Positions 1 through 52,556 of a DNA stretch of 52,556 bases are shown in pieces. The DNA is from Candidatus Saccharimonadota bacterium. GTDB taxonomy: Bacteria > Patescibacteriota > Saccharimonadia > Saccharimonadales > SZUA-47. A model generated the notes under the pieces. It was not told the DNA's origin. It did no database searches and worked only from the letters and a program-made list of their open reading frames with translations. Made by a program: the position numbers and the translations under genes. Position 1 is the first letter of the stretch; the number at the start of each line of letters is the position of its first letter. The stretch covers positions 1 to 52,556 of the forward strand of contig JAGQNQ010000002.1 in the NCBI GenBank assembly GCA_020428015.1, read 5' to 3'.

Positions 1-597
1 TCTAGTTGGATAGATGTCCGGGTGGTCATAGTCAATACCTGAAACAAGGCTCATGTGTGGGCGAAAGCTCAAGAAATTGCGATCATACTCATCAGCCTCG
101 TATACAAAATACTTTGCATCCTGGTCGAATTCTCCAATACCGCCAAAACTTAGTTTGCCTCCGACAGAGTAGCTGAGGGTTAGTCCCAGCTCATGAAAGA
201 GCCAGATAACCATGGCGGTGGTCGTTGTTTTTCCGTGAGTACCAGCTATAGCAATAAGTTTTTGACCAGAACTGGTCAAGAGATACTGCAGAAACTCATC
301 GCGCTTTGTGCTTCGAATATTGTGTTCAGCTACGAATTTGAGTTCAGGATGATTTGGGTTTTCGCGGGGTAGTGCGGAAGAGTATACAAACCAGTCAATG
401 GGATGTTGTTCGTGCACCTTTGCAATTGTTTCGGCATCTTGACCGATGTGAATTGAGTCAATTCCTTTTGAGCGAAGGTTCGCTATGTAGCCACTATCCT
501 TCTTGTCTGAGCCAGACACTTCATATCCAGCTTTTTTTGCGATAAGTGCCAGTGGTCCTATACCTGCTCCGCCGATGCCCGAAAAATATACATGCAT
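1..597 (-). CDS. Mur ligase family protein (MurC/Mpl-like), N-terminal 199 aa; 3' end runs off the window
   Basis: Absent from the ORF track because it is truncated. My reverse translation from the ATG at 597 gives MHVYFSGIGGAGIGPLALIAKKAGYEVSGSD...IAIAGTHGKTTTTAM. The GIGGAG Rossmann N-terminus and GTHGKTT P-loop are typical of Mur ligases. Confidence 0.8.
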   Translation of the reverse strand, partial: MHVYFSGIGGAGIGPLALIAKKAGYEVSGSDKKDSGYIANLRSKGIDSIHIGQDAETIAKVHEQHPIDWFVYSSALPRENPNHPELKFVAEHNIRSTKRDEFLQYLLTSSGQKLIAIAGTHGKTTTTAMVIWLFHELGLTLSYSVGGKLSFGGIGEFDQDAKYFVYEADEYDRNFLSFRPHMSLVSGIDYDHPDIYPTR

Positions 598-717
598 AGC
601 TAACAGTTTACCCCGTCAGAAACACCCCGTCCAGCTTTAAGTAGGGGCAGAATAACACCGTTTCCTACGGGGTTTACAGGAATCATGAAACGGTTTACAG
701 TAGAATGAAACACGCTT

Positions 718-1926
718 ATGTTACAGAAACTTATTCGCAAAATAGCCTACCGCCGTCATCCGTGGCGACATATGCAGTTCGACGAGCTTGCAGAAATATA
801 CACCAGTATGAGTTTGCGCAGTCTTGGGTTCAGTATCGTCGGTATATTCATTCCAATTTACCTCTATGAGAGAGGTGTAGAGTTGCAGTCTATATTTTGG
901 CTGTTCAGTTGGATATTTTTACTTCGTATACCAGTTGCGTTTGTCGCCGCATATGTTGTTGGCCGTGCAGGCCCAAAGCACAGCATCGCACTCAGTACGT
1001 TACTATTTATACTTTTTCTCGTTATGCTTCTGAGCTTTACGACCTTTAACTGGCCGCTTGTAAGCCTTGCCGCACTCTTTACGATTTCGAACGGTTTATT
1101 TTTTATTGCTTATAACACCGATTTTTCGAAAATAAAGCATTCAAAACACGGCGGGAAAGAACTCGGATGGTTATACATATTCGAACGAATTGGTGGTGCG
1201 CTTGGACCCTTCATAGGTGGTTTGCTTGCGTCGCTTGCACGCCCTGAGGTTACGATTGTGGCTGCGATTGCTGTATTACTTGGTTCTCTCGTGCCGTTGT
1301 TCTTAACAAATGAACCGGTTAGGCTGCACCAGCATATTACTTTTAGAGGTTTCCCGTGGCGTCGTCACGTCTGGGACGCGGTGAGCTTAGGAGCTTTTAA
1401 TATGGATAATATTTCTAGTCTCATTTGGTGGCCATTATTTGTCGCTGTGACTGTATTCATAACTGGAACATACGCGAAGCTTGGGGCAGTTGTAGCGCTT
1501 GCTATGGGGATTTCGATTTTTAGTGCCTATATGTTCGGAAAATTCATCGATGGCAAGAGGGGAAGGGCACTCTTGTTCTACGGCGTTATTACGAACGCCT
1601 CTCTCCACATACTTCGGCCGTTTATTTCAACTCCAGCCGGTGTCGTTGCAGTCAGTACCGCAAACGAGCCAGTAACCTTAAGTTATCGTCTACCGCTATT
1701 TAAGGCTTTTTATGATGCGGGTGACTCAGAAGAAGGATATCGAATTGTGTACATGGCGTTAACGGAGATGATTGGTGCTTTTTGTAAAGCTGTTCTATGT
1801 TTTTCTCTGTACTTCGCAGCCTACTGGGCAGAAGCCGTGACAGTACTTCAGTGGCATTTTGTCGTTGTAGGCTGTATTAGTCTTGGTATTTTGCTGCAGC
1901 GATTTCCTGCGCTTAAAAAAGCATAA
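718..1926 (+). CDS. multi-pass membrane protein, MFS-transporter-like
   Basis: 402-aa ORF with about 10-12 hydrophobic segments. It has general MFS-like topology, but I recognise no diagnostic motif. Confidence 0.5.
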   Translation: MLQKLIRKIAYRRHPWRHMQFDELAEIYTSMSLRSLGFSIVGIFIPIYLYERGVELQSIFWLFSWIFLLRIPVAFVAAYVVGRAGPKHSIALSTLLFILFLVMLLSFTTFNWPLVSLAALFTISNGLFFIAYNTDFSKIKHSKHGGKELGWLYIFERIGGALGPFIGGLLASLARPEVTIVAAIAVLLGSLVPLFLTNEPVRLHQHITFRGFPWRRHVWDAVSLGAFNMDNISSLIWWPLFVAVTVFITGTYAKLGAVVALAMGISIFSAYMFGKFIDGKRGRALLFYGVITNASLHILRPFISTPAGVVAVSTANEPVTLSYRLPLFKAFYDAGDSEEGYRIVYMALTEMIGAFCKAVLCFSLYFAAYWAEAVTVLQWHFVVVGCISLGILLQRFPALKKA

Positions 1927-1944
1927 GCGGTATAATAGAATTAT

Positions 1945-2547
1945 ATGCGAATGAAACAGTTTGACGAGAGGCGAGATATTGCAAAAGTCGGGATATTTGG
2001 TGGCCTGACCGCTGTATCTGGCGCTCTATTTGTTGTTGGTATGGTTCAGAATGGGGATGGAGCCGTGGAGCGATATAACGCACTTAAAGCAGCTGATGAA
2101 GCTGGAGGGGATGTTTCAGAGACGCTCAATGACTTAAGAAGCTTTATATATACCCATATGAACACTGAGATAGGCGGAGAGAACGGAATATATCCACCCA
2201 TACAGTTGAGCGGTACTTACGATCGGCTTCTTGCAGCAGAAGAGAAGAGGGTCAAAGACATTAACGATAACTTGTATTCTGAGGCTCAAGCCTATTGTGA
2301 AGCCAACGGGAATCAGGGTTTTTCAGGACGTAATCGCATAGATTGTATCAATGGGTATATAGATCAGAATGGGGCAAAACCGCGTGAGATAGAGAGCTCG
2401 TTGTACAAGTATGACTTTGTTGCACCGAGATGGTCTCCTGATCTCGCAGGCTTTAGCCTCCTCGCGTCGATATTGTTTGGACTTATAACAGTGTTATCGC
2501 TCATTAGCTATTTGCGCACTCGTCATTTCGTCCATCTTGCAAACTAG
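1945..2547 (+). CDS. hypothetical protein with N- and C-terminal transmembrane helices
   Basis: 200-aa ORF with hydrophobic segments at both ends. A terminator hairpin follows it. Confidence 0.45.
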   Translation: MRMKQFDERRDIAKVGIFGGLTAVSGALFVVGMVQNGDGAVERYNALKAADEAGGDVSETLNDLRSFIYTHMNTEIGGENGIYPPIQLSGTYDRLLAAEEKRVKDINDNLYSEAQAYCEANGNQGFSGRNRIDCINGYIDQNGAKPREIESSLYKYDFVAPRWSPDLAGFSLLASILFGLITVLSLISYLRTRHFVHLAN

Positions 2548-2555
2548 ATATAAGA

Positions 2556-2587
2556 AATACCGCCCATAGATTAGGCGGTATTTCGTT
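2556..2587. terminator. bidirectional rho-independent terminator between convergent genes
   Basis: Stem taccgcc (2558-2564) pairs with ggcggta (2574-2580). It is flanked by A-rich sequence on one side and T-rich sequence on the other. Confidence 0.6.
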
Positions 2588-2602
2588 CAGCTCCAGATTA
2601 TT

Positions 2603-3262
2603 TTATGGAGTCTGAGTTTCTGTATCTGTCGTGTCTGACTGCTGATCAGTGCCGGCTGGTTGTGTTGCTTGGGTCTGATCCTGAGTCTGTTGAGTGTTTG
2701 TATTATTTGTGGTATTACCACCATTTGCCTTGTACTCAGTGATAGCTTTTACGACTTGACCGTCATCTTTGAGGTTCTCCCAGAAGAGCACTTGGCTGCG
2801 GGCAATATACATCTGATCCTGTGGGCCGTGTAGTTCATTACCGAGCTTTGCTAGGCTAATGTTTGCTTGCTGTTGCTGGTTCTGACCTTCTGGCTGTACA
2901 GGGTTTTCTACCCGTACATAGTAAATGTCCTGAAGTACATATGTGTCGCTGTTGTAGACGCCAAGCTTACCAAAGTAGACCTGTCCGTCCTGGCTGTTTA
3001 AGAATACCGCTTGGTACTTGTCTGTCTGGATAAGGTCAGCTTCTTTGTTCGTTCTGTTACCCTTACCGCCAAAAACAAGACCAATGATCATGACAGCAGT
3101 GATTAACGCTACACCAAAAAGTACAAATACGGAACTTAACTTACTGAAATCTAGACCCTTCTTGCCGCTTTTCTGTGACATAGAAGATTCCATATCACTG
3201 CTCATCTGTGGAGCAGGTTGCTGCTGTTGCATAGGGCGATTGCCTCTGTTGGCAAAGTCCAT
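2603..3262 (-). CDS. membrane-anchored hypothetical protein with Q/T-rich termini
   Basis: 219-aa ORF with a single TM helix (VFVLFGVALITAVMIIGLVF). Both tails are low-complexity and Q/T-rich. Confidence 0.5.
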   Translation of the reverse strand: MDFANRGNRPMQQQQPAPQMSSDMESSMSQKSGKKGLDFSKLSSVFVLFGVALITAVMIIGLVFGGKGNRTNKEADLIQTDKYQAVFLNSQDGQVYFGKLGVYNSDTYVLQDIYYVRVENPVQPEGQNQQQQANISLAKLGNELHGPQDQMYIARSQVLFWENLKDDGQVVKAITEYKANGGNTTNNTNTQQTQDQTQATQPAGTDQQSDTTDTETQTP

Positions 3263-3451
3263 GGGCTTCCCACCTAACCTTTCTCTAATAACTTTATTTA
3301 TACATGTAAGTGTAATGCATAAGCGTCATAAAAGGCAAGAAGATTTAAGAGACAGTTCAACAACAGATTACGAAAAAATATTGACAAGTGTTGATAAGAG
3401 GGAGTATGTTGGAGACACTAACTAATGTTAAGAGGGGAAAGGCATTTAAGC

Positions 3452-3649
3452 ATGGCTTACAAGCACACAAACTCAAAGGGTATTACTTACCACCTAAACT
3501 CAAAGGACGTTACACTTCGTGGTGGCAAAACACAAACGATTTATTACTTCAGCAAGGATCAGCGACCAGAAGCTTGCGACCTACCAGCAGGCATGCAGGT
3601 TAATGAAAACCAGCGCAATGGCTTCCTAACTGTTAGCCGCAAGAAATAA
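3452..3649 (+). CDS. small conserved hypothetical protein (65 aa)
   Basis: I moved the start to the ATG at 3452 (MAYKHTNSKGITYHLNSKDVTLRGGKTQTIYYFSKD...), which follows an aggggaaagg RBS. A strong terminator follows the gene. Confidence 0.5.
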   Translation: MAYKHTNSKGITYHLNSKDVTLRGGKTQTIYYFSKDQRPEACDLPAGMQVNENQRNGFLTVSRKK

Positions 3650-3671
3650 GTTACTAAGTAACTTATTCGAG

Positions 3672-3702
3672 GACCCCCTAGGCAAAATAGGGGGTCTTTT
3701 CT
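3672..3702 (+). terminator. rho-independent terminator
   Basis: Stem gacccccta (3672-3680) pairs with tagggggtc (3688-3696), followed by ttttct. Confidence 0.7.
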
Positions 3703-3705
3703 GTT

Positions 3706-4473
3706 ATGATGATACGGATGAAATATATAATTGAAGTGGAAAAGCTTCGTAAACAGTACGGAGATAAAGTGGCCGTAGATGGCGTCAGTTTTTCGGTCAA
3801 AAAAGGCGAAATATTTGGCATTCTAGGCCCGAACGGGGCCGGGAAAACAACAACCCTCGAAATGCTTGAAGCAATGCGGCAAATTGACGGCGGAAAAGCC
3901 CTGATTAACGGTATCGATGTGTCCAAAAACCCCGAAGGCATACGCCGTATCATCGGTGTACAACCGCAAAGTCCGGCTTTTCAGGACAAGACAAAGTTAA
4001 CGGAACTCCTTGAACTATTCGCAGCAGCTTATGGTGAAAAAGTGAACGTAAAAAAGTTTTTAAGTGACTTAAATTTAGAAGAAAAGGCAAGTTCGTTCGT
4101 AGAACAGCTGTCTGGAGGCCAGAAGCAGCGGTTTAGTATTGCGGCAGCGCTCGTGCACAATCCAAAGGTATTTTTTATGGATGAACCGACAACTGGCCTA
4201 GACCCGCAGGCTCGCCGTAATCTCTGGAGTTTGGTAGAGAAAATTCGTGATCGTGGCATTACGGTTATTTTGACCACGCATTATATGGACGAAGCAGAGC
4301 TTCTGTGCGACCGAGTCGCCATTATGGATCGTGGTCAGATTGTAACTATAGATACGCCGAAGAACCTGATTAAGCAGCTGATTCAGAAGGGCTTCAAGAA
4401 AAAACAAGAAGTCGAACAGGCAAACCTCGAGGATGTTTTCATAGACCTAACGGGAAAGAAGTTAAGGGATTAA
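3706..4473 (+). CDS. ABC transporter ATP-binding protein (ABC-2 type)
   Basis: Walker A GPNGAGKTT, signature LSGGQKQR and Walker B FFMDEP are present. It is immediately followed by the permease gene. Confidence 0.9.
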   Translation: MMIRMKYIIEVEKLRKQYGDKVAVDGVSFSVKKGEIFGILGPNGAGKTTTLEMLEAMRQIDGGKALINGIDVSKNPEGIRRIIGVQPQSPAFQDKTKLTELLELFAAAYGEKVNVKKFLSDLNLEEKASSFVEQLSGGQKQRFSIAAALVHNPKVFFMDEPTTGLDPQARRNLWSLVEKIRDRGITVILTTHYMDEAELLCDRVAIMDRGQIVTIDTPKNLIKQLIQKGFKKKQEVEQANLEDVFIDLTGKKLRD

Positions 4474-4475
4474 TT

Positions 4476-5576
4476 ATGGATTCATCATTCTACACTGTAA
4501 AAACTTTCGTGAAGATTAACACTCGGCGCTTTTTCCGCGACCGCTTAGCTATATTTTTCACCGTTATATTCCCTCTTATTTTCTTATTCATCTTTGGGGC
4601 AATGAGCCGTGGTGGCGACCTATCGTTTAAGGTCGCACTAATTAATGAATCAACGAATCAGGCAGCATTCGACTACGTATCAGAAGTTAAGAACGACAAA
4701 CTTTTTAAAATTGACGAAAAAGTGACCACACTTGATCTCGCAAAACAGAAGATGAAACGTGGCGAAATAGATGCGGCGCTGGTAATTCCAAGCAACTTTG
4801 GTGAAGATGTGAACGGTGTCGCTTCGGGTGATTTGAATATCGTTTATTCCCCTAATAACGAAGTTGCTGCGCAAGCCCTTGTTTCTATTGAGACGGCACA
4901 CTTCCAGGGAAAGAACAAACAGCAGTCACAGACACCCGACCCATTCACGGTATCAGTGGAGGTGCTGAACGAACAAGCACTATCTCGGTTTGATTATACG
5001 TTTTCGGGCTTACTCGGCTTCTCTATCATTGGTCTTGGTATCTTTGGGCCGGTCAATGTGTTTCCAGAGCTAAAGAAGCAGGGAATTTTGCGTCGCCTGC
5101 ACACCACACCTCTAAAAGTGTGGCAGTATTTCGTTTCAAATGTGATTTCACAGGCAGTAATCGGGATTATTACCCTCAGCGTTTCGTTCCTGGTTGCCAT
5201 ATTTGTATTCGATTTGAAGGTCGTCGGTAACTGGTTCGAACTAGCAGCATTTATCGCCTTCAGTATCATTTCTATCTATGGCATTGGTCTTGCTATCGGT
5301 GGCTGGGCTAAGAACGAACGTCAGGCCGCACCGCTATCTAATATTGTCGTGTTTCCACTGATGTTCCTATCCGGCACATTCTTCCCTCGTTATGCAATGC
5401 CAGAGTGGCTGCAAAGCGTGTCAAACTATCTGCCGCTTACACCCGTTATTGATGGTATTCGACTTATTGCTGCCGAAGGTCAGCACTTGGTGGATCTAGG
5501 TCCGCAGCTGGGGTTGATTGCCGCATGGACGGTAGTAATTTATATCATAGCTTTCAAAGTATTTAGGTGGGAATAA
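4476..5576 (+). CDS. ABC-2 family transporter permease
   Basis: 366 aa with an N-terminal TM helix, a large extracytoplasmic loop and a C-terminal 5-TM bundle. It is adjacent to the ATPase gene. Confidence 0.8.
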   Translation: MDSSFYTVKTFVKINTRRFFRDRLAIFFTVIFPLIFLFIFGAMSRGGDLSFKVALINESTNQAAFDYVSEVKNDKLFKIDEKVTTLDLAKQKMKRGEIDAALVIPSNFGEDVNGVASGDLNIVYSPNNEVAAQALVSIETAHFQGKNKQQSQTPDPFTVSVEVLNEQALSRFDYTFSGLLGFSIIGLGIFGPVNVFPELKKQGILRRLHTTPLKVWQYFVSNVISQAVIGIITLSVSFLVAIFVFDLKVVGNWFELAAFIAFSIISIYGIGLAIGGWAKNERQAAPLSNIVVFPLMFLSGTFFPRYAMPEWLQSVSNYLPLTPVIDGIRLIAAEGQHLVDLGPQLGLIAAWTVVIYIIAFKVFRWE

Positions 5577-6022
5577 TGGCTGACTATCCCCTAACTAAAG
5601 AGGAGTTTGATGCAATTTATCATAAGGTGCCACGTTTAACAGTCGAGGTTATTGTGCAGACGGACCGGGGCGTTGCACTGACGTTGCGAAGCATTGAGCC
5701 CAGCGCAGGTCAGTGGCATTTGCCAGGTGGGACGGTCTACTACGGAGAGTCGTTTGAGGACACGGTGAAGCGTATCGCTAAAAAAGAGCTCAATATTGAG
5801 GTGCGCGCATGCAAAAATATTGGCTACATCGAATATCCTGAACATGTTAAGAGTGGCTATGGAGACCCGCGAGGGTTAGCCTTTTTGGTAACAGATTTCT
5901 CGGGCGAGCCTACACCAGACGAAGAAGCAGACGAGGTTCAGTGGTTCAAAACAGTCCCCGAAAAAATCCACCCCCATCAGGACGACTTTCTCGTCGAACA
6001 TCAGCTTTTAACGCGGGAATAA
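5576..6022 (+). CDS. NUDIX hydrolase
   Basis: NUDIX box GGTVYYGESFEDTVKRIAKKELNIE. I prefer the ATG at 5576 (TAATG overlap with the permease stop, taggtggg RBS) over the GTG at 5567. Confidence 0.8.
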   Translation: MADYPLTKEEFDAIYHKVPRLTVEVIVQTDRGVALTLRSIEPSAGQWHLPGGTVYYGESFEDTVKRIAKKELNIEVRACKNIGYIEYPEHVKSGYGDPRGLAFLVTDFSGEPTPDEEADEVQWFKTVPEKIHPHQDDFLVEHQLLTRE

Positions 6023-6420
6023 ACAACCAGACCTAGGCCGATCGCTACGAGTAGCAACCCAAGTCCTTGCAGTGGAACGATCTTTTCCTTGAATAAGAAG
6101 TAACTTGCAACTGTTGTAATTACGATGGATCCGCCAAAAACAATTGGAGCAACAATTGCGACGTTATTCTGCTCGTAAGATTTTCCTAGCGCAAGTGTAA
6201 AAACGGAAATTATCACACCGCCCGCAATAGCAGCTGCTAATCCTGACTTTGTTGACACTTTGTCGCCCGCTTTAGCCGTAAGAATAAGCAGCAAGGGTAT
6301 GCTTATAGAAGTAATATTAACGATAAGAGCGACTAGACTGACATTCGCATGACGATTCGCATAGGTAGCGACAAGTATCCCGAGCGAATAGGTGAATAGA
6401 GAAATAAAAATGTAAACCAT
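6001..6420 (-). CDS. small EamA/DMT-like membrane protein
   Basis: 139 aa with four or five TM helices, which resembles a single EamA domain. Confidence 0.5.
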   Translation of the reverse strand: MVYIFISLFTYSLGILVATYANRHANVSLVALIVNITSISIPLLLILTAKAGDKVSTKSGLAAAIAGGVIISVFTLALGKSYEQNNVAIVAPIVFGGSIVITTVASYFLFKEKIVPLQGLGLLLVAIGLGLVVYSRVKS

Positions 6421-6464
6421 TGTTAGTTAAAGCATAGAACAGAGCAGAAAAAACACAAAACAGA

Positions 6465-6493
6465 TTGATTTATAACCGTAACTGTGATATAAT
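6465..6493 (+). promoter_or_regulatory. sigma70-type promoter with extended -10, probably giving a leaderless mRNA for the 6500 ORF
   Basis: TTGATT (6465-6470), a 17-nt spacer, then TGaTATAAT (-10 at 6488-6493). The ATG at 6500 lies only 6 nt after the -10 element. Confidence 0.5.
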
Positions 6494-6499
6494 ATAAGT

Positions 6500-7063
6500 A
6501 TGGCACCAAAATATACACAACCTCTAAAAAACCCTGACTTAATTCCTGGCCAAGGCGAACTAATAACTTTCTTGCCTCAAACAGGTCGTGAGGTTGCTGC
6601 AGACGTGTTCGCACCCCTGAAACCCGAGGATGGTGTCTCAGTCGATCTGGCTACGCGTATATCAGCTTTAGGACAAGCTGTCTCAGAGTTAGCTCAAGCT
6701 AGCAAGCTTAGTGGTTTTCATACTGCAACATCAAGCGAAGAGTTTCCTCGCCTACGAGCACCCATAGAACGCCAGTATGAAGATGTTGATCAAGTAGCCG
6801 GTAGAGCGCAGGATAAAAGAGCAAGACATATGCTTAGTGCCAAACAAGCGTTTGCTAGGGCTATAGGGCTACCACAGATGATCGCTGCTGAAGCCGATCC
6901 CAAAGAGCAAGAAAGAATGAAACAGGAAGCAGCTGCTGAGTTCGGAGAGTTTACGCAGAAATACGGAGATGCAAAGGGTGCAGAGAATAGGAAAGAGTTA
7001 CGTAAGAGTTTAAGAAAAGTGGAGCGGGAGCTTGCCAAAGTAAGTCGTAAGCAAGCATTATAG
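6500..7063 (+). CDS. hypothetical protein with a charged/coiled C-terminus
   Basis: 187-aa ORF. I recognise no family. Confidence 0.45.
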   Translation: MAPKYTQPLKNPDLIPGQGELITFLPQTGREVAADVFAPLKPEDGVSVDLATRISALGQAVSELAQASKLSGFHTATSSEEFPRLRAPIERQYEDVDQVAGRAQDKRARHMLSAKQAFARAIGLPQMIAAEADPKEQERMKQEAAAEFGEFTQKYGDAKGAENRKELRKSLRKVERELAKVSRKQAL

Positions 7064-7069
7064 AACCAT

Positions 7070-7870
7070 ATGAGAACAAGAGAATTCCCTTTTGCAAAAT
7101 ATCGTGATTGGGGCCAGGTTCCTCAAGCCAGGCCAGATATTGACGTTGATTTAGTTGCCGACCTGACAAGCTGGCAGAGTAATATTTTAAAAGAACCCGC
7201 ACTAGACGATATTACAGGCTATTATCGGTTTTTCCCGTCAGCAAACGGAGTTATGGGGTACGCGACGAGAGCAGCTAATAGACGACCAATAGTTCTTGAG
7301 GACGTTGAAGACGGCGACACACCAGAGCAAAAAAGAGAACGACAGATACGACATATTGGAGAAACTGCGGAACTGGCATCTGCTGTGTTTTGGGCTGCTG
7401 CAGTAATGCGTCATGACGTTACGAACAGGGCTCTAGGTCAAATAGCAGATCTTGCGGAAAGAGGTTTAAGCAACGGAACTATGCCAGATGACATTGCGGC
7501 ATATGCGTCAGATGCCATCGCTGACTACGGTTATTGTCTAGTCTATCCCGTACAAATTGATCATAAAGGCGAAGATCATGGCAAAGGCTTGAAGTCTCAG
7601 ATTGAGAGAGTTGCTCCAGGTGTTGGGCAAGCATTGCTAGATTTTGGAAACTACTCTGGGGAACATCCGGAAGTATTGCATAGTTACGACGGAATCGTTG
7701 CTCTACAGGCAGCTATGCTCGAACAGGAAAGGCGCATTGATCATTGGGCTCCTCGACATGTTGCAGTACTAGAGGCCATGCCAGAAATTTCTCCATCGCA
7801 AGAAGTGATTAACCTTGCTGTAGACTTTCCTGAGCTGTTCTCTCTTCATCAACGAGTGAAAATAGCCTAG
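7070..7870 (+). CDS. hypothetical protein
   Basis: 266-aa ORF tightly following the previous gene. I recognise no family. Confidence 0.45.
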   Translation: MRTREFPFAKYRDWGQVPQARPDIDVDLVADLTSWQSNILKEPALDDITGYYRFFPSANGVMGYATRAANRRPIVLEDVEDGDTPEQKRERQIRHIGETAELASAVFWAAAVMRHDVTNRALGQIADLAERGLSNGTMPDDIAAYASDAIADYGYCLVYPVQIDHKGEDHGKGLKSQIERVAPGVGQALLDFGNYSGEHPEVLHSYDGIVALQAAMLEQERRIDHWAPRHVAVLEAMPEISPSQEVINLAVDFPELFSLHQRVKIA

Positions 7871-7875
7871 TTTTT

Positions 7876-8976
7876 ATGGCATTTTTCATTCTGGCGCCGA
7901 TGGATGATGTGACTGATACGGTGTTTCGCCGTATTGTTGCTGATTGTGCTGCACCTGATATGACAATGACAGAATTCGTGAATGTTGACGGCCTGACAAG
8001 CGTCGGACGTCCGAAGCTCATGCATCGATTAAGTGTTGAGCATGACAGTGTGCCCGTCATTGCCCAAATATGGGGCAAGAAACCCGAAAACTTTAAACAA
8101 ATTGCTGACGAAATAGCATCCGGAGTAATACCAGGATTTGCTGGAGTAGACATCAATTTTGGGTGTCCCGAAAAGAGCGTCGTTAAGAACGAATGTTGCT
8201 CAGCACTTGCTCAGCCACAACTGCGCGATAAAGCGTTGGCCATTATCAATGCAACAAAAGAAGGGCTAGTAGGTCGGTTACCGTTAAGTATCAAAACACG
8301 GCTTGGATTCAAAGACATCGATTATTCGTGGCATGAGTTTTTATTAGAGCAAAAGCCAGATATGTTGACCGTTCATGTGCGGACAACGCGCGAAATGAGT
8401 AAGGTGCCGGCACGCTGGGAGGCAATTGAGCCAATCGTAATATTGAGAGACAGAATATCACCAAATACCAAAATCGTTCTAAACGGCGACGTGATGAATA
8501 GGGAGCAGGGTGAGAAACTGGCGAGAAAACACGGTGTTGACGGCATCATGATTGGTAGGGGGGTGTTTCACGACCCCTATTGTTTCGCCCCCACAACGCA
8601 TCAGCCGACCTGTCAGCTAGCAAAGCCAGCTGCTCTCTCGGCTTCTTCGGATGCTACACATTTTTCTTCTCCGGTGCTCACTTCACCGTATGACGATACG
8701 GTTCGTTCCGCTACTCAAAGAGAAAATGCACATCATCTCGAAGTGCATTCCGGGTGCAAAACACCGTGGCAGCAGAAAACCAAGCAAGAGCGAATTGATC
8801 TGCTCAAACACCATATGAACTTACACGAGCAAACGTATCCTAACGGTGCGCGGCCGTTCAATCCGCTTAAAAAATTCGCTAAAATTTATATCAGTGATTT
8901 CCCGGGCGCATCCGAACTACGAGATAAAGTAATGCACACCAGTTCAGTCGAAGAAGCAATTGAGCTACTGCAATAA
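7876..8976 (+). CDS. tRNA-dihydrouridine synthase (Dus family) with an internal S/T/P/A/H-rich insertion
   Basis: N-terminus FILAPMDDVTDTVFRRIV, then INFGCPEKSV and IMIGRGVFHDPY, all typical of the Dus TIM barrel. Confidence 0.85.
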   Translation: MAFFILAPMDDVTDTVFRRIVADCAAPDMTMTEFVNVDGLTSVGRPKLMHRLSVEHDSVPVIAQIWGKKPENFKQIADEIASGVIPGFAGVDINFGCPEKSVVKNECCSALAQPQLRDKALAIINATKEGLVGRLPLSIKTRLGFKDIDYSWHEFLLEQKPDMLTVHVRTTREMSKVPARWEAIEPIVILRDRISPNTKIVLNGDVMNREQGEKLARKHGVDGIMIGRGVFHDPYCFAPTTHQPTCQLAKPAALSASSDATHFSSPVLTSPYDDTVRSATQRENAHHLEVHSGCKTPWQQKTKQERIDLLKHHMNLHEQTYPNGARPFNPLKKFAKIYISDFPGASELRDKVMHTSSVEEAIELLQ

Positions 8977-9479
8977 TGGCTAAGGACAGAGTATCTATTC
9001 CAGTAGAATGCAAGGGGGCTGAAAATGTTGAGGCTTCTGGACTATTGTATGTATGGAACAGAGATCGCTTGACGCCAGGATTTGCGAGCACACTGATTGA
9101 TGAGTATTTTGAAAAGAACCGCTTAGAATTGCCTCGCATAATTCCAATAATTAGTCTTGAAGTGGGTGGCATCGACTGTTCATATGCAGGTGAATATCTT
9201 CGTGTTGACGGCAGATGGCCCGCGGTTGTGAGTGGTGGAAGAACTGTAATGGGGCGAATAAACAGGGGATTAAGTCATTTTGAAACAATGATCGGTGACC
9301 GCATAAAAAACGATTCAGATTTCGTTGCTTGTTTTACACGACCTGGTGTCCTGAAACAGCAATTTCCAGAAGAGCTAGAGCTATTTCATTTGACTATGGG
9401 GTCGGTTTGCGTGAATAGTGGGATTGCTGTTATCAGATCTGATTTGCAAAGACTCGAAATACCTGAAGTGATGCACTAG
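8976..9479 (+). CDS. hypothetical protein
   Basis: 167-aa ORF whose start overlaps the dus stop. I recognise no family. Confidence 0.4.
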   Translation: MAKDRVSIPVECKGAENVEASGLLYVWNRDRLTPGFASTLIDEYFEKNRLELPRIIPIISLEVGGIDCSYAGEYLRVDGRWPAVVSGGRTVMGRINRGLSHFETMIGDRIKNDSDFVACFTRPGVLKQQFPEELELFHLTMGSVCVNSGIAVIRSDLQRLEIPEVMH

Positions 9480-9817
9480 TCGCGGTAGCGTTCGCCCCAA
9501 GCGGCCATGGACGCGAGGATATCAGTCAGGCCGTGGCCTTTCTCAGTCAAATGGTACTTGTAGCGGGGCGGGTGGGCATTATACTGACGTTTTTCAATAA
9601 TTCCTTCATCCTGTAGGGCTTCTAGGCGAGCGCTAAGGGTACGAGGACTTATGCCGGCCAAAACGGTTTCGAGGTCACCAAAGGTACGAGGTTCTGTGAC
9701 AAGTTGGCCGACAAGTAGAGGAGTCCATTTGTCGCCGAGAATACGAAGAGCGGCCTGTATGCAGCCAGGTTTTTTTTCGACTTTTTCAACTTGTGGTTGT
9801 GGGGTAGTGAATGCCAT
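9476..9817 (-). CDS. HxlR-family winged-helix transcriptional regulator
   Basis: ILGDKWTPLLVGQL...ISPRTLSARLEALQDEGIIEKR matches the HxlR signature. It is divergent from an FMN reductase gene. Confidence 0.85.
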   Translation of the reverse strand: MAFTTPQPQVEKVEKKPGCIQAALRILGDKWTPLLVGQLVTEPRTFGDLETVLAGISPRTLSARLEALQDEGIIEKRQYNAHPPRYKYHLTEKGHGLTDILASMAAWGERYRD

Positions 9818-9872
9818 ATATACAGAATATTACTTACTTCCCTACCATCATATCACGAATTGACTTTACAAA

Positions 9873-9916
9873 GTGTAGTTACTTGGAGTACACTTCTAGG
9901 AGCACTGTAACTACAC
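9873..9916. promoter_or_regulatory. 10-bp inverted repeat in the hxlR / FMN-reductase divergent intergenic region (candidate operator)
   Basis: gtgtagttac (9873-9882) and gtaactacac (9907-9916) are perfect reverse complements. Confidence 0.4.
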
Positions 9917-10006
9917 AATGTATAGTGACAGAAAAGAGTACGTTTCTATTAAAATCAATGGATCAATCAATTATTAAAAAATAATTTATAGGAGGCCCTA
10001 CCCCGT

Positions 10007-10549
10007 ATGTCAAAGTTAAAAATCATCGTTGGATCAATTCGTGAAAACCGAAATGCACGTACCGTTGCAGACTGGCTTGTTTCGCAAGCGAAGGATGCTG
10101 GCTACGATCTAGAAATACTTGACCTAAAAGAAATTGATTTGCCAAAGTTTAACTCTCCAATATCCCCAATGTACGCAAGCGTGGATACGCCGGAAGCAAA
10201 GGCATGGGCGAGCCAAATTGACGATGCGGACGGCATTGTCTTCTTGACATCCGAATATAACCGCAGCATCCCAGCATCACTTAAGGATGCCATAGATTAC
10301 CTTTATGGGGAATGGAACGATAAAAAAGTAAGTATTGTTAGCTACGGCTGGACTGATGGCGGTGGCAGTGCAACCAAGCACCTGACAGATATTCTGAATT
10401 GGGTTAAAACACAGATTGTCGGTCCTGAAGTAGCGATACCTTTTACCGGTGCAACATTTGCCGAAGACGGTAGTTTTAACGACATTGATGCCACTTTGGG
10501 CGGTGTTAAGGACGACTTTCTTATTCAGCTTAAAGCGCTCAGTGAATAG
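10007..10549 (+). CDS. NAD(P)H-dependent FMN reductase family oxidoreductase
   Basis: Flavodoxin-like fold: KIIVGSIRENRNARTVADW...FLTSEYNRSIPASLKDAIDY. Confidence 0.8.
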   Translation: MSKLKIIVGSIRENRNARTVADWLVSQAKDAGYDLEILDLKEIDLPKFNSPISPMYASVDTPEAKAWASQIDDADGIVFLTSEYNRSIPASLKDAIDYLYGEWNDKKVSIVSYGWTDGGGSATKHLTDILNWVKTQIVGPEVAIPFTGATFAEDGSFNDIDATLGGVKDDFLIQLKALSE

Positions 10550-10558
10550 TCTCTATCT

Positions 10559-11530
10559 CTAGCCTTGCTTGATCAAGAAGCCCATGTAGGCAAAGTAAGC
10601 AAGAACAAATACCAGTCCTTCGATACGATTGAGTCGGTGGCGGCCGTTCACGAACATGAAAATAAACAGCCCGAGGGTTGCTGCTACGCCTACGGCAATA
10701 TCTATTGACCCGTTTGCAGCGACTGGTAGTGGTGCGACACTACTGCTGGCACCAAGGATCCAGAATGTGTTGAATATGTTACTTCCGATAACGTTGCCTA
10801 TTGCTATGTCGTTCTGACCTTTGATAGTAGCAATGAGCGACGTGGCAAGTTCTGGCAGGCTGGTACCAATAGCGACAACAGTGAGGCCGATAAGCGACTG
10901 ACTCAAGCCCGCTTTTTCTGCAATGCCAACAGCGTTGTCAACAAGCAGACTTCCACCCAGGACAAGTAGTCCAAAACCTATGAACGCATATACAACTGAA
11001 AGCGATGTGCTATAAGTCTGAATTTTAGTTGATTCTGCGTTTGCTTTTGCATCTCGATCATTACGAGCTAGACCGAAAATGTAGTACATAAAAATAACAA
11101 ATAACACAAGAAGAGAGACTCCGTCAGTACGTGTGATTGCGTTTGATGGAATATTGTCAAACAAGCTATCGTTGGCCTCTACAAATATGAGCCCCATACC
11201 GGCTAAGGCGAGCGGAATTTCTTTCCAGACAGTGGTGCTTTTTACGATGAGAGGTTGGACCAGTGCGCAAATACCCAGAATCAGTAGGATGTTCGCGATG
11301 TTACTACCAATGACGTTACCGAGCACGATGTCGGTCGAGTTTCTTAGCGCTGCGGTGACGCCTACAGTCAGTTCAGGCATTGACGTACCAAAAGCCACGA
11401 CAGTCAATCCAATGACAAGTGTTGATATATGGAACTTTTTTGCGATTGATGCAGCGCCTTTGACCAAAAAGTCTGCACCAAAAATAAGTGCAACAAACCC
11501 AGCAAGCAAAAAGACAATATTTAAAAACAT
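10559..11530 (-). CDS. Ca2+/Na+ antiporter (CaCA family, YrbG-like)
   Basis: Two alpha-repeats are present: GTSMPELTV...GNVIGSNIANILL and GTSLPELATS...GNVIGSNIFN. Confidence 0.85.
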   Translation of the reverse strand: MFLNIVFLLAGFVALIFGADFLVKGAASIAKKFHISTLVIGLTVVAFGTSMPELTVGVTAALRNSTDIVLGNVIGSNIANILLILGICALVQPLIVKSTTVWKEIPLALAGMGLIFVEANDSLFDNIPSNAITRTDGVSLLVLFVIFMYYIFGLARNDRDAKANAESTKIQTYSTSLSVVYAFIGFGLLVLGGSLLVDNAVGIAEKAGLSQSLIGLTVVAIGTSLPELATSLIATIKGQNDIAIGNVIGSNIFNTFWILGASSSVAPLPVAANGSIDIAVGVAATLGLFIFMFVNGRHRLNRIEGLVFVLAYFAYMGFLIKQG

Positions 11531-11582
11531 CTAGAAACAGTGTAACACTAACAGGAGTATGGAAGTAAAAAACGACTTTTCC

Positions 11583-11658
11583 TGGTGGGGGTACCTGGAC
11601 TTGAACCAGGGACCAATCGGTTATGAGCCGACTGCTCTAACCACTGAGCTATACCCCC
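11583..11658 (-). tRNA. tRNA with CAU anticodon, probably tRNA-Ile2 (lysidine-dependent)
   Basis: Minus strand reads GGGGGTATAGCTCAGTGGTTAGAGCAGTCGGCTCATAACCGATTGGTCCCTGGTTCAAGTCCAGGTACCCCCACCA. It folds into a clean cloverleaf with an encoded CCA. From memory, the D-arm, variable region and T-arm closely resemble E. coli ileX, so the Ile2 versus Met assignment is tentative. Confidence 0.9.
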
Positions 11659-11723
11659 ACACAGGAGAAATCGTCCTTTTATCACAGAATTATAACAATT
11701 TTATGATGTAAACTATAGAGGTT

Positions 11724-12167
11724 ATGGATAGTATACTTGATATCTTCCAAGGCTTCCGCCAAAAACTAGCGACGCGCGGGCTTGATGACCCTCGTCTCTT
11801 TGGACTTGTAGTGCTTGCAATAATTGGCCTCAGCGTCGTCTGGAACGGTGTAAAAGTCGTTCAACAAAACTATACGTTGCTACAAAAAATTACTGTGTTG
11901 AACGAGGAAAATAGGATACTTGAACTCCAAAATAGTAATAAAAATATCCAGAACGATTACTACAAAACTCCGGAGTTTGCAGAATTAAAAGCAAGGCGGG
12001 TAAATGGTAAGGCAGCCCCTGGTGAAGCGGTCTTTACCATATCAGACGAAGTTGCTGAAGCAGCGCTAAAAACACCTGCTGATACCAAAGAAACTTTGCA
12101 GGAGCCCGAAAAACCAACTTATCAGAAAAACTTCGAAGCCTGGATAGATTTCTTCTTTGGCAGCTGA
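11724..12167 (+). CDS. septum-formation-initiator-like protein (FtsB/DivIC-type: TM helix plus coiled coil)
   Basis: 147 aa with one TM helix followed by a heptad-like segment (LLQKITVLNEENRILELQNSNKNIQ). Confidence 0.5.
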   Translation: MDSILDIFQGFRQKLATRGLDDPRLFGLVVLAIIGLSVVWNGVKVVQQNYTLLQKITVLNEENRILELQNSNKNIQNDYYKTPEFAELKARRVNGKAAPGEAVFTISDEVAEAALKTPADTKETLQEPEKPTYQKNFEAWIDFFFGS

Positions 12168-12168
12168 T

Positions 12169-14727
12169 CTACTCGTGATAGATAGCTTTTAACACGTCCA
12201 TGCGTGCTGCTTTGCGAGCAGGCCAAGCTGCAGCGAGAATGCCTGCGAAAATAGCGAGTATGAAGTATATGATGACCTGTCCAGTCGGGAAAACGTAGCC
12301 AGAAATTCCCTGGTCTTTCAATGCTCGCAAAAGTACCCAGGCAAAGAACGCTCCCATTGACACGCCAAGTACCGCACCGAATAGTGCAATGATGATTGAT
12401 TCGTAGCGTATCATGCGGCGCATTTGACTGCGCACCATACCGATAGCACGAAGCATGCCAAGCTCCCGTGTACGTTCGCTAATCGAAAGCATCAAGGTAT
12501 TGGTGATGCCGAGTACGGCGATGATAACCGCAAAGCCAAGTAATCCCCAGAACAATCCTAGAACTTGGTCTATTTGTTTCTCAGCGGTATCAAACAACTC
12601 GCCTTTGTCCTGTACGTCAAGTTGCGGGTAGCCAGCGAGTGCCTTTTCGGCCTCTGTTTTTACCGCTGCTTCATCCTGACCATCTGCTATGCTTGCGGCA
12701 ATCCAGGTTACGCTGTCGTCTTTCACGGTATCGAGGTAGACGGCGGTGTTTACGATATATTCGGAGTCAAATGGTTCGGTAAAGATTCCTGCGACGGGCA
12801 GTGTTTTTTCGCCTGTTTGAGCGAACTCAAATGTTATCGTGTCACCAGCTTTTACGTTGCTTTTTTTACTAACATTCTCAGAGATTAATACCGCTCCTTT
12901 TGCAAAATCCTTCATAGCTTGTTCAGACGCACCTAGTTTCATCACTTTATCAAGGCTTTCGGAATCCGCTCCGATAAAGAAGTCAAGGATGTCTCCATCA
13001 ACTTTGACGCTCTGGAATGCATAGCGAAATGCCGTCACATCCTCAAGACCCTTGACTTGTTCAAAGTCATTGAGTGCCTCAACACTAATACCAGCCGTTC
13101 CTGGTCCGGCATCGCCAATGTTCGTCGACTGTATTATTAGATCAGCAGGGAAACTGTCTGCAAGCAGACGAGTGATTTCAGATTTAAACGTCGTTGCCAT
13201 GACAGATAGCATGGTGACGAGCGAAACACCAATCATGAGTGCAGCTGCGGTTGATGCCGTTCTTCGTGGTGTGCGACGAGCATTATCACGGGCAAGTCGT
13301 GCTGGGATTCCTCGTGTCTTAACAAGTGGCCAGCCGACCAGTCTTGCAATCGGAACCGATAGAAGCGGCGCCACAATAGATACGCCAATGAACATTGCAA
13401 AAACACCAAAGCCTACGAGGTAAATTGGCTGTTCAAGTGAGCCGTTGAGTCCGTATGCTAGAGCACCAGCACCAAAAACAGTTATTAGAGTACCAATAAG
13501 CCCTCGTTTGAAAAGAGATTTTCGTTTTCGTCCACCACCCTCGTTCTCTTGTAGCGCTTCGACGGGCGACACTCGGGATGCTTTGATCGCAGGAAGTAGT
13601 GCTGAAACAAGCGTAACAACTACACCAACCAGGATAGACACAATAATAGTGCGCGGCTCGACCGTTAATGGCCCTTTTGGCAAACTAAACCCAACTACAT
13701 TCATGAGATTACGAACGCCGCTAGAGACAAGCATACCCATAAAAATACCTGCTATCGAAGACAAGATAGATACAGCAAGTGCCTCGTAGATAACCAGTCG
13801 TACAACTTGTACTTTGGTCGCGCCCATGGCACGTAGGAGGGCAAGCTCCTTAGCTCGTTGTGCGACTATTATGCGGAACGTGTTCTGAATGATGAACGAA
13901 CCAACAAAAATTGCAATGCCGGCAAAAGCAAGAAGTGCGGTGTTAATGAATCCAAGCCCTTCGTTTATTTCCGAAACACTTTCGTTCGTTTGCTCTTGTC
14001 CGGTGATTGCTTCAACTTCTTCAGGTAATTTTGAATCAATTCGGTCTCGAAGCTCTTCAGGGCTAATGCCGCTTTGCGCTTTAACACTTATTTCGCTGAG
14101 CTTTCCAGGCAAATTGAAGAGTTCTTGGGCTTGTGCGAGCGAGAATACTGCCAAGGTTGCTCCACCCAAACCATCAGACTCACCAAAGGTTGCGACACCA
14201 ACTATTTTGAACTCTTGAGCAGGCTTCAAGGTAACAATCTTTACCGTGTCGCCTACTTTGAAGTCATTTTTATCGGCAGTGGCTTTGTCGACTAGCACTT
14301 CACCGTTTGCTTCTGGTGCCCGACCGCCCTCAACGATACGTAAAACGTTCAAGCCTGACTCTTCAGCCCAAGACGCACCAATGGTTGGTGGTCCTTGTCC
14401 TCCGATTGGGTTACCGTCAGCATCAAGAAATTGAGCAACACCACCAGCACCACCAGCAGCAGCACTGACACCATCAACGGACTTCACAATGTCCAGGACA
14501 CTTTCGTCAAAGGATAGTGCGCCAACTCCGAATTCAGGTTTTGCAGGCCGTACACTTACATCAATGCCAGCGTAGACGTCCTTGAACAAGTTATCGAATG
14601 TACTGCCGATACTGTCCGTAAAGATGTAAGTACCAGCAACAAAACTAACGCCGAGAATAATTGAGAATCCAGTCAGGAACATACGGAGCTTATGCCCCAG
14701 CAGATTTTTGAGAGCTGCTTTAAACAT
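12169..14727 (-). CDS. ABC transporter permease with two FtsX-type domains (MacB-like)
   Basis: 852 aa. Each half has a TM helix, a large extracytoplasmic domain and a 3-TM FtsX module. It sits downstream of the matching ATPase gene. Confidence 0.85.
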   Translation of the reverse strand: MFKAALKNLLGHKLRMFLTGFSIILGVSFVAGTYIFTDSIGSTFDNLFKDVYAGIDVSVRPAKPEFGVGALSFDESVLDIVKSVDGVSAAAGGAGGVAQFLDADGNPIGGQGPPTIGASWAEESGLNVLRIVEGGRAPEANGEVLVDKATADKNDFKVGDTVKIVTLKPAQEFKIVGVATFGESDGLGGATLAVFSLAQAQELFNLPGKLSEISVKAQSGISPEELRDRIDSKLPEEVEAITGQEQTNESVSEINEGLGFINTALLAFAGIAIFVGSFIIQNTFRIIVAQRAKELALLRAMGATKVQVVRLVIYEALAVSILSSIAGIFMGMLVSSGVRNLMNVVGFSLPKGPLTVEPRTIIVSILVGVVVTLVSALLPAIKASRVSPVEALQENEGGGRKRKSLFKRGLIGTLITVFGAGALAYGLNGSLEQPIYLVGFGVFAMFIGVSIVAPLLSVPIARLVGWPLVKTRGIPARLARDNARRTPRRTASTAAALMIGVSLVTMLSVMATTFKSEITRLLADSFPADLIIQSTNIGDAGPGTAGISVEALNDFEQVKGLEDVTAFRYAFQSVKVDGDILDFFIGADSESLDKVMKLGASEQAMKDFAKGAVLISENVSKKSNVKAGDTITFEFAQTGEKTLPVAGIFTEPFDSEYIVNTAVYLDTVKDDSVTWIAASIADGQDEAAVKTEAEKALAGYPQLDVQDKGELFDTAEKQIDQVLGLFWGLLGFAVIIAVLGITNTLMLSISERTRELGMLRAIGMVRSQMRRMIRYESIIIALFGAVLGVSMGAFFAWVLLRALKDQGISGYVFPTGQVIIYFILAIFAGILAAAWPARKAARMDVLKAIYHE

Positions 14728-14742
14728 GATTGGCCCTCCTTT

Positions 14743-15516
14743 TTAAGATCCAAATTTCTTGAAATATTGTAGGATTTTGTCGACGGTCGGTTTTTGTATT
14801 TCGTCAACTATCTTTCCGTCTCTGAGCATTACGACTCGATCAGCGTAGGCCGCAGCGTTTGGATCATGTGTCACCATTACGATAGCCTGTCCGTATTCGC
14901 TAGCGGCTTTTCTCAAAAACATCAATAGGTCTTGTGCAGATTTTGAGTCAAGGTTACCGCTTGGTTCATCTGCGAAAATAATGTCAGGACGTGCAACGAG
15001 TGCGCGTGCAACAGCAACACGTTGTTGTTGACCACCAGATAACTCACTTGGGATGTGGTCTAGTCGATCGCTCAGGCCAAGCAGCCCTACAAGGTCCTTA
15101 AACCATTTCGTGTCGTATTTTTTGCCAGCGATAGTTGATGGAAGGAGCATGTTTTCTTTAGAAGTTAGGGTTGGGACTAGGTTAAAGCTTTGAAAAATAA
15201 ACCCAACACGTTTTCGGCGCAACATGGTGAGCGCCTTGTCCTTCGCTTTTCCAAGGTCAGTTCCTCCAACCTCAGCGACACCGCTACTTAAGCGATCAAG
15301 CCCCGCTGCACAGTGGAGCAGGGTCGACTTACCAGAACCGCTCGGACCCATGATGGCGGTGAACACTCCTTTTTCAAATTCAATACTCACGCCGTTGAGT
15401 GCGCGGACCTCTGTGTCACCCTTACCATATATTTTGAAGGCATCAGTTACGGATGCTACGACATTTTTTTTCGCTGCTTTTGTTTGTTTTTCGGCTTTTT
15501 GCTTAGTTGCTGGCAT
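14743..15516 (-). CDS. ABC transporter ATP-binding protein (MacB/LolD type)
   Basis: Walker A GPSGSGKST, signature LSGGQQQRVAVARAL and Walker B IIFADEP. It has a lysine-rich N-terminal extension. Confidence 0.9.
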   Translation of the reverse strand: MPATKQKAEKQTKAAKKNVVASVTDAFKIYGKGDTEVRALNGVSIEFEKGVFTAIMGPSGSGKSTLLHCAAGLDRLSSGVAEVGGTDLGKAKDKALTMLRRKRVGFIFQSFNLVPTLTSKENMLLPSTIAGKKYDTKWFKDLVGLLGLSDRLDHIPSELSGGQQQRVAVARALVARPDIIFADEPSGNLDSKSAQDLLMFLRKAASEYGQAIVMVTHDPNAAAYADRVVMLRDGKIVDEIQKPTVDKILQYFKKFGS

Positions 15517-15628
15517 AAAGAATCTCCCTTTCTACGTATCAGTATACGCTTTCACCGCATGGTCTGTCATGTAGGCGATAAGAGATAGCTGTTGAATGTT
15601 TAATGTAAATAATTTACAATAAAGCGCT

Positions 15629-15892
15629 ATGAGTACTAGATATTTTATTGACGTTCGAGAACCATATGAATATGCCCGCGACCATGTAGACGGTGCAATT
15701 AACCTGCCGCCAGCCGACCTTGTGGCAGGGGCTAAAATTCTAGCGGATATTCCAAAGGATACGGAGTTAGTGCTGTATTGTCTTAGCGGTGCACGCTCAA
15801 ATGCCAGCATGCATTATCTGAAACGACTCGGGTATACCAACCTCGTGAACGGTATCAACAAAGACCATATTCGCCGAAAATACAAAGTCTAG
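15629..15892 (+). CDS. rhodanese-like domain protein
   Basis: 87 aa with the active-site loop YCLSGARS and the motif DVREPYEYARDHVDGAINLP. Confidence 0.8.
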   Translation: MSTRYFIDVREPYEYARDHVDGAINLPPADLVAGAKILADIPKDTELVLYCLSGARSNASMHYLKRLGYTNLVNGINKDHIRRKYKV

Positions 15893-16185
15893 TTCGTCGC
15901 AATGAACTGCGCAGCGTCAAGTAGATCTTTCGCTACATTGGTTGCGTTCGGAGTCTCACTAGCCGTACCTGTTAGTACTTAGATCGTTTTGGTGCCCGCG
16001 TTGATTTGCTATCGCAGTCTAGAAAAATTGCTTTTATCACTTGAGTTAATGATAGTACTTTATTTTGCGGGCTTTCGCGCCCAGACCCACGCCATACTTT
16101 TGACTACAGTCTCAAAACCGGGGTTCCCCGCAAAACCTGTTTTGTGGGGTGGAGTGTTTGCAAAAAGTCCGCGGCCTGGGAATTA

Positions 16186-16210
16186 ACAAAATAGCCGGCG
16201 AACCGGCTAT
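16186..16210 (-). terminator. rho-independent terminator just after the tRNA-fMet-3'-like segment of unit 5
   Basis: Minus strand reads ATAGCCGG-TTCG-CCGGCTAT followed by TTTTGT. Confidence 0.6.
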
Positions 16211-16221
16211 AAATTCTATCT

Positions 16222-16312
16222 TGGTAGCGGGTCCGCCAGCTGGCGGAAGGACTCGTCTATAAATGTTCGCTCGGTAACGTGCGAAACGCACGCTCGCTCA
16301 GCCAAGCAAAGA
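16222..16312 (-). repeat. tRNA-fMet-3'-end-terminated repeat unit (copy disrupted by a 16-nt palindrome)
   Basis: Minus strand reads TCTTTGCTTGGCTGAGCGAGCGTGCGTTTCGCACGTTACCGAGCGAACATTTATAGACGAGTCCT[TCCGCCAGCTGGCGGA]CCCGCTACCA. It is about 90 percent identical to 16948-17025. Confidence 0.7.
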
Positions 16313-16321
16313 CTCCCGTCT

Positions 16322-16651
16322 TTATCTAACGACCGTGCGTAAAAGTCCAAGATTTCCAGCAAATGAAAAAGTTCTTCCGTCGTCTGTTACTATAGTGCTG
16401 CCCGGTTCAAGGTGTGTTAGAGAACAGCTGTCATCTATATATACTCCATCGCCAGAAACTACTTCATAACGATGTCTTCCGCCACGCCAAGTTTCACAAA
16501 AGCGCTCTGCGGTTAGCTGTGAATACCAGACAATTCCTTCACCGGTTTCGGGATCTCTTAACCAGCATTCCTCATCAAGATTCACTTGGGGCATATTTGA
16601 GTAAGGCATTCCCAAATCTAATTTTTTAGGTATAAGTCCTTCTCCTGCCAT
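16322..16651 (-). CDS. hypothetical 109-aa protein embedded in the tRNA-fMet repeat array
   Basis: The ORF has an AGAAAGAGAG RBS-like stretch and its own TTGTAC-18-TATAAT promoter. I recognise no family. Confidence 0.4.
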   Translation of the reverse strand: MAGEGLIPKKLDLGMPYSNMPQVNLDEECWLRDPETGEGIVWYSQLTAERFCETWRGGRHRYEVVSGDGVYIDDSCSLTHLEPGSTIVTDDGRTFSFAGNLGLLRTVVR

Positions 16652-16691
16652 GTCTACTCTCTTTCTGTTAGCGGCTAAACTCTATAAATTA

Positions 16692-16721
16692 ATTATATAA
16701 CAAATATATAAATGTGTACAA
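16692..16721 (-). promoter_or_regulatory. candidate promoter for the 109-aa ORF
   Basis: On the minus strand: TTGTAC (16716-16721), an 18-nt spacer, then TATAAT (16692-16697). Confidence 0.4.
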
Positions 16722-16733
16722 TATATATTTATA

Positions 16734-16782
16734 GGGTAGGACTCGCCCACATTCTGCGGGCCTGAAAGTAGCGGGGGTAGGA
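16734..16782 (-). repeat. two permuted fragments of the tRNA-fMet 3' end flanking a 22-nt hairpin module
   Basis: Minus strand reads TCCTACCCCCGCTAC-TTTCAGGCCCGCAGAATGTGGG-CGAGTCCTACCC. The same 22-nt module occurs next to the Met-tRNA 3' copy at 24404-24425. Confidence 0.6.
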
Positions 16783-16912
16783 ATATAACTTCGCTGCAGA
16801 GCAGCTTAGTATATAATCCGCCCATTTTACGCCTTCGGCTAGGGGGATTATCGTACCTTCGCTCTCCGCCAGCTGGCGGATCGCTATACGGTTCTCGCCC
16901 TGCGCCGATACA

Positions 16913-16941
16913 AGAAAAAACAGCCACGATGTGTGACTGTC
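16913..16941 (-). terminator. rho-independent terminator after repeat unit 2
   Basis: Minus strand reads ACAGTCAC-ACATC-GTGGCTGT followed by TTTTTT. Confidence 0.6.
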
Positions 16942-16947
16942 TTTTCT

Positions 16948-17087
16948 TGGTAGCGGGGGTAGGACTCGACTATGAATGTTCGCTCGGCAACATGCGTAAC
17001 GCATGCTCGCTCAGCCAAGCAAGGATTCCTCAATATGCCACTGGCATATTTCGCCTATCGGTTCTCGTCCAACACCGAAACATGAAA
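16948..17087 (-). repeat. tRNA-fMet-3'-end-terminated repeat unit 2
   Basis: Positions 16948-16969 are identical to the tRNA 3' end at 17118-17139 (tggtagcgggggtaggactcga). The body carries the GGCGAA-hairpin-TGAG-nnn-TCCTTGCTTGGCTGAGC module, which is also present at the tRNA-Lys locus. Confidence 0.7.
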
Positions 17088-17111
17088 AAGGCCCTACACA
17101 AGGTAGGGCTC
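17084..17111 (-). terminator. rho-independent terminator of tRNA-fMet
   Basis: Minus strand reads GCCCTAC-CTTGT-GTAGGGC followed by CTTTTTC. Confidence 0.7.
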
Positions 17112-17117
17112 TTTTCA

Positions 17118-17192
17118 TGGTAGCGGGGGTAGGACTCGAACCTACGACCTTGTGGTTATGAGCCACACGAGCTGCCTCTGCTCCACCCCGCG
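17118..17192 (-). tRNA. initiator tRNA-fMet (CAU)
   Basis: Minus strand reads CGCGGGGTGGAGCAGAGGCAGCTCGTGTGGCTCATAACCACAAGGTCGTAGGTTCGAGTCCTACCCCCGCTACCA. It has the 1:72 C-U mismatch and a CGCGGGG acceptor, as in bacterial initiators. CCA is encoded. Confidence 0.92.
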
Positions 17193-17342
17193 TCGTCGGC
17201 GTGTGATGGCGTTCTCGCCGCACCGCCGATGAAAACAAGTTTCCTCGGACGCTGCTTGCATTCTCGCCAAGCCGCCTCCTCTCATTTTTGCGAATCCCCT
17301 CGCAAAAATGTATGAGCTGCAAAGCTCTGAAGAGTGGTCATT

Positions 17343-17371
17343 ATCATACCAAACAGAGGTAGGAAAGTCAA
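17343..17371 (-). promoter_or_regulatory. sigma70-type promoter about 150 nt upstream of tRNA-fMet
   Basis: On the minus strand: TTGACT (17366-17371), a 17-nt spacer, then TATGAT (17343-17348). Confidence 0.5.
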
Positions 17372-17419
17372 GACTAGGTGTGAGGGTGGTACTATTGATA
17401 TGTAGAAGGAGATGAAAAA

Positions 17420-17989
17420 ATGGGGGAGATTCACGTCGCAATTTTGATAGGGACAACGAGGGAACAACGCAAGAGTGTCTATGCGGCACGATTGATGAAA
17501 GAAATCGCTGATACCTATCCAGAAATAACCAGTGAACTAGTAGATCCAAAAGATTTCACGTTTGAGGGTGACGGTAATGATCCAGAAGGGAAAGACGTGC
17601 GCTACACCGAAATTACAGAGCGAGCGGATGCTTTCTTAATCGTGACACCAGAGTATAACCATAGTTTCCCAGGTTCGCTAAAAAGGATGTTGGATAGCGA
17701 GCTGAAAAACTACATACATAAACCAGTGGCTTTCGCCGGCGTCAGCAGTGGTGGTTGGGGCGGCGTGCGCGCCATCGAGTCGCTGGTGAACGCTGTACGA
17801 GAAATGGGGTTAATTGCAACCTTCACCGACATGCAGTTCCCGCGTGTGCAAGATCTATTCAGTGAGGAGGGAAAGCTTCTAGATGAGAAATACCGAGAAT
17901 ACCCGAAAAAACTCTTCAACGAACTCATCTGGATGGCGACCGTCTTAAAACATGGTCGTGAAAACGTCGAGAAGATAGAGCATAAATAG
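17420..17989 (+). CDS. NAD(P)H-dependent FMN reductase family oxidoreductase (second copy)
   Basis: ILIGTTREQRKSVYAA...FLIVTPEYNHSFPGSLKRMLD matches the flavodoxin-like NADPH-FMN reductase pattern. Confidence 0.8.
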   Translation: MGEIHVAILIGTTREQRKSVYAARLMKEIADTYPEITSELVDPKDFTFEGDGNDPEGKDVRYTEITERADAFLIVTPEYNHSFPGSLKRMLDSELKNYIHKPVAFAGVSSGGWGGVRAIESLVNAVREMGLIATFTDMQFPRVQDLFSEEGKLLDEKYREYPKKLFNELIWMATVLKHGRENVEKIEHK

Positions 17990-18208
17990 TCTGCTGCGCC
18001 CTTGACTCGTGCCAAAACCGCCAATAAAGCGTACATATGCCAAGTTGGCACTCTTGACCTGTGTCAAGAATGCCAGGCCTTGCCAGCTCCCTGCACATCC
18101 TTGGCACTACCGGAGTTAATTTTTTTCTCTAAAACGTATCTACGGATACGTTTTATCAAAAGAAAATTAATCCATCAGCACCAATGAAGCACAGAGAAAC
18201 AGGCAATT

Positions 18209-18235
18209 CTGGCACTCTTGACACGTGACTGCCAG
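18209..18235. promoter_or_regulatory. CIRCE-like inverted repeat overlapping the hsp20 promoter
   Basis: CTGGCACTC-ttgacacgt-GACTGCCAG lies inside a perfect 11-bp inverted repeat GAATTCTGGCA...TGCCAGAATTC (18205-18240). The promoter is TTGACA (18218-18223), a 17-nt spacer, then TACAAT (18241-18246). Confidence 0.6.
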
Positions 18236-18297
18236 AATTCTACAATGGAAGTGTGGAGTATTCCACATTAGTTATTAATAATAAAAGGGGTTAAAAA

Positions 18298-18732
18298 ATG
18301 ACAAACGGACTCACCCGCTGGGACCCATTCGAAGAAATGCGATCCCTGCAAAAACAATTTCTTAACGACGACTGGTTCAGCGCGCCGCTGAAAACACTAA
18401 CACTGCCGACGACGGACGTGTACACCAGCGATGACAAAGAGCTTGTCGTTGAGGCACATATGCCGAACTTTGAAGACACAGATATCGACGTGCACATTGA
18501 AAACGGGGCACTCGTTATTCGTGCCGAAAAGCACGAAAAGGAAGAAGACAAGAAGAAAAAGTACGTGGTGCGTGAATCGAGCAGCAGCTTCTACCGACGT
18601 ATCCATCTGCCAAAACATGCCGACCAAGAAAAGATTGAGGCTGAAATGAAAGACGGCGTGCTGAAAGTAGTGGTACCGTTCAAAGAACTGCCGAAACCAA
18701 AGAAAATCACCATAAAATCAGGCAAAAAGTGA
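18298..18732 (+). CDS. Hsp20/alpha-crystallin family small heat-shock protein
   Basis: Alpha-crystallin domain: DVYTSDDKELVVEAHMPNF...FYRRIHLPKHADQEKIEAEMKDGVLKVVVP. Confidence 0.9.
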   Translation: MTNGLTRWDPFEEMRSLQKQFLNDDWFSAPLKTLTLPTTDVYTSDDKELVVEAHMPNFEDTDIDVHIENGALVIRAEKHEKEEDKKKKYVVRESSSSFYRRIHLPKHADQEKIEAEMKDGVLKVVVPFKELPKPKKITIKSGKK

Positions 18733-18752
18733 CAAGAAACAAACGCATGAGG

Positions 18753-18784
18753 AAACGAGGTCAAAAAACGACCTCGTTTTTCTT
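18753..18784 (+). terminator. rho-independent terminator of hsp20
   Basis: aaacgaggtc pairs with gacctcgttt, followed by a T-run. Confidence 0.7.
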
Positions 18785-18824
18785 ATGCTTGCACACGGCA
18801 CACGAAAAGCGCATCATAGTCTGA

Positions 18825-19289
18825 ATGATTCAGAGCACTGATGTTTTGTTACTTTATGGTGACCGGTCACGTTTGCCTCATCAAGCTAATGCATACGCAG
18901 AGGCTCCGCTATACAAAAGGCGACAAATCCTTCGTCCAAAAGCTATGGAAGAAGCTGCACAAAGGATTGTTGAGTGTGCAGGAACTCGAATTGTAGGTGT
19001 GGTGAGCGAAGAATGGTCTGCACTGGTGCGCAAGGTACTGATTGGCTTATCTGAAGGCGGTAAAGTCTATGAGCCAGTTGTATTTCTAGCAGAAGGGGCT
19101 ACACCACTACGTTTTCAGGACGAGCTATCTCAGCTGGCAGCTCTATCTCAGTACGTAGGTGTTGATACACAAATGGACGTAAGTAATGGTATATATCATT
19201 CATCTCGTTATGGAAACGGATCACTAACCTTGGATGTTGTTAGTCAACCGAGTGACTTCCTATCACGCATCGTTGAGTACGAGTTTTAA
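18825..19289 (+). CDS. hypothetical protein
   Basis: 154-aa ORF. I recognise no family. Confidence 0.4.
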   Translation: MIQSTDVLLLYGDRSRLPHQANAYAEAPLYKRRQILRPKAMEEAAQRIVECAGTRIVGVVSEEWSALVRKVLIGLSEGGKVYEPVVFLAEGATPLRFQDELSQLAALSQYVGVDTQMDVSNGIYHSSRYGNGSLTLDVVSQPSDFLSRIVEYEF

Positions 19290-19297
19290 CTTTTTGC

Positions 19298-20194
19298 CTA
19301 CCAACTAGATTTGCTGTAGTCGTGATAGCGGATATTCATCGGGCTGACTTTAATAACCGTAACCTCGCCTTTTTTCATAGAAACAACAGGGGGGAAGTGG
19401 CTGCCTTCCTCATAGTTTTTCGGCTCGGCAACTGCGCGGTAGATTTTTGTAATCATTGATTGGCTGGTCTCTGTGTCGGCGAGGCCGGATACCTGTACGG
19501 TTTTCAGACTGTTCGGTTTGTGAATCGTTAGGGCAACTTGGCCGTGGTAGGCTATATTTTGGGCTTTTTCGGTTTGTTTTTTCGTCACTATGTAGAATTG
19601 CTCACCTTCATAGACATAATGCACGACCGCACCATGAGCGTTACCTTCGCGGTCGACCGTAGAAAGAATAGCGACGTTTTGTTCTTTGATAACTCCGGCT
19701 GCATCACTGTTTTGGGGCACATTTGTAAGATTTTTTTCACGCTCTGTAGATTTCCAGACCTCGTTTGTAACCTTGTTGTTTCCTAAGCTCTCTTGGAGTT
19801 CAATATGATTCTCAATGTACTCTACGAAGTTTTCTGCACAGTTTGAGTTAGTGAACCGTAGGCCGTAATCACGGACTCGGGTGTGTAAAATAACGCCCGC
19901 GAACGGACCGGCTTTCGTTTTTTTCACACCCGCCACGACGTCATAACTGACTTCATCAAATGTTTTGAAAAACGGCTTAACATCAAGAAAAATTATACGT
20001 TTATCGGTTGCAATCAGCATTGCTGAACCTACTTTTTCACCTGTTGTGCGCCCATACACGACACCGCCGATATGCTCATTTTCGTGTATGACATTTGGCA
20101 AGTGTTCGGTCTCCATTTTCATGGTGCCGTACGTAGTCATACCGGCTGCGCGAAGCTCGTTAAGGATGCGCTTCTTGTGTTGGCGTGAGTCCAT
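19298..20194 (-). CDS. fusion protein: N-terminal bacterial PH-like domain plus C-terminal pyridoxamine-5'-phosphate-oxidase-like FMN-binding split barrel
   Basis: The N-terminus (LPNVIHENEHIGGVVYG...MLIATDKRIIFLD) resembles YokE/bPH domains. The C-terminus (AILSTVDREGNAHGAVVHYVYEGEQFYIVTKK) resembles the PNPOx family. Confidence 0.6.
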   Translation of the reverse strand: MDSRQHKKRILNELRAAGMTTYGTMKMETEHLPNVIHENEHIGGVVYGRTTGEKVGSAMLIATDKRIIFLDVKPFFKTFDEVSYDVVAGVKKTKAGPFAGVILHTRVRDYGLRFTNSNCAENFVEYIENHIELQESLGNNKVTNEVWKSTEREKNLTNVPQNSDAAGVIKEQNVAILSTVDREGNAHGAVVHYVYEGEQFYIVTKKQTEKAQNIAYHGQVALTIHKPNSLKTVQVSGLADTETSQSMITKIYRAVAEPKNYEEGSHFPPVVSMKKGEVTVIKVSPMNIRYHDYSKSSW

Positions 20195-20249
20195 TTCATC
20201 CTCCTAGTACTTCTAGTATCTACCCAAAAACTACGCATTTCAAGTAATC

Positions 20250-20287
20250 AAAAAAAGCGTCAGTGAGGGAAGTCTGACGCTTTTTTG
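20250..20287 (-). terminator. bidirectional-looking rho-independent terminator
   Basis: Stem gcgtcag (20257-20263) pairs with ctgacgc (20274-20280). An A-run and a T-run flank it. Confidence 0.65.
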
Positions 20288-20306
20288 ACGGACAGTGACT
20301 ATTTGG

Positions 20307-20810
20307 CTATTCTTGGTCGGAATCGCCCATCATGCCGTGTCCACCGCCATGACGACCACCCATGCCTCTACCACCTAGTGGTCCGATATCTGTGAGGTCA
20401 ATGCCTTGTTCGTCTGCCCACGCCTTAAGTTCATCATGGAACTGTTTCATCTGATCGTGTCGTTCTTCGCGTGTTAGCTCTTGGTCATGCAGCTCTTCCA
20501 TTTTGTCATGCAACTCGGTCCATTTCTGTTCAATAGCAGTTTTTTGTTCTGCGGTGATAGTGCCGTCATCTACCTTTGCTTGTAATCTATCACTGAATTC
20601 TTGCTGTCGCTCAGCTTCCATTTCGCTGTGCTGTTCGTCAAATACTGCCTGAACGTCGTCTTTGTTGAGATTGAACTTCGTTACTAATTTATCAATGATG
20701 CTGTTCTGCGGACTACTTGTTGCCGCACTTGCTGCACCAATGGTCAGGAGCGATCCTGCACCGACGGCAGTCACAACACCTGCTGCAATAAGTTGTTTGC
20801 TTAATTTCAT
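20307..20810 (-). CDS. secreted Spy/CpxP/ZraP-like helical protein with a Gly/His/Met-rich C-terminus
   Basis: It has a signal peptide (AGSLLTIGAASA) and helical repeats with LTxxQ-like motifs (ITAEQKTAIEQ, LTREERHDQM). The tail is GGRGMGGRHGGGHGMMG. It lies next to a two-component system. Confidence 0.5.
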   Translation of the reverse strand: MKLSKQLIAAGVVTAVGAGSLLTIGAASAATSSPQNSIIDKLVTKFNLNKDDVQAVFDEQHSEMEAERQQEFSDRLQAKVDDGTITAEQKTAIEQKWTELHDKMEELHDQELTREERHDQMKQFHDELKAWADEQGIDLTDIGPLGGRGMGGRHGGGHGMMGDSDQE

Positions 20811-20927
20811 AGTTCTAGTTTCCTTTCGGTTATGTTATTTTTGCCACCTGTCTTCAAGTGACAAGAACATAGTACAAATCTATATTGAAAGGATACTTGA
20901 CGCTACCTGAGTGGAGGCTGAATCACT

Positions 20928-21392
20928 TTAAACTATAAATTTTGAAATAATTTCGAAGAGTTTGTCGGTGTTACCTGTGGAGGGGTCAAGTTTTTCATTT
21001 TTGAGCTCATCGATGCTAAACCATTTGTACGCAGTTATCTCATCTGTTGTTTGAATATTGTCGACAGAACTTTTAACCAAATAAAAGATGTTTACTCGAG
21101 GTATTCCTATCTTTTCATGTCCTGAAATTACATGGATAAGATTAGCTTCTTGAATGTCTTTACGCTGTACGTTCACTTCTTCTTTGAGTTCTCGAAATAA
21201 AGCCTCTTCTGCAGTCTCACCATAGTCAATGCCGCCTCCAGGAAAAGTATATTCTGTGTCACGACCGTCCAGTACGAGTAGTATTTTTTTGTCATGAACT
21301 ATAACTGCCTTGACAGCTACTCTGTACAAGCAATCTTTAATTTCAAGAAGTCTTTTATCGATATCCATAGTAAATAGTATACAGAGTGTCAC
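20928..21392 (-). CDS. NUDIX hydrolase
   Basis: NUDIX box GGGIDYGETAEEALFRELKEEVNV. The true start may be the ATG at 21368 (MDIDKRLL...). Confidence 0.8.
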   Translation of the reverse strand: MTLCILFTMDIDKRLLEIKDCLYRVAVKAVIVHDKKILLVLDGRDTEYTFPGGGIDYGETAEEALFRELKEEVNVQRKDIQEANLIHVISGHEKIGIPRVNIFYLVKSSVDNIQTTDEITAYKWFSIDELKNEKLDPSTGNTDKLFEIISKFIV

Positions 21393-22423
21393 AAAATCGG
21401 TAACTGAATCGTGAAGGTTGAGCCTTTTTTTGGGGTGCTTGTGACTGAAATAGTGCCGTTATGTGCCTCGATTGTCGCTTTAGCGATTGAGAGTCCTATG
21501 CCAAACCCATTGACTTTGTTTTTTGTGCGCGATTGGTCCGCTCGGTAGAAGCGGTCAAATATACGCTTCTGCTCGTCCTTTGTCATACCGACGCCTTGGT
21601 CAGCGATAGTTAGGTTAATTGAGTCGTCAGAAACGGTGCTGTTGACACGAATTTCTGTCGTTTCAGGGCTGTATTTCACGGCGTTCTCCAAAATGGTTAC
21701 CAAGGCTTCAGTGAGCGATGTTTTTTGTGCCTGAATCTTGGTTTGGTCTAAATTGTCGACCACGATAAGCTGTTTTTTAGCTTCAGCATGAGGTAGTACT
21801 CGCTCAACAGCCGCATGAACTATCTCTGCAAAGTCTACTTCGGTAAGTTCAACAGAGTTATTCTCTAAACGAGAGAGGTTAAGTATTCCTTCAGACAATT
21901 GTGTCAACTTGTCTAGCTCCTCTATGTTACTTTCAAGCTGTTTTTTGGCTTGGGCTAGCGTTAGTTTTGGTTCAGTGAGCGTGAGTTCGGTTTCTGCGCG
22001 CATGGCGGTAATTGGTGTTCGTAGTTCATGACTAGCGTCAGAGATAAATCGACTTTGTGCATCGTGGGCTTCCTCAATTGGCTTTAAACTGCGGCGCGCC
22101 AGATAGTAGCTAAGCAGACCGCCAATTATGAAGATTAATAGGTTAAGCGATATCAGGTTAGATTTTAGACGTTGCTTGGCAAGGACAGCATTCATATCTT
22201 GCTGATCGAGGTACTGCTGTAGGAAATCGTCTTCCTGCAGGCGCAGCATCTGACCCATGCGCAACGGGCGTTCAGTGTTTCGGTCAATTTCTTGAATCGA
22301 TACCTGGTAAAACCGAAAACTAAATAAAAGACTCAGAAACATAATGATTACAAGGTACAGACTTGTGAGTCGAACTGAGGCGTTGTGAAACAGGTTGTTT
22401 TTCATCCCGTCAGTACTCCCCAA
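21389..22423 (-). CDS. sensor histidine kinase
   Basis: One or two TM helices, the H-box FISDASHELRTPITAM, and a HATPase_c domain (DQGVGM...GFGIGLSIAK). Confidence 0.85.
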   Translation of the reverse strand: MGSTDGMKNNLFHNASVRLTSLYLVIIMFLSLLFSFRFYQVSIQEIDRNTERPLRMGQMLRLQEDDFLQQYLDQQDMNAVLAKQRLKSNLISLNLLIFIIGGLLSYYLARRSLKPIEEAHDAQSRFISDASHELRTPITAMRAETELTLTEPKLTLAQAKKQLESNIEELDKLTQLSEGILNLSRLENNSVELTEVDFAEIVHAAVERVLPHAEAKKQLIVVDNLDQTKIQAQKTSLTEALVTILENAVKYSPETTEIRVNSTVSDDSINLTIADQGVGMTKDEQKRIFDRFYRADQSRTKNKVNGFGIGLSIAKATIEAHNGTISVTSTPKKGSTFTIQLPIL

Positions 22424-22510
22424 TAGTGTTTACGCGCGTATGGTATGGCTCTGATGTGCTCAGTCTATCAGACCAGCTGTTACAGGTTTTCGAAAAAGTA
22501 CCTACGGGAT

Positions 22511-23191
22511 TCACGCCTTTGCTCCAAAGATGTAGCCGAAACCACGCCTCGTGTTGATAAGTGGCGGCAAGTCCGGAAAAGCTTTGTCTATTTTATTTCG
22601 CAAATAGCCAATGTATACCTCAACGGTATTCGGTAGAATGTCTGCATCGTAATCCCATACATGCTGCATAATATGGTCTTTGGTGACAATGCGACCGGCA
22701 TTTGTCATAAGGTATTCAAGTAGTGCAAATTCCTTCGCTGTTAGTTCAACAGTATGGTTATTACGAGTCGCCGTAAAGCTATCGCGATCAAGTTCCACAC
22801 CGTTTGACTCAAGCGATGTTTCTAGTAGATCCTGCGGTCGTCTTAGGAGTGCACGAACGCGTGCAATCAACTCTATGAAGGCAAAGGGTTTCGCCAGATA
22901 ATCATCGGCACCGGCGTTTAAGCCTTCGGCACGATCAAGTACTTTGTCCTTTGCCGTAAGCATGAGCACTGGCGTATGTATTGAAGATCCTCGCATGGAC
23001 TTCAATAAACTCAAGCCGTCAGTGCCCGGAAGCATACGGTCGAGAATAACGAGGTCATACGGCTCTGTGGTTGCCATCGCCAGACCATCGTCACCGTCGT
23101 AACTCACATCAACAGCGAAAGCCTGGCGCTCTAAACCGCGCTTTATTGCACTTGCTATCTTGTGATCGTCTTCGACGATGAGAATTCTCAT
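22511..23191 (-). CDS. OmpR/PhoB-family response regulator
   Basis: Receiver domain (MRILIVEDD...LVILDRMLPG...LTAKD) plus a winged-helix C-terminus (LTAKEFALLEYL...RRGFGY). Confidence 0.9.
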   Translation of the reverse strand: MRILIVEDDHKIASAIKRGLERQAFAVDVSYDGDDGLAMATTEPYDLVILDRMLPGTDGLSLLKSMRGSSIHTPVLMLTAKDKVLDRAEGLNAGADDYLAKPFAFIELIARVRALLRRPQDLLETSLESNGVELDRDSFTATRNNHTVELTAKEFALLEYLMTNAGRIVTKDHIMQHVWDYDADILPNTVEVYIGYLRNKIDKAFPDLPPLINTRRGFGYIFGAKA

Positions 23192-23231
23192 AGTAAGTAT
23201 TATAAAGATAAACCTGAGAATAACTTGAAAC

Positions 23232-23260
23232 TAAAAACACCCCGAGTCTCCTCGGGGTGT
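23232..23260 (-). terminator. rho-independent terminator of the RRM protein gene
   Basis: Minus strand reads CACCCCGAG-GAGA-CTCGGGGTG followed by TTTTT. Confidence 0.7.
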
Positions 23261-23281
23261 TAATTGTAATTCAATACTGAA

Positions 23282-23533
23282 TTAGCGCTGTTCGCGTTCG
23301 CGAGCTTCGCTCACGTGAATAGTACGGCCACCGAGTTCCTTGTTGTCAAGGCCATCAATTGCAGCTTTTCCTTCGTCATCACTATCGAATTCAACGAAGC
23401 CGAAGCCACGTGAACGACCGGTTTCACGGTCAGTGATAACTTTTGCGCTTGCGACTGTACCAAACTGTGCAAAAGCAGCAGCTAGTTCATCATCTGTGGT
23501 TGCGAACGGAAGTCCGCCTACAAATAGTTTCAT
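23282..23533 (-). CDS. RRM-type RNA-binding protein
   Basis: 83 aa with RNP-2 (LFVGGL) and RNP-1 (RGFGFVEF) motifs. Confidence 0.9.
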   Translation of the reverse strand: MKLFVGGLPFATTDDELAAAFAQFGTVASAKVITDRETGRSRGFGFVEFDSDDEGKAAIDGLDNKELGGRTIHVSEAREREQR

Positions 23534-23730
23534 CTGTGTATAGTTACTTTCCTCTTAATATCTTTGCAGATCGACCAGTTTAGCGAGGATGTGTAACGTT
23601 GATAGTTTCTCTGTGTACTCTTCACTCATTTATACTCTTGCAAGCTCTATTATCCCACAAAATGCAAAAATCAACTAATTTTTTCACGAATAAATAACAG
23701 AGGAGGATAAGCAGCACTATAAATATACTA

Positions 23731-23759
23731 TTGACAAAAAATAAAGCATAAGCTATAAT
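23731..23759 (+). promoter_or_regulatory. perfect-consensus sigma70 promoter with no ORF downstream
   Basis: TTGACA (23731-23736), a 17-nt spacer, then TATAAT (23754-23759). Confidence 0.6.
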
Positions 23760-23766
23760 AGTGCTC

Positions 23767-24340
23767 AGTTGATTAAAAAACAAAAAATCAACAAAAACAA
23801 AAATTAAATCAAAGGAACGAACGAAAATGTAAACGTCATTCAAAAAACGTTACACGGTTCCTACGAACCAAAAGGCTGCGCAGCCATCAAGTCTACACCT
23901 TATTTCGGTCGGAACGAGCGATTTTTTCCCACACTTTTCATCATATAAAAAAGTGCAAAAAACAAAAAATTGCTCGTAAACCCATCAAAATCTTTGGGGA
24001 AAAGTGAGAAAAATTGAAGCTTGAAACCAGAGTAAGGTCTATGCGATACTAGGTGAGTCATAGACAAAAACAAAAAAATCAAAAAAGCACCTGTAACAAA
24101 TGTTAGTTGCGTGCACTAAAACAAATAGAAAGGAGTAGCTCTTTAAGCTCTAATTTCTTAAAAAGGAAAAAGAGCTGGGCGAATAACCTATATGAGTTAC
24201 GAACGAGAAGAATCAAAGAGTCTTTTGGTCAAAATTTATGACCGTATCTTTGACAACTAAGATAAACTAGAGCAATCTAGAACAGGAAAAGAACTTCTTC
24301 GGATTAAAAGGTCAGTCCCTTCCGAAGAAGTTTTTATTTT
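23767..24340 (+). ncRNA. candidate ~570-nt A-rich, hairpin-rich non-coding transcript of unknown family
   Basis: It is bounded by the consensus promoter and by a terminator (aacttcttcgga 24292-24303 pairing with tccgaagaagtt 24321-24332, then a T-run). The longest ATG ORF I can find on this strand is 22 codons. At least six stem-loops are separated by CAAAAAACAAAAAAT-like tracts. Confidence 0.35.
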
Positions 24341-24350
24341 TATCAAGAAT

Positions 24351-24536
24351 TAAAAATCCCATCATGGGATGAGATTATTATTTTGGTAGCAGGACCGAGA
24401 TTTTCCCACATTCTGCGGGCCCGAAACTTCATCTTTGCAAACAAGTTTGCAAGAGAAGGTTTCCTTGCGAAAGTTCACTGAACTTTCTCACTCGTGACCC
24501 TATGCCGCGCTCAAATACCGAATACTAATATCAAAA
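24351..24536 (-). repeat. 186-nt unit: a 133-nt structured body plus a 53-nt perfect copy of the tRNA-Met 3' end and terminator
   Basis: Positions 24351-24403 are identical to 24537-24589. The body contains the hairpins GAAAGTTCA-G-TGAACTTTC, TTGCAAAC-TT-GTTTGCAA and CCCGCA-GAA-TGTGGG. Confidence 0.7.
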
Positions 24537-24569
24537 TAAAAATCCCATCATGGGATGAGATTATTATTT

Positions 24570-24646
24570 TGGTAGCAGGACCGAGATTTGAACTCGGGAC
24601 CTCAGGCTTATGAGTCCTGCGCTCTAACCAACTGAGCTATCCTGCC
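24570..24646 (-). tRNA. tRNA with CAU anticodon, probably elongator tRNA-Met
   Basis: Minus strand reads GGCAGGATAGCTCAGTTGGTTAGAGCGCAGGACTCATAAGCCTGAGGTCCCGAGTTCAAATCTCGGTCCTGCTACCA. From memory, the D-arm is identical to E. coli elongator Met, so the Met versus Ile2 call is tentative. Confidence 0.9.
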
Positions 24647-24697
24647 GTGCTTGAGGGACAATTATAACAGATATGAGGAACGTTTCCTAGGGGCGGC

Positions 24698-25312
24698 TCA
24701 ATCTGCTTTATCAGTTTTAAACCAGTCGTCGTGGGCAAGAATCTGCTCACGGAAAACGTGCCAGATTTCGTTAACTTCTTTGCTTGGCGCTGTCTTTTCA
24801 TCTTTCAGTTGTATGACTTCTGAGCGTAGAATGTCGTACTTTTTCCATGTCTTGCCATTACTTAAAATTTGGAGCATCATTGGCGTTATCTTATCTAGGG
24901 CTTTGACAAACACTGCTTCCGGATCTTTTTGCTCCTCGTATTCTTCGATAGTATCTGTCATGTCTGAGAAATCCGGCCATTCACTTTTTAGCTGGTTTAA
25001 AGCCTCAGCTTCACGCTCATCTTTTGTGGCTTGCTGCTCTGCTGTTCGACCTATTGCCATAACATCACCAGCATGAATTTCTACCATGTCGTGCATGAGT
25101 GCATAGCGAATAACTTTATCACGATCTAGATGCGGGAACGATCCGCACAAATACCAGGCAAGAATCGCCAGATTGTAGCTGTGCTCCGTATCAGTTTCCT
25201 TTCGGTCCGTATGTTTGCCATCGGGCATATAAATGAGTCGCTCAATTTCAGAAAAGTTAACAAGTAGGTCCTGCAAATCTAAAAGTCTTTTGGCGTGTCT
25301 CTCTGGTTTCAC
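24698..25312 (-). CDS. HD-domain phosphohydrolase (YfbR-like 5'-nucleotidase family)
   Basis: ETDTEHSYNLAILAWYL...ALMHDMVEIHAGD contains the HD motif. I shortened the start to the GTG at 25312 to avoid overlapping tilS. The longest ORF reaches 25393. Confidence 0.75.
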   Translation of the reverse strand: MKPERHAKRLLDLQDLLVNFSEIERLIYMPDGKHTDRKETDTEHSYNLAILAWYLCGSFPHLDRDKVIRYALMHDMVEIHAGDVMAIGRTAEQQATKDEREAEALNQLKSEWPDFSDMTDTIEEYEEQKDPEAVFVKALDKITPMMLQILSNGKTWKKYDILRSEVIQLKDEKTAPSKEVNEIWHVFREQILAHDDWFKTDKAD

Positions 25313-25331
25313 GCTATTATTATGACACAGG

Positions 25332-26198
25332 ATGAAGAAAACATATGTTATTGCTGTTAGTGGTGGGGTCGACTCGATGGCGCTTTTACACAAGCTTTCA
25401 AGTGTGAAGCCTCAGAACATCGAGTATATTGTCGCGCATTTTGACCACGGTATACGCAGTGATTCACACGAAGACGCAGCATTCGTCGCAGCTGTTACAA
25501 AAAGTCTAAACTATTCATTTGAACTCGGTAAGGCGAGTCTCGGCGAAAAGGCAAGTGAAGAAGCTGCGCGCAATGCACGTTACGATTTTCTGTATACCAT
25601 GATGAAAAAACACAAAGCGGAAGGAATTATTACCGCCCACCACCAAGACGATGTGCTCGAAACAATGATAATAAACGTGCTGCGCGGCACGGGCCCAAAA
25701 GGGCTTATTGGTTTTACGAGAGCCCATATTATTCGGCCTTTTATGAATAAGACCAAACAAGACGTTCTGAGCTACGCGACGGAGCATGAACTGGAGTGGC
25801 GCGAAGATAGTACAAATACCGACGAATCATATTTACGCAATTATGTTCGGGCGCAGCTCGTGCCAAAGCTGGGTGGGGTACGGGAAAAATTGCTCATAAT
25901 TCGAGAGTCAGTTGGTGACTTATATTTAGAGATCGATGATTTAACCAAAAAGTTATTAGTTAGTAGTCTGCGAAAAGGCGAATTGGTTCGCTCTCGATTC
26001 GTAACATTACCCGTTACAATCCAGCATGAGCTCATTGCCGCTTGGCTACGTCTACACGGAGTTTCTTTTGATGCAAAAACAATTGCTCGACTTAGCCTCG
26101 CTATCAAAACGTTGGAGCCAGGGAAGCGCATTGATATTTCGAATGGAGCAAGTCTTGAAATAAAGAAAGAGACGATTCGGTTAAATATCGAGGGCTAA
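25332..26198 (+). CDS. tilS: tRNA(Ile)-lysidine synthetase
   Basis: PP-loop VIAVSGGVDSMALLH. The tilS-ftsH gene order is conserved. Confidence 0.85.
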   Translation: MKKTYVIAVSGGVDSMALLHKLSSVKPQNIEYIVAHFDHGIRSDSHEDAAFVAAVTKSLNYSFELGKASLGEKASEEAARNARYDFLYTMMKKHKAEGIITAHHQDDVLETMIINVLRGTGPKGLIGFTRAHIIRPFMNKTKQDVLSYATEHELEWREDSTNTDESYLRNYVRAQLVPKLGGVREKLLIIRESVGDLYLEIDDLTKKLLVSSLRKGELVRSRFVTLPVTIQHELIAAWLRLHGVSFDAKTIARLSLAIKTLEPGKRIDISNGASLEIKKETIRLNIEG

Positions 26199-26216
26199 CC
26201 TGTATAATCGAAGTAT

Positions 26217-28088
26217 ATGGATAAAAAGAAGCTTAAAAGACCAGTTCCTCAAAAACCAAATGGAAAGAAAAATAATGTTCGAACAATTCTGTTCGTGTTG
26301 TTTATTGCAGGCTTTTTGTTTCTCGGACTATCGAGTTACGGGAAAAGCGAAGATCTTCAGAGTGTCGCATTTTCTGATGTAATCCGACGTGCTAACAACG
26401 GTGAGATAAGCAAAATTGAAGTTGTCGGTGACGAATTAAAGATAACTAAAAGCGGCGAAGAAGAGCCGTCACAGACCTCGCGCAAAGAGAGCGGGTCTTC
26501 GATTTATGAGCAGGGCCTTGAGAATCGCGACGTTGAAGTCAAGATTACCCCAGAGAATACAAGTGGTGAGGTTTGGTCTAATGTTTTGTTTACATTAGCA
26601 CCTGTCATTCTTCTCGGTGGCCTCCTATTCTGGATGATGCGCAGTGCTCAAGGGCAAGGTAACCAGGCGATGAGCTTTGGCCGCAGCAAGGCGCGCCTGT
26701 ATGGTAATGAAAAAGACAAAGTAACATTCAAAGACATTGCGGGTAGCAATGAAGCAAAAGATGACCTGGAAGAAATTGTTGATTTCTTAAAGAGCCCGAA
26801 GAAGTATGAAGCTAACGGTGCTCGTATCCCGAAAGGAATGTTGCTTGTTGGTCCTCCGGGAACAGGTAAAACTATGCTTGCTCGTGCTGTTGCTGGTGAA
26901 GCCGATGTACCGTTTTTCAGCATATCTGGTTCTGAGTTCGTTGAAATGTTTGTCGGCGTTGGTGCCTCACGTGTACGCGACCTGTTTAGTAAGGCAAAGA
27001 AAAATGCGCCATGTATTATTTTCGTCGACGAAATTGATGCTGTTGGACGCAGACGTGGCTCTGGTATGGGTGGCGGGCACGATGAGCGTGAACAGACCCT
27101 CAATCAAATCTTGGTAGAAATGGACGGTTTCGAACAGGGTGTAAACGTCATTGTTCTGGCCGCGACAAATCGTGCGGATGTGCTGGATCCTGCGCTGCTT
27201 CGACCAGGACGATTTGACCGACGCGTGAACATCGGCTTGCCTGATCGTAAAGATCGAGAAGCAATTCTAAAAGTACATTACGAGAAAAAACCGCTTGAAA
27301 AGAATGTGAACCTTGACGCGCTTGCGGCTAAGACAGCTGGCAGTTCTGGTGCTGACCTGGCGAATATTGCCAACGAGTCAGCAATCATAGCAGCTAAGCA
27401 CAGCAGAAAGACAATTACGCAGGACGATGTCACGGCAGCATTTGAAAAAGTTGCAATTGGCCCTGAGCGTAAAAGTAAAATCATGAACGACAAAGAAAAA
27501 GAGCTGACTGCCTATCACGAGGCAGGCCACGCGATTGTTGGCCATGTGCTGCCGGATAGTGACGATGTGCACAAGGTGACAATTATTCCACGCGGAGGGA
27601 CCGGTGGTGTTACTTGGTTTATACCACCCGAAGACAAGAGCTACCACAGTATCGTGGAATACAAAGATATCCTGGCTCGTATGCTTGGTGGCCGAATAGC
27701 GGAAGAGGTAATATACGGATCAGATCGAGTTACAACTGGTGCAGGAAACGATCTGCAAAAAGCAGCTGAGCTGGCACGTGAAATGGTGACAAACCAAGGA
27801 ATGGGCAAAAAACTGCGAAATCAAGTATTCCATAGCGACGAAGGTATGATGATGGATCGTATGATGCACGAGCGTCAGTACTCTGATGAGACTGCAAAAG
27901 TCATTGATGACGAGGTAGAGGCGCTTATTTCTGAGGCTGCTGAACGAGCACGCACCGTCATTAAGGCAAACCTGAAGAAGCTCGAAGAACTAAAAGACGC
28001 ACTACTCGAAAAAGAAACGGTTGAAGACGTCGAAGTGAAGAAGATTTTTGAAGGCACCAGCATGCCAAAAGCCGCAGCGTTGTACTAA
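26217..28088 (+). CDS. ftsH: ATP-dependent zinc metalloprotease FtsH
   Basis: Two N-terminal TM helices, Walker A GPPGTGKT, Walker B IIFVDEID, an SRH region and the HEAGHA zinc site. Confidence 0.95.
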
Positions 28089-28161
28089 GTTCGAATATAA
28101 TTAATTTCGCTCAAGTTTACGGTTCTATTCTCAGACTAAAACGACTATAATAAGGTGTTGA

Positions 28162-29748
28162 ATGAAACGAACTTTAACGAGCGCATCACGAAGAATCTCT
28201 CTCCCTGGAGCTGCTACTTTGTTGGTTGTTACCATGTTGCTATCTCAGGTGCTCGGGTTCCTCAGAACAAAGCTCGTAAACGCTAACTTTCCGTTGACTG
28301 GATCTGAGAGTACCGACGTGTACTTTGCGGCTTTTAAGATTCCTGATTTTTTCTTCTACATACTTGCAGCTGGCGCACTTGGTGTCGCCTTCATCCCCAT
28401 CCTAAGTGAACACATGCAGAAGCATGATCGTCGCGGCGTCTGGACACTTTCTACTAGTCTTATGAATTTTATGGCGCTCCTGATGTTCGGTGTCGGGATT
28501 ATTATCTTTGTTTTTGCTCATTCACTCATGCATGTTGTAGCGCCTAATTTGAGTCCTGAGCAGCTAGATACAGCCACGAAAATTCTACGACTTATTTCAT
28601 TTAACCCGTTGTTCTTCACGGTATCAGGTGTCCTAACAAGCACGCAGCAGGTTTTTGGTCGTTTTTTCTTCTTTGCGATTACACCGCTTGTCTATAATCT
28701 GAGCCTCATTGCGAGTATTTTTATGTTCAAGGATTCACTTGGTCTAGCGGGCTTGGGAGTAGGAGCGCTAGTAGGAGGCTTACTCCAGCTTGGCGTGGCA
28801 GCGCTTGGTGTTACAGGACTGAATTTTCATTGGAAACCAATCATCAACTTCAAAAGTGTTGATTTCAGACGTGTTTTGCGCCAGCTACCAGCACGATCTC
28901 TTGATCAAGGTGTTGACTCCTTTAACTCAATCGTTGAAACCAACCGTGCTCGGATTCTCGGTGATGGTGTGGTGAGCTCTTACGAGAACGCCTTTACTAT
29001 TCACACAGCCCCGATTCTGCTCATCGGATCATCTATTTCAACGGCAGCATTTCCTCGACTCACCGAACGACTTGCACAAGGCAGACCAGACTTGTTCAGG
29101 AAAGATTTCGTCGGAGTGTTGCGAGTACTTATGTGGCTTTCAATACCGGTCGCCATCATTGCCTACTTTTGTCGTGGGTACCTAGCTCGTATTATTTTCA
29201 CGAAAGGTTCACCAGATATAGCACTTATCCTCGGTTTCTTATCAATTGCTATATTTTTCCGATCGATTTATGCACTCTTGTCACGCTATTTTTATGCTCA
29301 CAAAGACACGACAACCCCGCTCATTATTTCCTTGTTTGCCATCGCCTTGAACATCATTCTAGTGTTCACGCTCGCACGGCCTGAAGCGTATGGTGTCGGT
29401 GGTTTGGCGCTAGCACAAAGCATCGTGTCAGCATCAGAAGTTCTTGTAATCGGTATCGTTATGTTGATGCGGGACCCGAAGATATTAGATAAAGATTTCT
29501 GGAACATGTGCACCAGACTTGTATCAGTTTCAGGCTTTACTGTCGTTGCAGCTTTTATCATGATCACGATTTTGCCGCTTAATCTGAGCGACACTGGCTT
29601 CTTCTTGCTCGGTAGTAAGCTCGGTGCCATATCTTTGGCAACATTTGCAGTGCACGTTGGCATGTCAATGGTATTCGGATTCGACGAAGCACGTGCAACC
29701 CTAGACAAGGCTAAGAATTTAATCCTTAAACCCGTAAAGATTCAGTAA
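28162..29748 (+). CDS. murJ: lipid II flippase MurJ/MviN
   Basis: 528 aa with about 14 TM helices. The N-terminus LLSQVLGFLRTKLVNANF is typical of MurJ. Confidence 0.85.
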   Translation: MKRTLTSASRRISLPGAATLLVVTMLLSQVLGFLRTKLVNANFPLTGSESTDVYFAAFKIPDFFFYILAAGALGVAFIPILSEHMQKHDRRGVWTLSTSLMNFMALLMFGVGIIIFVFAHSLMHVVAPNLSPEQLDTATKILRLISFNPLFFTVSGVLTSTQQVFGRFFFFAITPLVYNLSLIASIFMFKDSLGLAGLGVGALVGGLLQLGVAALGVTGLNFHWKPIINFKSVDFRRVLRQLPARSLDQGVDSFNSIVETNRARILGDGVVSSYENAFTIHTAPILLIGSSISTAAFPRLTERLAQGRPDLFRKDFVGVLRVLMWLSIPVAIIAYFCRGYLARIIFTKGSPDIALILGFLSIAIFFRSIYALLSRYFYAHKDTTTPLIISLFAIALNIILVFTLARPEAYGVGGLALAQSIVSASEVLVIGIVMLMRDPKILDKDFWNMCTRLVSVSGFTVVAAFIMITILPLNLSDTGFFLLGSKLGAISLATFAVHVGMSMVFGFDEARATLDKAKNLILKPVKIQ

Positions 29749-29792
29749 ACTACCTCTGTAATTCTTGCCTTGTTTTTGGTAGAATGGTATGA

Positions 29793-31571
29793 ATGAGTCA
29801 AGAAAAAATTAGGAACTTTTGCATCATTGCCCATATTGATCATGGCAAAAGTACTCTAGCAGATCGGTTGCTAGAAATTACAGGTACGGTGGAAAAAAGA
29901 GAAATGAAGGCCCAGCTACTGGATAAGATGGATTTAGAGCGTGAGCGGGGCATTACCATCAAACTTGCGCCGGTTCGAATGAATTTCAAAGGTGTGCAGT
30001 TGAATCTGATTGATACACCTGGTCACGTTGATTTTAGCTACGAAGTTTCACGTAGCCTGCAAGCTTGCGAAGGTGCAATCTTAGTTGTTGACGCATCGCA
30101 AGGTATCCAAGCTCAAACGCTTGCTAACGTGTATTTAGCGATGGAAGCAGATCTAAAGATTATTCCAGTTCTAAACAAGATAGATCTGCCGGCTGCCGAT
30201 GTACCGCGCGTGACGAAAGAAGTTGTGAGTTTGCTCGGATGTGAGCCGTCAGACATCATGGCAATAAGTGCTAAAACAGGTGCTGGAGTTGAGGAGCTGC
30301 TCGATAAAGTAATCGAATTAGTACCTCCTCCTGCGGGCGAGGCAGAAAAGCCATCTCGAGCTCTCATTTTTGATAGTTTTTATGATGAATACCGCGGCGT
30401 AATTCTCTACGTGCGCACCATAGACGGTCGTCTGCCGAAGGGTGCTGAAATCAAAATGTTGGCGACGGGTGCTGTAGGAGATGCGTTGGAAGTTGGTTCT
30501 TTGGCACCGGACATGAAAAAAGCCGATGCGCTAGAAACAGGTGAGATTGGCTATATTGTGACAAACTTTCATGACACGAGCGAAGCACGAGTCGGCGATA
30601 CCGTGTCGCTTGCAAAGCAACAGCCCCAGGCGCTCCCCGGCTACAAAGAGGTGAAACCGTTTGTGTATGCTGGATTTTTCCCAAGCAGCAATGAGTTTTA
30701 TCCGCAACTAAAGGATGCAATCGAAAAACTGAAGCTAAGCGATTCAGCACTTGAATATGTTCCTGAAAATTCACCAGTTCTTGGCCACGGATTTCGCATT
30801 GGGTTTTTAGGACTTCTTCACATGGATATAGTGCGCGAACGGATTGAGCGTGAATTCGACATAGATCTAATTGTTACAAATCCATCGACCGACTACAAAG
30901 TAACTCTATCGAATAAAACTGAAATTGATCTAACAAATGCAAGCCAACTACCGGAAACACAAGAAATTCTAGAAATCAAAGAGCCGTGGATAAACGGGGA
31001 GATTGTTGTGCCAAAAGAATATGTTGGCGCAGTAATCCAGCTCATAAGCAGCGCCCGAGGGTTTCAAAAAAATATTAGTTATGTTGACGACCAACTTGCG
31101 CTCGTCAACTTTGAAGCGCCACTAGCGAACCTTCTTACCGATTTTTATGACAAACTTAAGAGTCAGACATCAGGCTACGGTAGCTTTAATTACGAACTAG
31201 CAGACTACCGGGTTGAGGATTTGGTGCGAGTCGATTTCTATGTTGCAGGTGACATGGTCGAAGCCCTCAGTGTTATGTGTCATCGAACGGAAGCACAAAA
31301 TCTGGGCAGAACTACTGTGGAGAAACTCAAAGATATTATTCCAAGGCAAAACTTCAAGGTAGCCATTCAAGCAGGTATTGGCGGACGGTTCATTGCGCGT
31401 GAAGACTTGAGTGCGTTTCGAAAAGATGTAACTGTTGGCTTGTACGGAGGCGACGTGTCACGAAAGAAAAAAGTTCTTGCTAAACAAAAACGAGGTAAAG
31501 AACGCCTCAAGCGCTTCGGCAAAGTTGATCTACCCGCCGAGGCATTTACAGTCCTACTAAAACGTGATTAA
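29793..31571 (+). CDS. lepA: translation elongation factor 4 (LepA)
   Basis: IRNFCIIAHIDHGKSTLADRLL, DTPGHVDF and NKID motifs, plus the LepA-specific C-terminus. Confidence 0.95.
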   Translation: MSQEKIRNFCIIAHIDHGKSTLADRLLEITGTVEKREMKAQLLDKMDLERERGITIKLAPVRMNFKGVQLNLIDTPGHVDFSYEVSRSLQACEGAILVVDASQGIQAQTLANVYLAMEADLKIIPVLNKIDLPAADVPRVTKEVVSLLGCEPSDIMAISAKTGAGVEELLDKVIELVPPPAGEAEKPSRALIFDSFYDEYRGVILYVRTIDGRLPKGAEIKMLATGAVGDALEVGSLAPDMKKADALETGEIGYIVTNFHDTSEARVGDTVSLAKQQPQALPGYKEVKPFVYAGFFPSSNEFYPQLKDAIEKLKLSDSALEYVPENSPVLGHGFRIGFLGLLHMDIVRERIEREFDIDLIVTNPSTDYKVTLSNKTEIDLTNASQLPETQEILEIKEPWINGEIVVPKEYVGAVIQLISSARGFQKNISYVDDQLALVNFEAPLANLLTDFYDKLKSQTSGYGSFNYELADYRVEDLVRVDFYVAGDMVEALSVMCHRTEAQNLGRTTVEKLKDIIPRQNFKVAIQAGIGGRFIAREDLSAFRKDVTVGLYGGDVSRKKKVLAKQKRGKERLKRFGKVDLPAEAFTVLLKRD

Positions 31572-31579
31572 ATTCGCGC

Positions 31580-31825
31580 ATGGCTAAAAAACAGACGTTC
31601 ATTCAGCACGAAGAAGAACAAGTAAAGAAATTTCATAAAACGTATTCTCAGAAGTACCCGATGGTATTTGCACTCGGTGCAACTTTTGGGCTTGTCTCCG
31701 TACTTTATGGGTTCGAAAAGCTCATAGACAAAGTTGATTTGTTCTCGAACAATCCTTGGATTTTGCTGGCAACTGGACTTGCGGTATTGTCGGTCACTGG
31801 GTCTTTTTACAATAAACTTAGATAA
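31580..31825 (+). CDS. small membrane protein (2 TM helices)
   Basis: 81-aa ORF with two hydrophobic helices. An overlapping antisense ORF of equal size makes this call less certain. Confidence 0.4.
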   Translation: MAKKQTFIQHEEEQVKKFHKTYSQKYPMVFALGATFGLVSVLYGFEKLIDKVDLFSNNPWILLATGLAVLSVTGSFYNKLR

Positions 31826-31855
31826 ACGAGCCAAACTGTTACAATATCCGTAGAT

Positions 31856-32563
31856 ATGGATAAAAAAGATTTCATTGGTTGGGCTCGCAAGCTACAGGAA
31901 ACGTATCATGCGAGCGATGCAGTGAAGCAGCAACTTTCGCAGGTAGATTTGTTAGCGATAGTCGGGCCAACAGGCGTTGGTAAGACAACTCTTATCAACC
32001 AGCTTAAAATGCCAGCCGTGAAAAGCGATGTTACACGTGATATGCGTCCTGATGAGAAAAATAATCAGAACTATCGTTTTAGACACGATTATGAAAACAT
32101 ACTTCAAGAAATAAAAACAGGGCAGTTCGCCCAGTTCGTGGTAAGTGACTCAGGCGACTTCTATGGCACCCACATTGACGAATATCCGAAACAAGGTTGG
32201 TGTGCTATGGCAATTTTTGCAACGGCAATACCTTCTTTCCGCCAACTAGGATTTAGAAAAGTTTTACCTATCTATGTCATGCCTCCTGGCTATGTCGAGT
32301 GGATGCGTCGTGTTGGCGCACAAAGAGATACGGATATTAGCGATCGCATTGCAGAGGCCATAACTTCCATAAAGACAGCCGTTCAAGATCCTGAGTACAC
32401 ATTTATCCTCAACGATAATCTTGACTTCGCAGTTGCTGACATCGAAACAATTCTGGCAGGGGAGCAGCTAGATGAGCGTAGATCGCGACTGGCTCGCGAG
32501 ACATCAGACGTATTACTTGAACGGCTTGGTGACCAAGACGACAGCATCTATTTTGTCGAGTAG
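31856..32563 (+). CDS. P-loop kinase, divergent guanylate-kinase-like
   Basis: Walker A GPTGVGKTT. Its overall length and layout parallel the downstream paralog, but the GMP-binding TTR motif is degenerate (DVTRDMRPDE). Confidence 0.5.
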   Translation: MDKKDFIGWARKLQETYHASDAVKQQLSQVDLLAIVGPTGVGKTTLINQLKMPAVKSDVTRDMRPDEKNNQNYRFRHDYENILQEIKTGQFAQFVVSDSGDFYGTHIDEYPKQGWCAMAIFATAIPSFRQLGFRKVLPIYVMPPGYVEWMRRVGAQRDTDISDRIAEAITSIKTAVQDPEYTFILNDNLDFAVADIETILAGEQLDERRSRLARETSDVLLERLGDQDDSIYFVE

Positions 32564-32611
32564 CGACCAGTACCTCTTTGCGGAATTAGAGAGATAGTTT
32601 ATACTACGCAA

Positions 32612-33331
32612 ATGGAAGCAGACTTAAAACAAATACTAACGCAGTTGCATGGCGCGGTAGCGTCCTACAAAATGCCCGCCAATGCCAGACAGCTTATTGG
32701 CTCAGGCGAAGTTACCTTGCTTTGCGGTGTCACTGCAGCAGGGAAGAACACCATTGCTAACTACTTAGTTTCTCACGGTGACTACGCGCACGTTGTATCG
32801 CATACTACTCGCGTACCCCGCGAAAATCACGGAATAATGGAGCAAAGTGGCAATGAATACTGGTTTGTTAGCCCAAACGAAATGTTCGGATTAGTAAATA
32901 GCAAGGCATTTATCGAGGTAAAAGCAATACACGGTGAAACTGTGTATGGAACAAGTATCGAGGCAGTTAAATCTGTCATTGAAGCTGGCAAACATCCAGT
33001 AATGGAAATTGATGTGCAGGGTGCGTTAGAGCTAACAGAAGCTGTGCCGGGTTTGCGGCCACTATTTATTTTGCCCCCAAGCTATGATGTTTGGATGGAG
33101 CGTCTTGGTACGCGCGGGTTTATTAGCGACGGTGAAAAACAACGTCGTTTGCGTAGTGCTAGTATGGAGATTCAAACTGCGCTTGATCACCCTTCCTTCT
33201 TACTCATTGCGAATCATGAAGTTGAAATGACTGCTGCTGAAATTATGAAAGGTGTTGATCCTGGCTTTCAGTCTCAGGCTGAGCTTCGTAAACTGGCAGA
33301 AGAGCTCCTTGAAACAATAAAAAACATCTAA
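32612..33331 (+). CDS. guanylate-kinase-like protein
   Basis: Walker A GVTAAGKNT, then SHTTRVPRENHGIMEQSGNEYWFVS and VYGTSIEAV, as in the Gmk family. It has a ~35-aa N-terminal extension. Confidence 0.65.
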   Translation: MEADLKQILTQLHGAVASYKMPANARQLIGSGEVTLLCGVTAAGKNTIANYLVSHGDYAHVVSHTTRVPRENHGIMEQSGNEYWFVSPNEMFGLVNSKAFIEVKAIHGETVYGTSIEAVKSVIEAGKHPVMEIDVQGALELTEAVPGLRPLFILPPSYDVWMERLGTRGFISDGEKQRRLRSASMEIQTALDHPSFLLIANHEVEMTAAEIMKGVDPGFQSQAELRKLAEELLETIKNI

Positions 33332-33332
33332 G

Positions 33333-33359
33333 TTAGCACTCTTGATATATGACTGCTAG
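33333..33359. promoter_or_regulatory. CIRCE-like operator overlapping the hrcA promoter
   Basis: TTAGCACTC-ttgatatat-GACTGCTAG. The promoter is TTGATA (33342-33347), a 17-nt spacer, then TATAAT (33365-33370). Confidence 0.7.
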
Positions 33360-33376
33360 AAGGCTATAATTGTCGT

Positions 33377-34078
33377 ATGCTTTCTGAGAGACAAATTAAT
33401 ATCTTAGGCGCTGTTGTAGAACAATACGCAGAAGTTGCGAGTCCGGTAGGTTCACATTTGCTTGCTAAAATTTTCAATGTATCTAGCGCAACAATTCGTG
33501 CTGAAATGGCTCAGCTTGAGAAACTTGGGTATATAGAGCAACCACATACAAGTGCTGGTCGAATACCTACAGACAAGGGCTATAGATATTATGTAAACCG
33601 TATGAGCGAAAGCGGTCATCTCGAGACTCCGCAACGCGCAGAGCGGGCTTTGACGGCTCGTATCGGCGAGGGCAGTGTTCCAGAGCGAGCAATTCGTAAC
33701 ACAGTAGATACGCTGGTTGAGCTGACTCACAATTTAGGCATTGCGACCATCGGTAAGCAACTTTATATGAGTGGGTTGTCTAATCTTTTTGGCCAACCTG
33801 AGTTCATGCATCCTGGTCAAGTTCAGGAAGTTGCTCGGCTACTGGATAATCTTGAGCCTTGGCTTCGTGAAGTAGCTCCAAACGAGCCATTGAGCGTATA
33901 TATCGGTAGCGAAAACCCGATTGGACGTAGTAGTGGCTGTAGCCTGATTATCAGTAAATTTAGCAGTCCTTATTCAGATAAAAGCTATATTGGAGTACTT
34001 GGTCCGACTAGACAAAGTTATAAAGATGTAATGGCATTAGTCGAGAACGCTGGGCGAATGTTAGAGAGGTCATTTTGA
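33377..34078 (+). CDS. hrcA: heat-inducible transcription repressor HrcA (short form, 233 aa)
   Basis: N-terminal wHTH (LSERQINILGAVVEQY...SSATIRAEMAQLEKLGYIEQPHTSAGRIPT) and C-terminal IGVLGPTRQSY. It is about 100 aa shorter than typical HrcA proteins. Confidence 0.85.
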   Translation: MLSERQINILGAVVEQYAEVASPVGSHLLAKIFNVSSATIRAEMAQLEKLGYIEQPHTSAGRIPTDKGYRYYVNRMSESGHLETPQRAERALTARIGEGSVPERAIRNTVDTLVELTHNLGIATIGKQLYMSGLSNLFGQPEFMHPGQVQEVARLLDNLEPWLREVAPNEPLSVYIGSENPIGRSSGCSLIISKFSSPYSDKSYIGVLGPTRQSYKDVMALVENAGRMLERSF

Positions 34079-34320
34079 TGGAATCCCTTACATCAGACGG
34101 TAGAATTTGGGAATGCGATCCAGATGGGTATAACCAAATAATGGGTAGACTAGTTAAATCTTGGAGAGTCGATTGTGCACAGACAGACGAACACAGAACA
34201 TATGAAGTTGCTGCTGCAAAAAAAGAGTTGCTTGACGCTGGTTTTAAACAAAATGAAGTAGATTATGCAACAGATTTTGCCTATAGTATTTATGTTGCTT
34301 CAGTGGGGAGAGCATCGTGA
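34075..34320 (+). CDS. hypothetical 81-aa protein translationally coupled between hrcA and grpE
   Basis: Its start overlaps the hrcA stop (ATGA) and its stop overlaps the grpE start (GTGA). Confidence 0.45.
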   Translation: MMESLTSDGRIWECDPDGYNQIMGRLVKSWRVDCAQTDEHRTYEVAAAKKELLDAGFKQNEVDYATDFAYSIYVASVGRAS

Positions 34321-34799
34321 GCAATAAAGAGCCAAATTATAAGGAAGTAGCAGAACAACTTGCCAAAGAAAATGCTCAGTTGAACGAAGCACTACTTCGT
34401 GAGCGCGCTGACGCAATGAATGTTCGCAGACGCGCTGAAGAAGATAAGCTAAAGCTAGCAGGATTTTATAAAGCGATGGTAATTCGTGATTTATTACCAG
34501 TAATTGATAATTTTGAACGCTCGCTTAAACACGTACCAAAAGACTTACAGAAAAACGAATATATCAAAGGCATTCAAGGAGTTGTTAAGCAGTTTGAACA
34601 AACGCTTGAAAAGCTCGGTTTGAAGCGAATTAAAACTGTTGATGAGCATTTTGATCCAAATTTACATGAAGCCGTAAGCATGGAAGAGGGCGATGGGAAT
34701 TCGCCAGCTGGCGAAGAAACTGTTTCCGAAGAACTGCAAAGTGGCTGGATGCTAGGAGACGAAGTCCTTCGCCACGCTATGGTACGAGTGAGGAGTTAG
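34317..34799 (+). CDS. grpE: nucleotide exchange factor GrpE
   Basis: GTG start, then LRERADAMNVRRRAEED...LLPVIDNFERSL...FDPNLHEAV. Confidence 0.9.
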   Translation: MSNKEPNYKEVAEQLAKENAQLNEALLRERADAMNVRRRAEEDKLKLAGFYKAMVIRDLLPVIDNFERSLKHVPKDLQKNEYIKGIQGVVKQFEQTLEKLGLKRIKTVDEHFDPNLHEAVSMEEGDGNSPAGEETVSEELQSGWMLGDEVLRHAMVRVRS

Positions 34800-34803
34800 T
34801 AGA

Positions 34804-35202
34804 ATGTTTTCGGTGGAAACAAGGATCGCATTCATTTTATTTTGGGGTAAGATGTATTTTCTTAGTGTTCCTGCTTCAATCGATTATAGAGATCGACAAA
34901 TAAAATTAAAAACTGCTCAGATATTTGGCGTAAGTACTACTATGCTCAGTATCTTTCGGTTAGCATTTTTTGTGTTGCTTGCTCTACTTTTGTATCTATC
35001 TCTGTTGGTTGGGAACTGGATAAAATCAATTTACCCTTCTAATATTAAAATAATGTTTCTTACTGCACTTGTTATGGTAACCTTCCTCAGTTTTTTTGCT
35101 ATATTTTCGCCTGTTTATTTCAAGCGAATGCTCGCATATTTCGGACTAATAAGAAGTAGCATAAATTACCTGACCCTAAAAAGACTGTATGACATAAATT
35201 AG
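34804..35202 (+). CDS. hypothetical membrane protein
   Basis: 132-aa ORF with three or four TM helices, in an AT-rich stretch. Confidence 0.4.
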   Translation: MFSVETRIAFILFWGKMYFLSVPASIDYRDRQIKLKTAQIFGVSTTMLSIFRLAFFVLLALLLYLSLLVGNWIKSIYPSNIKIMFLTALVMVTFLSFFAIFSPVYFKRMLAYFGLIRSSINYLTLKRLYDIN

Positions 35203-35355
35203 CACTCCAGTGACTGCCAATCATTATATTTACATCCTGTGGCCTCCATATGCATACCGTCTGCAGGATATCTAGCCATCTCCCTTAGCTATAGTCAATG
35301 TCTATATATCCCACAGCTCGCATACCTATGTAGACCACAGAATATAAAATAATAA

Positions 35356-35382
35356 TTAGCACTCACAGCTCTTGACTGCTAA
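35356..35382. promoter_or_regulatory. CIRCE-like operator overlapping the dnaK promoter
   Basis: TTAGCACTC-acagctctt-GACTGCTAA. The promoter is TTGACT (35372-35377), a 17-nt spacer, then TATGAT (35395-35400). Confidence 0.7.
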
Positions 35383-35460
35383 TTTTTGGTCTGCTATGAT
35401 AATTGGCAGAGGCACGCATAGAGTGCTAATTTAGAAGCTAAACAAGGGGAAATACGTAAA

Positions 35461-37365
35461 ATGTCAAAGATTATAGGTATCGATCTAGGAACAACAAACA
35501 GCGCCATGGCTGTAATGCAGTCTGGTAAACCAGAAATTGTCGCAAACAGCGAAGGAAACCGCACTACGCCATCTGTTGTGGCTGTGAATAAAAAAGGTGA
35601 GAGACTTGTTGGTGCATTGGCACGAAGACAGCAAGTTACTAATCCAAAGAACACTATTTATGAAGTAAAGCGACTTATTGGACGAAAGTTCGAGGACAAA
35701 GAAGTTCAAAAAGACTTGAAACTCATGGGTTACGAAATTGTTAAGAGCGGTAAATCTACCAAAGTCAAAATGGGTGACAAAGAATACAGCCCTGAAGAAA
35801 TCAGCGCAATGGTGCTTGGTAAGCTAAAGGCTGATGCTGAAGCTTTCCTTGGCGATACAGTTTCAGAAGCCGTAATTACAGTCCCAGCATATTTTGATGA
35901 CAGCCAACGACAAGCAACCAAAGATGCAGGAAAAATCGCAGGACTAGAAGTTAAGAGAATTATTAACGAGCCAACTGCTGCTGCGCTAGCTTATGGCCTA
36001 GATAAAGAAGGTAAAAAAGACGAGAAAATCGTAGTCTACGACCTAGGTGGTGGTACTTTCGACGTATCTGTACTTGAGCTTGGCGACGGAGTGTTTGAAG
36101 TTAAGAGTACCAACGGTGATACGCACCTTGGTGGTGCAGACTTCGACCGTGTAATTATTAACTACCTAGCAGATGAGTTCAAAAAAGAACACGGTCTAGA
36201 CATTACTAACGACAACGCAGCTATGCAGAGACTTCGCGACGAAGCTGAGAAAGCTAAAATCGAGCTGTCAACTGCTCAAGAAGTTGATATCAATCTTCCG
36301 TTCTTGACTGCCGATGCGGACGGTCCTAAGCACTTCGAGCACAAACTATCTCGAAGTAAATTAGAAAGTCTCGTTGCTGATTTGATAGATAAAACAGCAG
36401 TTCCATGCGAAAAGGCGCTGAAAGATGCGAAATTGACCGCTAAAGACATCGACGCAGTTGTACTGGTTGGTGGTATGACCCGCATGCCAGCAGTTGTAAA
36501 GAAAGTAAAAGACATATTTGGTAAAGATCCAATGCAGGGCGTAAACCCTGATGAAGTTGTAGCCGTTGGTGCTGCAATCCAAGGCGGAGTTCTAGCTGGT
36601 GATGTTAAGGATGTGCTACTTCTAGACGTAACTCCGCTTTCACTTGGTATCGAAACGATGGGTGGAATTGCGACAAAGTTGATTGAGAGAAACAGCACGA
36701 TTCCAACTTCAAAGAGTGAAACATTTAGTACCGCTGCCGATAACCAGCCACAAGTAGAAATACATGTTGTGCAGGGTGAGCGTGAAATGGTGGCTGACAA
36801 CAAGAGTTTGGGGCGCTTTGTACTAGATGGTATTGCGCCAGCACCACGTGGTATGCCGCAGATTGAAGTGACTTTTAACATCGATGCCAACGGTATCTTG
36901 AACGTTACTGCGAAGGACAAGGGAACTGGTAAAGAACAATCTATTACCATTCAGAACAGCGGTAATCTTGACAAGACAGAAGTTGAGAAAATGGCCAAAG
37001 AAGCCGAAGCTCACGCCGAAGAAGACAAGAAAAAGCGTGAAGCAATTGAGGCAAGGAATATGCTTGAAAATGGTATTTACCAGACAGAAAAATTCGTCGC
37101 CGATAACAAGGACAAGATTAGTGAAGAAGACAAGAAGACATTAGAAGACGCTGTTAAAACTGCTAAAGAAGTTCAGGGCAAAGAAGACGCCGATAAGGAG
37201 ACTCTAGAAACTGCTGCTAAAGAACTATCAGACAAAATGATGCCAATTGGCGCCAAAATGTACGAAGAGGCAGCCAAAGAGGAAGAAGCAAAAGGCGATT
37301 CAGATGGCGACGACAAAGACGAGCCGGTTGAAGGCGAAGTCGTCGACGAGAATGAAGATAAATAA
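35461..37365 (+). CDS. dnaK: molecular chaperone DnaK (Hsp70)
   Basis: [19 protein letters not shown] and other Hsp70 signatures. Full length at 634 aa. Confidence 0.97.
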
Positions 37366-37453
37366 AAAGGAACGGGGCTGAAAAGCCCCGTCCAATAAAC
37401 GCAAAGAAGCTAATGCTGGTTTTGTAAGGTAGTTTTGCTATAATTGGTTTACT

Positions 37454-37681
37454 ATGATTTTTTCATATCCTCCTGAATATAAAACAAAAATAATGAACTC
37501 GTTTGGCTTGAAGAGTAAGGGCGGTAGAGTTGTTGACGCGGTTTCCGAAAGACCAGTATTGGATAATTTGGATTCAGAAATAAAAGTCAAAAACTTTGGT
37601 GGAGTAAGAAAGGGGTCTCTAGAGTTTATAAACAAAGATGTTGCTTCTCTAGTAAAACTCCATAAAAAAATGAAAGATTGA
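37454..37681 (+). CDS. hypothetical small protein
   Basis: 75-aa ORF in low-GC sequence. The start is uncertain, and an internal Met at MNSFGLK is possible. Confidence 0.3.
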   Translation: MIFSYPPEYKTKIMNSFGLKSKGGRVVDAVSERPVLDNLDSEIKVKNFGGVRKGSLEFINKDVASLVKLHKKMKD

Positions 37682-37687
37682 ACTCGG

Positions 37688-38497
37688 ATGCTTGATTGGC
37701 TTAAGGGTATCCTACCAGAACATCTGCACGTCAACCTAAGTCTGATTAATTATACAAGAATTGAAAAAAATAATTCAGATAACGAAAACAGCAACCCAAT
37801 ATCGATAGACGGTAATACATTACGAATCAATGCTTCAACGGATGAGGGTAGAAGAATAGCTGACGCCATTGTAAAAAAACTACCCCGTAATGTTAAGCAT
37901 AACGATTTGGTTTTAGAGCAGGGAAGTCTTGAAGAGTTTGAAACAGTAAGCAAAGTACTAGATGATACCGCATACAAAAAAGAATTGGAAATATTTAAAC
38001 CTATGGTGGTAAGTAGTGATGTGCCCATTCTTGAAATAGCGATATTGGTGAAAAAAGCATACGACAATGGGGAAAATGTGGCACCGATCAAAAGCCAGGC
38101 TATACAGAGGTATGGTAATAGAGCAGCAATGATATGTAACTTGTATAGTTCAGGATATTTCCACACTCTTATTAAGCCGCTGTTTTATAGTAAAGAAAAA
38201 GGCGACATTGCAATCGACACATATTTAGAGATATACGACATGATAGTGACGGAGTCGCCACTCGCTATGTTTATTGGCGTCGGAACTGAAAGGAGTTCTG
38301 CAAAAAAGCAGCTTCTGAAAAAAATTAAAGCAAATAAAGAAAACGAAGTTGGATACTTGAACATTCACGGAATCAATGAAACGAACATAAAACTAATAAA
38401 AAGTCTACTCGAAGAAGATGATGTGAAATCTGAGTTTACTGACGATCCTCAATTCTATCAAAAAGGACGTTCTTTCAAAGCTGTGATCTTTTTTTGA
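37688..38497 (+). CDS. hypothetical protein (low-GC islet)
   Basis: 269-aa ORF. I cannot assign a family with confidence. The C-terminal YLNIHGINETNIKLIKSLLEE is faintly Smr-like. Confidence 0.45.
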   Translation: MLDWLKGILPEHLHVNLSLINYTRIEKNNSDNENSNPISIDGNTLRINASTDEGRRIADAIVKKLPRNVKHNDLVLEQGSLEEFETVSKVLDDTAYKKELEIFKPMVVSSDVPILEIAILVKKAYDNGENVAPIKSQAIQRYGNRAAMICNLYSSGYFHTLIKPLFYSKEKGDIAIDTYLEIYDMIVTESPLAMFIGVGTERSSAKKQLLKKIKANKENEVGYLNIHGINETNIKLIKSLLEEDDVKSEFTDDPQFYQKGRSFKAVIFF

Positions 38498-38640
38498 ATG
38501 TTTTGAGTGAGGTTACTCCTCGGTGATTATTGCTTATTCAGTCTTTTTTCATGCACAACAATCGGTCTTGTGAGAGGGAGGAGTAGGCTGCAAATCATCG
38601 GGGTCATCATTCTTTTGGCCGAGACTACAAATGCTACAAT

Positions 38641-39132
38641 TTGGGTATGAGTGAAATGGTGCAGTTGGTTGATGAGGACGGAAATTTTCAGAGAGCTGTT
38701 GAGCGCGATGAGGTCGATGAATATCCAGATTTGCAAATGGTGATTGTTGAGTTGGTACTCATGAATAGCGTGGGCGAGTTTCTTTATCATGAACGACATC
38801 CATCCAAATCTGAGGCGGGTAAAATAGATCATGTATGTGGCGCGGTCAGAGAAGGTGAGACGCCAGAGGAAGCTGCGCGCCGTGAAGCATTAGAGGAAGT
38901 AGAGCTAGAAGTTGGAGAGCTTAAAGAAGTAGCTAGAGGTGTCAACGAGTATGGTCGCTACAGAATGCTGTTTGTTGGTGAATTCGACCAAGTACCAACT
39001 TTGTCGCCAACAAATGAAGAAGCAAGTTATGTCGCTAAAGCAACACTTGACGAGCTACAAGCTATTCAGACTGCCGGGCAGCTGTTCGTCAATAGTTTCT
39101 TCAGTAGTATTGATCAAGCCGTCTCAATTTAA
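38641..39132 (+). CDS. NUDIX hydrolase
   Basis: NUDIX box GAVREGETPEEAARREALEEVELEV. Confidence 0.75.
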   Translation: MGMSEMVQLVDEDGNFQRAVERDEVDEYPDLQMVIVELVLMNSVGEFLYHERHPSKSEAGKIDHVCGAVREGETPEEAARREALEEVELEVGELKEVARGVNEYGRYRMLFVGEFDQVPTLSPTNEEASYVAKATLDELQAIQTAGQLFVNSFFSSIDQAVSI

Positions 39133-39146
39133 GTATCTGCTACAAT

Positions 39147-39470
39147 TTGTTCATGAGTGAGTTTTGTCAGGTTTGGTTGTCGTGTGGTTCTTCAGAGGAA
39201 GCGAGTAAGATTGCCAGCGTTTTACTTGAAATGAAACTTATAGCGTGCGCTAAACAACTACAGATAATGTCAGATTATCGTTGGCAGGATGCGATTGAAC
39301 ATGACAACGAAGTGCTGCTGGTCATGGAAACGCGACTAGAATTGTTCGAGCAGATCGAAGCAGAAGTTGCCAAATTGCATAGTTATGAAACCTTTGTCCT
39401 CCAAGCAATCCCAATTGTAAAACTATCAAAAGCTGCCGAAAAATGGTGGCTCGAATCAACAACCAGCTAG
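39147..39470 (+). CDS. cutA: divalent-cation tolerance protein CutA
   Basis: VWLSCGSSEEASKIASVLLEMKLIACA...SYETFVLQAIPI matches the CutA1 fold pattern. Confidence 0.8.
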   Translation: MFMSEFCQVWLSCGSSEEASKIASVLLEMKLIACAKQLQIMSDYRWQDAIEHDNEVLLVMETRLELFEQIEAEVAKLHSYETFVLQAIPIVKLSKAAEKWWLESTTS

Positions 39471-39479
39471 CATCTCGCA

Positions 39480-40289
39480 TTGCTACTGTATAATTATCTT
39501 CATATGAAACTTTGGGGACTTGAGCTTACAAAAATTCGAAAACTGAAAGCGGAGGAAGCTCTAGGCGCTAGTTTGCCAATCATGTATTTAGTGTATGTGC
39601 TTTTTTGGGGCTATGATTCGATTCAGCAGTTTGTCGGGCTTGGATTAATCGTTCTGGTTTGGGAGGTTGTACTGTGGCATCGGCTAACAAAGGGCAAGAA
39701 AGAGTTTGCCAAAAAACTCACCACGATCTTGCCGCTACTGACGATATTTGTTGCCAGCGTCGGTATGGGCGCTGCTTATTCGCTTGCTAAAGAAAAGCAA
39801 GCACTCGACGCTGATCCGACCCATATTGCATCATGCTCAATTAACCCAATTGTATCCTGTGCCGCGTCAGTCACGACCGAGCAGGGAAGTGCTCTTGGAG
39901 TTTCTAACCCATCGCTCGGCATTGTGGCGTATGGATTATTACTGCTGTTGGGAATAGGTCTATTAATTGGGCTTAAAATGTCGAAGCAATGGTGGTGGCT
40001 CGTGTTCGCGGGAGGTATTTTTGGTATAGGTTTTTGCGTGTATCTATTCACGCAGTCGCTATACGTCATCGGCACACTCTGTTTGTACTGCAGTACTATT
40101 TGGGCCGTGACAAGCGCGTTTTTTGTATACGCAACAACGCATATCTTCTTACAGGACTACATACCTTCTTCAAAGAAAATAAAGTCCTGGCTAGAGAAAA
40201 ATCATATGCTGCCATTACTCATCATCTACGTGCTCATAATTCTGCTTATTTACTTCCGTTGGTCAGAATATTGGAACAGCATCGCTTGA
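39480..40289 (+). CDS. vitamin K epoxide reductase (VKOR) family protein with an N-terminal extension
   Basis: Loop cysteines CSINPIVSC and active-site CLYC lie in a 4-5 TM core. Confidence 0.7.
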   Translation: MLLYNYLHMKLWGLELTKIRKLKAEEALGASLPIMYLVYVLFWGYDSIQQFVGLGLIVLVWEVVLWHRLTKGKKEFAKKLTTILPLLTIFVASVGMGAAYSLAKEKQALDADPTHIASCSINPIVSCAASVTTEQGSALGVSNPSLGIVAYGLLLLLGIGLLIGLKMSKQWWWLVFAGGIFGIGFCVYLFTQSLYVIGTLCLYCSTIWAVTSAFFVYATTHIFLQDYIPSSKKIKSWLEKNHMLPLLIIYVLIILLIYFRWSEYWNSIA

Positions 40290-40377
40290 TTTCTTAGAAA
40301 TCAGCATAACGTATAGAAAAGTAAAGTCGGCTATACCCTTAACAGGGAGTTTAGACGTAAGGTGATATGATAGACAG

Positions 40378-41205
40378 GTGAAAAAGCCCAAGCTTCTATA
40401 CATGCGCGTTCAGGGGATTTATCGGAAGCGTCCCAAACTCATCATTCCAACGGTTGCCGTAGGCGTTTTTTTACTCTTCAGTTTATTTGAGTGTGTTCGG
40501 GCAAGATTATATTTAGCGAATATCGAGGCGTATACACACTCGACAAGCGTGCTGAACCTGGTAGGCGCAGCAGAGAATCTGCTACATGCCGACGATAAGC
40601 AATCTGGGTCATTGTTCTGTCAGTTTAGCTTGTCAGAGATATCTGACAACACTGACATAGCCTACGAAGCGTACCAACGAGCAATAGCAGAAGTATCAAA
40701 ACCACCTGTGTATAGTAGCATTATGCGGTTTTTGCCGAAACCGAAAAAGGCTCGTCAAACAAGCGTCGAATTTGCTGGTGCTTATACTCGGTTACAACAA
40801 CTTGCAGAAACGGATATTCGCTCAAAATATTGCGCCGAGCTATCCGATGCACTCAGAAATCTCGATTTTATGACAGATCTGCAAAAACCAGAGTCGGTTA
40901 GTGCGCTTTTGCCTGGGCAACTCGAAAATTATCAAATACAGGTCGCAAAAGCTCGCGAAGTGCTACAAGGCATGAGTTTCCCATCAGATTTTTCTAGTGA
41001 ACATGCGGATTTGTTTCGGACGATTGATCAGGTCGGGGTACACCTGAGAGGTGACGATAACAAGTACACGACCTTTGCGCGCGTAATCGAAGGAGGTCTA
41101 GATTCAATCACAGAGATATTAGTGCGTATCCAAGAAAAGTCGCTCGATCTTCAGTTGCGACCAGTAGAAATTAGTCTACAAGCTCACTACTTTGAGGCAC
41201 GGTAA
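40378..41205 (+). CDS. membrane-anchored hypothetical protein
   Basis: 275-aa ORF with a single N-terminal TM helix. Confidence 0.45.
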   Translation: MKKPKLLYMRVQGIYRKRPKLIIPTVAVGVFLLFSLFECVRARLYLANIEAYTHSTSVLNLVGAAENLLHADDKQSGSLFCQFSLSEISDNTDIAYEAYQRAIAEVSKPPVYSSIMRFLPKPKKARQTSVEFAGAYTRLQQLAETDIRSKYCAELSDALRNLDFMTDLQKPESVSALLPGQLENYQIQVAKAREVLQGMSFPSDFSSEHADLFRTIDQVGVHLRGDDNKYTTFARVIEGGLDSITEILVRIQEKSLDLQLRPVEISLQAHYFEAR

Positions 41206-41211
41206 AAAGCT

Positions 41212-41469
41212 TTACGATTCGGCTTCTTGCTCCATTTGAATCAAGCGTGTGTAGTAGTCGCTCAGTTCTTTTAAATGAGCCCACGCGATTTTTCCTGCTT
41301 TGTGAACATCGTCACCAATGACATCTGTCTCCGGATCGTGGCTCCCATGTTCCATTTCGATAGCAAGGCCAAGACGAAATTGTTCTAGGTCTACTTCTCC
41401 CCATCTGATACCTATGGCGTTACCAATTTCGCGTGCTTCTTGTGTTGAAAACTCTTTTCCGTGTGACAT
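41212..41469 (-). CDS. small conserved hypothetical protein (DUF5661-like)
   Basis: 85 aa containing GLAIEMEHGSHDPETDV...AWAHLKELSDYY. The family assignment is from memory only. Confidence 0.5.
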   Translation of the reverse strand: MSHGKEFSTQEAREIGNAIGIRWGEVDLEQFRLGLAIEMEHGSHDPETDVIGDDVHKAGKIAWAHLKELSDYYTRLIQMEQEAES

Positions 41470-41502
41470 GACCTATCCTCCTCCTATTATTGTACGCCTA
41501 CT

Positions 41503-42111
41503 TTAGCTCGCACATTTCTGGAACGCAGGCAGGTGATTGTCTTGAGACGCGTTCATGAGGTTCGTAAAGACACTTATGATATCAGGATATTCACTAACAG
41601 TTGGCAGTAGTTCATTTCTGTAAAGATCTGCGTTAGCAATCTCGGCCGCAACACCGACCGAACAGTTTTCAGCTTTTGTATTGGCGATGCTCACGCTGTC
41701 TATATATGAATTCCCCGGTATGTCCAGTCCGTATTTATCAAACAATGCCTTCAATGAGCTTATGTGCTGTTCTTCGGCGCGGATAATCATCGAGAAAGGA
41801 CGGATCTTCCCAAGCTTTGAAATAACTGCATCATAGGTAGCGTAGGCCTTGTACTCATCATCAAGGGCTTTGACTAGTGACTCTTGTACATTAGCCGGAA
41901 GTTCACCCGCAGGGTACTCAAGATTGTCTACCTGCAAGCACTCATCTGATACGCAGTTTTCTTTATTTATTTGGGCTTGGGTTTGCTGCTGACTTTGGTC
42001 TGTGGTCTGATCTTGAGAGCTGCTCGTATCTGAGTCTTCTTTTGAAGCTTGATAGGCGAGCAATCCCCCGACTAAAAATAATATTGCTAAGATAGTGATG
42101 GCTGTTTTCAT
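41503..42111 (-). CDS. secreted ferritin-like (DUF2202-type) protein
   Basis: Signal/TM segment, a Q/S/T-rich linker, then ALDDEYKAYATYDAVISKLG...IIRAEEQHISSL. Confidence 0.6.
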   Translation of the reverse strand: MKTAITILAILFLVGGLLAYQASKEDSDTSSSQDQTTDQSQQQTQAQINKENCVSDECLQVDNLEYPAGELPANVQESLVKALDDEYKAYATYDAVISKLGKIRPFSMIIRAEEQHISSLKALFDKYGLDIPGNSYIDSVSIANTKAENCSVGVAAEIANADLYRNELLPTVSEYPDIISVFTNLMNASQDNHLPAFQKCAS

Positions 42112-42251
42112 GATGTGTTTCCTTGTTTTACAACTCTATCATTCTATAAAAACCTGAAATTAATCTGAAAATTGCTTGATTTTTTACTGACTAGCAACAC
42201 AAGAGTGGATTCAGCCAGTAGAGAAGAATATAATAGAGTTAGCAAAAAAGG

Positions 42252-42851
42252 ATGCAGTTCATGCTAAAACAACAAAAAAACGAAGTATCATTTCCGCAAA
42301 TTTTAACTTTCGCGTCGTTTGTGGGATTAGTCGCATCATTCTGGCAGGCAGCAGAACGAGTGCATATGTTGAAGTATCCCGATCAACCTCTCAACTGTAA
42401 CATGAGTCCAGTTGTAGATTGTGGTGGCGTACTGAATGATCGCTTAGCAGCAGTATTTGGGCCTCCAAACGCACTGATTGGCATCGTAGTGTTTGCAATG
42501 TTGTTCGCGCTTGGCATCCAGCGTTTGCTGGGTGGAAGCTGGACGGTCGTTACGCGTAAAGTAGCTGTGTTCTTAACGACACTCATTATGGCGTTTAGCC
42601 TTTGGTTTTTCGGAGTTAGCTTATATATACTTGGCAAGATCTGTATTTTTTGCGTTTTTATCTGGGCTGCGAGCATGCCGATAGGTATTTACGGTGCTAG
42701 AGATTTTTTGAACAGCCTGAAAAAACCAACTGGAATCGTGCTTTGGAAGCGAGATATGCTAAATAAGTATCATTTCACGGTACTAGTCACCGTCTACGCA
42801 GTGATGATTTTATTATTTCTATTAAAATTCCAAGACTACTATTTTGGCTAA
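42252..42851 (+). CDS. vitamin K epoxide reductase (VKOR) family protein
   Basis: Loop cysteines CNMSPVVDC and active-site CIFC, with 5 TM helices. Confidence 0.75.
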   Translation: MQFMLKQQKNEVSFPQILTFASFVGLVASFWQAAERVHMLKYPDQPLNCNMSPVVDCGGVLNDRLAAVFGPPNALIGIVVFAMLFALGIQRLLGGSWTVVTRKVAVFLTTLIMAFSLWFFGVSLYILGKICIFCVFIWAASMPIGIYGARDFLNSLKKPTGIVLWKRDMLNKYHFTVLVTVYAVMILLFLLKFQDYYFG

Positions 42852-42858
42852 ATAATTG

Positions 42859-42885
42859 TTGGCACTCTATAGGCTAAAGTGCTAA
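42859..42885. promoter_or_regulatory. CIRCE-like operator upstream of dnaJ
   Basis: TTGGCACTC-tataggcta-AAGTGCTAA. Confidence 0.6.
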
Positions 42886-42969
42886 AATAACAGCATGTTA
42901 GATATACTAGACTTTTTAGGTTCTATTTTGCTAGAAGTCGTTCATTTTTTCGTGAGAAGAGAATCATAG

Positions 42970-44079
42970 ATGAACAAGCGAGATTACTATGAAGTTTTGG
43001 GTGTAGCTAAGGGTGCTTCTGACGACGAAATAAAAAAAGCTTTCAGACGGAAGGCCATTGAACTGCATCCCGACAAAGAAGGCGGTGATGAGGCCAAGTT
43101 CAAAGAAGTGAACGAAGCATACGAAGTGCTAAAAGATAGTGCTAAGCGTCAGCGTTATGATCAATTCGGCCATGCTGGTGTCGGCGGCTCAGGCGTCGGC
43201 GGCAATCCTTTTGAAGGCTTTAATTTTGGCGGTCAAGGTCACTCAGTCAACTTCGACTTTGATGATCTCGGTGGTTTCGGTGACTTGTTCGGTAGCTTTT
43301 TTGGTGGCGGTCAAGGACAACGACGATCAAAACGACCTGAACGTGGCCGCGACATAGAGATGGAGCTCGTGCTCGATTTTGAAGAAGCAATATTTGGTGT
43401 TGAAACAGAAGTGAAATTGAACCTGCACGATGTGTGTAGACACTGCAAGGGTACCACTGCGGAACCTGGCCATGAAGTTGTGACTTGCGAGACCTGCAAA
43501 GGGTCAGGTCAAGAAGTACGGGTAGCACAAACAATCTTTGGCAACATTCAACAGGCCGTGACTTGCAGCAAATGTCGAGGTAAGGGCAAGATTCCGGAGC
43601 AGAGGTGCAGTGTCTGCAATGGCGTTGGCGTAGAGCGTGTTGATAAAAACGTAAAGATTAAAATACCTGCTGGTATTGACGATGGAGCAACAATTCGTCT
43701 CGGGGGCTACGGCGAAGCAACCGCCAACGGCAATAAGGGTGATCTGTATGTACATATTCGCGTTAAACCACACAAAGAATTTACGCGCGAAGGCGACCTA
43801 GTGTTGAGTAAAGTTCATGTTGATATGGTTGATGCTGCCCTTGGAACGGAAATTAATGTCGATACAGTTGATGGTCCCGTAAAAATGAAAGTCCCTGCGG
43901 GTACACAGAGCGGTACCGATTTTAAATTATCAGGACACGGTGTTCCGCATATCAAAACCGGGACACGTGGAGCTCATATCGTCACGGTCAACGTAGATAC
44001 GCCAACGAAATTAAGCAAAAAACAGCAAGACTTACTTGAAGAATTTAAAGACCATAGGAAAAAGGGTTTCTTTAGTTAA
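42970..44079 (+). CDS. dnaJ: molecular chaperone DnaJ
   Basis: J-domain with HPD, a G/F-rich linker and four CxxCxG zinc-finger repeats. Confidence 0.95.
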   Translation: MNKRDYYEVLGVAKGASDDEIKKAFRRKAIELHPDKEGGDEAKFKEVNEAYEVLKDSAKRQRYDQFGHAGVGGSGVGGNPFEGFNFGGQGHSVNFDFDDLGGFGDLFGSFFGGGQGQRRSKRPERGRDIEMELVLDFEEAIFGVETEVKLNLHDVCRHCKGTTAEPGHEVVTCETCKGSGQEVRVAQTIFGNIQQAVTCSKCRGKGKIPEQRCSVCNGVGVERVDKNVKIKIPAGIDDGATIRLGGYGEATANGNKGDLYVHIRVKPHKEFTREGDLVLSKVHVDMVDAALGTEINVDTVDGPVKMKVPAGTQSGTDFKLSGHGVPHIKTGTRGAHIVTVNVDTPTKLSKKQQDLLEEFKDHRKKGFFS

Positions 44080-44117
44080 GCTTGCCAGTCTACCGAATAA
44101 GGCCTATCATAGAGCTA

Positions 44118-44228
44118 ATGTTTCGAAAGCGCCCGCAACAAGAAGGCTTTATTACGATGATAGTGATGATGATTCTTATTTTAGCTTTTTTTATTTTTCT
44201 TGCGTACAAGCGTGTCGCAGCAGGGTAA
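44118..44228 (+). CDS. possible 36-aa single-TM micropeptide
   Basis: My own reading gives MFRKRPQQEGFITMIVMMILILAFFIFLAYKRVAAG, a hydrophobic core flanked by basic residues. The RBS is weak, and a different frame is listed in the ORF track. Confidence 0.25.
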   Translation: MFRKRPQQEGFITMIVMMILILAFFIFLAYKRVAAG

Positions 44229-44250
44229 CGATTGAAAAGGAGTGCGGTGG

Positions 44251-45519
44251 GTGAGAAAGAAGGGTTTTACGCCGAAAGCTAGGGTTAGTCCTTCGAATGT
44301 TTATTTACGCGGCAAAACTGACTGGCGACAGAAACAAGCCGAATTATTTATAAGAGGCGAAATCGAAGTTCCTGAATATGACTATGAGCTGCTCCAGAAC
44401 TATGTACGCAAAGAACTGCTCAAAGATGTAGATGTCCTAACGGAGGATCTGAATCGTTTGGTTATGCACAAGGCGTCATCGGCACTAGAGGAAACTGTTA
44501 ATCTCCTTCAAAAGCACAAAATTGAACAGGAGATCGTTGAGCGCTATTTGCTTAGAGCTGCAGCAGAGCTGCTCGCGGACCCTGGGTCAGAAGGACTGTT
44601 AAATGCGTATATACGGAGAAATATTGAGGTATACGGTGAGTATGATGTGAATTTATCTCGGCAGGTTATACAAGGATCGTTGGCTAAAGATTTAGAAAAC
44701 GATTATCGAGACACTATAGAGTTCTACCGATCGGTTGCGAGGAGAAAGTTCTACCCTTTATTGAGCTTGTTAGACAATCTCAGAGACGATGAACGTGTCA
44801 ATGCAGAAAGAGCCACGGAACTTATAAATAATTATCTGCACGCTAGAGGGCTATCGCAGCTCGGCTGGATAGCTAGCATTAGTCCGGAGGCTATTATCGT
44901 ACATACTAAATATCGTACACGCGAAATAGTAATACCAAAAAATTTCGATAGGACCGTCTCACAACTGAGAAGACTTATGGTACATGAGGTGGAAGCACAC
45001 GCAGCTCGCTATGAGCATGGTTTAGACGAGAAATTTCCTATAGTTGCCACTGGAACGGTTTCGTCAAAAAAAATAAATGAAGGCCTTGGTATATTTCTTG
45101 AACTGTTGATTGATCAAAGTCCTGTGAGCGAGCACCCAGCACTTAGGCGTGCGTTGCACCGATATGCTGCTCTTTGCTTCGCACTTGATACAAGTGAAGA
45201 TACAACTTCTACAAAACATATTTTTAAGCAATTATTCAAGTTTATGCATGACGAAGAGTTTAATGAGAAAAAGCACGCGGGCCCCTCGATTAGTAAAGAA
45301 GCACTTGAAACATATGCCGTGTTTGATAATGTGTATCGAGGAAGTGACTTTCGACATCCAAAAGCTGTATATATGAGAGGAAAAAACTATCTCGAAGGCC
45401 TTATTGCCGTGTTGACGTATCTATCAGAAGCAGAATTACATGAGTCTACTTTTGATCTGATGTTTAGAGGAACAATTGATTTCACATCTAGACTTGAGCG
45501 TTCGATGCTTGATCTATGA
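44251..45519 (+). CDS. DUF1704-family (MATCAP-like, QEGLA-motif) putative metallocarboxypeptidase
   Basis: HEVEAH (an HExxxH motif) followed by INEGLGIFLE, a QEGLA-like motif. I prefer the GTG at 44251 (aaggag RBS 8 nt upstream) over 44242. Confidence 0.7.
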   Translation: MRKKGFTPKARVSPSNVYLRGKTDWRQKQAELFIRGEIEVPEYDYELLQNYVRKELLKDVDVLTEDLNRLVMHKASSALEETVNLLQKHKIEQEIVERYLLRAAAELLADPGSEGLLNAYIRRNIEVYGEYDVNLSRQVIQGSLAKDLENDYRDTIEFYRSVARRKFYPLLSLLDNLRDDERVNAERATELINNYLHARGLSQLGWIASISPEAIIVHTKYRTREIVIPKNFDRTVSQLRRLMVHEVEAHAARYEHGLDEKFPIVATGTVSSKKINEGLGIFLELLIDQSPVSEHPALRRALHRYAALCFALDTSEDTTSTKHIFKQLFKFMHDEEFNEKKHAGPSISKEALETYAVFDNVYRGSDFRHPKAVYMRGKNYLEGLIAVLTYLSEAELHESTFDLMFRGTIDFTSRLERSMLDL

Positions 45520-46740
45520 TTGGGTGACAACAAAAACTTGACTGTTTACAAACTCTAGGTCGTTTTCAAACTGTTTAGCATCTTCATTATGTAGACATAT
45601 TACACAGGCAGCTTTATAACCATCAGCAGATTTTCCTGCTATATCACCAGGCTTGTACTTTATCGAAATATAGTTCAAAGACGGCAAACTTCGTAGCGAT
45701 TCCTCATTTTCTACATGAGAAAAAACTCCCGTCTTTTTTGGAAAGAGCTCCAAGACTGCGCAGGGCTCGTCTTTTTTCGCAGCAATATCAAGGGTACTGT
45801 CTGTTATTGCAAGGAACAAGTTATCATAGATGTCTATTCCCTGTGCCAATTTATGCATTCTTTCTCGATAGCCACCATTTCTTGCGCCGATTTCTACAAC
45901 TCGTGGTCCATCTTCGGTTACGATTATCTCTACGTGTGCCGCGCAGTTTTTCATCCCAAGTGACTTAATAGCAATCTCTGCTGTTTCGATAAAATCCTTT
46001 TGCGTATCGCTAGAAAGTTTTGACGGGAGTATTCTGCTGTAGTGAAAATTATCATCGTAACCTATATCATAGCCTGTTTGGTAGTCGACAATATGCGGAA
46101 GTACAGTCGGGTTGCCCTTGCCGTCAACGAATGCGTCCACAGAATGGATTGATCCTTCCAAGAACTCTTCAACCAATACAATTCTTTCGTTATGGGGTGC
46201 ATATTTCTGATAGACTGGCTCGATTTTTTCGAGCATCTTTTTGTATGTTCTCAAAAGCTCCTCAACAGTATTATTTCTTGTAACTAATAAGCTTTTGGCT
46301 AAGTTTGCTGGTTTTAGTATGAGAGGAAACGAATGCGTATTTGCAAATGCTTTGAGATCAGATTCTGATTCCACAACTTGAAATTGCGGGCTAATCTTTC
46401 TCGGTGCGTTTGCAAAAAGTGTTCTCATAATGGACTTGTTGGTGCAGGCCCTAGCGGCATCGACAGGAAGTCCATTTATCGAAAGTTTTTCAGCTATTTC
46501 TGCAGTTATCAAAATGTATTGTTCGTATAGTGTGACCGTCGCATCGAAAGGGTTTTTTTCGTGTTCGTGAGCAACAGCGTCAAAAACCAACTCCTTTTTT
46601 GAAAAATCTACATGCTTGGTATTGGTATCAGTATCTGCGTGATTTTGAGTAGAGTCCTTGAAAAGTACAAAATCTACATTTTTTTCAGCCATGTACTTCC
46701 TAAGTCCACTGAAGTTTTTACCGATAATCGCTATTCTCAT
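45514..46740 (-). CDS. ATP-grasp domain ligase (L-amino-acid-ligase-like)
   Basis: FPLILKPANLAKS...VLVEEFLEGSIHSVDAFV...AHVEIIVTEDGPRVVEIGARNGG. Confidence 0.75.
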   Translation of the reverse strand: MRIAIIGKNFSGLRKYMAEKNVDFVLFKDSTQNHADTDTNTKHVDFSKKELVFDAVAHEHEKNPFDATVTLYEQYILITAEIAEKLSINGLPVDAARACTNKSIMRTLFANAPRKISPQFQVVESESDLKAFANTHSFPLILKPANLAKSLLVTRNNTVEELLRTYKKMLEKIEPVYQKYAPHNERIVLVEEFLEGSIHSVDAFVDGKGNPTVLPHIVDYQTGYDIGYDDNFHYSRILPSKLSSDTQKDFIETAEIAIKSLGMKNCAAHVEIIVTEDGPRVVEIGARNGGYRERMHKLAQGIDIYDNLFLAITDSTLDIAAKKDEPCAVLELFPKKTGVFSHVENEESLRSLPSLNYISIKYKPGDIAGKSADGYKAACVICLHNEDAKQFENDLEFVNSQVFVVTQS

Positions 46741-46817
46741 GGTGGACTAGTATAATGGAATAGGCTGTGAAGACAGATATTGTAAAAAAATTATAATTGT
46801 GATATAATAAACTGAAT

Positions 46818-47300
46818 ATGGCGAAGTATAAATCAATTATCGGTCGTTTCGAACCAACTACTTTTCCCCAGCATCTTTTAAGCGATGTTCCAGCAAAGAT
46901 TGATACAGGTGCTAGCATTTCTTCCATACATGCTGTGGATGTTCGCGAAGAGAAGAGGAATAATAAGACAGTACTAAGATTCACTTTGCTTGGTTCACAT
47001 GCATCCTATGACTATTGTCGGGATATTGAGATTGAAAAGTATTCAAAAAAAACAATAGAAAATTCGTTTGGACATTCTGAAAAAAGGTACATGGTTACAC
47101 TGAAAGTCAAAGTTGCGAACAAGGTGTTTAACGCAAAGTTTACCCTGGCGGATCGTTCGAAAAAAGCATTTCCTATATTATTAGGCCGGGAGATGTTAAG
47201 CAGGCGCTTTATCGTCGATACATCAATTAATAATGTTAATCGCAAGTATCTTGAGGCTCGAATGCCCCGCGTGTTAAAAGAAGATTTAGACGAAGATTAG
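46818..47300 (+). CDS. retropepsin-like aspartic protease (COG4067/DUF785, RimB-like)
   Basis: KIDTGASISSIHA (D-T-G-A motif) and ILLGREML. It lies immediately upstream of rimK. Confidence 0.7.
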   Translation: MAKYKSIIGRFEPTTFPQHLLSDVPAKIDTGASISSIHAVDVREEKRNNKTVLRFTLLGSHASYDYCRDIEIEKYSKKTIENSFGHSEKRYMVTLKVKVANKVFNAKFTLADRSKKAFPILLGREMLSRRFIVDTSINNVNRKYLEARMPRVLKEDLDED

Positions 47301-47309
47301 GAGCTTTTC

Positions 47310-48221
47310 ATGAAGATCGCGATTTTATCAAATGGACCAGGGAACTACTCTACGAAACGCCTTAAAGAGGAGTTTAAACTTCGCGGGCATGAAGTAGACA
47401 TTATTAAGTATAAAGACTGTTTTGCGTCCATCGAGTCCAGTAACCCAGAGGTACGGTATCATGGGGAAGTCCTGAGTGGATACGATGTTATTATTCCAAG
47501 AATTGCCAGCAGTATGACGAGGTATGGTACGGCGATTGTTCGTCAATTTGAAATGCAAGGTGTGTTCACAACGGCGAGCTCGATTGCAATAACTCGCTCA
47601 AGAGATAAATTGCGCAGCCTCCAGCTTTTAGCTCGTGCGGGAGTCGGTATTCCGAAAACTGTTTTTACGCGTGACGGGCGAGAGATTGATGATCTTATTG
47701 ATGAGCTCGGAGAACTACCGGTTATTATCAAATTAGCCCGTGGAACTCACGGTAACGGTGTCGTTTTGGCAGAGACTAAAAAGGCTGCTAAGAGTGTAAT
47801 GCAAGCTTTTCATGTTATGGATGATGATGGGACGAACATCCTGATGCAAGAGTTTATCAAAGAATCAGCAGGTGAAGATATTCGTGTATTTATTGTAAAT
47901 GGTAAAGTTGTCGCGAGTATGAAGCGTAAAGGACTTGATGATGATTTCCGTTCTAACTTACACCAGGGCGGAGAGGGAACAGTCGTTAGGCTAACCGACG
48001 AAGAGCGAAAGGCAGCTCAAAAAGCAGCTAAGTCGATGGGCCTGCCAATTTGTGGCGTAGACATAATGCGATCTGCAAGGGGCCCCTTAGTTCTGGAAGT
48101 TAACTCAAGCCCAGGGTTTGGCATAGAAAAAGTGACAGGGCGGAACGTGGCGGCTAAAATAGTAGAGTATGTCGAACAGACCGCCAAAAAAACTCGAAGA
48201 CGTGACCGCGTCGGCGCCTAG
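47310..48221 (+). CDS. rimK: RimK-family alpha-L-glutamate ligase
   Basis: MKIAILS...PVIIKLARGTHGNGVVLAE...DIRVFIVNGKVVASMKR...GVDIMRSARGPLVLEVNSSPG. Confidence 0.9.
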   Translation: MKIAILSNGPGNYSTKRLKEEFKLRGHEVDIIKYKDCFASIESSNPEVRYHGEVLSGYDVIIPRIASSMTRYGTAIVRQFEMQGVFTTASSIAITRSRDKLRSLQLLARAGVGIPKTVFTRDGREIDDLIDELGELPVIIKLARGTHGNGVVLAETKKAAKSVMQAFHVMDDDGTNILMQEFIKESAGEDIRVFIVNGKVVASMKRKGLDDDFRSNLHQGGEGTVVRLTDEERKAAQKAAKSMGLPICGVDIMRSARGPLVLEVNSSPGFGIEKVTGRNVAAKIVEYVEQTAKKTRRRDRVGA

Positions 48222-48663
48222 CCGGTTTTTACTGTTTAGTACTTTTCTGGGTCTTTTAACAATTTTTTCGTATGTATCGCTGCAGTCTAGATCATCGGGC
48301 CTGTTTGTTCAAACACCAAGGCAAACACTTAGAGTCGAGGTAGCAGATACCCCAGAAGAGCGAAGAGTTGGCCTTTCTGGTCGACAGTTACTTGCTGAAA
48401 ACAAAGGTATGTTATTTGTTTTTGAGGAAGGTGGTGCGACGTGTTTCTGGATGAAGGATACGTATATTTCACTTGATATGATCTGGATGGACGAAAATAA
48501 ACAAGTAGTATACATCTACGAACACGCAACCCCAGAATCCGAAAAGCCCATTTGTCCAAATCAACGAGCTACGTTTGTCCTTGAGGTGAACGGAGGCTCT
48601 GCACGGCAGTACGGGATTGAAAAAGGCACATCACTGAAGTACAAAAAGAGTCCTCTAGAGTAG
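48169..48663 (+). CDS. DUF192-domain protein with an N-terminal membrane anchor
   Basis: VEVADTPEERRVGLSGR...GMLFVF...MKDTYISLDMIWMD...VLEVNGG. The start is uncertain (ATG at 48169 or GTG at 48202), and either overlaps the end of rimK. Confidence 0.7.
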   Translation: MSNRPPKKLEDVTASAPSRFLLFSTFLGLLTIFSYVSLQSRSSGLFVQTPRQTLRVEVADTPEERRVGLSGRQLLAENKGMLFVFEEGGATCFWMKDTYISLDMIWMDENKQVVYIYEHATPESEKPICPNQRATFVLEVNGGSARQYGIEKGTSLKYKKSPLE

Positions 48664-48675
48664 CATACAAATTGC

Positions 48676-49173
48676 TTGTGCTACACTGAAGTTATGACTG
48701 CGCTTATCATGTCCGGAATTGTACTGCTTGGACTACCTCTTTTACTACTTTTTTGGTTTAAAACAAATGCTGGAGTCATGTTTCTTGCAGCATGTGCCGG
48801 TCTTGTCCTACTGAGTAGCCTAGACCCTGTCGTTGTTTCAGCAGCAGGTGCATTTGTACCACATGAAGGTGAGGCGTACGTACGTCTTATTGTTGTTCTA
48901 TTATCTATTATTTTTGCGGCAATGATGTTTAAGCATTCGGTAAAAAGTGGCTATCTATACCTTCATGTTCTGCTTGCTTTACTGACAGCGGTGATGTTAT
49001 GGCTGTTGCTCCCGAGCGTAACTGGAGTAAGCTGGCTTTTGGACAATTCTAAAGAAGCAATATGGCAAAACGTGAACGAGTATCGAACGCTCATTGTTGC
49101 TGCGGGCTTTTCACTAAGTCTTTTAGCAGTACTCACAAAAGCAAGTCATCATTCAGGTAAAGCAAAACATTGA
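48676..49173 (+). CDS. hypothetical membrane protein (about 5 TM helices)
   Basis: Hydrophobic 165-aa ORF. The start may be the ATG at 48694. Confidence 0.4.
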   Translation: MCYTEVMTALIMSGIVLLGLPLLLLFWFKTNAGVMFLAACAGLVLLSSLDPVVVSAAGAFVPHEGEAYVRLIVVLLSIIFAAMMFKHSVKSGYLYLHVLLALLTAVMLWLLLPSVTGVSWLLDNSKEAIWQNVNEYRTLIVAAGFSLSLLAVLTKASHHSGKAKH

Positions 49174-49198
49174 CTTTTTATCTGTTAACAGGTAGAAT
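49170..49198 (+). promoter_or_regulatory. sigma70-type promoter of tRNA-Lys
   Basis: TTGACT (49170-49175), a 17-nt spacer, then TAGAAT (49193-49198). Confidence 0.55.
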
Positions 49199-49221
49199 AT
49201 ACCTCTGTTAACCTAAAAAAC

Positions 49222-49298
49222 GGGACCATAGCTCAGCTGGTTAGAGCACCTGCCTTTTAAGCAGGGTGTCCTGGGTTCAAGTCCCAGTGGTCCCTCCA
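49222..49298 (+). tRNA. tRNA-Lys (UUU)
   Basis: GGGACCATAGCTCAGCTGGTTAGAGCACCTGCCTTTTAAGCAGGGTGTCCTGGGTTCAAGTCCCAGTGGTCCCTCCA. It folds into a clean cloverleaf with an encoded CCA. Confidence 0.95.
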
Positions 49299-49299
49299 A

Positions 49300-49482
49300 A
49301 GAATGGCCACCCTTCAGGGGTGGTTTTTCTTTGGATTGTCTCCTGAAACTTACCTAAAAGGGCACCTTGAGTGTCCTGCTGGCGAAGAAGTTCTGCGAAC
49401 TTCTGAGTTTTCCTTGCTTGGCCGAGCATATGCTTTAGCTTTTTGCGAGCAGAAAAGGCGCAAGTCCCAGTGGTCCCTCCAA
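49300..49482 (+). repeat. 183-nt non-coding unit ending in a 22-nt perfect copy of the tRNA-Lys 3' end
   Basis: Positions 49461-49482 equal 49278-49299. It contains a terminator (49305-49329) and the GGCGAA-hairpin-TGAG-nnn-TCCTTGCTTGGCCGAGC module (49381-49428) shared with the fMet array. Confidence 0.7.
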
Positions 49483-49485
49483 TAA

Positions 49486-49516
49486 AAAGTCCAACTCGGA
49501 AGTTGGATTTTTTTTA
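49486..49516. terminator. bidirectional rho-independent terminator (for the tRNA-Lys unit and nhaA)
   Basis: TCCAACT-CGGA-AGTTGGA (49490-49507) is flanked by an A-run and a T-run. Confidence 0.7.
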
Positions 49517-50710
49517 TTTTACAGTCCTGCTTTTGACTGTCCGCAAAATAAACACGCCTATAATAGACGACAAAATAGATGCAGTGAACACCCCAGCGAT
49601 GGCTGCATCACGCAATGCATGGTTTTCAAAGGACAAATCTGCAATTAGCAGAGACACCGTAAACCCGATTCCGGCTAGAAAGCCAACGCCTAATAGCTGC
49701 GTCCAGGTAAAGCCAGCTGGTTTCCTGGAAAGACCCAGTAAGTTAGATACAAAGCTTGCTGCAAAAATACCGACTGGTTTTCCAATGAGTAATCCTCCGG
49801 TTACTCCAGCAAATACGTTCAGGCTGCTGCCGCTTTCAAGTGAAAGATCGGACAGACGTAGACCTGCATTCGCAAAAACAAAAAGAGGGACAATGATATA
49901 CGCGGTTAATGGCAGAAGTATATCTTCAACTTTTTCTGAAGACTGTAGATGAGTCGCGTTTTTCCGCGATGTAACCAGCGGAGCGAGCACGGCTAGAATA
50001 ACCCCCGTCATTGTTCCCGATATACCCGCGAGGGTAAAACAATACCAAAGGATAAAACCAAGCACTCCAAAAATAACTAACCAGTTGCGTTGCCTTCTGA
50101 ACAGAACGAGAAACATAATAACCGTGAACGCGGCGATAAGAGCGAAGGCGTTTTCTGGGTGGTTAAAGAATAGTCCAATAATAATGATGGAGCCAATATC
50201 GTCGATAATTGCGAGCGCTAAAAGAAAAATTCGAAGGCTTCGGGGAATCCGCTTACCGATCAGCCCAAGCACGCCAATAGCGATAGCGATGTCGGTTGCA
50301 ATAGGTACCGCCCAGCCATTACTTTCAGGCGCATATTGATTTATGCTGGTATAGATGAGCGCAGGCAGCAGCATGCCGCCGACTGCGGCTGTTACCGGAA
50401 AAGAAGCTTTACGCCAACTTCGAAGCTCTCCGTCGATAAGTTCACGCTTGACCTCGAGCGTGACGACGAGAAAGAAAAGCGACATCAGCCCCTCACTAAT
50501 CCAATGTTTTACGTCAAGAGATACACCTCCTAGACTTATTTTGTTATGGATGAATGATTGATATAAATCGTTGAAGTTTGTGTTACTTAAAACAAATGCA
50601 GTAGTCGCTGCAATTAGGAGTAGCGAGCCACTCCGTCGTTCTTCGTGAAGAAGAAAGCTCAGAATGTTACGAGGAAGCGTAATTGCTGAATGCCGCTTAT
50701 GCTTTGTCAT
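49514..50710 (-). CDS. nhaA: Na+/H+ antiporter NhaA
   Basis: 398 aa with about 12 TM helices. LAIIDDIGSIIII matches the NhaA DD motif region. Confidence 0.9.
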   Translation of the reverse strand: MTKHKRHSAITLPRNILSFLLHEERRSGSLLLIAATTAFVLSNTNFNDLYQSFIHNKISLGGVSLDVKHWISEGLMSLFFLVVTLEVKRELIDGELRSWRKASFPVTAAVGGMLLPALIYTSINQYAPESNGWAVPIATDIAIAIGVLGLIGKRIPRSLRIFLLALAIIDDIGSIIIIGLFFNHPENAFALIAAFTVIMFLVLFRRQRNWLVIFGVLGFILWYCFTLAGISGTMTGVILAVLAPLVTSRKNATHLQSSEKVEDILLPLTAYIIVPLFVFANAGLRLSDLSLESGSSLNVFAGVTGGLLIGKPVGIFAASFVSNLLGLSRKPAGFTWTQLLGVGFLAGIGFTVSLLIADLSFENHALRDAAIAGVFTASILSSIIGVFILRTVKSRTVK

Positions 50711-50789
50711 TACACTCTATGGTAACAGAGGTTACGACTTTATAAAAACGTCTGTCGTTGGTAAAATATGATTAAAAGAGAGGCGAAAA

Positions 50790-51491
50790 ATGGCTGGACA
50801 TAACAAATGGAGCAAGATTAAACGAGGCAAAGCAGTTGCTGATGCGCAGCGCGGAGCAGTATTCACAAAGATCGGTAACCAGATAGCGCTCGCTGCTCGT
50901 GGTGGCGCAAACCCAGATATGAATCCTGCGCTGGCACTTGCAATAGAAAAAGCCAAAGCTGCCAATATGCCAAACACGAACATTGAGCGGGCAATTGCGC
51001 GTGTGACAGACAAAGACGCAGCGCAGCTCCAGGAAGTGACCTATGAAGGCTACGGACCAGGTGGAGTAGCGATTATCGTTGAATGTGCGACCGACAACAC
51101 CAATCGTACGTATCCAGAGGTGCGTACTGTATTCACGAAGCGCGGCGGGAGCATAGGAGAAAAAGGTTCAGTTGCGTTCCAATTTGATCGTAAAGGCGTA
51201 ATTACGGTCGGTGCTAGTGGTGAAGAAGCGCTGCTTACTGTGTTAGACGCTGGCGCTGAGGATGCGGTCGAAGAAGACGGCGAGCTGATTGTGTATACAG
51301 ATCCGAAAGAACTGGGCAAGGTCAGAGATGCAATTAAGGCGGCAGGGCTCACAATAACTGACGCAGAGCTAAGCTATGAGCCAAACACGACTGTTGAGCT
51401 TGACGATGAAAAGCAGGAAAAGCTTATGGGCATGATGGAAGCGTTTGAAGAGCTGGACGATGTTGTGAACACATATACGAACGCCGCATGA
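50790..51491 (+). CDS. YebC/PmpR-family DNA-binding regulator
   Basis: MAGHNKWSKIKRGKA...YEGYGPGGVAIIVE. Confidence 0.95.
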   Translation: MAGHNKWSKIKRGKAVADAQRGAVFTKIGNQIALAARGGANPDMNPALALAIEKAKAANMPNTNIERAIARVTDKDAAQLQEVTYEGYGPGGVAIIVECATDNTNRTYPEVRTVFTKRGGSIGEKGSVAFQFDRKGVITVGASGEEALLTVLDAGAEDAVEEDGELIVYTDPKELGKVRDAIKAAGLTITDAELSYEPNTTVELDDEKQEKLMGMMEAFEELDDVVNTYTNAA

Positions 51492-52009
51492 ATAAGGAAA
51501 CAGAAATAGAGCTAACATTTTTAGCTGCTGAGTTGCCTAAAGAAATTAAAGCAAGTGCCCCGTTATGTATTGTGGACACGTACATTCCTGAAAAACACGA
51601 TTTTTCACCCCTGAGGATAAGGAAGCGAGGTAACGTTCATGAACTCACCCGAAAAATGCCAATCAAAAAGGATGATTATTCGGCTCATGAAGAGATTACA
51701 ATTCCTCTCGAAGAGGATGTGTATATTGATATGTTGCGATTGAGTAAAAAATCAGTCACAAAGGATCGTTATGTAGTAAAAATCGATGACTATTATGCGC
51801 ATGTTGATGTTTTTAAAGAAAGGTTGCAAGGACTTGTTCTTATAGAGTTTGAATTCAAGAGCAAGGAAGAAATTGACGGATTTGAAGTGCCGAACAGTTG
51901 TCTAGTTGATGTAACGCAAGATCGTACAATATTAGGTGGACAAATAGCAGGAAAAAGGTATGAAGATATTGAACCTTGGTTAAAATCCAAAGGCTATAAA
52001 AAGTTATGA
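51488..52009 (+). CDS. CYTH-domain protein (triphosphate tunnel metalloenzyme-like)
   Basis: N-terminal EIELTF (ExExK-like), LRIRKRG and LVLIEFEF strands. It is inserted between yebC and ruvC. Confidence 0.7.
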   Translation: MNKETEIELTFLAAELPKEIKASAPLCIVDTYIPEKHDFSPLRIRKRGNVHELTRKMPIKKDDYSAHEEITIPLEEDVYIDMLRLSKKSVTKDRYVVKIDDYYAHVDVFKERLQGLVLIEFEFKSKEEIDGFEVPNSCLVDVTQDRTILGGQIAGKRYEDIEPWLKSKGYKKL

Positions 52010-52479
52010 AAATTCTAGGAATTGATCCAGGGTCAGGAATTATTGGATTTGGATTAGTTGAGAAGTCGAGCAAGCCTAAAATGCTTGATGCGGGCGTGAT
52101 AAGAACAACTATAGGTGACGATCCGGCAAGCCGATTGGTTGAGCTCTATGAGTCAATGAAAGAACTACTAGCTGAATTTGAGCCGGATGAAGCTGCGGTA
52201 GAAAAGTTATTCTTCGCACAAAACGTCACGACTGCGATGACGGTGTCACAGGCACGTGGCGTCATATTACTGGCGCTTGCTGAGGCCGATATTCCAATAG
52301 CGGAATACACACCGCTGCAAATTAAAATGGCGATGACCGGCTACGGGCGGGCTGCCAAAGCACAAATACAGGAAATGGTACGAGTACAGCTGAATTTGAA
52401 GAAAAAACCAAGCCCAGATGATGCGGCCGATGCACTTGCTGTCGCCCTCACCCATATCGCTACCCTTCGTGTACAATAG
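52006..52479 (+). CDS. ruvC: crossover junction endodeoxyribonuclease RuvC
   Basis: MKILGIDPGSGIIGFG...EKLFFAQNVTTAM...DAADALAVALTH. Confidence 0.95.
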   Translation: MKILGIDPGSGIIGFGLVEKSSKPKMLDAGVIRTTIGDDPASRLVELYESMKELLAEFEPDEAAVEKLFFAQNVTTAMTVSQARGVILLALAEADIPIAEYTPLQIKMAMTGYGRAAKAQIQEMVRVQLNLKKKPSPDDAADALAVALTHIATLRVQ

Positions 52480-52483
52480 AACT

Positions 52484-52556
52484 ATGAAATTGGGTAAAAA
52501 TCAAAAAGTTTTTTTATCATATGCTTGGACTGGCGAGGACCAAAGTGTAGTGGTGA
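52484..52556 (+). CDS. 5' end of an ORF with a TIR-like first strand (24 codons visible)
   Basis: MKLGKNQKVFLSYAWTGEDQSVVV. The KVF(I/L)SY(A/S)W..ED pattern resembles the first beta-strand and loop of bacterial TIR-type domains. Too little sequence is visible to be sure. Confidence 0.3.
   Translation, partial: MKLGKNQKVFLSYAWTGEDQSVVV

Follow-up and report, generated by a model that had tools for sequence, protein, structure and literature searches.

A folded non-coding unit behind tRNA-Lys belongs to a family of small units at tRNA and tmRNA gene ends in Saccharibacteria

The tRNA-Lys gene of the analysed stretch of DNA (contig JAGQNQ010000002.1, 52,556 nucleotides, hereafter the window) is followed by a unit belonging to a family of small folded non-coding units at tRNA and tmRNA gene ends in Saccharibacteria. 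The conserved core of these units, about 75 nt long, was found in MAGs of Saccharibacteria and in metagenomes, where it lies behind tmRNA and no fewer than 15 tRNA isoacceptors. We interpret the Lys unit, with a probability of roughly 0.5, as one copy of a small (about 125-190 nt) non-coding, non-autonomous mobile element family of Saccharibacteria that targets tRNA and tmRNA genes. The features of the locus are as follows.

49222..49298, plus strand: tRNA-Lys(UUU) with encoded CCA, the putative target gene, left intact (ARAGORN; Rfam tRNA 72.4 bits)
49278..49299, plus strand: direct repeat copy 1, within tRNA-Lys, starting at T-loop position 56 and running one base past CCA
49296..49334, plus strand: terminator 1, hairpin GGCCACCC/GGGGTGG lengthened by CCAAAGAA/TTCTTTGG
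49331..49366, plus strand: 5' segment of the unit, from predicted folds
49383..49407, plus strand: hairpin A of the core, C-G, tandem G.A/A.G, 8-bp stem and 3-nt loop (alignment, RNAalifold, pair counts)
49408..49422, plus strand: conserved single-stranded linker TTTTCCTTGCTTGGC, its invariance being in part imposed by the search patterns
49423..49450, plus strand: hairpin P3 of the core, C-[GA]-GC ... GCTTTAGC loop ... GC-[GA]-G
49451..49460, plus strand: spacer AGAAAAGGCG from the core to the second repeat copy
49461..49482, plus strand: direct repeat copy 2, its CCA replaced by TCA in a 99%-identical strain
49484..49513, plus strand: terminator 2, bidirectional, in common with the convergent NhaA gene

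As the preliminary description had it, CAAGTCCCAGTGGTCCCTCCAA, the 22-nt 3' end of tRNA-Lys, occurs at 49278-49299 and again at 49461-49482, without mismatches and at a spacing of 183 nt. A search of the window revealed no third site with up to three mismatches, and the 22-mer was matched in none of 100 shuffles (chance expectation, 0). The repeat spans T-loop position 56, the 3' strands of the T stem and the acceptor stem, the discriminator, CCA and one further base, and a terminator is present behind each of its copies. The terminator-like hairpin between the copies (49305-49325, plus strand) and the bidirectional terminator after the second one (49484-49513, plus strand; minus-strand reading 49507-49490), both noted beforehand, were found again; the minus-strand reading of the latter serves the NhaA gene, which ends at 49514. 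The extension of terminator 1 pairs the CCA of tRNA-Lys with TGG beyond the T tract. Two stem-loops that had been read from the letters, GGGCACC/GGTGTCC (49360-49376) and GAAGTTC/GAACTTC (inside 49383-49407), are both present in the minimum-free-energy folds, with folding z-scores of -3.5 as RNA (49299-49520) and -3.0 as DNA (49278-49460). In the predicted folds, TTGGATTGTCTCCTGAAACTT of the 5' segment pairs with either repeat copy to give a closing helix, while ACTTACCTAAAAGGGCACC of the same segment is a decayed antisense copy of the tRNA T-arm and variable region (about 12/18 by eye). The inner helix of hairpin P3 is weak in the Lys copy.

The Lys unit has no coding capacity. The 60-aa ORF at 49303-49485 exists and had rightly been called spurious, as it crosses terminator 1, the covarying hairpins and the tRNA copy; it was rejected as a protein gene on account of 1-2-nt indels and compensatory stem changes among the homologous cores, the indels meaning that no reading frame is kept. 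The initial doubt about a collapsed assembly was dispelled by an independent assembly (GCA_020428065.1) with the same unit and 99.0% identity across 3.2 kb; the unit is therefore not an assembly artefact. In the 99%-identical strain, there are no changes in the unit interior, where about 1.6 would be expected, a number too small to indicate purifying selection. The contig of this strain stops within the tRNA.

A genome scan for the core yielded eight true matches, six in MAGs titled Saccharibacteria or Saccharimonadales and two in MAGs titled simply 'bacterium', and a metagenome scan yielded 32 loci. The hosts are tRNA-Lys, fMet/Met, Arg (three anticodons), Pro (three), Leu (three), Glu, Trp, Tyr, Thr, Cys, and tmRNA, the last confirmed by Rfam at three loci (L055, L064, and L060). 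In most units, an antisense copy of the tRNA T-arm precedes the core, and a sense copy of 19-57 nt, which starts in the T loop and ends at or past CCA, comes after it; the spacers between core and sense copy mostly terminate in ...TAG(G). Exact direct repeats are 19-41 nt long in the tabulated relatives and up to 56-57 nt by direct reading. Exact antisense pieces comprise 10-19 nt (15/15 in L030, 19/19 in L061, 12/12 in L045, and 12/12 in L034), and segments of both kinds match the local tRNA; the antisense piece in L022 agrees at 15/17 positions by eye. About three quarters of the copies lie just downstream on the strand of the tRNA, typically at a distance of about 96-100 nt. Cores were also found in both orientations, truncated, in tandem arrays, and in tRNA leaders; those in the opposite orientation abut tRNA positions 44, 52, or 1, and about eight copies are antisense to tRNA genes or in leaders. 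One core lies within tRNA-Cys, with the promoter and 5' part of the gene duplicated, and one P3-only core follows the stop codon of a protein gene, with a 10-nt repeat. Across units, the duplications are 10-57 nt long. In many units, such as L034, L026, L030, L049, and L063, the 3' copy has decayed, is interrupted, or is of foreign sequence. Cargo genes occur between units, in a 2.6-kb stretch between two of them and at 16322-16651 of the window. All claims made in the preliminary description held; what it had missed were the antisense T-arm segment, the family-wide core, the association with tmRNA, and the parallel with the E. coli RtT repeats discussed below.

The core consists of two hairpins, closed by tandem G.A pairs, and a conserved linker. 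In 31 cores, both-sided changes were observed in 17 of the 22 pairs, and pairing was retained in 75% of cells vs 63% in shuffles (none of 500 reached the observed value) and 25-52% in slid controls. The stems contain G.U in 20 cells and A.C in four, and therefore one strand folds; three tandem G.A motifs (143 cells) alternate with Watson-Crick pairs. As the core loci were retrieved with patterns from the core itself, its invariance is inflated. Pairing between cognate 5' and 3' segments was not significantly better than between non-cognate ones (p = 0.064); the predicted closing helix of L045 is 18 bp long. The possibility that the opposite strand is a tRNA-like gene, the core being equivalent to the D or anticodon arm, was rejected, as attempts to construct an acceptor pairing failed and the excess of G.U over A.C favours the other strand.

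Units are carried by three of the four tRNA genes of the window. As had been pointed out, the layout at tRNA-Lys recurs at tRNA-Met (24570-24646), with a 56-nt repeat, and at tRNA-fMet (17118-17192), with an array of units; common to all is the order of tRNA, terminator, structured spacer of 130-160 nt, tRNA 3'-end copy, and terminator. The sequence module said to be shared by the Lys unit and the fMet array was recovered with the core covariance model, which matches at 49378-49461 (76 bits) and at 16967-17058 (67 bits). The features of the two loci, listed for the fMet array from the tRNA outward, are given below.

16948..17139, minus strand: tRNA-fMet unit u1, of the Lys-unit type, 170 nt per period
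16221..16947, minus strand: older part of the fMet array
adjoining u1, minus strand: unit u2, which differs in its 3' module and has a partial copy at 16781-16768
16767-16734, minus strand: beyond u2, remains of a type-2 unit, including a partial copy
16322-16651: beyond the type-2 remnant, promoter and 109-aa ORF
16254-16323: P3-only core
16255-16221, minus strand: outermost, tRNA copy split by a 16-nt palindrome
24348..24589, minus strand: tRNA-Met unit, type 2

The array shows a gradient of decay, the perfect repeat being closest to the tRNA and partial or interrupted copies farther out; u1 is bounded by TCGAGTCCTACCCCCGCTACCA at 17139-17118 and 16969-16948. In the tRNA-Met unit, the 56-nt direct repeat (24534-24589 and 24348-24403) takes in the terminator, and the interior (24404-24533) has hairpin A in common with type 1. 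The tandem periodicity of the units is 170-186 nt.

The earlier, implicit suggestion of a mobile, excisable unit was borne out in part. One related genome (L024), otherwise about 94% identical, lacks exactly one tRNA-fMet unit, the 170-nt u1, and the 22-nt repeat marks the precise position of the break; recombination between the repeats, with loss of the unit, could equally explain this difference. L022 has another type of unit at its tRNA-Lys/NhaA locus, and the copy in that unit follows the differing sequence of its own tRNA. A search for an empty tRNA-Lys site via NhaA homologues revealed synteny in L022 only, where this other unit type occupies the site, while L017, L019, and L068-L070 were not syntenic.

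No transposase, integrase or reverse transcriptase linked to the units was found in MAG pieces of 8-14 kb. No recombinase was present among the 25 most frequent of 171 Pfam families from 150 flanking ORFs, which were housekeeping and other families, among the 25 most frequent Pfam families listed for 64 ORFs of the window, or in the 2.6-kb cargo between two units. The units thus look non-autonomous. In viral contigs, the tRNA-Lys 3' 21-mer had no matches and the module gave chance matches only, and a phage att site was therefore rejected. With Rfam 15, only tRNA and tmRNA reached thresholds on the Lys unit and related loci, and no relevant literature on Saccharibacteria mobile elements and ncRNAs was found. 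Hammerhead, K-turn, group II domain V, IS110 bridge RNA, TnpB omega-RNA, and CAST homing crRNA were set aside, as the order of motifs does not fit and no partner gene was seen.

If the units are mobile elements, their targets would be tRNA and tmRNA genes, and copies would persist only if a long target duplication left one gene intact. The 22-nt Lys repeat would then represent the target (att) duplication, extending from the site of insertion within the T loop as far as the gene end. The element proper would comprise, in order, the antisense T-arm piece and hairpin A, joined by a short junction (GATAGG in most relatives), then the linker, hairpin P3, and the spacer, with a terminator of its own in some copies. 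The conserved hairpins would be the cis-acting part. Because only one of their strands is read, an intermediate in single-stranded form (RNA or ssDNA) is indicated, on which a trans-acting enzyme could work. Newly arriving units would settle next to the tRNA and push the older ones outward, where they would decay. The mobility mechanism, the identity of the enzyme, and any function of read-through RNA are matters of inference, and for the mechanism there are two candidates. The first is a folded hairpin att site with one-strand exchange in the T loop, similar to that of CTXphi or the integron attC. The second is target-primed retro-insertion with long variable target duplications, which gives no direct account of the antisense T-arm piece.

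The units share with CTXphi attP(+) (IMEX) and integron attC strand-specific imperfect hairpins, conserved in structure rather than in sequence, and arrays that grow at one fixed site. Moreover, a duplex mimic of the target would be formed by the tRNA 3' copy together with the terminator and the antisense copy, with the antisense piece extending to positions 44-52 and the sense copy starting from 55-58, as expected for one-strand exchange. However, no Xer/IntI partner was identified, the att hairpin copies the individual target gene, the ssDNA form is putative, and the 5' duplication at tRNA-Cys and the protein-gene site do not fit, neither being covered by the hairpin-att model. The units resemble MITE/REP-REPIN and SINE-like elements in being small, non-coding, non-autonomous, numerous per lineage, present in both orientations, and nested or truncated. 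Long variable target duplications and truncation on the hairpin-A side, leaving P3-only copies, are as in target-primed insertion of SINE-like elements, which is not known to have a bacterial precedent. However, the units have neither the conserved terminal inverted repeats nor the fixed short target duplication of MITEs, and no GTAG/RAYT signature was established. A MITE was accordingly rejected, the inverted segments being specific to the target rather than to the element and the duplications measuring 10-57 nt.

The closest architectural analogue considered is the RtT family of E. coli (the 178-bp tyrT repeats, RF00391, rttR). These are tandem units of about 180 nt directly behind a tRNA on the same strand, each closing with a copy of the tRNA 3' end including CCA, preceded by a hairpin closed by GGGC-GA...GA-G; in K-12 the unit opens with an antisense T-arm copy yielding a closing helix (GGGGAAGGATGAGAAGCTTCGAC vs tRNA-Tyr). 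The Saccharibacteria units likewise lie directly 3' of the tRNA, contain the 3'-end copy with CCA, and in predicted folds are closed by a helix of 5' antisense and 3' sense T-stem/acceptor copies. However, they add the P3 module and usually a terminator between tRNA and unit, and occur at no fewer than 15 isoacceptors and tmRNA in both orientations, RtT having been examined only at E. coli tyrT. The best score of the RtT model on the window was 16 bits, end to end on the fMet unit (16948-17089), vs a gathering score of 45, with nothing on the Lys unit or on eight related loci; in the reverse direction, our model R1 gave about 11 bits on three E. coli RtT units. Membership in RtT was rejected because these scores are far under threshold, and the similarity to the E. 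coli unit in sequence and structure is weak and unproven. One preprint likewise gives the mode of action of rttR as unknown.

In a possible, though rather unlikely, explanation, the unit is a functional RtT-like small RNA, read through from the tRNA promoter and released by tRNA 3'-end processing at two identical CCA-containing sites. Such an RNA would fold into a three-way junction, with its antisense and sense tRNA segments pairing to close it, and might act, e.g., as a tRNA 3'-end mimic or sponge, with gene conversion keeping its tRNA-derived ends matched to the neighbouring tRNA. Covariation, the prevalence of G.U over A.C, and the tandem G.A pairs are classic signs of RNA structure, and the NCCA 3' end, the predicted closing helix, and the reciprocal weak matches to RtT, a family of the same architecture annotated as the small RNA RttR, point in the same direction. 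The downstream location of about three quarters of the copies on the tRNA strand also fits an RNA dependent on tRNA transcription. However, a strong terminator parts most units from the tRNA and no promoter was seen, while the copies antisense to tRNA genes or in leaders, the frequently decayed, interrupted or foreign 3' copies, the mutated CCA in the 99%-identical strain, the weak P3 helix of the Lys copy, and the presence/absence and type replacement of units at orthologous loci all argue against this function.

More speculatively, and in our estimate improbable, the units may be mini-cassettes of a tRNA-anchored, integron- or retroelement-like insertion system, to which the E. coli tyrT/RtT repeats would be distantly related as one of their kind. 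Its intermediate, structured, single-stranded, and about 180 nt long, would be aligned on the tRNA gene by its antisense and sense target segments and inserted in the T loop by a trans-acting enzyme, the gene being regenerated.

Still more doubtful is an origin of the units as scars of integrase-mediated islands or prophages, in which the replacement 3' end of the tRNA was kept and the interior lost, so that attL, attR, and two att arms would remain, as in CIMEs. As in tRNA/tmRNA integrative elements and CIMEs, a direct repeat of the tRNA 3' part lies at both ends of the unit, beginning in the T loop and running a variable distance past the gene end, and the tRNA is regenerated; arrays accrete with the newest unit nearest to the tRNA, and cargo genes sometimes lie between units. 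The tmRNA gene is reportedly a known integration site. With respect to CIMEs, att-like repeats are present and no recombinase was seen, and no autonomous partner was found. However, the units are 10-100 times smaller and have an antisense T-arm segment, and no integrase was found in the cargo or among the neighbour families listed. The attR copy is without the inverted core half-site expected of tyrosine-recombinase sites, and no attP was detected in viral contigs, which contain neither the module nor the tRNA-Lys att sequence. Nor would att arms be expected to show the same minimal configuration at many tRNAs and species, with compensatory evolution of hairpins; other positions and orientations, including duplication of a 5' part and insertion at a protein gene, also exist.

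A purely local origin, by replication slippage or template switching at the terminator palindrome, giving rise to direct and inverted duplicates of the tRNA 3' region with neither a mobile element nor a function, would suit a terminator centred on a palindrome containing CCA/TGG and the periodicity of 170-186 nt, but is very improbable and largely refuted by a core of about 75 nt that is unrelated to tRNA and common to more than 15 genes of many species. An assembly artefact or chance repeat, to which the end of the related strain's contig inside the tRNA might point, has a negligible probability and is refuted by the shuffles, the second assembly, and the occurrence of the family in dozens of independent contigs.

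At about 1 Mb, the genomes of Saccharibacteria leave little room for spare DNA. A strand-specific folded element that tracks tRNA and tmRNA ends in such genomes implies either a type of mobile element undescribed for the phylum, as in the reading preferred here, or a new class of RNAs tagged with tRNA 3' ends. The units form an alignable family in which the missing enzyme can be sought by phylogenetic profiling, and for the first time make a comparative approach possible to the tyrT/RtT repeats of E. coli, whose origin and function have to our knowledge been without explanation since 1978. For annotation, they break assemblies at tRNA genes, yield spurious ORFs and pseudo-tRNA fragments, and mark places where accessory genes accumulate. 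Should the mini-cassette interpretation be true, the units would represent widespread, overlooked parasites of tRNA genes, or tRNA-tagged RNAs, ranging from CPR bacteria to enterobacteria.

The window covers a housekeeping region of the chromosome of a Candidatus Saccharibacteria (TM7) bacterium, with genes including Hsp70/GrpE/DnaJ, FtsH, LepA, MurJ, RuvC and NhaA, the last best matched by a Saccharibacteria MAG protein (98% identity). Near the chaperone genes are three CIRCE-like inverted repeats (33333-33359, 35356-35382 and 42859-42885) of the form TTAGCACTC-N9-GAGTGCTAA with one or two mismatches (0.02 expected by chance), presumably HrcA operators. The layout that the preliminary description had called alike at Lys, fMet and Met was found at three of the four tRNA genes:

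49222-49298: tRNA-Lys(UUU), CCA encoded; its 3' part is the first copy of the 22-mer CAAGTCCCAGTGGTCCCTCCAA
49305-49325: terminator-like hairpin behind the first repeat copy
49484-49513: terminator-like hairpin behind the second repeat copy, bidirectional, common to the convergent NhaA gene
24570-24646: tRNA-Met, unit present; the 56-nt repeat takes in its terminator
17118-17192: tRNA-fMet, followed by an array of units in which a promoter, a 109-aa ORF and one more partial unit are embedded
11583-11658: tRNA-Met, no unit

The 22-mer occupies exactly two sites, 49278-49299 and 49461-49482, the latter being the exact second copy of the tRNA-Lys 3' end that had been claimed; no third site exists in the window, even with up to three mismatches, and 100 shuffles gave no match. 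The first copy spans T-loop position 56, the 3' strands of the T stem and acceptor, and CCA plus one base. Terminators claimed behind both copies are present as the hairpins listed, the stem-loops claimed between the copies appear in predicted folds (z-scores -3.5 for RNA and -3.0 for DNA), and the 60-aa ORF listed across the unit exists. The objection that the repeat is an assembly artefact falls, since the same unit recurs in an independent assembly 99.0% identical to the window. Between the window and the 99%-identical strain (L001), 8 of 39 differences are clustered within about 45 nt (49479-49522), covering the second CCA and second terminator, and none is in the unit interior. The finding at tRNA-Lys is real, and its initial interpretation is supported. 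Downstream of the tRNA-Met unit, a stretch of some 600 nt (23700-24330, minus strand) is AT-rich and ORF-poor, with recurring TTTTTTGTTTTTG-like runs.

As had been proposed, the Lys unit and the fMet array have a module in common, CCTTGCTTGGCYGAGC, present in the array in unit u1, the one nearest tRNA-fMet (16948-17139, minus strand). A pattern made from this module retrieved eight true loci from a species-representative genome collection, six in MAGs titled Saccharibacteria or Saccharimonadales and two in MAGs titled only 'bacterium', along with four chance matches in other phyla. A 20-mer search of metagenomes gave 32 loci, and the viral contigs searched for the module gave chance matches only. 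Host tRNAs are those for Lys, fMet/Met, Arg (GCG, TCT, CCT), Pro (CGG, TGG, GGG), Leu (CAG, TAA, TAG), Glu, Trp, Tyr, Thr and Cys; units also lie behind tmRNA at no fewer than eight loci, the host being confirmed by Rfam in three of these (L055, L064 and L060). No Rfam 15 family matched the units at gathering or permissive thresholds.

The units are built around a core of about 75 nt, comprising hairpin A, a linker and hairpin P3. Among 31 aligned cores, whose linker invariance was partly imposed by the search patterns used for retrieval, all eight RNAalifold pairs of hairpin A covary, and 17 of the 22 pairs of the extended core structure have changes on both sides. Paired cells make up 75%, compared with 63% in shuffles (0 of 500 reached 75%) and 25-52% when partners were slid. 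There are 20 G.U against 4 A.C cells, and three tandem G.A/A.G motifs (143 cells), replaced by Watson-Crick pairs in some members; for these reasons the strand that folds is the one shown, which in the window is the tRNA strand. Judged from the alignment, the core is thus a conserved, strand-specific fold. A covariance model of it, R1, gave the following scores:

49378-49461: Lys unit, 76 bits
16967-17058: fMet unit u1, 67 bits
16254-16323: P3-only copy, 25 bits
2924-2980 of L022, a related tRNA-Lys/NhaA locus: type-2 unit, 21 bits
24438-24495: Met unit of the window, 15 bits

The last two scores indicate that at least two unit types, distinguished by their 3' modules, possess hairpin A. Type-2 units from three genomes, each at a different tRNA, can be aligned, with compensatory changes.

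A typical unit consists of the tRNA; a terminator with its stem extended to pair CCA; an antisense copy of the tRNA T-loop, T-stem and variable region; the junction GATAGG; hairpin A; the linker GTTTTCCTTGCTTGGC; hairpin P3; a spacer (7-29 nt) that mostly closes with TAG(G); a sense tRNA copy that starts at T-loop position 55-58 and extends at least to CCA; and a second terminator. Antisense segments that match the tRNA exactly include those of L030 (15/15), L061 (19/19), and L045 and L034 (12/12 each); in L022, 15 of 17 positions match, judged by eye. Sense copies are exact over 19-41 nt as tabulated, and up to 56-57 nt by direct reading. Because the two segments overlap in tRNA coordinates, a closing helix can form; in predicted folds of the Lys unit, in which both the antisense piece and the P3 helix are decayed, TTGGATTGTCTCCTGAAACTT pairs with the repeat copy. 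At two loci (L049, 6750-6880; L063, 10027-10140) tRNA and core have no terminator between them, and the terminal 3' copy comes from another tRNA than the adjacent one, which suggests recombination between units at different loci.

Several loci show turnover. L022 (NhaA 64% identical) is syntenic with the Lys locus and has a unit there, of type 2, its terminal copy following that genome's own, different tRNA-Lys sequence. In MAG HKST-UBA54 (L024) the tRNA-fMet array is also present, about 94% identical, but without u1: its tRNA-fMet is directly followed by the counterpart of the window's second terminator, and the window is longer there by 170 nt, with TCGAGTCCTACCCCCGCTACCA at the boundaries. 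Comparing the two also reveals that a type-2 unit of the window has undergone a microhomology deletion of 73 nt. From the tRNA outward, the array holds a perfect repeat, two partial copies and a copy interrupted by a 16-nt palindrome, a decay gradient expected if new units enter beside the tRNA. This perfect palindrome, TCCGCCAGCTGGCGGA, occurs twice in the array (16232-16247 and 16865-16880; variant at 34700-34715), once as the hairpin of u2 and once splitting the last tRNA-fMet 3' copy between T stem and acceptor strand; it is absent from all related loci retrieved for comparison. The embedded 109-aa ORF (16322-16651, minus strand), with its own AT-rich promoter region (16652-16733), is about 94% conserved in HKST-UBA54, has no Pfam match and appears to be cargo that entered a tRNA 3' copy.

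Other configurations were also found. About eight cores are antisense to neighbouring tRNA genes, hairpin A adjoining a reverse-complemented tRNA 3' part that ends at position 44 or 52. In L061 (560-1200, minus strand) two antisense cores lie between a TATAAT box and an intact tRNA-Pro(TGG); hairpin A adjoins nucleotide 1 of the tRNA, which places both cores in its leader, and behind the same gene is a sense unit whose P3 is truncated. In L065 the partial copy is identical to the neighbouring tRNA, so that 25 nt are directly repeated on either side of an inverted core. In L042 (330-520, minus strand) tRNA-Cys is interrupted around position 27 by a sense core, and about 48 nt (promoter -10 box and tRNA-Cys 5' part) are duplicated in diverged form, the mirror image of the 3'-end duplications. 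The stop codon of one 653-aa ORF in L059 is immediately followed by a P3-only copy (about 10895-10990), placed between 10-nt direct repeats CTTCTGTGAA; P3-only copies also stand behind cargo, namely the 109-aa ORF and, at another tRNA-fMet, about 2.6 kb between two near-identical units (L025, 6760-8000, and L029, 1-1400, taken as contiguous by assumption). The latter has five ORFs, including a C39-like peptidase and a cytidine/deoxycytidylate deaminase. Neither cargo contains a recombinase, nor is one among the 25 commonest Pfam families listed for 150 ORFs within 4.5 kb of cores, all of them housekeeping families or others outside the recombinases; a lone recombinase gene may be among the 146 rarer families beyond that listing. 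A GC-rich insert of 25 nt, AGCCCCGCGCGAAGCCGGAGCGCT, at the T-loop position of tRNA-Pro 3' copies on two different contigs, in opposite orientations (L030, about 2330-2360; L038, about 330-360), may be a second tiny insertion element.

We prefer a mobile, non-autonomous element to an RNA gene inherited vertically because a conserved core unrelated to tRNA is flanked by copies of the host gene, both orientations and several insertion points occur, copies are truncated, nested or arrayed with a decay gradient, and types are replaced at an orthologous locus, with clean presence or absence of one unit. The strongest alternative, an RtT-like RNA freed from transcripts that read through from the tRNA, fits the structure and predominant orientation but poorly explains why terminators lie between tRNA and unit, why some copies are antisense or have a decayed 3' copy, and why units turn over. 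The two readings do not exclude each other, and the tyrT/RtT repeat is the closest known system: in E. coli K-12 (NC_000913.3, 1286600-1287640) each 178-bp unit, close to the Saccharibacteria period of 170-186 nt, ends in the tRNA-Tyr 3' end and starts with an antisense T-arm copy, GGGGAAGGATGAGAAGCTTCGAC, of which we know no earlier mention. Similarity is reciprocal and weak (16 bits for an RtT model on u1; about 11 bits for R1 on each RtT unit, at the GGGC-GA...GA-G hairpin just before the tRNA copy), so that the architecture matches and membership fails. Classical tRNA-integrating islands and CIMEs resemble the units in att-like repeats and accretion and differ in size, in having an integrase, which was not seen in the units, and in lacking the covarying hairpins; unlike MITE and REP elements, the units carry neither inverted repeats of their own nor a target duplication of fixed length.

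For the mobile element, a fold specific to one strand points to an intermediate that is single-stranded, either RNA or ssDNA. It might be a folded hairpin att site, in which sense 3' copy, terminator and antisense copy would mimic the target duplex for single-strand exchange within the T loop, by analogy with CTXphi or integron attC; this would explain the observed reach of the antisense piece to positions 44-52 and the start of the sense copy at 55-58. Target-primed insertion would instead account for target duplications that are long and variable, for copies truncated to P3 and for the site outside tRNA genes. Each proposal fits part of the data. We rate the units as a variant among RtT-like or tRNA-targeting non-autonomous elements, with a potentially novel mechanism.
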